Shown: positions 1 to 36,645, numbered from the stretch's first letter. The stretch is DNA of 36,645 bases from Candidatus Helarchaeota archaeon (GCA_029838215.1 JALGVI010000023.1:1-36645); one strand, 5' to 3'. Notes: generated by a model from the sequence alone, not told the origin. A program made the numbers and translations.

Positions 1-887
1 AAATCCTCAGCTATCCTTACGTTTAGCTGATTATTTTGGGGGTTTATGCAATCTGAAAACGATTTATATCTAGAGCTAAGGTGAGTTATTAATAAGTTTT
101 TAACATTTGCCTTTTTAGCTAGTTGGATGGCTTCCGAAATCGTACAATGCCCTCCCTTGATAGCAAGCATGGTATGTTCATCTTTAAAAGTACCATCACA
201 TATTAATAAATCCGAATTTTTACAAAATTCGAGGATTCTTTCAGTTGGACGTGTGTCTCCTGTATAGACTATTTTTCTTCCAGGTCTATTTGGTCCAACT
301 AATTCCCGTGCAGGGATTTTTTTTCCGTTGGAACTGATATAATCTTGTCCATTTCGAAGTGTTCTTAAGTGCGGACCTGGCTTGATTCCATATTGCTGTA
401 ATTTATCTTTTTTTATTTTTCCTCTTCTTTCTTTCTCAAAAAGTCCGTACACAAGGCAAGGAACCACGTGTTCGCCAGGAATGCATTCAATTTTATATTC
501 ACTTGTTTCAAGAATAAGACCCTGTGTTATTTCAATAACATTTAGATTAAACGTTAAATCAAAGATGATCGTTTTTGTAATTGACTGAATGTAATTATTT
601 ATTCCAATTGGCCCAAAAATGCTTAAAGGTATCGTTCTCTTGTACAAACTTAAACTCATTAGTATTCCAGGAATCCCGGTAACGTGATCTCCATGCAAGT
701 GAGTTATAAAAATGCGCGATATCTTGAATAAGCTTATTTTCTTTTTCATGAATTGTAATTGAGTTCCTTCACCAGCATCAAATAAGAGTATTTCTCCTTT
801 TCGTTTGATGACTATAGCTGGTAAATTTCTAGATTCCGTTGGAATCGTTGCGGAGCTTCCCAATACAATTACTTTTAGATCGGACAT
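1..887 (-). CDS. rnz: Ribonuclease Z (tRNA 3' endonuclease), 3'-truncated by window edge
   Basis: Not in the ORF track. Hand translation of the minus strand from ATG 887 gives MSDLKVIVLGSSATIP...LLFDAGEGTQ...IFITHLHGDHVTG (metallo-beta-lactamase HxHxDH), a GP-rich exosite (GIKPGPHL), YTGDTRP, CDGTF, GHCT and LITHLSSRY. The frame stays open to position 1. Confidence 0.95.
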   Translation of the reverse strand, partial: MSDLKVIVLGSSATIPTESRNLPAIVIKRKGEILLFDAGEGTQLQFMKKKISLFKISRIFITHLHGDHVTGIPGILMSLSLYKRTIPLSIFGPIGINNYIQSITKTIIFDLTFNLNVIEITQGLILETSEYKIECIPGEHVVPCLVYGLFEKERRGKIKKDKLQQYGIKPGPHLRTLRNGQDYISSNGKKIPARELVGPNRPGRKIVYTGDTRPTERILEFCKNSDLLICDGTFKDEHTMLAIKGGHCTISEAIQLAKKANVKNLLITHLSSRYKSFSDCINPQNNQLNVRIAED

Positions 888-891
888 TCAA

Positions 892-1944
892 TCACTTTTT
901 TTCTAACACGAAGATTTTGCGCGTTAAGGATTTGTGAACATAATATTCATGAGTTTCTTGGATTTTCAATTGCTTCTGATCAAATAAATCAAGCAAGCGA
1001 ATATTATTCGGAAGGGCAAAACAAATTCGGCATCCACGTCCAATCAGATCTTGGACTTCATTTAAAAAATTACATGTTAATTCATTTAGGTTTAATCCGT
1101 GAGTTGAGCTACTCCGCCCATAGGGTGGATCCGTAGCCATAGCTTGAAAATCACCTTTTATAGGAAGAGATGTTATTGAGGCTTGTAAAAGACCCATATA
1201 TTTTATGTTAAAAAAGGTCATATTTTTTCTTGCACCTATGATCATCTTTCTATTAATGTCCATTCCTAGAACATTTGAACCAATAAAGGCGGCTTCGACC
1301 AAAATGCTTCCTGAACCACAAAAAGGATCTAAAAATGTCTGTCCTGATTTGGCTTTTGAAAGATTTACCATAATTCGAGCAACTTGAGGTTTCATTGCTG
1401 TGGGATGGAAAAAAGGGCGCCGAGTTACTGGGTGCTTGAAAATATCTTTTCGCCCGGTTTCAAGTCTATGAATGCAAAAATATATTTGATCTGCATGACA
1501 AAATCCAAAAAATCTAGTTTCTGGATTTACTAAATCTACTTTCATTTTATTTTTACATTCCTTTCTGATTAATTCCCCAATAAAGCGCTCTAATTTTTCA
1601 CTATTTACTTTTTGACATTTGATTTTCTTGATTCGGACTTGAAACGTCGTGCATTCTGGAGCGTATCTTCCTATTCCTGCTGACTTAATTGATGACACAA
1701 TATCTTGAAAATTAAGGGCTGATTTAAATAGCAGAGAATGAATCGAATGAACCATCGATAAACGGGCATAAAATTTCTTTGGTAAATCTTTCGAAACTTT
1801 AAAAATTACAATTCGATCCACGATTTCTATAATCTTGTAATCAATTTTTTCAATTTCGAGGACAGCTTTTATTTCTGATAAAGGTAATGTAGGATTTTCA
1901 CCGCTTAACAAGGCAAGATATTTCAATGACTTCACGTGTTTCAT
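892..1944 (-). CDS. trm11: tRNA (guanine-10) N2-methyltransferase, THUMP + Rossmann MTase (Trm11/TrmG10 family)
   Basis: N-terminal LLSGENPTLP..E, central THUMP-like region, RPFFHP, SAM-binding FLDPFCGSGSILVEA, TDPPYG and HKSLTR. Its ATG overlaps the prs stop (ATGA). Confidence 0.9.
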   Translation of the reverse strand: MKHVKSLKYLALLSGENPTLPLSEIKAVLEIEKIDYKIIEIVDRIVIFKVSKDLPKKFYARLSMVHSIHSLLFKSALNFQDIVSSIKSAGIGRYAPECTTFQVRIKKIKCQKVNSEKLERFIGELIRKECKNKMKVDLVNPETRFFGFCHADQIYFCIHRLETGRKDIFKHPVTRRPFFHPTAMKPQVARIMVNLSKAKSGQTFLDPFCGSGSILVEAAFIGSNVLGMDINRKMIIGARKNMTFFNIKYMGLLQASITSLPIKGDFQAMATDPPYGRSSSTHGLNLNELTCNFLNEVQDLIGRGCRICFALPNNIRLLDLFDQKQLKIQETHEYYVHKSLTRKIFVLEKK

Positions 1945-2828
1945 TTCTGACGCAATACTCGCGCGATTTCCGTAGCAAGGCTTATTTGACTACATTCAGA
2001 AGGAATTGAATCCGTACCAACGATTTCCCTTGCTCCTGCATTAAAGATCCGATATTTCGCATCTTTTATTAATAATGGATGTGTACATGCAACATAAATA
2101 TCCTTTCCACCTTGAGATTTAATTATTTCGATGGCCTTAATCATTGTCCCTCCTGTTGAAATAATATCATCAATTATTATTACTGATTTTCCAGATACGG
2201 AAAGATTCTTTACTTTCACCGTAATTTCACCCGTAACTCTGTCCCTTGATTTCTCAAGGTGCGAGAATGTAGCGTTCAATTCTTTTGCTAAAAATTTCGC
2301 TCGATCAAGAGCTCCTTCATCAGGTGCCAATACAATGATATCTTTTACGTCCTTTTCACGAAAATAATCTGCAAACAAAGGTAATGCTGATAGGCTTTCT
2401 GCTCGTGCATTTTTAAAAAATTTCAGGATTCTGGGAGAATGGATGTCAAAAGTATAAACCCGTGATAAAGTAGTTCCACCAATTTGTTCAATGATCTCTG
2501 CTATGATTTTTGAACTTAGTGCTTCACCTTTCAAGAAACGTTTATCTTGTCGACCATAGGCAAAATATGGTAGAACTACAATTAACTCCTTGGGTTTTAA
2601 ATTTGTAATTGCTTCGATTAACAGAAAGAGTTCTAACAAATGTTCATCTTGTGGGGGAGAAATTGTCTGAATTAATACTACTTGCTCGTTACTCAAATCT
2701 CCATTTATCTTGACATATATCTCTCCATCTGGAAATTTCTTTACAGTTGTTTGAATGAGAGTGCAATTTAATGAACGTGCGACTTTCACGCTCAAAATCT
2801 GAGTGGTTGTCCCCGGAATGACTAACAT
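1941..2828 (-). CDS. prs: Ribose-phosphate pyrophosphokinase (archaeal type)
   Basis: FPDGE, PYFAYGRQDK, DIHS, LAPDEGA and the PRPP-binding loop IIDDIISTGGT. Confidence 0.96.
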   Translation of the reverse strand: MLVIPGTTTQILSVKVARSLNCTLIQTTVKKFPDGEIYVKINGDLSNEQVVLIQTISPPQDEHLLELFLLIEAITNLKPKELIVVLPYFAYGRQDKRFLKGEALSSKIIAEIIEQIGGTTLSRVYTFDIHSPRILKFFKNARAESLSALPLFADYFREKDVKDIIVLAPDEGALDRAKFLAKELNATFSHLEKSRDRVTGEITVKVKNLSVSGKSVIIIDDIISTGGTMIKAIEIIKSQGGKDIYVACTHPLLIKDAKYRIFNAGAREIVGTDSIPSECSQISLATEIARVLRQK

Positions 2829-2927
2829 TTTTTATTCCACCATGGCTTAACTTAACTAAAGGTTCAGTTTTGTTTTAAAAAAAATTTCTGTTAAAAAGTT
2901 CTATCATGATAAAATTGGTGCAGTCAA

Positions 2928-3977
2928 GTGTTGAAAGAAACATTAATTTATGAAAAAATGCCCGATTCCACCGTAAAATGCGGGATCTGTCCATGGAATT
3001 GCGTTTTAAAACCAAACAAGATAGGTAATTGCCGTACAAGAAAGAACATTGATGGAACTTTATATTCAATGATTTACGGTAAAATTTCTTCTATGGCTGT
3101 CGATCCTGTAGAGAAAAAACCGCTTTATCATTTTTATCCGGGAAGTATGATCTTTTCAATTTCTTCAATTGGCTGTAATTTTCATTGTAAACACTGTCAA
3201 AATGCGTCTATTTCTCAAGTGAATTTCGATGAACATTCCTTGCAAGACTTTACTCCCGAGCAAATAGTATCTCTTACAAAAAGAAAAGGATGCAATCTCA
3301 TAGCATATACTTATAATGAACCTTTAATTTGGCTTGAATTCATCATCGATACCGCAAAATTGGCTCATCAAGAAGGAATTAAAAATGTTTTAGTAACGAA
3401 TGGATACATCACGCTTGAAGCATTGGAAGTTCTTGCTCCTTATGTGGATGCCGCAAATGTCGATATCAAGGCATTTACTGATGAATTCTATCAAAAAATC
3501 GTTGGAGTCCCCAGTTTAAAACCAGTCTTGAACTCTCTAAAATTTATGAAAGAAAAAGATATTTTTCTAGAATGTACTAATTTGCTCATCCCTACTTTAA
3601 ATGATTCAATGAAGGAAATAGAACAACTGACCACGTGGATACTTAAAAATCTAGGTTCCTTTACTCCACTTCACTTCTCTGCATTTCGTCCAATGTACAA
3701 ATTAAAAAATATTCCATCTACTCCTCTTGAAACTATTTTAGCAGCGTGCAAGAAAGCAAAAGAGATCGGATTGCATCACGTTTTTGCAGGAAATGTTTAT
3801 GCTGCAGAATTCGAACACACTTTTTGTCCAAAATGCGGTGCGCTATTGATTGAAAGACACGGATATCGAATCAAGCGAAAAAACCTCACGTTTGAAAACC
3901 ATTGCATGAAATGTGACGTAAAAATAAACATACTTGGAGATGTCAAGGAGAATTCTCAAGGATTTTTATGGTTTTGA
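2928..3977 (+). CDS. AmmeMemoRadiSam-system radical SAM enzyme (PflA-like with Zn ribbons)
   Basis: Radical SAM CNFHCKHC (CX3CX2C), DPVEKKPLYHFYPG, YTYNEP, N-terminal CGIC..C and C-terminal CPKC..CMKC. Confidence 0.88.
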   Translation: MLKETLIYEKMPDSTVKCGICPWNCVLKPNKIGNCRTRKNIDGTLYSMIYGKISSMAVDPVEKKPLYHFYPGSMIFSISSIGCNFHCKHCQNASISQVNFDEHSLQDFTPEQIVSLTKRKGCNLIAYTYNEPLIWLEFIIDTAKLAHQEGIKNVLVTNGYITLEALEVLAPYVDAANVDIKAFTDEFYQKIVGVPSLKPVLNSLKFMKEKDIFLECTNLLIPTLNDSMKEIEQLTTWILKNLGSFTPLHFSAFRPMYKLKNIPSTPLETILAACKKAKEIGLHHVFAGNVYAAEFEHTFCPKCGALLIERHGYRIKRKNLTFENHCMKCDVKINILGDVKENSQGFLWF

Positions 3978-4031
3978 CTTGCTCTATATCAGTCGTTGAC
4001 TTTAAAGCATTTCACATTGATTAAAAAAATT

Positions 4032-4199
4032 ATGTTAGAATTAACTTTAGAGAAAGCGATATTAATTGCAGTAAGTTTAATAGTAACAATCCTATTTGCA
4101 ATGCCAATATTTATGCTTTTAATTGACTTATTAAAAGATTTCAGTCAAATGCTTCATTCCGGTACCATAATTTTTCGTTTCCTGTTAAATTCTCTATGA
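4032..4199 (+). CDS. Possible small single-pass membrane protein (55 aa)
   Basis: ATG 4032 opens MLELTLEKAILIAVSLIVTILFAMPIFMLLI, one long hydrophobic segment. It fills the gap behind the radical SAM gene and is followed by a T-tract (4232-4238). No family motif. Confidence 0.35.
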   Translation: MLELTLEKAILIAVSLIVTILFAMPIFMLLIDLLKDFSQMLHSGTIIFRFLLNSL

Positions 4200-4248
4200 A
4201 TCATAATACCAGTATCAATTATGAGCATGTATTTTTTTCGCAATTAAT

Positions 4249-4358
4249 TGGCGCTGAGAGTGGGATTTGAACCCACGCTCCCCGAAGGGAAACAGGTCTC
4301 TCAAAGGTCATTTTCCCTGAACTCGAGCCTGTCGCCGTAGCCGCTTGGCTATCTCAGC
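4249..4358 (-). tRNA. tRNA-Ser(CGA) with 24-nt intron at 37/38 and encoded CCA
   Basis: Acceptor GCTGAGA/TCTCAGC, discriminator G, CCA. Anticodon stem ACAGG/CCTGT with CGA at 4325-4323. Intron 4321-4298. Long variable arm TCCC-TTCG-GGGA and T-arm GTGGG-TTCAAAT-CCCAC. Mature length is 86 nt. Confidence 0.95.
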
Positions 4359-4409
4359 CTTAATTTGAAGAATATATAAATTCTGAATTAGGAATTTGGT
4401 ATGATTTTA

Positions 4410-5438
4410 TCAAACAACGTGATAATAAATTTTATCGATCATTCCAATGGATTTTAAGTAACTCAATACTTCTTTAGCATCAGTCAAGGAAATCCCTAAA
4501 TTGACATATAGATCGGGTAGAGTGGGTGTCTTATCCAAAATTGAAAAATGCGCAATAACTTTTTTACCAACTGATGCTAAGATCTTCTTTTTTTCTTGAG
4601 ATATTTCACTCAAATTAACTTTTACTGGTTTATCTATCATATTCAAGAGAATCTTTATTTGGTCTCGCGGAATTTTTAATCTAAAAAAGTCGTCTTCTGT
4701 GAATTGACGTTCGTTTTCAATTTCGAACTGAAAAATATCTTCAATGTATTGAGGAAGATTGGTTTTTTGCTCAAACTTATTAACTGTTTCTATTAGAATT
4801 TTTTCTAATTTTGAACATTCCCTTGCCCATTCTTCCTTGAAACTAAAAATAAAGGTCTTTACTTTTTGAGAGTGATACTTGGTTAGGTCAAAATGCTTGT
4901 TTATTCGAGAATCAAACTCATTTTTCATTTCAGCTATTCGATTTCTTATGTCTTGGTATTTTTGATTGAATTCCCTTTTTGCTTTTTTCATTCGACCTTG
5001 CTCAATTAGAAGTTTACACTCTCGAAATAAATCATCTATTTCTAGGGTTAGCTCTCCGAGCTCAGCAACGTGCAACTTCAAAAAATGCCTAAAATTCTGA
5101 AGGCGTGTCATTTGCTTGATGTTCTGTTGCTCAATTTTGGATAAAATGATTTGCTTCTCACGTTTAATTTCTTCTTCGGTTGTACGTTCTTCAGGCATTA
5201 ATCCTAATTCGATAAAACGGCTTTTTATTTCGATTTGTTTTATTGTATCAATATGAGAAAGAAGAAGAAGCTCTGCGATAACCGCAATTGCTCCAAAAAT
5301 AATAACAACTCCCAATTGAAAAAGAAAACCGAAAATTGAAAATAGGTAAAAAAAGAAAACTGCCATAAATCCGGTTCCAAATATTATCGTAATTGTTCCT
5401 GCAAAAAGTCTCTTTTGATATTTCTTCAGTTTTTTCAT
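4410..5438 (-). CDS. Hypothetical membrane-anchored protein: 2 N-terminal TM helices, coiled coil, C-terminal winged-helix-like domain
   Basis: Hydrophobic residues about 11-60, a charged helical middle, and a C-terminal TLPDLYVNLGISLTDAKEVLSYLKSIGMI HTH/wing pattern. Confidence 0.75.
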   Translation of the reverse strand: MKKLKKYQKRLFAGTITIIFGTGFMAVFFFYLFSIFGFLFQLGVVIIFGAIAVIAELLLLSHIDTIKQIEIKSRFIELGLMPEERTTEEEIKREKQIILSKIEQQNIKQMTRLQNFRHFLKLHVAELGELTLEIDDLFRECKLLIEQGRMKKAKREFNQKYQDIRNRIAEMKNEFDSRINKHFDLTKYHSQKVKTFIFSFKEEWARECSKLEKILIETVNKFEQKTNLPQYIEDIFQFEIENERQFTEDDFFRLKIPRDQIKILLNMIDKPVKVNLSEISQEKKKILASVGKKVIAHFSILDKTPTLPDLYVNLGISLTDAKEVLSYLKSIGMIDKIYYHVV

Positions 5439-5463
5439 GGCGCTCCACTATGATATATGAAAT

Positions 5464-6489
5464 TTATGAATTTTCTTCTAAATTGATACTAATCAAGTCG
5501 GCAATGTCTACGCCACCTACTTCAGCAATGCGTCTCAAATTATCGAGAATTGCATCCAGAGGAATCATGGCTCCAACTGGCTCCTTACTTACTAAAATAT
5601 TCGTGTTATCAATTAATTCATTGATTTCTTGGCGCATTGTTATGACTTTTAGAGAAAGATCCATCCGGTTTTCAAAAAGAGCCTTCATTGCATCCTCAAG
5701 AATTTGGCTAGTGAACGTACCAATTTTTTCAATCAAGTTACGAATATTTTTTGGGATTGATACTTTTAATAACTTGATCACATTTTTTGCCATTACAACA
5801 GCATAATCTGCAACGAGTTCAATGCTTTTTACAACCAATCGATAATCTAAAGCTCTTACTGCAGTTATATTCAAACGTCTAGCGAGTACGCTATCTTGAA
5901 CCGCAACTCTTAACTGTCGCACGATCATGAAATACTTTCTATTGACTTCTTCATCCCTTGAAATTACATTATTAGCTAATTCTTCTTTTTTTCCTATGAG
6001 AGCTTCTATTGTATCGTCAACCATTGATTTTGATAAATTAATCATTTCTTCAAGAGTTTCATCGAGAGGGGCCGCACCAGGATCAATTAGGCATTTCAGC
6101 GTAATCTCATTGCTTAATTCTCTTCCAATCTCGACTCCAATGAGTTTATTTTTCGATTTTTTAATCTCGATTCGTTCTGTTGGAGTAATGTTCTTATTCG
6201 ACTTTATGGTAATTGTATTATATCCTGCAAGGTATGCGGCTGTTATTTCTCTACTCAGATTAAATGAAGGATCGCTATAATCTATTGAGATTGTAATAGA
6301 TGGTTTTTTTGAAGGCATTTCTTCTGAATATTTACATTTCAAAACGATTTCATCATAACCCTTTCTGAAAATGGCAATTTTATCTTGAGGCTTGACGTTC
6401 ATGTCTTTAATCCATTGTTTTGGTAACGTCAATGTGAATGTCGAGCCACCGGTTTTCTGTAATTTTCTAAATTCGATTTTTACCACCAA
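5464..6489 (-). CDS. phoU: Archaeal phosphate-uptake regulator: AbrB/SpoVT domain + two PhoU domains
   Basis: RKLQKTGGSTFTLTLPKQW (AbrB-type), then PhoU repeats (VISRDEEVNRKYF..VRQL; SIELVADYA; LRRIAE). Confidence 0.88.
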   Translation of the reverse strand: MVVKIEFRKLQKTGGSTFTLTLPKQWIKDMNVKPQDKIAIFRKGYDEIVLKCKYSEEMPSKKPSITISIDYSDPSFNLSREITAAYLAGYNTITIKSNKNITPTERIEIKKSKNKLIGVEIGRELSNEITLKCLIDPGAAPLDETLEEMINLSKSMVDDTIEALIGKKEELANNVISRDEEVNRKYFMIVRQLRVAVQDSVLARRLNITAVRALDYRLVVKSIELVADYAVVMAKNVIKLLKVSIPKNIRNLIEKIGTFTSQILEDAMKALFENRMDLSLKVITMRQEINELIDNTNILVSKEPVGAMIPLDAILDNLRRIAEVGGVDIADLISINLEENS

Positions 6490-6612
6490 AAAAAGATCAT
6501 TATTCTATATTCTATATATAGATATTGAAAATGTATTTATTAAAAGATCAGAAAAATGAATTTCGAGTTATCCAAAATAAAAAAAAAGATCTAAAAAAAT
6601 GGCAATTCAATT

Positions 6613-6909
6613 CTAAAAATTATTCCATAAGTCAAAGAGGTTTTTTAACGCCATTATTTTCATATTTTCGGTACGAATTCTATAGATGCGAATTCTTCCA
6701 AAACGCTTTTCTTGAACAATTTTTGCTTTTTTAAGGGCATCCAAATGATCTTGGCACGAACTATGATTCAACTTGCACTTTCTTGCTATTTCTGAAATGT
6801 TCAATTCCCCTATTTGTGATAAAACATTCAGGATTTTTACTCGACTTTTCGATGATAGAATTTGTTCAAGAGATGCTTTTATAATATCACGTTCTAATTT
6901 TTCTTGCAT
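6613..6909 (-). CDS. ArsR-like winged HTH transcription regulator
   Basis: LSSKSRVKILNVL..GELNISEIARKCKLNHSSCQDHLDALKKAKIVQEKRFGRIRIY. Overlaps the cdc6 3' end by 23 nt. Confidence 0.85.
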   Translation of the reverse strand: MQEKLERDIIKASLEQILSSKSRVKILNVLSQIGELNISEIARKCKLNHSSCQDHLDALKKAKIVQEKRFGRIRIYRIRTENMKIMALKNLFDLWNNF

Positions 6910-8104
6910 GTTCTTCGATTCTCCTTAAGATTTGGCGTTCAATTTCACCCCCTAGTTCTTCTGCAGGGGCATCAGGGAGTCCGATTAATGTTGTTTTGCC
7001 TCGATAACCTGGTCCAGAGACTCTAGAAGTGATGATTCCAAATTCTTTTAGCACTTTTATATTCTGCCAATTTTTGGTATGTTTCAAGGGTTCGACATCA
7101 AATTCTTCACATATTAATTGATAATGGCTTTCAAGTTCCGAAGTCGTTACAAATGCTTTCTCATCATGCTTTAAAATTCTTGTAATGGCAAGCAATAGTA
7201 ATTTTTGATGTAAGGAAAGCTCTTCTATGAGATCTATGCGTATTACAGGAATCGTTTTAGATTTGGCATCTCGCACGAATTCAGGGACTATTTGCAACAC
7301 ATTACTTGCATCTGCTATTTTTCCCGCATTCCAAAGTAATTCAAGAGCATATCTAGCATCTCCCGATTCTGCAGCTATGTCCGCTATCAAGCTAATAGAA
7401 TCTTCAAGAACAACTCCGTCATAAAATGCTAACAGCACCCTTTGATTGAGAATATCTCTTAATTGTTCTGAATTATATTTTGCCAGCCGAATAAAGTTTT
7501 GTTGAAGAGTGCTTAGCGTGCTTTCATCTAAAACCTCTCTAAAGCTGATGTCTTTGGTGATTAATATGAGATATAATCGTTGAACTGGATTCAATTTATC
7601 ATCCATTAATCTTATTAAACCATAAAGTAGGTTGTGATTTTCATCAATAAGGTATTCAAATTCATCCAAAGTCAATAAAAGAAACGTACCCGTATCTTCT
7701 AAATACTCCGATAGGATATTAAGTAACTCTTCAGTCGAAAACCCCCGTTTTGGGATCGCTGGATCGAAATACCGAACAATCGTTTTTAAGATCATGAATG
7801 GAGTTCTATTTTTACGACAATTTACGTGAACTGTTTTTAAATTTATAAGTCGTTTCAAAGATGATTCTTTTAACATGTTCGTGAATCTCTTTACAACTGC
7901 TGTTTTTCCCGAACCAACAGGTCCGGTCATTATTACATTTCGACTGGCAGACCCTGGAGATTGTAATAATATCTTGAAGACCTGAGCCATTCTCTGTAGT
8001 TCTTTTTTCCTATGAGGAAGCTCATTAGGAATAAAATCTGCCGACAATTTGCTTTCATTTTTGAATACCGTTGGTTTATTGATTTCTTCTTCAATAATGT
8101 TCAT
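6887..8104 (-). CDS. cdc6: Orc1/Cdc6 replication initiator
   Basis: LPHRKKEL, Walker A GPVGSGKT, VHVNC, Walker B LTLDEF, sensor-2 GDARYAL and C-terminal wHTH. SD-like GAGGGTGA just upstream of the ATG. Confidence 0.96.
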   Translation of the reverse strand: MNIIEEEINKPTVFKNESKLSADFIPNELPHRKKELQRMAQVFKILLQSPGSASRNVIMTGPVGSGKTAVVKRFTNMLKESSLKRLINLKTVHVNCRKNRTPFMILKTIVRYFDPAIPKRGFSTEELLNILSEYLEDTGTFLLLTLDEFEYLIDENHNLLYGLIRLMDDKLNPVQRLYLILITKDISFREVLDESTLSTLQQNFIRLAKYNSEQLRDILNQRVLLAFYDGVVLEDSISLIADIAAESGDARYALELLWNAGKIADASNVLQIVPEFVRDAKSKTIPVIRIDLIEELSLHQKLLLLAITRILKHDEKAFVTTSELESHYQLICEEFDVEPLKHTKNWQNIKVLKEFGIITSRVSGPGYRGKTTLIGLPDAPAEELGGEIERQILRRIEEHARKIRT

Positions 8105-8366
8105 TGTTTCACCCTCATTCTTGTTTTCTTAATTCATTCTTGACCTGTACCTTTCAGGATTTTTCTATCCATTCAATAACCACCATTGTCCTTTAAAGTC
8201 GGAGAGAGGTATTGAAAAATATGATTTATTTAGATCAAGTCGTAAGGACATCTTGATGATATGGATAAAAAGCCGAATAGTAGAATGATTTAAAGATTAA
8301 AATAATCGTGTTTAAGCTGAATTGATTTGTTGATTATCAAATAATTAGTCCGATTCGTGATATTAT

Positions 8367-8681
8367 ATGAATGAAGAATATGTTTTTAAAATTACCTTGC
8401 GTTTTTTTTCAATTCTTAAAAATATCACGGGCAAAAAAGAAATAGAACTTACAATTGGCGAGCAAGATGATACTCTTCACGGTGCTCTTTTTAAAATTTG
8501 CAAGGAATATGGAAAACACTTCCAAGAATTTATGTTTAAGAATGAAACAAGCCAACTTAATCCAAACTTGATTATCTTGATAAATGATATTGATGTCAAT
8601 CTCTTGAATGGATTAGACACGCGTCTAATAAAAGGAGACGTTATCACGATTTTTCCGACTATACATGGGGGTGCAACGTGA
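8367..8681 (+). CDS. Ubiquitin-like beta-grasp protein (MoaD/SAMP/Urm1 type) ending GG-AT
   Basis: ITLRFFSILKNITGKKEIEL...ILINDIDVNLLNGLDTRL..GDVITIFPTIHGG, then two more residues (GCA ACG) before TGA. Confidence 0.88.
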   Translation: MNEEYVFKITLRFFSILKNITGKKEIELTIGEQDDTLHGALFKICKEYGKHFQEFMFKNETSQLNPNLIILINDIDVNLLNGLDTRLIKGDVITIFPTIHGGAT

Positions 8682-9250
8682 TTCAAGCATTTATAAAAAA
8701 GTTGGTTGATCTAGATGTGAAATTATTCTTTAGAATAAACAAGATAACATCACCTAAAATTGACAAAGTTATGAAGTATTATTCTATTCTTTTAGGTCAT
8801 TTTGTCTTCTGGATTGCCATCTTACTCGTTCCTATATTTCTAAACTTCATTGATGAAGTGGCAATGATCATCCTTGGAATGTTCGAAAACGTGTGCTTGG
8901 CATATTGCTTGAAATACATATTTCAAAGACCTCGTCCATATGAAGTCTTGGTAGGCGTGAAAGTCTTGGATGCTCAAGGCGATCCATCATTTCCAAGTAG
9001 CCATGTTCAAAATTGCACTTGTTTTACCGTAATCACTAGCATAATTTGGCCTTTTACATTTTTGCCTCTTCTGATTATTGTCTTAATGCTTGCTTTTAGC
9101 CGAATTTATGTCGGTGCTCATTATCCTAGCGACGTGATGGGCGGTATTCTCCTAGGAATTGTTTTTTCTTTTTTATACTTGGTATGGCTTTATCCTATTG
9201 CTGTTGTAATTTATAACTTATTGTCAATTTCATTTTCTTTGTTTTTTTAG
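8678..9250 (+). CDS. PAP2-family membrane lipid phosphate phosphatase
   Basis: The three PAP2 motifs KYIFQRPRP, PSSH and SRIYVGAHYPSD, plus several TM segments. Its GTG overlaps the upstream TGA. Confidence 0.92.
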   Translation: MIQAFIKKLVDLDVKLFFRINKITSPKIDKVMKYYSILLGHFVFWIAILLVPIFLNFIDEVAMIILGMFENVCLAYCLKYIFQRPRPYEVLVGVKVLDAQGDPSFPSSHVQNCTCFTVITSIIWPFTFLPLLIIVLMLAFSRIYVGAHYPSDVMGGILLGIVFSFLYLVWLYPIAVVIYNLLSISFSLFF

Positions 9251-9267
9251 TTTTTAGCATAATGGAA

Positions 9268-10131
9268 TCAAGTGATGACTATTACATCTTCATTCTGTTG
9301 TTCTATTGTCGGCTCAATAAATTCCGTAAGTGATCTCTGATCATTTTTTAACCTCTTAACGGCATTATGCACGTATGTAGGATTTATTTCAAATCCAATG
9401 GAATTTCGCGATAATAATTTAGCAACATTTGCTGTCGTTCCTGATCCTAAAAATGGATCTAACACGATATCTCCTTCATCACTACAAGCAAGCATTATAC
9501 GTTCTATCATTTTTTCGGGAAATTGAGCAGGATGAAAATTTCTTTCCCTTGAATTACCTTTAACGATTGGAAAATACCATACATCTGTTGGATTTGCGCC
9601 TAATGGATTATTGCGCTTATCTCTTGTCTTGGGAGGAACTCGAATCCTATCTAAATAAAACTTGTATGATTTTGGGTTTTTCACGAACCAAAACCAGAAT
9701 TCATAACGAGGATGGAACTTGTTGTTTTGAGTATCGCTATTTATGTCATAATTCCAAACGATGAGGTTTTTCAGAAAAAATTTTTTTCTAGTAAATTGTA
9801 AGATCCAAGTGGGTGGTTCAAGACTCCCTTGAGTGGCAGAAACCGTCTTGCCTTGTTCATTTATATAACGACTTTTCATGTTTATCCAACAAGAGCCATC
9901 TTTTTTTAAAACACGACAGAATTGGGTAATTACATCCCCTAATTTGGTTCGATATTCATTCTCAGGTAAATTGTCAAAATAATTCTCCGTATAATCGTTT
10001 CGAGATTTTAATGCCAGGTTATATGGAGGTGATGTAATGATTAAATCGACCGTTTCGTTAGAAATGAACTTCTTCATTCCCAACAAGCAGTCCATTTGAT
10101 AAATTTTATGCTGAACTTTTATGAAAAACAA
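9268..10131 (-). CDS. Orphan beta-class amino-DNA methyltransferase (m4C or m6A)
   Basis: Motif IV DLIITSPPY near the N-terminus, HPAQFPEKMIER, and motif I DIVLDPFLGSGTT near the C-terminus (beta order). Confidence 0.92.
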   Translation of the reverse strand: MFFIKVQHKIYQMDCLLGMKKFISNETVDLIITSPPYNLALKSRNDYTENYFDNLPENEYRTKLGDVITQFCRVLKKDGSCWINMKSRYINEQGKTVSATQGSLEPPTWILQFTRKKFFLKNLIVWNYDINSDTQNNKFHPRYEFWFWFVKNPKSYKFYLDRIRVPPKTRDKRNNPLGANPTDVWYFPIVKGNSRERNFHPAQFPEKMIERIMLACSDEGDIVLDPFLGSGTTANVAKLLSRNSIGFEINPTYVHNAVKRLKNDQRSLTEFIEPTIEQQNEDVIVIT

Positions 10132-10154
10132 CTCCTGGTTATTTCAAACTCGTT

Positions 10155-10850
10155 TCATCTTTTGGAAATATAATTCATTATTACTTCAAGATTTTCATAA
10201 TCTTTGATCACGAGATCAGCAATGGCTTTTTTTAATTCCGCTTGAGAATATAAACCTGTAGCTACTGCCAAAACCGAAATTCCTGCCTCTCGTGCAGCTT
10301 TTATATCAAGAGGTGTATCTCCAATAAGCAAAACATCTTCTCGAGTAAAATGAATCCCTGAAGCCTGACTTGCTCGCTGGATGGCAATATCAACAATTTT
10401 TCCTCTTGATTCATCATCACTTCCAAATCCTCCTGTTAAAAAAAAGGCATCAATACCTGTACTTTTCAGTTTATTCCATGCTATTTCTTCTATATTTCCA
10501 GTTGCTAATCCTAGAATGATATCAAGCTTTTTTAATCGGTTTAACAATTCTCGAACACCTGGAATGAGGTGAATAGAACGCTGCAATGAAAACATCGAAA
10601 AATATGAAATCAATGTATCTCGTATGTGTTTTTTCCGTGCATCAAAATGATCCAAAGAGAAACCGTTATTTTTTAACTCCTTTCGGACGATTAAAAAATC
10701 TGTTAAGCCATGATGATTCGTTTCGCGAAGATCTATATTAATTTCGAATAACTCTTTGAACATTTCATTAAAAGCAAGAAGATGTGCTTCATTATTAAAG
10801 ATGAGCGTGCCGTCAATATCGAATAAAACCAGCTTGAACATTTTTTTCAC
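10155..10850 (-). CDS. HAD-superfamily hydrolase (phosphoglycolate-phosphatase-like)
   Basis: Motif I LFDIDGTL, motif II LATGN, motif III K (NKLK) and motif IV IGDTPLD. The true start may be ATG 10841. Confidence 0.9.
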   Translation of the reverse strand: MKKMFKLVLFDIDGTLIFNNEAHLLAFNEMFKELFEINIDLRETNHHGLTDFLIVRKELKNNGFSLDHFDARKKHIRDTLISYFSMFSLQRSIHLIPGVRELLNRLKKLDIILGLATGNIEEIAWNKLKSTGIDAFFLTGGFGSDDESRGKIVDIAIQRASQASGIHFTREDVLLIGDTPLDIKAAREAGISVLAVATGLYSQAELKKAIADLVIKDYENLEVIMNYISKR

Positions 10851-10939
10851 GGCGAATTCTGATATTGAAAAATATTCAACTATAATGATTTCTTTCAGTA
10901 AGATTTTTAGAATCTTCTACGATTAAAAAGATGTAATGC

Positions 10940-11031
10940 ATTTCAATAAACAATTAGATTGAAATAGAATATGAGAACGAACATTGAAGAAAATATGCTT
11001 GACGATCCAAAAAAGAATTTTTGGTTGTCAA
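10940..11031. promoter_or_regulatory. Two inverted repeats in the divergent HAD / synthase intergenic region
   Basis: ATTTCAAT-N10-ATTGAAAT (10940-10965) and TTGACGA-T-CCAAAAA-AGAA-TTTTTGG-TTGTCAA (10999-11031). Both lie upstream of a TATA-like TTTAAATA (11057-11064). Confidence 0.35.
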
Positions 11032-11081
11032 TATCATACCATTTTCTAATGGTCGTTTTAAATATTATATAAGGAGTAATT

Positions 11082-12287
11082 TTGTTAATGAAAAAGATAC
11101 AAGACGCAAAAATCGATGATAGTACTCTGCGAGATGGTCTTCAAATGCCTGGAATTCGGGCTCCATCTCCAGAAGATCGATTCATCATAGCAGAAATTCT
11201 GAACGACATCGGGATAGACCGAATGGAACTTTTCGGAACGTGGTATGATGTCGATCGAAAAACGGCTCAACTTCTCTTAGATGCTGGTTTTAAGAGCAGA
11301 GTGGCTATCTGGGTACGGGCAAATACAGCAGACATCGATGAAGCACTAAAACTAAATGGAATAAAAGAAGTTGGCATTTCGCATCCCATATCAAAAATTC
11401 ATCTCGATTATAAACTGAGAATAAGTGAAGAAGAAGCATTTAATCGAATCTCAGGAGCTGTTAAGTACGCAACAGATCACGGTCTAAGAAGCTTCTATCA
11501 TGCAGAAGACTGTACAAGAGCAGATTGGACGTTCGAGAAAAAAATCATCCAAGCAGTAATTGAAGCGGGAGCAGAATGTTATAGGATCTGTGATACAGTT
11601 GGAGCATCTTTGAGTGCTCATACCTCTGATTTGATTCCTTTAGAACGGAGTGTTCCTGACAGGATAAAAGCCATAAATAAATTATTTGGAGATAAGATTG
11701 AATTGGAGTTTCATGGGCATGATGATCTCGGAAATGCCGTCACTAACACGTTGACTGCCCTCAATAACGGTGCAACATGGGCTTCAACTACAATGCTCGG
11801 TATTGGTGAACGTTCAGGTAATGCTGAAACTGAAAAGGTAATAATGAACCTCTACTATCATTATAACGTCAACCGATACAAAATAGAAAGGCTCACGGAA
11901 TGTTGTCAAAAAATAAGCAGGTTTTGCGATATCAAGATTCCAAATAATAAAGCAATAGTAGGTCCAAATGTATTCACCCACCAGTCAGGCATTCATAGTG
12001 ATGGCGTAATCAAACATCCAGAAACATATGAGCTTTATCCCCCTGAAAAAGTCGGAAACATCCGAAGGCTCTTCATTGGTTCATATTCGGGTAAAAACGT
12101 GATACTTCATAAATTAAAAGAACTCATCAAAGAAGAAGGAAAAAGCAAGAGTTTTGACGAGAATGACGGACGTGTAAAAGGACTCATCGATTACATCCAG
12201 AATAACTTATTTGGCAGCGGAGCAAGACATTCACCACTAACAGAAGGTGAATTTAAAATGATCGTTCGAATGTTCGCTCTTATATGA
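11082..12287 (+). CDS. DRE-TIM acetyl-CoA condensing enzyme, Re-citrate-synthase-like
   Basis: DSTLRDGLQ, WVRAN, HAEDCTRAD, RICDTVG followed by an insert ending PLERSVP, metal site EFHGHDD, LGIGERSGN and GIHSDG. No LeuA regulatory domain. The start may be ATG 11088. Confidence 0.65.
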   Translation: MLMKKIQDAKIDDSTLRDGLQMPGIRAPSPEDRFIIAEILNDIGIDRMELFGTWYDVDRKTAQLLLDAGFKSRVAIWVRANTADIDEALKLNGIKEVGISHPISKIHLDYKLRISEEEAFNRISGAVKYATDHGLRSFYHAEDCTRADWTFEKKIIQAVIEAGAECYRICDTVGASLSAHTSDLIPLERSVPDRIKAINKLFGDKIELEFHGHDDLGNAVTNTLTALNNGATWASTTMLGIGERSGNAETEKVIMNLYYHYNVNRYKIERLTECCQKISRFCDIKIPNNKAIVGPNVFTHQSGIHSDGVIKHPETYELYPPEKVGNIRRLFIGSYSGKNVILHKLKELIKEEGKSKSFDENDGRVKGLIDYIQNNLFGSGARHSPLTEGEFKMIVRMFALI

Positions 12288-12307
12288 AATCCTAAGAAGG
12301 AATTTCG

Positions 12308-14272
12308 ATGCAAACATTCATTTTCGATGCCAATTTTTTTATTAACTTGTACAAATCCGGTTATTTGGTTTCTGTAGAACGTCTATATGAAGCGTTTCTC
12401 GAACTGGGTTTGGATTCTGGTCGATCATATACGACAAACGTTGTTTTTCGTGAATTAAAATCATTGTCTCAAAAAGCCTTATCAATTATTAAAAAAATCC
12501 TAAACATAATTCAAATCTTACCTGCCGATATCCGAAAACTCACGAAAGATAAGGACCCTCGTAAGAATCCACAAGACCCTGATCTTTCGCTTGTTGCCCT
12601 CGGGCAAAAACTCATTCAACAGGACAACACGCGAATCGTGACCATAGTGACCAATGATTTTAAACTAAACAATTTCATCCGAAGTAATGCTCCTCAAATC
12701 CGCACTCTCCCACCAAGTAGCTTCATTCTCTACTTGATTAATAACCTGAGAAATAAAAACCTCTTGAGATATTTTAAGAAAATCCGACAACAGATTATGT
12801 GGGAATATGAAGTCCAATACGTTATGGAACGTCGCGACACCTATAACCCACGAGAAAAACTTCGATGGTTGGTTGAGAAAGCACTAACTATGGCAAAGCC
12901 GTCTACTACATCTTCGTTACCCGATGATGAAGAGAGAGAAGCCGAAGATTCGCTCAATCGTGAAAAATATTTAATAAATCGATATCTAAAAGGTGAGAGA
13001 CTTTCAAAAAATCAGAATGAAGCGATTAAGGATTTTATTCCTTTCCTGAATTCCTTGAAGAAAGCAAATAAACGATTAAAAAAAGTAATCTCATATTTGG
13101 AATCCGATCAATTCCAAGAAATCATTAAACAATTTCAACAAATAAACAAAGACTTACTAATCACTTTACAGATTTCTCAGGTTCATTTACCCCCCTCTAA
13201 AACATCTTTATTATTCGAATTGATTTCAACCTATCTTGCCAGATTTGAATTCTTTGTTGCCATCTCACTTGTCGAGATTGATATGGAAGCTGCGTTAGAG
13301 CATTTCGATAAAGTACTTTTATATAGTCTAATGTCGAATCAAAACCAAAATCTCCTGATCATTAATTATTTTAAAGCACTGACAATCTTCTTTAACTCTG
13401 GAGGCGAAGAAGATTACAAAAAAGCTGGTGATCAATTCAATCTCACTCAGCGACTTGCAAAAAGTCAAAAAAATTTACGTTATCTAATGTTAGCTAGATT
13501 TGGTGAAGCCATTTCACGATTTCTTTCTGGTGAAGGACAGCTTGCTTTGGATATAATGACTGATGTTAACAAGCTGGTTGAAAAACATCTTGATATCAGT
13601 CTTGATTTATGGAATGAATTTGGAGACAATTTTTATATGATTGGTCGGGCAGGAATTGCAGCTAGTTTGTATCGAGAAGCACTCGAAATTGCCGTCCAAC
13701 TTAATCGATCAAAGGTTGTCGATAAACTTCTCGAAAAACTTAAAAAGTGTTTGTTAGCAGCTGGTTCCTATATTTCTCCAATTGTCGTAAAACTCGAAAA
13801 ATTCATAGATCTAGCACATGATCAAGACTCAGATTCAAGCTCCTATAATGAAGCTATTGCAAAAATGGCAGAATTAAATAAACAATTATACGAAGAGTTC
13901 CCTCACTTCACTAATGGAAAATGGTTCCTTGGAAAAGATCTTAGTATTTCTCTCAAAGAACCGTTAGACGTGGTTGATCATGCAATAACTTGTTCAACTA
14001 AAGGGAAGAAAAAGAAAACTGAAACTACTTTCTATTGTTATTCGAGCGAATATGGTGGGATTGCCGTGCGAGTTCCTGAAGAAATTCAAGTTCGCGTTCC
14101 AGAATCTTATCAACTGAAACTAAATCCTGAAAAGAAGCTAAAGATCGATCCCCCGACTCAAGATGAAAAGGAAACGTACTTCATAAGAGCCATAATAAAT
14201 GTCCAAAAAAAGAGTGATTTATCACTCAACAAGCAAGTTCCAGTTGTTTACGAAAAGTTTTTTGAAATTTGA
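12308..14272 (+). CDS. PIN-domain protein with TPR-like helical repeats and a beta-rich C-terminal domain
   Basis: PIN pattern FIFDANF (D7), VFREL (E49), QDPDLSL (D90/D92) and VTNDFKL (D117). Residues about 300-530 look TPR-like (AALEHFDKVL, KKAGDQFNL, AASLYREALEIA). Confidence 0.72.
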   Translation: MQTFIFDANFFINLYKSGYLVSVERLYEAFLELGLDSGRSYTTNVVFRELKSLSQKALSIIKKILNIIQILPADIRKLTKDKDPRKNPQDPDLSLVALGQKLIQQDNTRIVTIVTNDFKLNNFIRSNAPQIRTLPPSSFILYLINNLRNKNLLRYFKKIRQQIMWEYEVQYVMERRDTYNPREKLRWLVEKALTMAKPSTTSSLPDDEEREAEDSLNREKYLINRYLKGERLSKNQNEAIKDFIPFLNSLKKANKRLKKVISYLESDQFQEIIKQFQQINKDLLITLQISQVHLPPSKTSLLFELISTYLARFEFFVAISLVEIDMEAALEHFDKVLLYSLMSNQNQNLLIINYFKALTIFFNSGGEEDYKKAGDQFNLTQRLAKSQKNLRYLMLARFGEAISRFLSGEGQLALDIMTDVNKLVEKHLDISLDLWNEFGDNFYMIGRAGIAASLYREALEIAVQLNRSKVVDKLLEKLKKCLLAAGSYISPIVVKLEKFIDLAHDQDSDSSSYNEAIAKMAELNKQLYEEFPHFTNGKWFLGKDLSISLKEPLDVVDHAITCSTKGKKKKTETTFYCYSSEYGGIAVRVPEEIQVRVPESYQLKLNPEKKLKIDPPTQDEKETYFIRAIINVQKKSDLSLNKQVPVVYEKFFEI

Positions 14273-14301
14273 TCGAAGTAATTTTGAATTAAATCTTCAT
14301 T

Positions 14302-15255
14302 TTACTTTAACAATGCGCATTGTGCCAATAGACTTGAAAGTTGAATATCTTCGTTCGCACCTTCAATAAGTCTGAAATTAATCTCCCCAATTTTATCGGA
14401 AAGTATAATCTTTTTCATCTCGTCAATGTTTAGATTATATATTTCTCTGTGGATTTGTTTAACAATATCAATTCCAGATAATCCGTATGTTGTCAATAAG
14501 TTTTTAAGCTCTTGTCGCGCTTTTAAGAACTCTCCATTGATTGCCATTTCAATCATTTTTCTTACTTGTTCAGGTTGGGCTTTCCCCGTAATCTTGTATA
14601 TGGCTTCTGCACTTATTTCTTCAGCGATACTCGTTGCTGCTTGTAAAGTGTTGACTGCTTTTCTCAAATCTCCTTCTGAAACATATAATAACGCGTCAAT
14701 GCCGTCTTTTAAGATTTTAACGTTTTCTCTTGTTGCGATGTATTTAATCCTTTTAATCACGTCTTGGTCAGTTAATGGAGAGAATCGAAACACTGCACAA
14801 CGGGATTGAATGGGTTCAATGATTTTCGAACTATAATTACAAATCAAAATAAACCTGCAGTTCTTAGTGAATTTTTCCATTGTCCTTCTCAGAGCCTGCT
14901 GAGCCGCAGAGGTCATATTGTCCGATTCATCCAAGATTAATATCTTAAATGGAACGCCTGATATGGTTTTTTGGTGAGCAAAATTCTTTATTGTAGTTCT
15001 AATGACATCAATTCCGCGTTCATCGGATGCATTCAATTCTTTAATGACATCTGCTGAAAAATTTCTCTTAAATAAATCTCGAGCTAAAGCATACGCTGAA
15101 GTCGTTTTTCCAATTCCAGCAGGTCCTGCGAAGATTAAATGGGGAAGTGATTCCTTCTCAACAAAATTCTTTAATCTCGAAACGATTTCTTTTTGATTTA
15201 CAACCTCATCTAATGTTCTAGGACGATACTTCTCAACCCATACTTCGTGTGACAA
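14302..15255 (-). CDS. rfcS: Replication factor C small subunit
   Basis: WVEKYRP, Walker A GPAGIGKT, ELNASDERGID, Walker B ILDESD and SRC motif. No intein. Confidence 0.97.
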   Translation of the reverse strand: MSHEVWVEKYRPRTLDEVVNQKEIVSRLKNFVEKESLPHLIFAGPAGIGKTTSAYALARDLFKRNFSADVIKELNASDERGIDVIRTTIKNFAHQKTISGVPFKILILDESDNMTSAAQQALRRTMEKFTKNCRFILICNYSSKIIEPIQSRCAVFRFSPLTDQDVIKRIKYIATRENVKILKDGIDALLYVSEGDLRKAVNTLQAATSIAEEISAEAIYKITGKAQPEQVRKMIEMAINGEFLKARQELKNLLTTYGLSGIDIVKQIHREIYNLNIDEMKKIILSDKIGEINFRLIEGANEDIQLSSLLAQCALLK

Positions 15256-15421
15256 TCTTGAAACACCGAATTCTTTTTTTTAAACAAGCTTGGAAATTTA
15301 TCTTTATAAGTTGGTTCGTTAATCTTCAGCACGGATTTTAATATCATTATTATTCATAAATTAAAAATGGTTAAAAATCATGTAAGTTTGCCATTCGAAT
15401 CATTCAGGAGACATCAAATTC

Positions 15422-15973
15422 ATGGATAAGGATGAATTAATTAAACAAATCATCTCGGAAGTACAGGAAATAAGCCCCCATAACTACGGATTAATGACCT
15501 CAGAAGGCAAAACTATCGTATCTACATTTAATAAAAAAGCTAATAAGATCATATCTAAATTCGTCTATCAAAATTCAAACATGCCCGTAGTTGCCTACAT
15601 ACAGGAACCTCTTGCTGATTCGAAATACATTCTTTATATCTTCAAGATTTCGCTTGAGATTTTTCTTGCATGCGTTTCGAGCAAGGACTTACAAGAAATC
15701 ACGAGAAAATTCAGGTTATTAGCAAATAAATTTGGATATCAACTTTTTAAAACTTTTAAAACGAGAAAACATATCAGACTCCCTAAAACTCAACTTGTAC
15801 GAGAATTTCACGACAAAGAACCTTTGAAAGCTGTGGAAAAACTTTATCTCTATCAAGAATTAGCACTTTCTCGTGCCGAATTGAAAGAAGCAATGTTAAA
15901 CCACGTGAAAAGTCTCAAGCATCCATGGCCCGTGAAAAAAAAGAGCTCTAGAAAAATGAGGCGTTCTCATTAA
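15422..15973 (+). CDS. Roadblock/LC7-like domain protein with C-terminal helical and basic tail
   Basis: Inferred topology: helix, YGLMTSEGKTIVS hairpin, helix, three strands (VAYIQE, YILYIFKI, IFLACVS), helix. The tail ends KKKSSRKMRRSH. Confidence 0.55.
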   Translation: MDKDELIKQIISEVQEISPHNYGLMTSEGKTIVSTFNKKANKIISKFVYQNSNMPVVAYIQEPLADSKYILYIFKISLEIFLACVSSKDLQEITRKFRLLANKFGYQLFKTFKTRKHIRLPKTQLVREFHDKEPLKAVEKLYLYQELALSRAELKEAMLNHVKSLKHPWPVKKKSSRKMRRSH

Positions 15974-15980
15974 TTTGCCA

Positions 15981-16871
15981 TCATTCTGCGCCTTCGACGG
16001 TTCGAGCCCATTCATCAATGGCGCTTGCTATGATTTCCATTAATTGATCCCGGAAAGTAGGATTGATTGCGACCATTGCACTTGTAGGAACTCCTAAAAG
16101 ACGCTCAACGAGTTTGGGTTTCATCGCCCGAGGCATGTCCTGTTTATTTGCCAAACAAAGGGTCAAGAGCACTCGTTCTTCTTGTTTTTGTCGAATTATA
16201 TCTAGATAAACCTTTTTTGTTTCCACCACGTTCTCAACGGTTGAGTCCGTCACGAGTAGTACAATGTTAGTTCCTCTTAAGAGAAATGTCCAAAGTGGTG
16301 TATATCTTTCTTGTCCTGCAAAATCCCATACAATGCATTCGTATCGGTCCGACAATCCCGTCAGCCTCTTGACATCTACGGCTATCGTTGGGTTGTAATC
16401 TAATGGAATGTCGGTCCCTCGCATCAGGTTTAAAATCGTTGTCTTTCCCACACCCCCGAATCCAACAAGAGCGATTTTTATGATTCCCATTAATATTTTT
16501 TCTAACGATACGACGTAGTCCTCAAACACGCTGGTATCTCTTCCATCCCAACTTAATGCTCTCAGTCCAAATTCTTCAATGAAAGAATCTCTTGCACGCT
16601 TTAAGCGTTCTCTGAGTCCTAAATCATCATCTCCTTCGTCGGCACAAAAAACGAATAAATAATCCTTATAACGCCCCAAACCTCCTGTATATACGAATTT
16701 TAGCCGACCCGTCACGACTGATTTTATCTCACCTTCTGCTAAACTTCCAGCAAAAGAGCTGACTGCACTAAGAAAGACAGACACAAGGCTGTCATCAACT
16801 TTGACAGTACCATATGTTTTGTGAAAAAGAATCGTTCCATCGCTTCTAATAACGTAAACATGATTGATCAT
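15981..16871 (-). CDS. Longin domain fused to Ras-superfamily (Arf/Rab-like) small GTPase
   Basis: N-terminal longin pattern (HVYVIRSDGTILFHKTY, DSLVSVFLSAVSSFA, IKSV, FVFCA, helices). G1 GFGGVGKTT, G2 YNPTI, G3 WDFAGQERY, G4 NKQD. SD AGGAGAGTGA. Confidence 0.88.
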   Translation of the reverse strand: MINHVYVIRSDGTILFHKTYGTVKVDDSLVSVFLSAVSSFAGSLAEGEIKSVVTGRLKFVYTGGLGRYKDYLFVFCADEGDDDLGLRERLKRARDSFIEEFGLRALSWDGRDTSVFEDYVVSLEKILMGIIKIALVGFGGVGKTTILNLMRGTDIPLDYNPTIAVDVKRLTGLSDRYECIVWDFAGQERYTPLWTFLLRGTNIVLLVTDSTVENVVETKKVYLDIIRQKQEERVLLTLCLANKQDMPRAMKPKLVERLLGVPTSAMVAINPTFRDQLMEIIASAIDEWARTVEGAE

Positions 16872-17107
16872 GTCTTCACTCTCCTATTGGACCTGAAACA
16901 AATTTCCATCGAACGTGGTTGATTACATGGAAAGTTAGTAAATATTTTCATTTTCTCTATTTTAAATCTATTTCCTTTCTTGCTTAACTCAATTTAAGAA
17001 TTTTGAAAGAACAACGACAACGTTTAAGTTGAAATTTTTTTAATTACTCTCAATTTTCTGTGGAAATTATTTATTTCTTTCCATTAAAAAAAAGGAATTA
17101 ACAGACA

Positions 17108-18424
17108 ATGAAAAAGTCTCATGCCTTGCCATCAAATGATTTCCTATTTGATTATAATCAAGCCGATGACTTACCAAAACTTAATGTCCCAAAAGAAGTG
17201 ATAATTTGGGATGAAACTCTTCGAGATGGTGAACAAACACCTGGTGTTGCTCTATCTCTTGAAGAAAAAATCGAAATTGCTCATGCCCTTGATGATATTG
17301 GTGTTGGAGTAATTGCTATTGGATTTCCAGCCGTGTCAATTGAAGAAAAAGAAATTGTAAAAAAGATTGCCAGCGAAGATTTTAACGCAAAGTTAGCAGC
17401 TCCTGCTCGAGCTGTTTTAAATGATGTTAACCATTCAATCGATTGTGACGTGGAAGAAATACCCATTTTTTTCCCAGTTAGTAGGTTGGCTCTCCAAAAA
17501 GTCGTCAAAAAAACACCTGAAGAAGCTGTTTCTCGCGTTCAAAAAGCAATTGAACATGCTAAGGACCACGGCGTGGTTCCTGATTTTGTCGCAATGGATG
17601 CATCCAGAACACATTATAACCTCTTAATGCAATTCTTAGAAGGTGCGGTTGATGCTGGAGCCAATAAACTCATAATTGCAGATACCGTCGGTTGTTTACG
17701 CCCCGATTCAATGCACAATTTAATCACCAAAATCAAAAATGAAAAATCCTTGAAATCTGCCGTGATTTCTGTTCATTGTCACAATGATTTCGGTCTATCT
17801 ACGGCAAATACACTTGCTGCCGTGGCAGCTGGAGCAAACTATCCGCACGTTTGTATTAATGGATACGGAGAACGGAGTGGTAATTGTCCATTGGAAGAAT
17901 TGGTACTTTCTTTGGAATACTTGTATGCCGTGAACACAAACATCAGAATAGAAAAAATATATGAATTATCGACACTTACAGAGGCATATTTTGGTTTACC
18001 TCTTTCCGTCCATAAAGCAATCGTGGGTGTAAATAGCTTCAGTCACGAAAGTGGTTTACACGTTAATGCCATTATTGAAGGTGGGTCTGAAACGATTGAA
18101 CCCTTTGCACCTTCTGTCGTAGGTCGTAAGCGCCGTTATTTTTTGGGTAAATTCAGTGGCCGGAGTAACATTGAATACGTGATGAAATTGCTAAACATTG
18201 ATGTTAGCGATGAAGAAATCGATAAGATCTTGCAAGAGATCAAAAAACCCATTCATGTTTCAAGAAAGCAAGCACGAGAAACCATGAAAATAATTAAAGA
18301 AAAAATCTTTGAAACGTATTCAGGAATACCTGCCATCGAATACCTGAGATTAATTCATAAAATCACTCATAAAAAGCCAAGTTTGGACCTAGACAAGCTT
18401 TCAAAATACTCTGTCATTTTTTAA
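17108..18424 (+). CDS. Homocitrate/citramalate/isopropylmalate-synthase family protein (AksA-like), atypical active site
   Basis: WDETLRDGEQTPG, IADTVG, HCHNDFG, GYGERSGN and HESGLH. The usual AED motif reads AMD. No C-terminal LeuA regulatory domain. Confidence 0.8.
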   Translation: MKKSHALPSNDFLFDYNQADDLPKLNVPKEVIIWDETLRDGEQTPGVALSLEEKIEIAHALDDIGVGVIAIGFPAVSIEEKEIVKKIASEDFNAKLAAPARAVLNDVNHSIDCDVEEIPIFFPVSRLALQKVVKKTPEEAVSRVQKAIEHAKDHGVVPDFVAMDASRTHYNLLMQFLEGAVDAGANKLIIADTVGCLRPDSMHNLITKIKNEKSLKSAVISVHCHNDFGLSTANTLAAVAAGANYPHVCINGYGERSGNCPLEELVLSLEYLYAVNTNIRIEKIYELSTLTEAYFGLPLSVHKAIVGVNSFSHESGLHVNAIIEGGSETIEPFAPSVVGRKRRYFLGKFSGRSNIEYVMKLLNIDVSDEEIDKILQEIKKPIHVSRKQARETMKIIKEKIFETYSGIPAIEYLRLIHKITHKKPSLDLDKLSKYSVIF

Positions 18425-18600
18425 CAGATACTTTTTCATTTTTTCAATTCTTCATTTATTGTTTCAAATATTTCTGCTTCCGAGAATGATTTTTAATTCT
18501 CCTTATGAGAATTATTCCCTACAGAAGAATTTGATCCATTTTCAAGTTAATTCTGAAAATTACAAAAACAAAAACCGCTTCCAATGATGGTGCAATTTTC

Positions 18601-20661
18601 ATGGATTTTGATGATCCTGTAGACATGATTGAAAATTTCTTGAATAATTTCGTAAATAAGGACAATGAATACTATTATAGAGAAAAAATTAAGAGTATGC
18701 CATACGAGGACAAGACTTTTCTCCTCATAAATTTTGAAGACTTCTTTAAGTTCAATCCATCATTGGCTCGTGAGTTAATTGAGAATCCAAACAAAATTTT
18801 ACTTGCTGCCAATCAAGCAATAAAAAAAGTGTTGGAAAAGGTTGATAAGGACTTCTACGACTTAAATCCAGAATGTATTGCAAGATTTTCTAACTTAATT
18901 TCTGATTATCACGTTGACTTGCGTGCCATTAGAAAAGATCATATTGGAAAATTCGTACAAATTCACGGAATATTAAGTAGGGCTTCTGAAGTAAAGGCCC
19001 AAGTCATTAATGCTGCTTTCGAATGCCAACATTGTCAAACGATCAACCTCATTGAAGTTGATCCGTATAATTTTAAACCTCCCGTAATATGTAGCGAAAA
19101 TAGTTGCGGAAAACGCGGACCTTTTAAATTCATACCCGAGTCATCTATCTTTATTGATTGGCAAAAAATTCGGATACAAGAAGTTCCTGAAGAACTCCCT
19201 GCCGGTCAATTGCCGCGGTCATTGGATGCCATTTTAAAGAAAGATCTGGTTGATGCTGCACGTCCAGGAGATCGCGTGTCCATTACTGGTACCATCTATC
19301 CAATGCAAGATGCTCGAATGGGTAAGAAATTGAGCACGTTTCATGCCATTCTTGATGCAAATCACGTTGAGGTTTTTCAAAAAGAATTTGATAAAATCGA
19401 GCTTTCTAAAGAAGATGAAGAACGGATTGAAGAATTCGGGAAGGATGAATTCATACATGAAAAAATCGTGAAATCAATTGCTCCTTCTATCTTCGGCTAT
19501 AACGAATACAAAAAAGCTATCGCTCTATTTCTTTTTTCAGGTCGAAATAAGGAATTGGCTGATGGAATGAAAATCCGTGGTCAGACTCACATACTTTTGG
19601 TCGGTGACCCTGGTGTGGGTAAGAGCAAGCTATTACAATACGCAAAAATGCTCGCTCCAAGAGGACTATACACGTCAGGTAAGGGATCTACTGCTGCTGG
19701 TCTTACTGCAACCGTGATTCGAGATAAAGATACGGGTGAATGGACTTTGGAAGCAGGAGCTCTCGTGATTGCAGATCGTGGTGTTGCCTGTATAGATGAA
19801 TTTGATAAAATGAATGAATTCGATCGATCTGCTATTCATGAAGCAATGGAAGAACAAACAGTTCACATTACGAAAGCAGGGATTAATGCCAGCCTGAACG
19901 CACGGACTTCAATCTTAGCCGCTGCAAATCCAACATTTGGCAAATATGATCCTTTCAAGCCTGTTGGCGATAATATAAAAAAGCTATCACCTTCCATTTT
20001 ATCTCGATTTGATTTGATTTTTGTTCTTAAGGATGAACCATCTCCTAAAAAAGATGAAGGATTAACCGATCACATATTGGGACTTCAAGATCAAGATCTC
20101 ACTACACTCGAACCTCCAATAGAAATGGATCTATTGCGGAAGTACATCAGTTATGCACAAACAAACATCCATCCGGTTCTCACTGAAGAAGCCAAGCAAA
20201 TCATTAAAGAATATTACTTGAATTTGAGAAACATTTCCGAGACACCTGATTCTCCAATAGCCATTACACCACGACAACTCCAAGGTCTCATTCGATTAAC
20301 TGAAGCTCATGCTCGCATGGGACTGCGCGAAGAAGTAACCAAGGAAGATGCAGAAGCCGCCGTGGAAATAATGAAATTATCGCTTTCACAGGTAGGAATC
20401 GATAAAGAAACTGGAAAACCCGACATACTCGTTCTCACCGCAGGTACGTCTCAAAGTCAAATTTCTCGCCTGCAAAAATTAGAAGACATCATTCGACGCC
20501 TTTTCCTGGAAAATAATAAAGAACCAGTAAACAGAAAAAAAATTGTAGAAGAAGCAGAACGAGAAGGATTGGCTCATGATTTCATTGAAAAAGCCATTAA
20601 GGAATTGATTGACAAATCGATGATTTATCAGCCCCAAAAGGATCATTTTGCACCAATATAA
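18601..20661 (+). CDS. mcm: MCM replicative helicase
   Basis: Zn finger CQHC...CSENSC, Walker A GDPGVGKS, Walker B IDEFDKM, AAANP, arginine finger SRFD and C-terminal wH. No intein. Confidence 0.97.
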   Translation: MDFDDPVDMIENFLNNFVNKDNEYYYREKIKSMPYEDKTFLLINFEDFFKFNPSLARELIENPNKILLAANQAIKKVLEKVDKDFYDLNPECIARFSNLISDYHVDLRAIRKDHIGKFVQIHGILSRASEVKAQVINAAFECQHCQTINLIEVDPYNFKPPVICSENSCGKRGPFKFIPESSIFIDWQKIRIQEVPEELPAGQLPRSLDAILKKDLVDAARPGDRVSITGTIYPMQDARMGKKLSTFHAILDANHVEVFQKEFDKIELSKEDEERIEEFGKDEFIHEKIVKSIAPSIFGYNEYKKAIALFLFSGRNKELADGMKIRGQTHILLVGDPGVGKSKLLQYAKMLAPRGLYTSGKGSTAAGLTATVIRDKDTGEWTLEAGALVIADRGVACIDEFDKMNEFDRSAIHEAMEEQTVHITKAGINASLNARTSILAAANPTFGKYDPFKPVGDNIKKLSPSILSRFDLIFVLKDEPSPKKDEGLTDHILGLQDQDLTTLEPPIEMDLLRKYISYAQTNIHPVLTEEAKQIIKEYYLNLRNISETPDSPIAITPRQLQGLIRLTEAHARMGLREEVTKEDAEAAVEIMKLSLSQVGIDKETGKPDILVLTAGTSQSQISRLQKLEDIIRRLFLENNKEPVNRKKIVEEAEREGLAHDFIEKAIKELIDKSMIYQPQKDHFAPI

Positions 20662-20717
20662 TAAATAAATTAACAGATGCATTTTTCGATCAATTATTTT
20701 CTCGGGTGTGAACGAAT

Positions 20718-23039
20718 ATTCTGATTAAAGACTTACCGCTTCCCGATGTCGTCAAAAAGGTTCTTCAATCTCGAGGAATATCAAGTTTATATCCTCCGCA
20801 AGAAGAAGTTGTCAAGAAAGGTTTGTTTTCTCAAGAAAATTTCGTTGTTTCCATTCCCACGGCATCTGGTAAAACGTTGATAGCAGAATTGGCATTTCTC
20901 GATACTTTTTTAAAAAATAAAGGAAAAACACTCTATCTCGTGCCATTGAAAGCACTTGCTAGCGAAAAACTCGCGGAATTTAAGCAGTGGGAAGATCTAA
21001 ACATGCTATCAGTAACTCAATCGACTGGAGATTTTGATAGTGGTGAACCCGATTTAAAAAATTATGATCTCATCATCCTCACTTATGAAAAACTCGATTC
21101 CCTGTTGCGACATGGCGTGTCTTGGATGGAAGAAGTCAAGACGATAATTGTTGATGAAATACACCTCTTGAATGATCCTCATAGAGGACCGACTCTTGAA
21201 GTCGTTCTTGTTAGATTAAAAAGAATGGTTCCGCTTGCCAGAATAATAGCACTGAGTGCCACCATTCAAAATGCTCGAGAAATCGCTGGATGGCTTGACG
21301 CTACTTTAATTTCTAGCGAATGGCGACCAATTCCATTGCATGAAGGAGTAATGCTTGAAAATACCATCTTTTTTCCAGAAAAAAAAATTACATTAGAAGT
21401 TACTGATAAAGATCCATTAACCAATCTTGTTTTTAATAGCCTGAAGCAAGGTTTTCAAGTCCTGATTTTTTCGAATACAAGACGTTCAGCAGCAAAGCTT
21501 GCCAGAGATTTGATGCATCATGCTAAAAAATTTCTCTCTCTAAACGAAAAAAAGGAACTGCAAGACATTTGTAAGGCACTCGAAAAAACTGGGGAATCAT
21601 CACGGTTTCTTCAAGACCTCATTCAATGCACGCAAAATGGTAGTTCATTTCATCATGCTGGACTCAATTTTTCTCAAAGAAAAATCATAGAAACGCATTT
21701 TAAGAAAGGATTCATAAAAGCATTATGTGCCACGCCAACGCTCGCTATTGGGGTTAATCTTCCTGCCCGGAGAGTCATCATAACAAGCTATAAAAGATAT
21801 GATCTTGATTTTGGGCTTCGAGACATCCCTGTTTTAGAATATAAACAATTCGCAGGTCGTGCAGGACGTCCATTTTATGATGCTCTGGGGGAATCCGTGT
21901 TAATATCAAAGTCAGAAATGGAAAAAGAATTTATTTTTGAAAAATACATCCTAGGAAAACCCGAAAAAATCATTTCAAAAATCAGCCGCGAATCTGTATT
22001 GCGCGTTCATATCTTATCATCCATTGCAATGGGATTTACCAAAACCGATGAAGAATTACATGCATTCATAAATGACACTTTTTTTCTATTCCAGCACCCT
22101 GACCGAGATCTTGAAGCACAAGTAGATAATATTCGTTCATTTCTCCTTGAAAATAAATTTATATCCCGTCAAAAAGGAAAGTACCATCCAACTGCATTTG
22201 GAAGGCGCGTATCTCAATTATATATAGATCCATTGTCTGCAATGTTACTGAAAAATGGTTTGGATACAATGATAAGGCAAAAAAAGACCACTAGCCTCGG
22301 AATTCTGCATTTAATTTGCCGCACGCCGGATATGGACAAGAGATACCTGAGAGGACATGAAGAAGAAAAATATCTTCAATTCGTAAAAAATCATTCGACC
22401 GATTTCTTGTTTGATTTGATGTTTAATCCTGCCGATCCTCTTCCTTCAATGAATATTCCCGAGCCACAATTCTATTCTGCCAAAGAAATGCTGGAAAAAG
22501 AATATGCTTCGTCACAAAAAATCGAATTATGCTTTGTAGATGAATGGTTTCTTAGAGAAGTAAAGACCGCTTGTCTGCTATTTGATTGGATAAATGAAAA
22601 AAATGAAGAATATTTGATGAACACTTATGGAGTACAACCTGGAGACCTATTTCGCTATGTCGATCGGGCAGATTGGTTATTATATTCCTTAGAACAGTTC
22701 TATAGGCTTTTTAATTTTAAAACCCCTAAAATTAAAACACTGATTTCGTCCCTGCGCCTTAGGATTAAGTACGGAATCAAGCAAGAACTGACCGATCTCA
22801 TTTTGATAAAAGGAATTGGAAGGAAAAGAGCACGAACCTTGTTTTCACGGGGAATAAAATCTCTTGAAGATCTAAAAAAAGCACCAGCAAAGGTCTTGGT
22901 TTCCCTCCCAAGCTTTGGACCCGAGTTAATAAAATCCTTTGGCAAACAATTAGAAATCGATCCAAAAATAATCAATAGAATGCTCGAAAAAAACAAAAAG
23001 AAGAAAAAGTCTCAACAAGACCTCCAAGGTTTTCTCTAA
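20718..23039 (+). CDS. hel308: Hel308/Ski2-like SF2 DNA helicase; N-terminus extends 35 codons upstream of the track start
   Basis: IPTASGKT, DEIH, ALSAT, FHHAGL, GVNLP, QFAGRAGRP and C-terminal HhH (GIGRKRA). In-frame upstream codons give ILIKDLPLPDVVKKVLQSRGISSLYPPQ (Q motif) back to TGA 20709-20711. Confidence 0.93.
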   Translation: MLIKDLPLPDVVKKVLQSRGISSLYPPQEEVVKKGLFSQENFVVSIPTASGKTLIAELAFLDTFLKNKGKTLYLVPLKALASEKLAEFKQWEDLNMLSVTQSTGDFDSGEPDLKNYDLIILTYEKLDSLLRHGVSWMEEVKTIIVDEIHLLNDPHRGPTLEVVLVRLKRMVPLARIIALSATIQNAREIAGWLDATLISSEWRPIPLHEGVMLENTIFFPEKKITLEVTDKDPLTNLVFNSLKQGFQVLIFSNTRRSAAKLARDLMHHAKKFLSLNEKKELQDICKALEKTGESSRFLQDLIQCTQNGSSFHHAGLNFSQRKIIETHFKKGFIKALCATPTLAIGVNLPARRVIITSYKRYDLDFGLRDIPVLEYKQFAGRAGRPFYDALGESVLISKSEMEKEFIFEKYILGKPEKIISKISRESVLRVHILSSIAMGFTKTDEELHAFINDTFFLFQHPDRDLEAQVDNIRSFLLENKFISRQKGKYHPTAFGRRVSQLYIDPLSAMLLKNGLDTMIRQKKTTSLGILHLICRTPDMDKRYLRGHEEEKYLQFVKNHSTDFLFDLMFNPADPLPSMNIPEPQFYSAKEMLEKEYASSQKIELCFVDEWFLREVKTACLLFDWINEKNEEYLMNTYGVQPGDLFRYVDRADWLLYSLEQFYRLFNFKTPKIKTLISSLRLRIKYGIKQELTDLILIKGIGRKRARTLFSRGIKSLEDLKKAPAKVLVSLPSFGPELIKSFGKQLEIDPKIINRMLEKNKKKKKSQQDLQGFL

Positions 23040-23223
23040 CAATAAACACACTCTGTTTTTTCATTAAATATTAAAAATATATGAGAATTCCATAAATATG
23101 CTCTTTAGATCTCGAGAAATTGAATAGTTCCTACTTTTAATGGCGAAAAAATTCCAGTATTTGCTTGATTTTTGGAATTACATCGATCGCTTGATATAAA
23201 AGATAAAAAAAAATAAATAATCT

Positions 23224-23241
23224 TTTGAGTTAAAACTCAAA
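23224..23241. promoter_or_regulatory. Perfect inverted repeat upstream of mbf1, possible operator
   Basis: TTTGAGT-TAAA-ACTCAAA, 32 nt before the ATG at 23274 and downstream of an A/T-rich TATA-like tract. Confidence 0.3.
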
Positions 23242-23273
23242 TGTAATTATCTTTAGGTTTTTTGGAGTAGAAA

Positions 23274-23807
23274 ATGCATCGAGAAAACAAAAATACTTGT
23301 GAAATCTGTGGTCGACCAATAGAAGGTCCTGTTCGCTATAGATTTATTGATGCAAACGTAAAATTGCGCGTGTGTCAAAATTGTAGCAGGTTTGGAAAAG
23401 ATACCAGTAGAACGCTTAAAAAATCTCATCAAACAGGACCTAAATTTGTTCCAACCAAAAAGAAAAGGATGAAACGTGTTTCTACTAGGCGAATAAGATT
23501 CGATGAAATGGAATTAATCGAAGATTTTGGAGCTGAAATTAGGAAAGCACGCCAAAAACTAAATTTGACACAAGATCAATTGGGAATGCAAATAAAAGAA
23601 CCTGCTTCATTCATTAAAAAAATCGAGCAAGAAAAAATCCATCCTTCAATAAATGTAATTAAAAAGATCGAAAAAGTACTGAAAATCTCTTTATTGGAAA
23701 AATCTGCAGATAAAGAGCTTGATTTCAGTCACGTGTCTAAGAAATCCACGGTGCGGACACAGACACTCGAAGACATCATAACATTCAAGAAGAAAAAGAA
23801 CCAATAG
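23274..23807 (+). CDS. mbf1: Archaeal multiprotein bridging factor 1 (Zn ribbon + Cro-like HTH)
   Basis: CEICG...VCQNCSRFG, ELIEDFGAEIRKARQKLNLTQDQLG..IKE..SFIKKIEQ and TLEDI tail. Confidence 0.92.
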   Translation: MHRENKNTCEICGRPIEGPVRYRFIDANVKLRVCQNCSRFGKDTSRTLKKSHQTGPKFVPTKKKRMKRVSTRRIRFDEMELIEDFGAEIRKARQKLNLTQDQLGMQIKEPASFIKKIEQEKIHPSINVIKKIEKVLKISLLEKSADKELDFSHVSKKSTVRTQTLEDIITFKKKKNQ

Positions 23808-23811
23808 CTCA

Positions 23812-24357
23812 TCACTCACTTGAAAGTTTTTCGATTCTTTTTCCGCGAGGAGATGGAACAACCTTTTGTCTGGCATTGGGAAGGTCCCGATACAAAGTAT
23901 CTTTCCCAAATATTTCATATAAAAAAATACTTAGAGCCGCGGCTTCAGAATGTGGCTGGTTTCCAATTGAAATGTTGCGATCGACTAACTCATAGATCTC
24001 ATGAGGAACCTTCTGAGAACCAATGACTATCAGCAATTTACTTTGGTCTTGACGAAGTTCTTTGATTAGGCCATCCGTCCATTTCTCACCATACATCGTT
24101 AAATGAACACTGAAACCCCCACCCTCACCCCATTCTTTTATGAATTCCCTCACGTCTTCAACAGTTTTAATTTCAAATTGACCTCCCCAGATTTTATTTA
24201 TTTTGTTTAAAGAACTTCTAACTCCTTCATCTTGTTTTTCTGCCAAGATCATCGAACTTGCACCAAGGGCTCGCGAGATTAATGCTACATGCGTGGTTAA
24301 ACGTAAATCTCTGTAAGGGCGATGTCCTAGCCTAAGAACGTGTGCCTCTCGTGCCAT
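23812..24357 (-). CDS. trm56: tRNA (cytidine-56) 2'-O-methyltransferase (SPOUT)
   Basis: VLRLGHRPYRDLRLTTHVALISRALGA, VHLTMYG, IGSQKVP, NISIGNQPHSEAAAL. Start moved to ATG 24357 (MAREAHV), where family similarity begins. Confidence 0.94.
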   Translation of the reverse strand: MAREAHVLRLGHRPYRDLRLTTHVALISRALGASSMILAEKQDEGVRSSLNKINKIWGGQFEIKTVEDVREFIKEWGEGGGFSVHLTMYGEKWTDGLIKELRQDQSKLLIVIGSQKVPHEIYELVDRNISIGNQPHSEAAALSIFLYEIFGKDTLYRDLPNARQKVVPSPRGKRIEKLSSE

Positions 24358-24403
24358 TTTTTTCACGTCAAAGAATTCCATGAAATGCATGACAATATTT
24401 GGA

Positions 24404-25567
24404 TTAGTCCTGAAAAATCCTTGCATTCCTTCCTAAACCGAGTGAAATTATGCTCGATTCGTCCACGTGTTCTGTCGGTGGAGTCTTTCGGTCAACTCTT
24501 AAATAAACTCCATTAAAGACTTCTTCTGAACTCAGTTTTAAATCATCAACGCGAATTTTCGGAGAATTAACATCGTTAAAATACCTGCCACTCAGATCAA
24601 AATTCTTCTTCAAGTCCATCCCCGAAACCATGCTTTGGACGGGAAACGGAATGCCTTCTTCAATGCCTTTAATGAATATTAAATTGAAGATCTCAGGAGT
24701 TTTGGATTTAATCCAGTCGAGGATAATCGGTTCGATATGATTTATAAAAAGTTTGTTTCCTGCCCATGAAGACCATTTCTTCATGAAGGCACGTCTCCCT
24801 GCTCGAATAAGTGTTTTTAAAATTGGTGGATGAGGTACAAAATTAAAGTGTGAATCTTGTAAATTATAGAATTTTTTAGACTGCAAGCCGTCCCAGAATG
24901 CGCCATATGCATCGTAGTTGCTTTTCCATTCGAACATCGTGTTAAAAACACCACTGATATATGTCAATCCAACGTGATACATTGCATTTGATCGATGCGG
25001 ATCTCGTTCATTTCGCACGTCTTTTAGGATGTCAATCATGCGAGTTGCCGCTCCTGAAAGTCCTTTTTTCATCTTTATCGGCAAATCTTTTAATTTTGTG
25101 CCAAGTTTTAAATGCCGTCGGTCCAAAATTTCGTCATCTGGTCCCGCCAACCACCAATCTATTGGCATGCCATCATTTAACGAACAGTTCACGACAAACA
25201 TTGCATCCGATATTTCTGAAGCAATGACGTATGAGCAATCCACGTCGGATCCAAACAAAAGTTTCATCGAACCTTGTTGCGTGTCGCTCCGAATGGCAAC
25301 AATCGGAGGAAAAAGCGTGTACGTTAGGACCCTCCACGGTTTCTTTAACTTGCCTTCCAAGACCGCCTGAGCGGTCAAGATCGATTCCGTCAGCCGTTCT
25401 TTTAGCAAGTCATAAATTAAATCCGAATTTAAAACCGAATCATGTGCCCTTTGCTCATAATATTCCCATCCCAGCTCTTTGATGCATTTAAATATCTGCC
25501 TCCCGAGTAGGAAATATCCCCTATTCCTTACGGATTTTGGAACTTCGTTAATCGTGACTTGAGTCAT
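24404..25567 (-). CDS. Hypothetical soluble protein (387 aa)
   Basis: Long open frame with protein-like composition and W/H/D/R-rich motifs (RSDTQQGSMKLL, PIDWW, LDRRHLKLG, DVRNER). No family recognised. Confidence 0.8.
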   Translation of the reverse strand: MTQVTINEVPKSVRNRGYFLLGRQIFKCIKELGWEYYEQRAHDSVLNSDLIYDLLKERLTESILTAQAVLEGKLKKPWRVLTYTLFPPIVAIRSDTQQGSMKLLFGSDVDCSYVIASEISDAMFVVNCSLNDGMPIDWWLAGPDDEILDRRHLKLGTKLKDLPIKMKKGLSGAATRMIDILKDVRNERDPHRSNAMYHVGLTYISGVFNTMFEWKSNYDAYGAFWDGLQSKKFYNLQDSHFNFVPHPPILKTLIRAGRRAFMKKWSSWAGNKLFINHIEPIILDWIKSKTPEIFNLIFIKGIEEGIPFPVQSMVSGMDLKKNFDLSGRYFNDVNSPKIRVDDLKLSSEEVFNGVYLRVDRKTPPTEHVDESSIISLGLGRNARIFQD

Positions 25568-25692
25568 TAATTCATAAACTCAAAATAAAATTTTAAGGAT
25601 TTAGTTTACGTGGATTTATTCCTTGAATTCGTTCTTATTTTACAAGAAAGAATTTAAATGGACAAGATTAGACTAAAAATAGAAGAATAGGG

Positions 25693-25768
25693 TGGTGCTC
25701 CGGCCGGGATTCGAACTCGGGTCTTAGGGGTGAGAGCCCTAAATGCTTGGCCACTACACTACCGGAGC
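25693..25768 (-). tRNA. tRNA-Glu(CTC) with encoded CCA
   Basis: Acceptor GCTCCGG/CCGGAGC, discriminator A, CCA. Anticodon stem TAGGG/CCCTA with CTC at 25734-25732. T-loop TTCGAAT. 76 nt, no intron. Confidence 0.95.
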
Positions 25769-25863
25769 TCCAATCATTTAATAAAAAGTCTGCAAGCATT
25801 AAAAACATTGCGAATTTGATGATAAAATCACGAATGAAAGAATAAAAAAATAAAGGAAGAAAA

Positions 25864-26349
25864 TTAGGCAGCTGGAATTGTCGGAAATAACAGGTTAATA
25901 TATGGAATGGGAATTGGAGAAAGACCCACGAGCCAAACAACAATGTTATTGTAGATAATGATGAAAATCGTCGTTAGAAGTGCCACGTAGAAAGAATCCT
26001 TGTGATCCGTGTCAAAAATGGCTTTTACAAGGAAGAACCATGCCGCAAGGATGATGATGAAATCAATTCCAGCAATCGGGTCAAAAACGAACGTTGAGGG
26101 AATGCTTGCCGTGTTTGCCATTGCAACAGCGAGTTGATAGGGTAAATGGAGAAATAAAGCAAGACCCATCTGGATTATCACTATGATTATTGCAACTAAG
26201 AAGCACCATCCAAATCGCTTCCCTTCATCACGTGATTTTCCCGCTATGAGGCGAAGAGCTGCCCAACAAAAGACTGCCAATAGAGCAATTGTTGCTATAA
26301 AGACTAGAATTGTCAATACTAATTCTATTTGCAAAATCATCACGCCCAA
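25864..26349 (-). CDS. Hypothetical membrane protein (about 4 TM)
   Basis: Four hydrophobic segments of about 20-25 aa separated by short charged loops. Confidence 0.75.
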   Translation of the reverse strand: MGVMILQIELVLTILVFIATIALLAVFCWAALRLIAGKSRDEGKRFGWCFLVAIIIVIIQMGLALFLHLPYQLAVAMANTASIPSTFVFDPIAGIDFIIILAAWFFLVKAIFDTDHKDSFYVALLTTIFIIIYNNIVVWLVGLSPIPIPYINLLFPTIPAA

Positions 26350-26525
26350 AATAGATTATTAGTAAAATTCTCGACACGATGTTTAAAATTTTTGCTTCAT
26401 TAACAAGTTTATTTCAATTTATGAAGTAACTTATTGCTTCTTTGCAAGGAATTCTTGTTTATTGCTGAATCTATAACTGGAATTAAATAAAAAAAGAAAA
26501 TTGCGAAGATATGTTTAAATTGAGC

Positions 26526-27254
26526 CTATTCTTTGGTCGAATATGCAAACAGAATGAGGGAGATAATGATCAAAGAAGAAGAGGTAATGCTTATGGGGAA
26601 ATAAAACCCTATAGAAGTCAAAACGGACTGAATCGTTTCTCCAATCTGTGTATATAGAAATCTTCCAGCAAACCAAATCGTAAACCCTATTCCATTTAAA
26701 AGCGCGTTAATTCGGGGTTGACCGGGAATTAAATAAGCCATCCAGAAAAATAGAACCAAGATCGAAATTGCATAAATCGGGACGATGATTATGTTCACGA
26801 AATAGAATGGATGAGGAGAAAAAATCCAATCGGGTGGTACTATGAAGTACATGACTCCCATAACTATCGGTGGAATGACGTAAACATATCCTAGTTTTTT
26901 AGGAATGGATTCGTTTTCAATGAGCAGTTCTGCAACTACTATAGCCATGCAAGCAAAAGAAAACCACTGAAAACCAACTCCCATTTTTTCAACGATGGGA
27001 TTTTCAACAAAAAAATCATTGATGACGTGAAATACTCTTCCGACAGCGCTAAAAATGAAAAACAAAGAAAAGCTCAACCAATAAATCTGTTGTTCTTCTT
27101 TTGGCTTGAATGCATACCTGTTAAGGAATAAGTAGGTAAACATCAGAAAATAGTAACCAACTGTTAGAACCCAAAACCCAACGGCTATGGCTTCACCCCA
27201 GAGAAGAGGGTATGCTTGAAATTTTGCATCCAAAGTGCCTATCAAAAAAATCAC
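26526..27254 (-). CDS. Stand-alone 7-TM membrane protein
   Basis: Seven hydrophobic segments counted by eye, with intramembrane Arg in TM2 (AVGRVF) and TM6 (FAGRFL). No cytoplasmic output domain. Confidence 0.78.
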   Translation of the reverse strand: MIFLIGTLDAKFQAYPLLWGEAIAVGFWVLTVGYYFLMFTYLFLNRYAFKPKEEQQIYWLSFSLFFIFSAVGRVFHVINDFFVENPIVEKMGVGFQWFSFACMAIVVAELLIENESIPKKLGYVYVIPPIVMGVMYFIVPPDWIFSPHPFYFVNIIIVPIYAISILVLFFWMAYLIPGQPRINALLNGIGFTIWFAGRFLYTQIGETIQSVLTSIGFYFPISITSSSLIIISLILFAYSTKE

Positions 27255-27454
27255 CGCAAAAAATTATTCTATTTGATTTAGTTATTCTTTTTATTAAGTT
27301 TCATTCCATGTCAATATAAGTTTGTTATTTTATTATGTTCAGCTCGTACTTAAATCTAATCGATTGTAATAATTTTTTGCGATAAGAAATGGCAAATTGA
27401 ATAAACTCATCAGAACATTTCAATGCCTTCAAACAATCAGGAGCAATATCTGTT

Positions 27455-28018
27455 TCAATTAGAAAAAAATGACCATATATTTTGTTTCCACGTATCATAC
27501 ATTAAGCTCAGATTTCTAAATAGCTCCTTTTCCTCGAAGGTGAGCTTTTTTACGAATTTTTCTGCTTCTTTTAATGTAATGATTTTTAATATCTTATATG
27601 ATCTTCGTTCAATAATGGTTTCAATTAAATTCTTTATTTGCCGTCCCTTTTCAAAGGATTCAAGTTTTTCTTTATTTGCTTCTTTTAAACTCTCTTCGAT
27701 CAAGTAGTTCGTTAGCAAGTAAAAACTCTGTTCTAATTTTTGCAATTCAGTATTATTTTCTTCTTTCCAGAGAACTCTATCGAGGTCGGATATATCTATA
27801 ATTTTTGGGTGAAGCACTTCAATTCGTTCATCGTGGAGGAATTTTTTTACTTTCCAGAATTCCAAGGTTGTTTCCGTCTTGGGAGATAGGACGTTCAGTA
27901 CCTTCCCATCTTCCGAAATTACTGGAATTTCCTTCAATACCCTCACTCTAAACTTCATGTTATTCCAGTAGATATTAAAGACACGATTTATTCCTCTATA
28001 TAGCATGTTGATCTCCAT
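27455..28018 (-). CDS. GINS subunit, Gins23/Psf2-type (B domain before A domain)
   Basis: N-terminal beta B domain (VRVLKEIP...ETTLEFWKVKKF...IEV), then helical A domain (LQKLEQSFY, IERRSYKILK, KLTFEEKELF). Confidence 0.75.
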   Translation of the reverse strand: MEINMLYRGINRVFNIYWNNMKFRVRVLKEIPVISEDGKVLNVLSPKTETTLEFWKVKKFLHDERIEVLHPKIIDISDLDRVLWKEENNTELQKLEQSFYLLTNYLIEESLKEANKEKLESFEKGRQIKNLIETIIERRSYKILKIITLKEAEKFVKKLTFEEKELFRNLSLMYDTWKQNIWSFFSN

Positions 28019-28042
28019 GATCAGAATTTTTTTCGATCAATC

Positions 28043-31000
28043 TTAGATTAAAACGAATTCGACTTCACTAGAGTTCTTGTCTTGGTTTATTTTTACTTCT
28101 TTCGCATCGGAATAAAATGACGGACCTAAAACGTTTCGGAAAAGCTTGATATTACCTTCTTGCTCAGAAACAAAGCCAACGACTTCATCTGGCTCAAGTG
28201 CTGCTGGCGCAATTAGCATCTCTTCAGAATCTCTCAATGCGCCGTAATATAACTTATAATTTGTTAGTTGCCAAATCCTAATGTTTGGAAACGTTAATAA
28301 TTTATTGACGAGTATGTTTATTTTCGACAAGTCAAAATCGGAAAAAATGTGAACTCTCACGTGCTCGGGGATATCTTGAAAGACCTCATCGGGAAAACTC
28401 GCCAAATCGGGAATGATTATTGTAATTGAACTCCTTGCCCTCTTTATCATCTCAATAATATGAGCATTCACGCGATTGGCTGAGGTAATGGTCCATGTCT
28501 TATCCATTCCCGTATCTGACATTTTTTCAACTTCATTCCACGTTTCTTGTAAGATATTTTTGACGTCCTTGACTTCAACATCAACCTCTCTAAAATCATC
28601 TTGAATTTTCCTAATGACTTCATCTACTCCAAGCGAAGTAGTTGAACGCAGTTTACCCAAACCCGAATCTATCATGTACTGTAAGTCATCAATAGTCTTA
28701 GAATAGTTGGATAACAATCTTCCTGACTTCATTTCAAGCTCTTGCTCAAATAATTGAACCATGTTTTTCAAGGAATCAAAATGATTTAATAGCTGTGTTT
28801 TTATTTCAGAGGATAATTCCACCGAGTCTTGTTTTGCGTCTTTTAAGAATGTGGAAAATTCTGCAGTCAGAATTTCAATGCCAGATTTGGATATCGCCTC
28901 TAATTTGTCAAAAAGGTCATCTGCTGCAGTAAATATTAATTTCTGAACATTTCTTGCAAAGATGTCATATTCTTCCAAGAATTGAGGCATGATGTTTGAC
29001 ATCTTCTTTTCAATTGGAGCAATTTTTTTTCCATATAATGAAGAATTCCCGTTAATAACTAATTCAATTGAATTTCTCGTTCTATCTAATCCTGTATTTA
29101 GTGCTGATGATTTAAATTCGACGATTTGTTTCTTTAATTGGTCTTTTCTAAGCTCAAAGTTTTGGTGAAATGCCTGTAAACTGGTTCTGAAATCATCGAT
29201 TAAGGTGTTTTTTATCCCCGTCTGCTCCTCCTGAATCTTCAAAATGTTCTTTTCAGTTAATTCATTCATTCGAATTTCATTTTCACGTGTTATGTCCTTC
29301 AATTGATTTTTCATGTGTGAATAGACATCATCTTTACCACGTTCAATACCATCAATGGTTCTTTCGAATGCCTTCATTAGTTTCGCATGTTGTACTTTAA
29401 AATCATCTTCAATTTCAGTAAACGTTTCTATAATTAATTCCATTTTTTCTGAAAATGATTGTTCTAAGTCCACCCGAGTTCTTTTAGTCGAGCTCGTCAA
29501 TTTTTCTGAGAATTGTGAGAGCTTCTCAAATGACTCTTGCATTTCAAGAATTTTTTCTTGCCAAGTCGAGAGCGTTTCCGTCAAGTTATTTGAAAGTTCG
29601 GCATTCAGTGCCTTATTTGATGTTTGAACTTGTTTAAATGAATTTCGAATTATCTTTGAAATCTCGTTTGAAACGTTGTCAAACTTAGATTTACTGGTAT
29701 TTATCCGATCTCCGATAACCGTGTTGATGCTAACAATTATATTGTTAAGGAACTGCTCGCTATTAATGGTTTCTTTCGCTATCGCCTCATTAAATGTAGA
29801 TTTCAAGGTTTCTGAAAGCATTCCAAAATCCGTAGCATGTTTATCAAGAGAATTCGTGAGATTGTCTTTGATCAAAAATGATGATTGCTTGAGCATTTGA
29901 AGATAACGATTAAATTCTTCTGAAATTTTCGATTCGAATTTCTGAACTTCTCTCAACGTTTTCATCTTTTTCTCCATGCTTGTCTTAAAATTATCTCTAA
30001 ATGCAGTCAATTTTTCATTTATGGCGGTTAAATGAGAAGTAATGGATGATGTCAATCTTTTTTGAACGGTTCCCAGTAAATCCTTAACCAGTGAATGTTG
30101 TTTTGTTGAGGAATCGAAGATCCTTTTTTGCATCTTATCTATGAATTGTTGAAAGGAGTCTGAAAACTCTTGAATTAACAAGTCAGTAGCTTCATTGCCT
30201 TTTTGATAATTCTGTTCTAATGTTTCGATTCGATCCGTTAGATTTTTATCGAAATTCTCTCTAAAAACTGCCATCTCGGTATTAAATGCTTCGAGTGATT
30301 CAGTTATATAAGATACTGTATCATTTTTTATTTCTTTTATGCTTGAATTAATTCGTTTTAGTTCATCTATTACTCGATTCCTAAATTGAATCTCAAAGCT
30401 CTCTTCTTCTCGTAAAATGTTATCAATTTGGGAATCTATTATTTTTTGAATGATGTCTTTTAACTCAAAGACTTGTTTTTCAAAATCTTCTGAATTTTCG
30501 GATAACTTGTCTGAAATCTGATTCTTTAAGCCGCTAAAACTTGATTTCATGCTTATGATTTTTTCTTGGAAAATCGTAGAAGTATTGGTCAAATATTCAT
30601 TAAATTCCGACTGTATGCTTTCTAGATGTTCCTTTAAATTTTGATCTATTGTTAAAATCATGTTCGTACGGTTTTTTTCATCAAGTTTTTGATTTTGCAA
30701 TATCATGTCTGTGAGTTTTTTGTCTAAATCCTGCATGAATGTATTCGAGAAAGCACTAAATTCGTTAATTCGACCTCGAAGTTTTTCTTGTAAGTCTTTG
30801 ATTAAATCCGAGTAAATCGTTAAATTTTGAGATAAGAACTCATTAAATTGGTTTTCAACATCTTCCTTTATTTCATCAACCGCCATTTTTTGGATTTGCA
30901 TCAAATTCTTAACAGAATCGATTCGACCAACTGATTTATCTTGAATCATCTTTATTAAAGATTTTATCAAATGTTGTTCTCTTTCCCTAATTTTCTTCAA

Positions 31001-32002
31001 TGTTTCATCTACACTTCGCAAGAAGCTCTTTATCGTGCCGATTTGTTGACTTTTTAACTCCGAAGAATTCTTTTGATAAAATTCTAATACACGGGGAAAA
31101 AACTTGATAAGCTGTCTTTCAATCGTTGAAAAAATACTATCTAGAGTTTTATTATGTTCTTTCAACAAATCTAATGCCGATTTCTCAAGATTTCCAGATA
31201 GGTCTTCAATTTCAGATGCAATATTTGAAAGAGATTGAAATAACTTATTCTTTAACTCTAAGCTTTCATCTTGAAATAATTTTAACGAATTTTGAAGATT
31301 TGAGGATAAAATTTCAAATTGATTTTTAATATTCTCTTTTTGAGGGGCAATTAATTCTAATGCTTTCTCTTCTAAAGCGTCTTTTTTCGATAATTTGATT
31401 TTTTTAATTTCATTTAATCGATCCGTAAATTGATCAGTAAAAGTGTTTTTGATCTTGTTCATGCGAGATTCAAAAACATTAAGATATTCTGAAAACATGC
31501 TTACTAACCGATTATTGAGCCTGATTGAGTTCTTATCGATCTCCTCAAAAGTAGATTGAGCCAGTCTGGATTGGTCATCCGTAAAGCCCCCTGAGTCTGA
31601 TAATAATTCCTTTTGGTATTCCAACTTCTTTTTTATCTCATCAATTTGTTTTTCGACATTCTCATGCATTGCATCTGACAATCTGCTAGAAAATTCTCTG
31701 ATATCATCGTGAATTTTCTTAAAGAATGTTTCTAGCCTTTCTATCTCAAGTAGAAATCCTTGATATGGAGGCAAGGCACGATATCGCTGAGCCTTTCCAG
31801 GTAATTTCTTGATGAGCTTCAACTTTTCTAATTCTTCCACGGTCGTCTTCAGACGATTCAAGTCTTCTCCACTCAAGATAGAGAGTTCTCCAACCGAAAT
31901 ATTTCCATTTTGTAAGATTAAACTGAGAACTTTAGCTTGATTTTCGTCAAGTTCATAAGTTTTTTTAAGTAATTTATTAAGGGCTTCGGACATAATTACC
32001 AC
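28043..32002 (-). CDS. TrmB-family protein with about 1,070-aa amphipathic helical/coiled-coil insertion
   Basis: N-terminal TrmB wHTH (LDENQAKVLSLIL..G..SVGELSILSG...LEKLKLI...QRYRALPP). C-terminal TrmB-type alpha/beta domain from W1170 (AHIIEMIKRARSSITIIIP...ALRDSEEMLIAP). The middle is rich in E/K/L/F/S with very few Pro or Gly. Confidence 0.8.
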   Translation of the reverse strand: MVIMSEALNKLLKKTYELDENQAKVLSLILQNGNISVGELSILSGEDLNRLKTTVEELEKLKLIKKLPGKAQRYRALPPYQGFLLEIERLETFFKKIHDDIREFSSRLSDAMHENVEKQIDEIKKKLEYQKELLSDSGGFTDDQSRLAQSTFEEIDKNSIRLNNRLVSMFSEYLNVFESRMNKIKNTFTDQFTDRLNEIKKIKLSKKDALEEKALELIAPQKENIKNQFEILSSNLQNSLKLFQDESLELKNKLFQSLSNIASEIEDLSGNLEKSALDLLKEHNKTLDSIFSTIERQLIKFFPRVLEFYQKNSSELKSQQIGTIKSFLRSVDETLKKIREREQHLIKSLIKMIQDKSVGRIDSVKNLMQIQKMAVDEIKEDVENQFNEFLSQNLTIYSDLIKDLQEKLRGRINEFSAFSNTFMQDLDKKLTDMILQNQKLDEKNRTNMILTIDQNLKEHLESIQSEFNEYLTNTSTIFQEKIISMKSSFSGLKNQISDKLSENSEDFEKQVFELKDIIQKIIDSQIDNILREEESFEIQFRNRVIDELKRINSSIKEIKNDTVSYITESLEAFNTEMAVFRENFDKNLTDRIETLEQNYQKGNEATDLLIQEFSDSFQQFIDKMQKRIFDSSTKQHSLVKDLLGTVQKRLTSSITSHLTAINEKLTAFRDNFKTSMEKKMKTLREVQKFESKISEEFNRYLQMLKQSSFLIKDNLTNSLDKHATDFGMLSETLKSTFNEAIAKETINSEQFLNNIIVSINTVIGDRINTSKSKFDNVSNEISKIIRNSFKQVQTSNKALNAELSNNLTETLSTWQEKILEMQESFEKLSQFSEKLTSSTKRTRVDLEQSFSEKMELIIETFTEIEDDFKVQHAKLMKAFERTIDGIERGKDDVYSHMKNQLKDITRENEIRMNELTEKNILKIQEEQTGIKNTLIDDFRTSLQAFHQNFELRKDQLKKQIVEFKSSALNTGLDRTRNSIELVINGNSSLYGKKIAPIEKKMSNIMPQFLEEYDIFARNVQKLIFTAADDLFDKLEAISKSGIEILTAEFSTFLKDAKQDSVELSSEIKTQLLNHFDSLKNMVQLFEQELEMKSGRLLSNYSKTIDDLQYMIDSGLGKLRSTTSLGVDEVIRKIQDDFREVDVEVKDVKNILQETWNEVEKMSDTGMDKTWTITSANRVNAHIIEMIKRARSSITIIIPDLASFPDEVFQDIPEHVRVHIFSDFDLSKINILVNKLLTFPNIRIWQLTNYKLYYGALRDSEEMLIAPAALEPDEVVGFVSEQEGNIKLFRNVLGPSFYSDAKEVKINQDKNSSEVEFVLI

Positions 32003-32008
32003 TACTCT

Positions 32009-32869
32009 CTACTCGCGTAAGAGTTCATTTACGATGTTGAAAATTTTAAGGATTCTTGAAATTGGGTACTGGATCTTTTTCCAATTTAAATGGTTTGGTG
32101 TTTTTAAATCAATTAGCAAGTGTAACGCTTTTTTAATGTTGTAATAATATACGTGTGAAGAATGTTTCAATAGAGCATTACGTGTTTCTTCGATTTTCTT
32201 GTTTACGTTTTTAATTCTTTTTGGATCATCGAATTTAAATTCTAGATACCACCAACCTAACATCTCAACATTAATGAGCAAGTTTAGGTCATAAAATGAT
32301 TCAAGTATATTAAGAACATCTTGCAATTCTGATTCGTCAATTGGAAATTCATTTTGCAAATTTAAAGTCACGATGCCTGTTTCAAAGTCAATTTTATTAA
32401 GCCTACCTTCATATATATATATAAAACTCTTGTTTGGTTCAATTTGAAAGAAAAATTTTTCATCTTTTCGGCTGAACTTTAATTCTAATGCATCACAAAT
32501 TTTATCAGGACTTTTTTTTGCCAATTTTTTTTCTCCAAGAAGTTCCAAGAAATCCATCAAATAGAGTTTGGAATCTTCAACCTCAACAATATAAGGTTTA
32601 CCTTTCAAGTAATTCTCGATGTTTCTCTTATGTTGCGTGTAGCAGAAGGCAGGAAGATCACCCGGTTTTACTTGTAGATCAATTAAAACGTTAATATATT
32701 TGCGATTTTCACAATGTGGTTGAAGAGCGCATTCGATTCGGTATTTCATGCAATTTTCACATTTTTGCCGCATTAATTCTAAGAATTCCTTTGCAATGTA
32801 ATTAACGCTCTTTAAATCATCGCTTCTTTTTAGGTATTTTGACAAGCTTTCTGAATATTTTCGAGACAT
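32009..32869 (-). CDS. Hypothetical protein with N-terminal Cys cluster (putative Fe-S or Zn site)
   Basis: C37-X2-C40-X6-C47-X5-C53, plus C76-X3-H80. Ends 6 nt before the start of the TrmB-coil gene. Confidence 0.78.
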   Translation of the reverse strand: MSRKYSESLSKYLKRSDDLKSVNYIAKEFLELMRQKCENCMKYRIECALQPHCENRKYINVLIDLQVKPGDLPAFCYTQHKRNIENYLKGKPYIVEVEDSKLYLMDFLELLGEKKLAKKSPDKICDALELKFSRKDEKFFFQIEPNKSFIYIYEGRLNKIDFETGIVTLNLQNEFPIDESELQDVLNILESFYDLNLLINVEMLGWWYLEFKFDDPKRIKNVNKKIEETRNALLKHSSHVYYYNIKKALHLLIDLKTPNHLNWKKIQYPISRILKIFNIVNELLRE

Positions 32870-33159
32870 TTCATTTCACCAAAGTTGCTATAAACATGCA
32901 TGTTTGAGGAAATCCTCGTGCTTTCCTTCAAAATTCCGTTTTTAAAGCTCTTGAAAGGATAATTTAACCGAGTAATTTCGATTAAAACCGTGATTTGGAG
33001 ACGATAAGATGAAAATCGCATCCGTGGTGTCACATGACTACCAAAAATAGTGATTCTCTGATAATAATACTAATAATATTCCAATATATATATCACGGCA
33101 GGAGCTTGCTACGATCTATAGAGAGATCCTCGTTGCAAAAAAAGAATGGAAAATGGTTT

Positions 33160-36132
33160 TTAAGATTCATAAGTAAAGATTTTGGACATCTTTTTCTTCG
33201 CTCTCTTTTCGGTCTCACGCAAAATCCACTTGAAAACTTCAGACGTTACTATAACTGTCGCAGAAATTGCAAGAATCAAGATCCAATCCAAAATACTTAG
33301 CGGAATCGTCCCGAAAGCGAAGTTCATGGGAGGTAAATAAACAACTACAAGTTGCAAGACAAAAGAACTAATGACCGCAATCCACAAGGATCTATTTTGT
33401 GTCTTGATCTTGAAAACGGACAAGCGCTGAGACCTACAAGCAAAAACATTGTATAACTGAAACATCACTAGCGTTGTAAAAGCAAGAGTCATTGCCCAAT
33501 AAGCAAATGGAAATATTTTTTTCGGCGTGAAAAGCCATCCCTGGTTCATCAGAAAGAAATTTTGTGAAAATAAAAGTTGCATCACGGGTGGTAAGGATCC
33601 GAAGTTGTAATAGATAACCTGTCCAAAAGATAATCCATATACAAATATGGATAATGTACCAATACACATCGTTATTCCTACAACTATCATGTTTACAAAC
33701 ATCTTGCGTGGAACCACGCTCTCATTTGGATCTCTGGGCATTCTTTCCATTAAATCAGGATCTGGAGGATCTAACGACATTGCAGTAGCAGGTAAGCCAT
33801 CCGTTACTAAATTTATCCAAAGAATACTAATGGCAGTAAGCGGCAATACATAGACGATCCCTTCTGCTGGTGAAAAATAGGAGAACCCAAGTATGATCCC
33901 GAAAAACATTGTAAATATCTCCCCAGTATTGCTGGATAACAGGTAGAAAATGAATTTCCGTATGTTATCATAGATACCTCTCCCTTCCTCAACGGCATTG
34001 ACAATTGTCGCAAAATTATCATCTGTTAATATCATGTCACTTGCTTCTTTAGTTACATCTGTTCCCGTGATGCCCATTGCAATTCCAATATCTGCATTTT
34101 TAAGGGCCGGTGCATCATTTACGCCATCCCCTGTCATTGCAACAACGTTACCAAGACTTTTCAAGGCATTGCAAATCCTGACTTTATGCTCTGGGGAAGT
34201 TCGTGCAAAAACCGAAACACGGTCAACTTTCTTGACGAGCTCTTCATCAGAAATTTGATTCAATTCCGTACCCGTCATCGAATGGATGATGCCGTGGTCC
34301 AAGCCCAATTCTTTAGCTATTGCCACGGCGGTTTCTTTATTATCTCCCGTGATCATTTTCGCCTTCATCCCTGCTCGCTCGACCTTGATCAAGGCCTCCT
34401 TGACTTCCTCACGTGGCGGATCAATCATTCCACTAAGTCCTACAAAAATCAAGTCATGCTCGATTTCAACATCATAATTTTCCTGCTTTGGAACTTCCCT
34501 ATAAGCATAAGCCAAAACACGGAGGGCAGAATTTGCCAACTCCGAATTCATGCCTAGGATTCTTTGAACATGCTCATCCTTGATGGAAATTACGTTCCCA
34601 TCAATAAGAATTTGAGAACATTCTTTTAAGATCCGTTCGGGGGCTCCTTTCACGTATGCAAGTATTTTTCCATCAACAGGATGAATGGTGGTCATGCGCT
34701 TTCGGTCACTATCAAAAGGAACTTCTCCAATTCGTGGAAATTGTAATTCTAAATCTTCTTTCCATAAATTCTTCTTTCCTGCAGCCGTTAATAACGCTCC
34801 TTCTGTTGGATCACCAATGATTTTCCAAGTATCTTTATTTTCTGGATCTCGAACTAATGACGCATCATTACACAATGCTGCAATCATGAGTAGCAATTTT
34901 AAATCTGGATTTTGTTCTAAAAGAACTTCTTCGTTTTGATAAAATATATGACCCGTTGGATCATAGCCCCCTCCAGTGACATCCAATAAGTGATTATCAA
35001 CGAAAATCTTACGAACTGTCATTTCATTTTGAGTCAATGTTCCTGTCTTGTCAGAACAGATGACCATGGCACATCCTAACGTTTCGACAGCAGGAAGCTT
35101 TCGTATGATGGCGTTTTTCTCAACCATTCTTTTAACTCCAAGGCTTAAGGAAATCGTTACGATGGCAGGCAATCCTTCAGGTACGGCTGCTACGGCAAGT
35201 CCAACCGCTGCCGTAAACATTTCTAAGACTCCTTCTAATAAATTACCACTAAACATGTATGCTACTAGACTATCTGCATGAATGATCAATAGGCGTATGA
35301 AACCTGCAAGAAATACGACAAAACAAATCAAAATTATTATCATTCCCAAAGATTTTCCTAATTTATCCAACTTCTTTTGTAATGGTGTTTGTTTTTCTTC
35401 AGCTGTCTGAATCATTTCTGCAATCTTTCCAATCTCTGTATTCATTCCCGTGGCAACAACTATTCCCTTTCCACGCCCATACGTTACGATTGTTGATGAA
35501 TATGCCATGTTTTTTCTTTGAGTTATGGGAACTAGTGCATCTGGGATTATGTCTGTATTTTTTTTGGTCGACACGGATTCCCCTGTTAAAGAAGCCTCTT
35601 CAATTTTCAAATTAATTGTTTCGATCAATCTGATATCTGCCGATATTTTATCTCCTGTATTGAGAAGGAGAATATCTCCCGGAACTAATTCCCTGCTCCA
35701 TATCTCAACCTGTTCTCCATTTCGAATTACCTTTGCATGGGGGGCAGCAAGTTTTTTGAGTGCCTCTAACGACTTCTCTGAACTATACTCCTGTTTTGTA
35801 CCAATGACTGCATTGGCAATTATTATTGCGGCAATTACAATGATATCGATCCATTCCGTGGCATGCAACAAATCTTGGTGTTGGATAAAAATTTCATATA
35901 AGAAAATAATGAAGGAGATGATCATTGCTGCAATCAAGAGAATTATTAAAAAATCTTTAAATTGATTAAAAAACATCTCCCAAATGGTTTTTCTTTTCTT
36001 TTCTTTTATTTCATTAAAACCATAATGCTCTATCCGCCGTGAGACTTCATCACTAGATAAACCTTTATCAGATGTACTTAAAATTTCGAAGATCTCATCC
36101 GGAGCTTTTGTATGATATGCAACTGCTTCCAT
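33160..36132 (-). CDS. P-type IIA (SERCA-like) cation ATPase, probably Ca2+ or Mn2+
   Basis: TGES, PEGL, phosphorylation site [28 protein letters not shown]5 SSNTGE and M6 WINLVTD. ATG 36132 is preferred over the track's TTG 36174. Confidence 0.95.
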
Positions 36133-36413
36133 ACTAAGTTTGGTTTTTGTTTCGACCACTTGAAAGTCCCTCAAAATAAATTCATTATGTGATTTTAGTT
36201 AACTTCATTTATCTCGATTCAATTAATAAATATTTTAAAAAACAAATCACTTTTTAACTTTATGAAATGGGATCGAAGTCCGTTATGTTTTATCTCGTTA
36301 TAACTAGAAGTAGCTCCACGTGGTGTATGCTCTCTAAGAGTTCTTTCATTCTATGCTTGAAGTATTACGATTGTCGTTTTGCTCGAATTTCTTCATTTTA
36401 TTTTTATGTTTTA

Positions 36414-36572
36414 AGTGACTGCCGCGATCACAAACGATTCTTCTCCATTTTTTTATAAATGTGGTTTTTATTTGCATGAGATCCAGAGATTGCAGCAGTC
36501 ACTATTATTCATGGCTTTTAAAAAACTCATGAATTAGGCTGGTCAGAAATTCAGAGCTGACCGTTTTCGCCC
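36414..36572. other. Cluster of three adjacent stem-loops (possible structured RNA or terminator region)
   Basis: AGTGACTGC-C-GCGATC (36414-36429) / GATTGC-A-GCAGTCACT (36488-36503); ATTCATG / CATGAAT (36507-36534); GGC-T-GGTCAG / CTGACC-GTTTTC-GCC (36537-36571). Confidence 0.4.
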
Positions 36573-36645
36573 GACTTTTTCATTTTACTTAATCTTTCTC
36601 GAGACTTAAGCTTTTTTAAAGATTTTTTTTCGGATTAATTCGTGA

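Follow-up and report, generated by a model that had tools for sequence, protein, structure and literature searches.

Our results point to a two-gene module, specific to Asgard archaea, in which a gene for a giant, DNA-anchored rod protein derived from TrmBL2 is coupled with a gene for a cysteine-rich partner, while an adjacent gene for a Gins23-like protein appears to be a bystander. We put the probability of this explanation as a whole at about 0.6. The DNA analysed (the window) is a stretch of 36,645 nt from a Candidatus Helarchaeota archaeon. Its minus strand carries three co-oriented ORFs, which encode, in this order, the cysteine protein, the giant and the Gins23-like protein and are separated by gaps of 6 and 24 nt, just as the original prediction had described them. 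NCBI annotates both the cysteine protein and the giant as hypothetical proteins. The three genes and the region ahead of them are as follows:

32870..33159, minus strand: intergenic region upstream of the cysteine-protein gene, 290 nt and AT-rich (from a reading of the sequence)
32009..32869, minus strand: gene for the cysteine-rich partner protein, an ORF of 286 aa
28043..32002, minus strand: gene for the giant TrmBL2-like rod protein, an ORF of 1,319 aa when counted from GTG 32002
27455..28018, minus strand: gene for a Gins23-like GINS subunit of 187 aa (NCBIfam Gins23, 55 bits; Pfam Sld5, E 3e-4), a neighbour outside the conserved module

Gene callers put the start of the giant at ATG 31993, which gives a protein of 1,316 aa and a first gap of 15 nt, and this start is more likely than GTG 32002. 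A TATA-like TTTATAG is found about 20-25 nt ahead of the ATG of the cysteine-protein gene. Together with the AT-rich character of the 290-nt region, it makes that region a candidate promoter of the cysteine protein and the giant, and judging from the sequence this assignment is likely. A scan for bacterial-type promoters and terminators, ill-suited to archaea, returned counts at the level of shuffled sequences.

Relatives of the giant and its partner were collected by whole-genome and exhaustive searches; a word-based homologue search with the giant returned only the giant itself, and a version using the partner profile returned four proteins. The exhaustive profile search for the cysteine protein yielded 84 cluster representatives. 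The protein occurs in 216 of the 301 genomes of the phylum and in 49 of its 71 genera, and almost all genomes that have it yield a single match. Its proposed linkage to the giant is supported: in 35 of 50 sampled genomes, a gene for a winged-helix protein with hendecad periodicity follows directly after the cysteine-protein gene, and in two metagenomic contigs the order of the two is swapped. Since the adjacency is conserved in either gene order, the cysteine protein may be a stoichiometric partner or adaptor of the giant. In 13 genomes of the sample of 50 (families f4, f5, f15, f19 and f25), the two genes are not coupled, and hence the proteins need not always act together. The pair is found in many neighbourhoods without replication genes, and its other neighbours vary between lineages. 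Taken within the phylum, this census suggests that the conserved unit is an Asgard-specific module of two genes, not three.

The cysteine protein has no match in Pfam or NCBIfam. Its AlphaFold2 model is confident (pLDDT 93.6) and features an N-terminal helical domain with conserved cysteines, followed by a C-terminal α/β domain (residues ~175-286). The cysteine motif reported in the original prediction is indeed conserved, but its composition has to be revised: the family-wide set consists of C37, C40, C53 and C76, present in 48-49 of 49 members, whereas C47 is present in 41 of 49 (84%) and H52 is not conserved. Further conserved residues are P51, R56, P73 and D99. This pattern is suggestive of a probable Cys4 metal site, for zinc or Fe-S, within the helical N-domain. 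A Foldseek comparison of the model with the PDB gave nothing at E <= 0.001, and the Atlas feature search had no usable match. In a wide structural search, residues 175-286 matched a YbjN/type III secretion chaperone-like fold with VIA Z of 6-7.8, which is the background level of that search, and the likeness of this domain to YbjN-like clusters in the Atlas is weak (TM 0.47-0.48). When complexes of the cysteine protein with the N-terminal 200 and the C-terminal 200 residues of the giant were predicted, the control scored as high as the test.

The giant has three parts:

31766..31969, minus strand: TrmB-type winged helix-turn-helix, giant residues ~12-79 (Pfam PF01978, E 8e-5, and profile matches to TrmBL2 and TrmB)
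28523..31735, minus strand: hendecad (11/3) helical rod, giant residues ~90-1160 (periodicity and autocorrelation)
28046..28501, minus strand: C-terminal PLD-like domain of the TrmB/TrmBL2 type, giant residues ~1168-1319 (AlphaFold2 model and Foldseek)

When single sequences (the two ends of the giant, Gins23, the cysteine protein) were searched against the PDB, all matches were weak, so that profiles were required. On the single sequence, the Pfam TrmB model matches residues 12-79 at 22.9 bits, against a gathering threshold of 25.6. The profile built from the first 200 residues of 36 orthologue sequences, on the other hand, matched TrmBL2 (5bpd) with E 1.4e-13 and TrmB (3qph) with E 4e-13. 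The alignment with TrmBL2 spans residues 2-148 of the latter and includes the helix behind the winged helix. In TrmB and TrmBL2, this amphipathic helix pairs the subunits; in the giant, it continues as the hendecad helix of about 1,070 residues. At the other end, the AlphaFold2 model of residues 1120-1319 (pLDDT 79.8) was matched best by TrmBL2 (Foldseek E 4e-10), then by the sugar-binding domain of TrmB (2f5t; TM 0.55, rmsd 3.0 Å, the alignment covering 142 of 233 residues), with PLD-like nucleases ranked after both. PF11495 was matched by five of 12 aligned relatives (best E 6e-5), though not by the giant of this locus itself. We looked for an HKD motif in this domain and found none. The giant ends about 150 residues past the rod and, according to the model, this end comprises a single PLD-like domain without the second sugar-binding barrel subdomain. 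By its N-terminal profile and its modelled C-terminal fold, the giant thus appears to be a member of the TrmB/TrmBL2 family, and the earlier view of it as a TrmB protein whose two ends are held apart by some 1,070 aa of helix is upheld.

Among known proteins, the closest likeness is to TrmBL2, a chromatin protein of Thermococcales (PDB 5bpd, 5box, 5bpi, 5bqt), with which the giant shares the winged helix and the following helix as well as the PLD-like C-domain. Like TrmBL2, the giant is devoid of the sugar-binding second subdomain of TrmB (PDB 3qph, 2f5t). TrmBL2 has about 264 residues, whereas in the giant the two domains are set apart by hendecad helix amounting to about 1,000 additional residues, the rod length is fixed within lineages and a dedicated gene for a cysteine-rich partner accompanies it; its single-sequence Pfam scores are under the family thresholds. 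By homology, its winged-helix head would be expected to bind DNA in the TrmB/TrmBL2 manner.

The rod proved to be a long amphipathic helix, as anticipated, but one based on hendecads rather than a generic coiled coil. In almost all 100-aa windows, its hydrophobic residues recur with a period of 3.67 instead of 3.5. Autocorrelation peaks at 22, 88, 11, 44 and 66 (z up to 8.6 versus shuffles), while multiples of 7 are out of phase. The core positions a, d/e and h/i, about 3 to 3.5 of every 11, are occupied by I, L and F, and residues 90-1160 contain 4 Pro in total. One register is kept between residues 136 and 655; further along, there are shifts close to residues 670, 820 and 950. The same hendecad register is present in five orthologues, unbroken over up to ~970 residues, and partner-adjacent ORFs of further genomes have P11/3 values of 5-19 versus P3.5 values near 0.

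The length of the giants clusters near 1,300 aa. In 26 genomes, they fall into classes of 1,299-1,319 aa (12), 1,219-1,246 aa (7), 1,171 and 1,179 aa, 1,028 aa (2), 836 aa (3) and 1,732 aa. Alignments of giants at 29-45% identity are mostly free of internal gaps, and for several pairs in this range, from families f10 and f11, the alignment extends over about 1,300 residues and has gaps at the termini only. The rod is thus a rigid element of fixed length. Between the 836, 1,028, ~1,225 and ~1,300 aa classes, neither diagonal scans nor pairwise alignments gave an answer as to where the differences in length are sited, because the rods are too diverged and the gaps scattered.

How the rod pairs is less certain. 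The original prediction was a straight rod of 160 nm, and a continuous parallel rod of about that length is possible. However, both traceable length changes are at the rod centre, which favours antiparallel or fold-back pairing and a rod about half as long. The 1,732-aa orthologue contains a clean tandem duplication of 417 aa, the junction of which is at most ~12 residues from the rod midpoint. In the orthologue from genome G002, which is about 59 aa shorter, the deficit maps to giant residues 538-636, beside the midpoint at ~605-625. These changes hint at an antiparallel or fold-back arrangement on the basis of two events examined after the fact. Pairing is probably two-fold symmetric, through a fold-back within one rod or between the two antiparallel chains of a dimer, and would make the rod about 80 nm long. 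On the other hand, the hendecad phase crosses the geometric midpoint unbroken in six orthologues. This would be explained more simply by one continuous helix, although the phase would not reveal a turn of 4, 7 or 11 residues. No conserved Pro/Gly turn was found at the rod centre among the 11 aligned members of ~1,300 aa.

A long rod on a DNA-interacting head, a possible antiparallel fold-back and stronger conservation at the middle of the rod would all liken the giant to SMC and Rad50. Yet the giant lacks a Walker A/B ATPase head as well as any recognisable hinge, its rod follows a hendecad and not a heptad pattern, and its head is a winged helix plus a PLD-like domain. In agreement with what had been claimed before, a pattern search found no Walker A motif, and the Pfam and NCBIfam matches included no SMC, Rad50 or hinge family. 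Bacillus subtilis RacA and long eukaryotic tethers such as EEA1 carry a domain that binds DNA or cargo on a long dimeric coiled coil, with another binding module at the opposite end, and work without ATP. The likeness of the giant to these two is conceptual, with no relationship in sequence or fold, and its rod is far longer than that of RacA. Searches of the available literature yielded no description of the giant/cysteine-protein family and, as asserted originally, no characterised protein with the architecture of the giant.

The following scenario would accommodate these observations. The giant may have arisen from a TrmBL2 ancestor whose short helix, between the winged-helix and the inactive PLD-like domains, expanded to about 1,070 residues of hendecad coiled coil. 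With two-fold pairing, the rod would measure about 80 nm, bear TrmBL2-like heads and, on the nucleoid, could serve as spacer, ruler or tether. The other gene of the pair would provide a soluble partner of about 290 aa, with the putative Cys4 metal site, a helical N-domain and an α/β C-domain. The giant combines the predicted DNA-binding head of a known chromatin protein with a rod that keeps its length despite sequence drift to about 30% identity, and such a combination speaks for a structural role in which distance matters. From its sequence features, we take the giant to be a structural rod or ruler that is anchored on DNA. No known prokaryotes are more closely related to eukaryotes than the Asgard archaea and, to our knowledge, little has been learnt about how these organise their DNA and the interior of their cells. 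We tentatively suggest, while considering the odds to be against it, that the pair forms an Asgard-specific, ATP-independent nucleoid scaffold. In such a scaffold, rods of fixed length whose TrmBL2-like heads are anchored on DNA would hold DNA segments about 80 or 160 nm apart; alternatively, they would space DNA at that distance from some other structure, to which the cysteine partner or the conserved rod centre would bind. If true, it would be a prokaryotic counterpart, by function and not by ancestry, of the tethers of the eukaryotic chromosome or nuclear scaffold.

A very long non-heptad rod and several paralogues per genome might also be expected of a cytoskeletal polymer resembling intermediate filaments, akin to the non-heptad Scy and FilP of Streptomyces, with the DNA-binding domain as a secondary anchor. 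The PDB entries of TrmBL2, which label it a chromatin protein of archaea, could be accommodated as well. However, with a globular TrmB domain at each end and a partner encoded in single copy, the giant looks more like part of a discrete complex than of an open polymer, and rulers and tethers are typically of fixed length, so we consider a polymer unlikely. Most TrmB-family proteins are regulators that respond to sugars and, with both TrmB domains present, the giant might be viewed as an ordinary ligand-responsive regulator of neighbouring genes, its rod being an exaggerated dimerisation linker. This seems distinctly improbable. The subdomain needed for sugar binding is missing just as it is from the chromatin protein, a fixed-length rod of 1,070 residues across classes would be useless to a simple repressor, and apart from the cysteine partner the neighbours differ between lineages.

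The 11/3 periodicity raises the question of lipids. The giant might tether DNA to a membrane or lipid, either because its helix lies on the membrane as in apolipoprotein, perilipin or synuclein, or because its PLD-like domain binds head groups. The PLD-superfamily fold of the end domain would suit such a role, and the rod does match apolipoproteins A-I and A-IV, both in PDB profiles (ApoA-IV, E 5e-15 over the rod) and, below threshold, in Pfam (E 1.4e-11). Still, membership of the Apolipoprotein A1/A4/E family (PF01442) could be rejected: the score of 44.9 bits is half the threshold of 90, Pro-punctuated 22-mers are absent (those 4 Pro are spread over 1,070 residues), and the narrow hydrophobic face corresponds to a hendecad coiled-coil core, not to the wide class A face that binds lipids. 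The likeness is thus one of composition and periodicity. Moreover, the PLD-like domain lacks HKD, and the maximum 19-residue hydropathy of 1.25 indicates that the giant has no transmembrane segment, which leaves a lipid tether with little to recommend it. Shared periodicity likewise accounts for the sub-threshold matches to the tail of ZorA from the Zorya system. PADLOC ZorA3 matches long stretches of the rod (E 7e-19), but only at tail positions of the model, and the giant has neither the MotA/ExbB-like membrane domain of ZorA nor a transmembrane segment. As the PADLOC matches are confined to this tail, we rejected a defence-system reading of the giant.

We are left with the Gins23-like protein, which the original prediction had made part of one unit with the pair. 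It scores 55 bits with NCBIfam Gins23 (cut-off 120) and 21.4 with Pfam Sld5 (threshold 22.3), and its best PDB match in the single-sequence search is PSF2 (E 0.035); in all likelihood it is the ordinary GINS subunit of this genome. In four relatives (G001, G003, G005 and G006), Gins23 is directly upstream of MCM, 204-247 nt apart, and about 3 kb separates the two genes in G002 and G004, where the giant is on a different contig from Gins23. In none of these six relatives is Gins23 next to the giant. Linkage of Gins23 and MCM is known from other archaea, as in the gins23-mcm operon of Sulfolobus. Nor did a Gins23 profile find any Gins in 27 other pair-bearing loci. Gene order is not conserved, so a unit that joins Gins23 to the pair is not supported, and the gene-order survey has removed the tempting link of the giant to the replisome. 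Accordingly, despite the co-orientation, the 24-nt gap between the giant and Gins23, and MCM and Hel308 within about 9 kb of the three genes, it is very unlikely that these form a single chromosome-organisation/replisome module in which the rod would tether or bridge replisomes by way of Gins23 and offer an ATP-independent alternative to SMC or ParAB. In G001, which is from the same family, Gins23 is about 9 kb from the giant and on the other strand, and the pair, Gins23 and MCM all lie within one block of about 20 kb. The adjacency in the window would then follow from a local rearrangement inside a syntenic block that placed Gins23 beside the giant. The 24-nt gap leaves room for co-transcription or read-through of the two genes in the source organism, which is possible though not conserved. 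The other GINS gene of the source genome, Gins51 (Gins51_C), is located next to PriS on contig C2.

On the minus strand the genes for the cysteine protein, the giant (the TrmBL2-like rod protein) and Gins23 follow one another in tandem, separated by 6 and 24 nt, so that the ORF coordinates bear out the closely spaced, co-oriented row of the original prediction.

Genes of the row and the ORFs downstream of it
32869..32009, minus strand: cysteine protein, 286 aa
32002..28043, minus strand: giant, 1,319 aa from a GTG
28018..27455, minus strand: Gins23, 187 aa
24404-25567, 25864-26349 and 26526-27254, minus strand: three proteins without a Pfam family

In public gene calls the giant starts at an ATG three codons further in, giving 1,316 aa and a 15-nt gap in which a GGTG-like motif precedes that start. 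The G+C content of the region, about 32%, is the same as in the rest of the window. Upstream of the row is a P-type cation ATPase gene; downstream come the three proteins of no known family, tRNA-Glu and aTrm56, and beyond these, encoded in the opposite orientation, an HTH protein, Hel308 and MCM. Arf/Ras-type GTPases are encoded on the longer public contig and, with the Atlas neighbours, assign the organism to the Asgard phylum Promethearchaeota. An orthologue of the 387-aa family-less protein divergently adjoins Gins23 in one relative (G006, L026). A 107-nt Rfam tRNA match (47.6 bits) at 4252-4358 on the minus strand, unreported by ARAGORN, is probably an intron-containing tRNA gene.

The proposal that the row forms a replisome module counted Gins23 as its third member. 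However, when the window's proteins were blasted against relatives, the three-gene order proved not to be conserved: only the cysteine protein and the giant stay together. The former directly precedes the latter in three relatives, G001 (same family as the window genome; giant of 1,732 aa), G002 (1,246 aa) and G004 (giant truncated at a contig edge). At the giant's 3' end in G001 and G002 there is no Gins gene, and the cation ATPase gene converges on it. In four relatives (G001, G003, G005 and G006) the Gins23 orthologue shares a strand with MCM at a distance of 204-247 nt; in G002 and G004 it is about 3 kb away from an MCM that bears an insert. The oversized MCM ORFs of these last two genomes, 1,680 aa (L033:722-5761, minus) and 1,362 aa (L034:927-5012, minus) versus 686 aa in the window, probably carry inteins. 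A single block of about 20 kb in G001 contains the pair together with Gins23 and MCM; it has the window's genes in another order and orientation, from which it follows that the giant-Gins23 adjacency in the window arose by local rearrangement. The same-strand arrangement in the four genomes (in G001, L032, G001:C6:1-11000) likewise shows that the usual Gins23-MCM pair was broken by rearrangement in the window's lineage. In the window, MCM and Hel308 (18601-23039) lie 6.8 kb from Gins23 (27455-28018), on the opposite strand. Against the 27 other pair-carrying loci, a profile of seven Gins23 orthologues had the window's own copy as its sole match. The gene itself is probably the ordinary Gins23, since the second GINS gene of the genome, which comes after PriS, has a Gins51_C domain.

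The predicted linkage of the cysteine protein and the giant fared better. The cysteine protein family occurs in 216 of 301 genomes and 49 of 71 genera of the Asgard phylum Promethearchaeota, with one match in nearly every positive genome. In a non-random sample of 50 genomes (the 30 best-scoring loci and 20 picked for family spread), the next same-strand gene is a wHTH-plus-hendecad ORF in 35; it is not in 13 (families f4, f5, f15, f19 and f25), and the locus is cut by a contig end in the other two. Clustering of all ORFs neighbouring the pair found no third gene common across families. Two metagenomic contigs have the giant ahead of the cysteine protein; there, a KaiC-like ATPase (PF06745, DUF7125) is encoded just upstream of the giant (L037:1033-1836 and L038:881-1684, both plus), and genes for a ParA/CbiA-like ATPase and for HypA follow downstream in the opposite orientation. 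Away from the giant, in families f4/f5, the gene after that of the cysteine protein encodes a conserved protein of about 356 aa with HEAT repeats and weak Cnd1/adaptin-like matches (L067:2485-3552, plus; L089:1386-2477, minus; five further loci), which may be an alternative partner. In one relative (G167) two ORFs (380 aa and >443 aa; L075:3-2532, minus) take the place of a single giant beside the cysteine gene, which reflects a sequencing error, a frameshift or a truly divided gene. Where NCBI names exist, both pair genes are called hypothetical proteins.

An exhaustive profile search collected 84 cluster representatives of the cysteine protein, 110-360 aa long. Across 49 aligned full-length members C40, P51, R56 and C76 are invariant, C37, C53, P73 and D99 nearly so, C47 is kept in 41, and H52 shows no conservation. 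Thus, the proposed Cys4 protein does have conserved cysteines, and the putative metal site, if any, would be C37/C40/C53/C76 in place of the CX2CX6CX5C set suggested earlier. For its AlphaFold2 model (pLDDT 93.6) Foldseek retrieved nothing significant from the PDB; a likeness to YbjN and type III chaperone-like folds is confined to the alpha/beta domain at the C-terminus and scores at background level.

Taken alone, the giant has Pfam matches below threshold only: TrmB (residues 12-79, E 8e-5) and Apolipoprotein (E 1.4e-11, with half the score that gathering requires). An N-terminus profile of 36 orthologues matches TrmBL2 (5bpd, residues 2-148, E 1.4e-13) and TrmB (3qph, E 4e-13). At the other end, PF11495 (Regulator_TrmB) is matched by 5 of 12 aligned C-terminal domains of the family, and the AlphaFold2 model of residues 1120-1319 (pLDDT 79.8) retrieves, in order, TrmBL2 (E 4e-10), the TrmB sugar-binding domain (TM 0.55, rmsd 3.0 Å) and PLD-fold nucleases, including NucT and Zucchini. 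The profile and the model thus agree with the anticipated TrmB-type fold at both ends, and a motif search for Walker A in the giant, expected to lack Walker motifs, found none. The C-domain has no HKD motif and nothing follows it; the giant therefore resembles TrmBL2, ending after a single PLD-like domain, and not TrmB with its two-subdomain sensor.

Residues ~90-1160 contain four prolines and no cysteine. Their hydrophobic periodicity is 3.67 residues, not 3.5, in almost every 100-residue window, and the autocorrelation of substitution scores is positive at all multiples of 11 out to ~400 residues (z up to 8.6, at lag 22), while at multiples of 7 it turns negative by lag 28-42. The 11/3 phase stays within ~30 degrees over residues 136 to 655 and shifts near residues 670, 820 and 950; it holds from about residue 89 to 1057 in the G002 orthologue and from 89 to 860 in that of G041. 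Hendecad positions 0, 4 and 7 are 60-79% I/L/F/V/M, and positions 3 and 8 about 40%, which gives a core at a, d/e and h/i as in hendecad coiled coils. Such a narrow core differs from the wide face seen in lipid-binding helices, and the apolipoprotein and ZorA-tail profile matches are best read as common periodicity, not kinship.

Lengths of giants adjoining the cysteine gene (census of 26 genomes)
1,299-1,319 aa: 12 genomes
1,219-1,246 aa: 7 genomes
1,171 and 1,179 aa: 2 genomes
1,028 aa: 2 genomes
836 aa: 3 genomes
1,732 aa: 1 genome

In f10/f11, several pairs of giants with 29-45% identity align over ~1,300 residues with gaps confined to the termini; length, or register, is under strong constraint. 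Two length changes could be mapped and bear on topology. The 1,732-aa giant of G001 contains a clean 417-residue tandem duplication (copies 383-799 and 800-1216, mostly 40-68% identical) whose junction is at most ~12 residues from the rod midpoint. The G002 giant is ~59 residues shorter than the window's, and the deficit maps to residues 538-636, beside the window giant's midpoint (~605-625). The chance of each placement at random is roughly 5%, and both are predicted by a pairing of residue i with L-i, as in an antiparallel dimer or a hairpin folded back on itself. The rod is also best conserved at its centre. On the other hand, this centre has no conserved Pro/Gly turn, and the hendecad phase runs unbroken through the midpoint in six orthologues, which argues against such pairing. 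We give an antiparallel or fold-back rod of ~80 nm a probability of about 0.55; a continuous parallel dimer of ~160 nm is a less probable alternative, and any other topology seems improbable. Both lengths are estimates that assume 0.15 nm per residue. The G001 duplication (L013:5523-10721, plus) is recent, and 417 residues is one short of 38 hendecads.

Homology to TrmBL2 supports putative DNA binding by the giant's winged helix, and fixed length, no NTPase and a dedicated partner together suggest a structural function in the nucleoid, e.g. as a spacer, ruler or tether. A filament and a plain regulator are less probable readings, both having the fixed length against them. A replisome module has the Gins23 adjacency of the window in its favor and the lack of a conserved three-gene order against it, and for a membrane tether no transmembrane segment was found in the giant. 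No description of this giant/cysteine-protein family was found in the literature searched, a 2026 preprint merely listing TrmBL among chromatin protein classes. Besides the giant, the window genome encodes two or more paralogues that belong to the wHTH-rod-PLD-like family: a fragment of 294 aa where a contig ends (G000:C32:3430-4269, minus) and a 966-aa ORF (G000:C1:62624-63451, minus). Of the 41 genomes searched of the class, 40 have shorter paralogues, 640-1,110 aa long.
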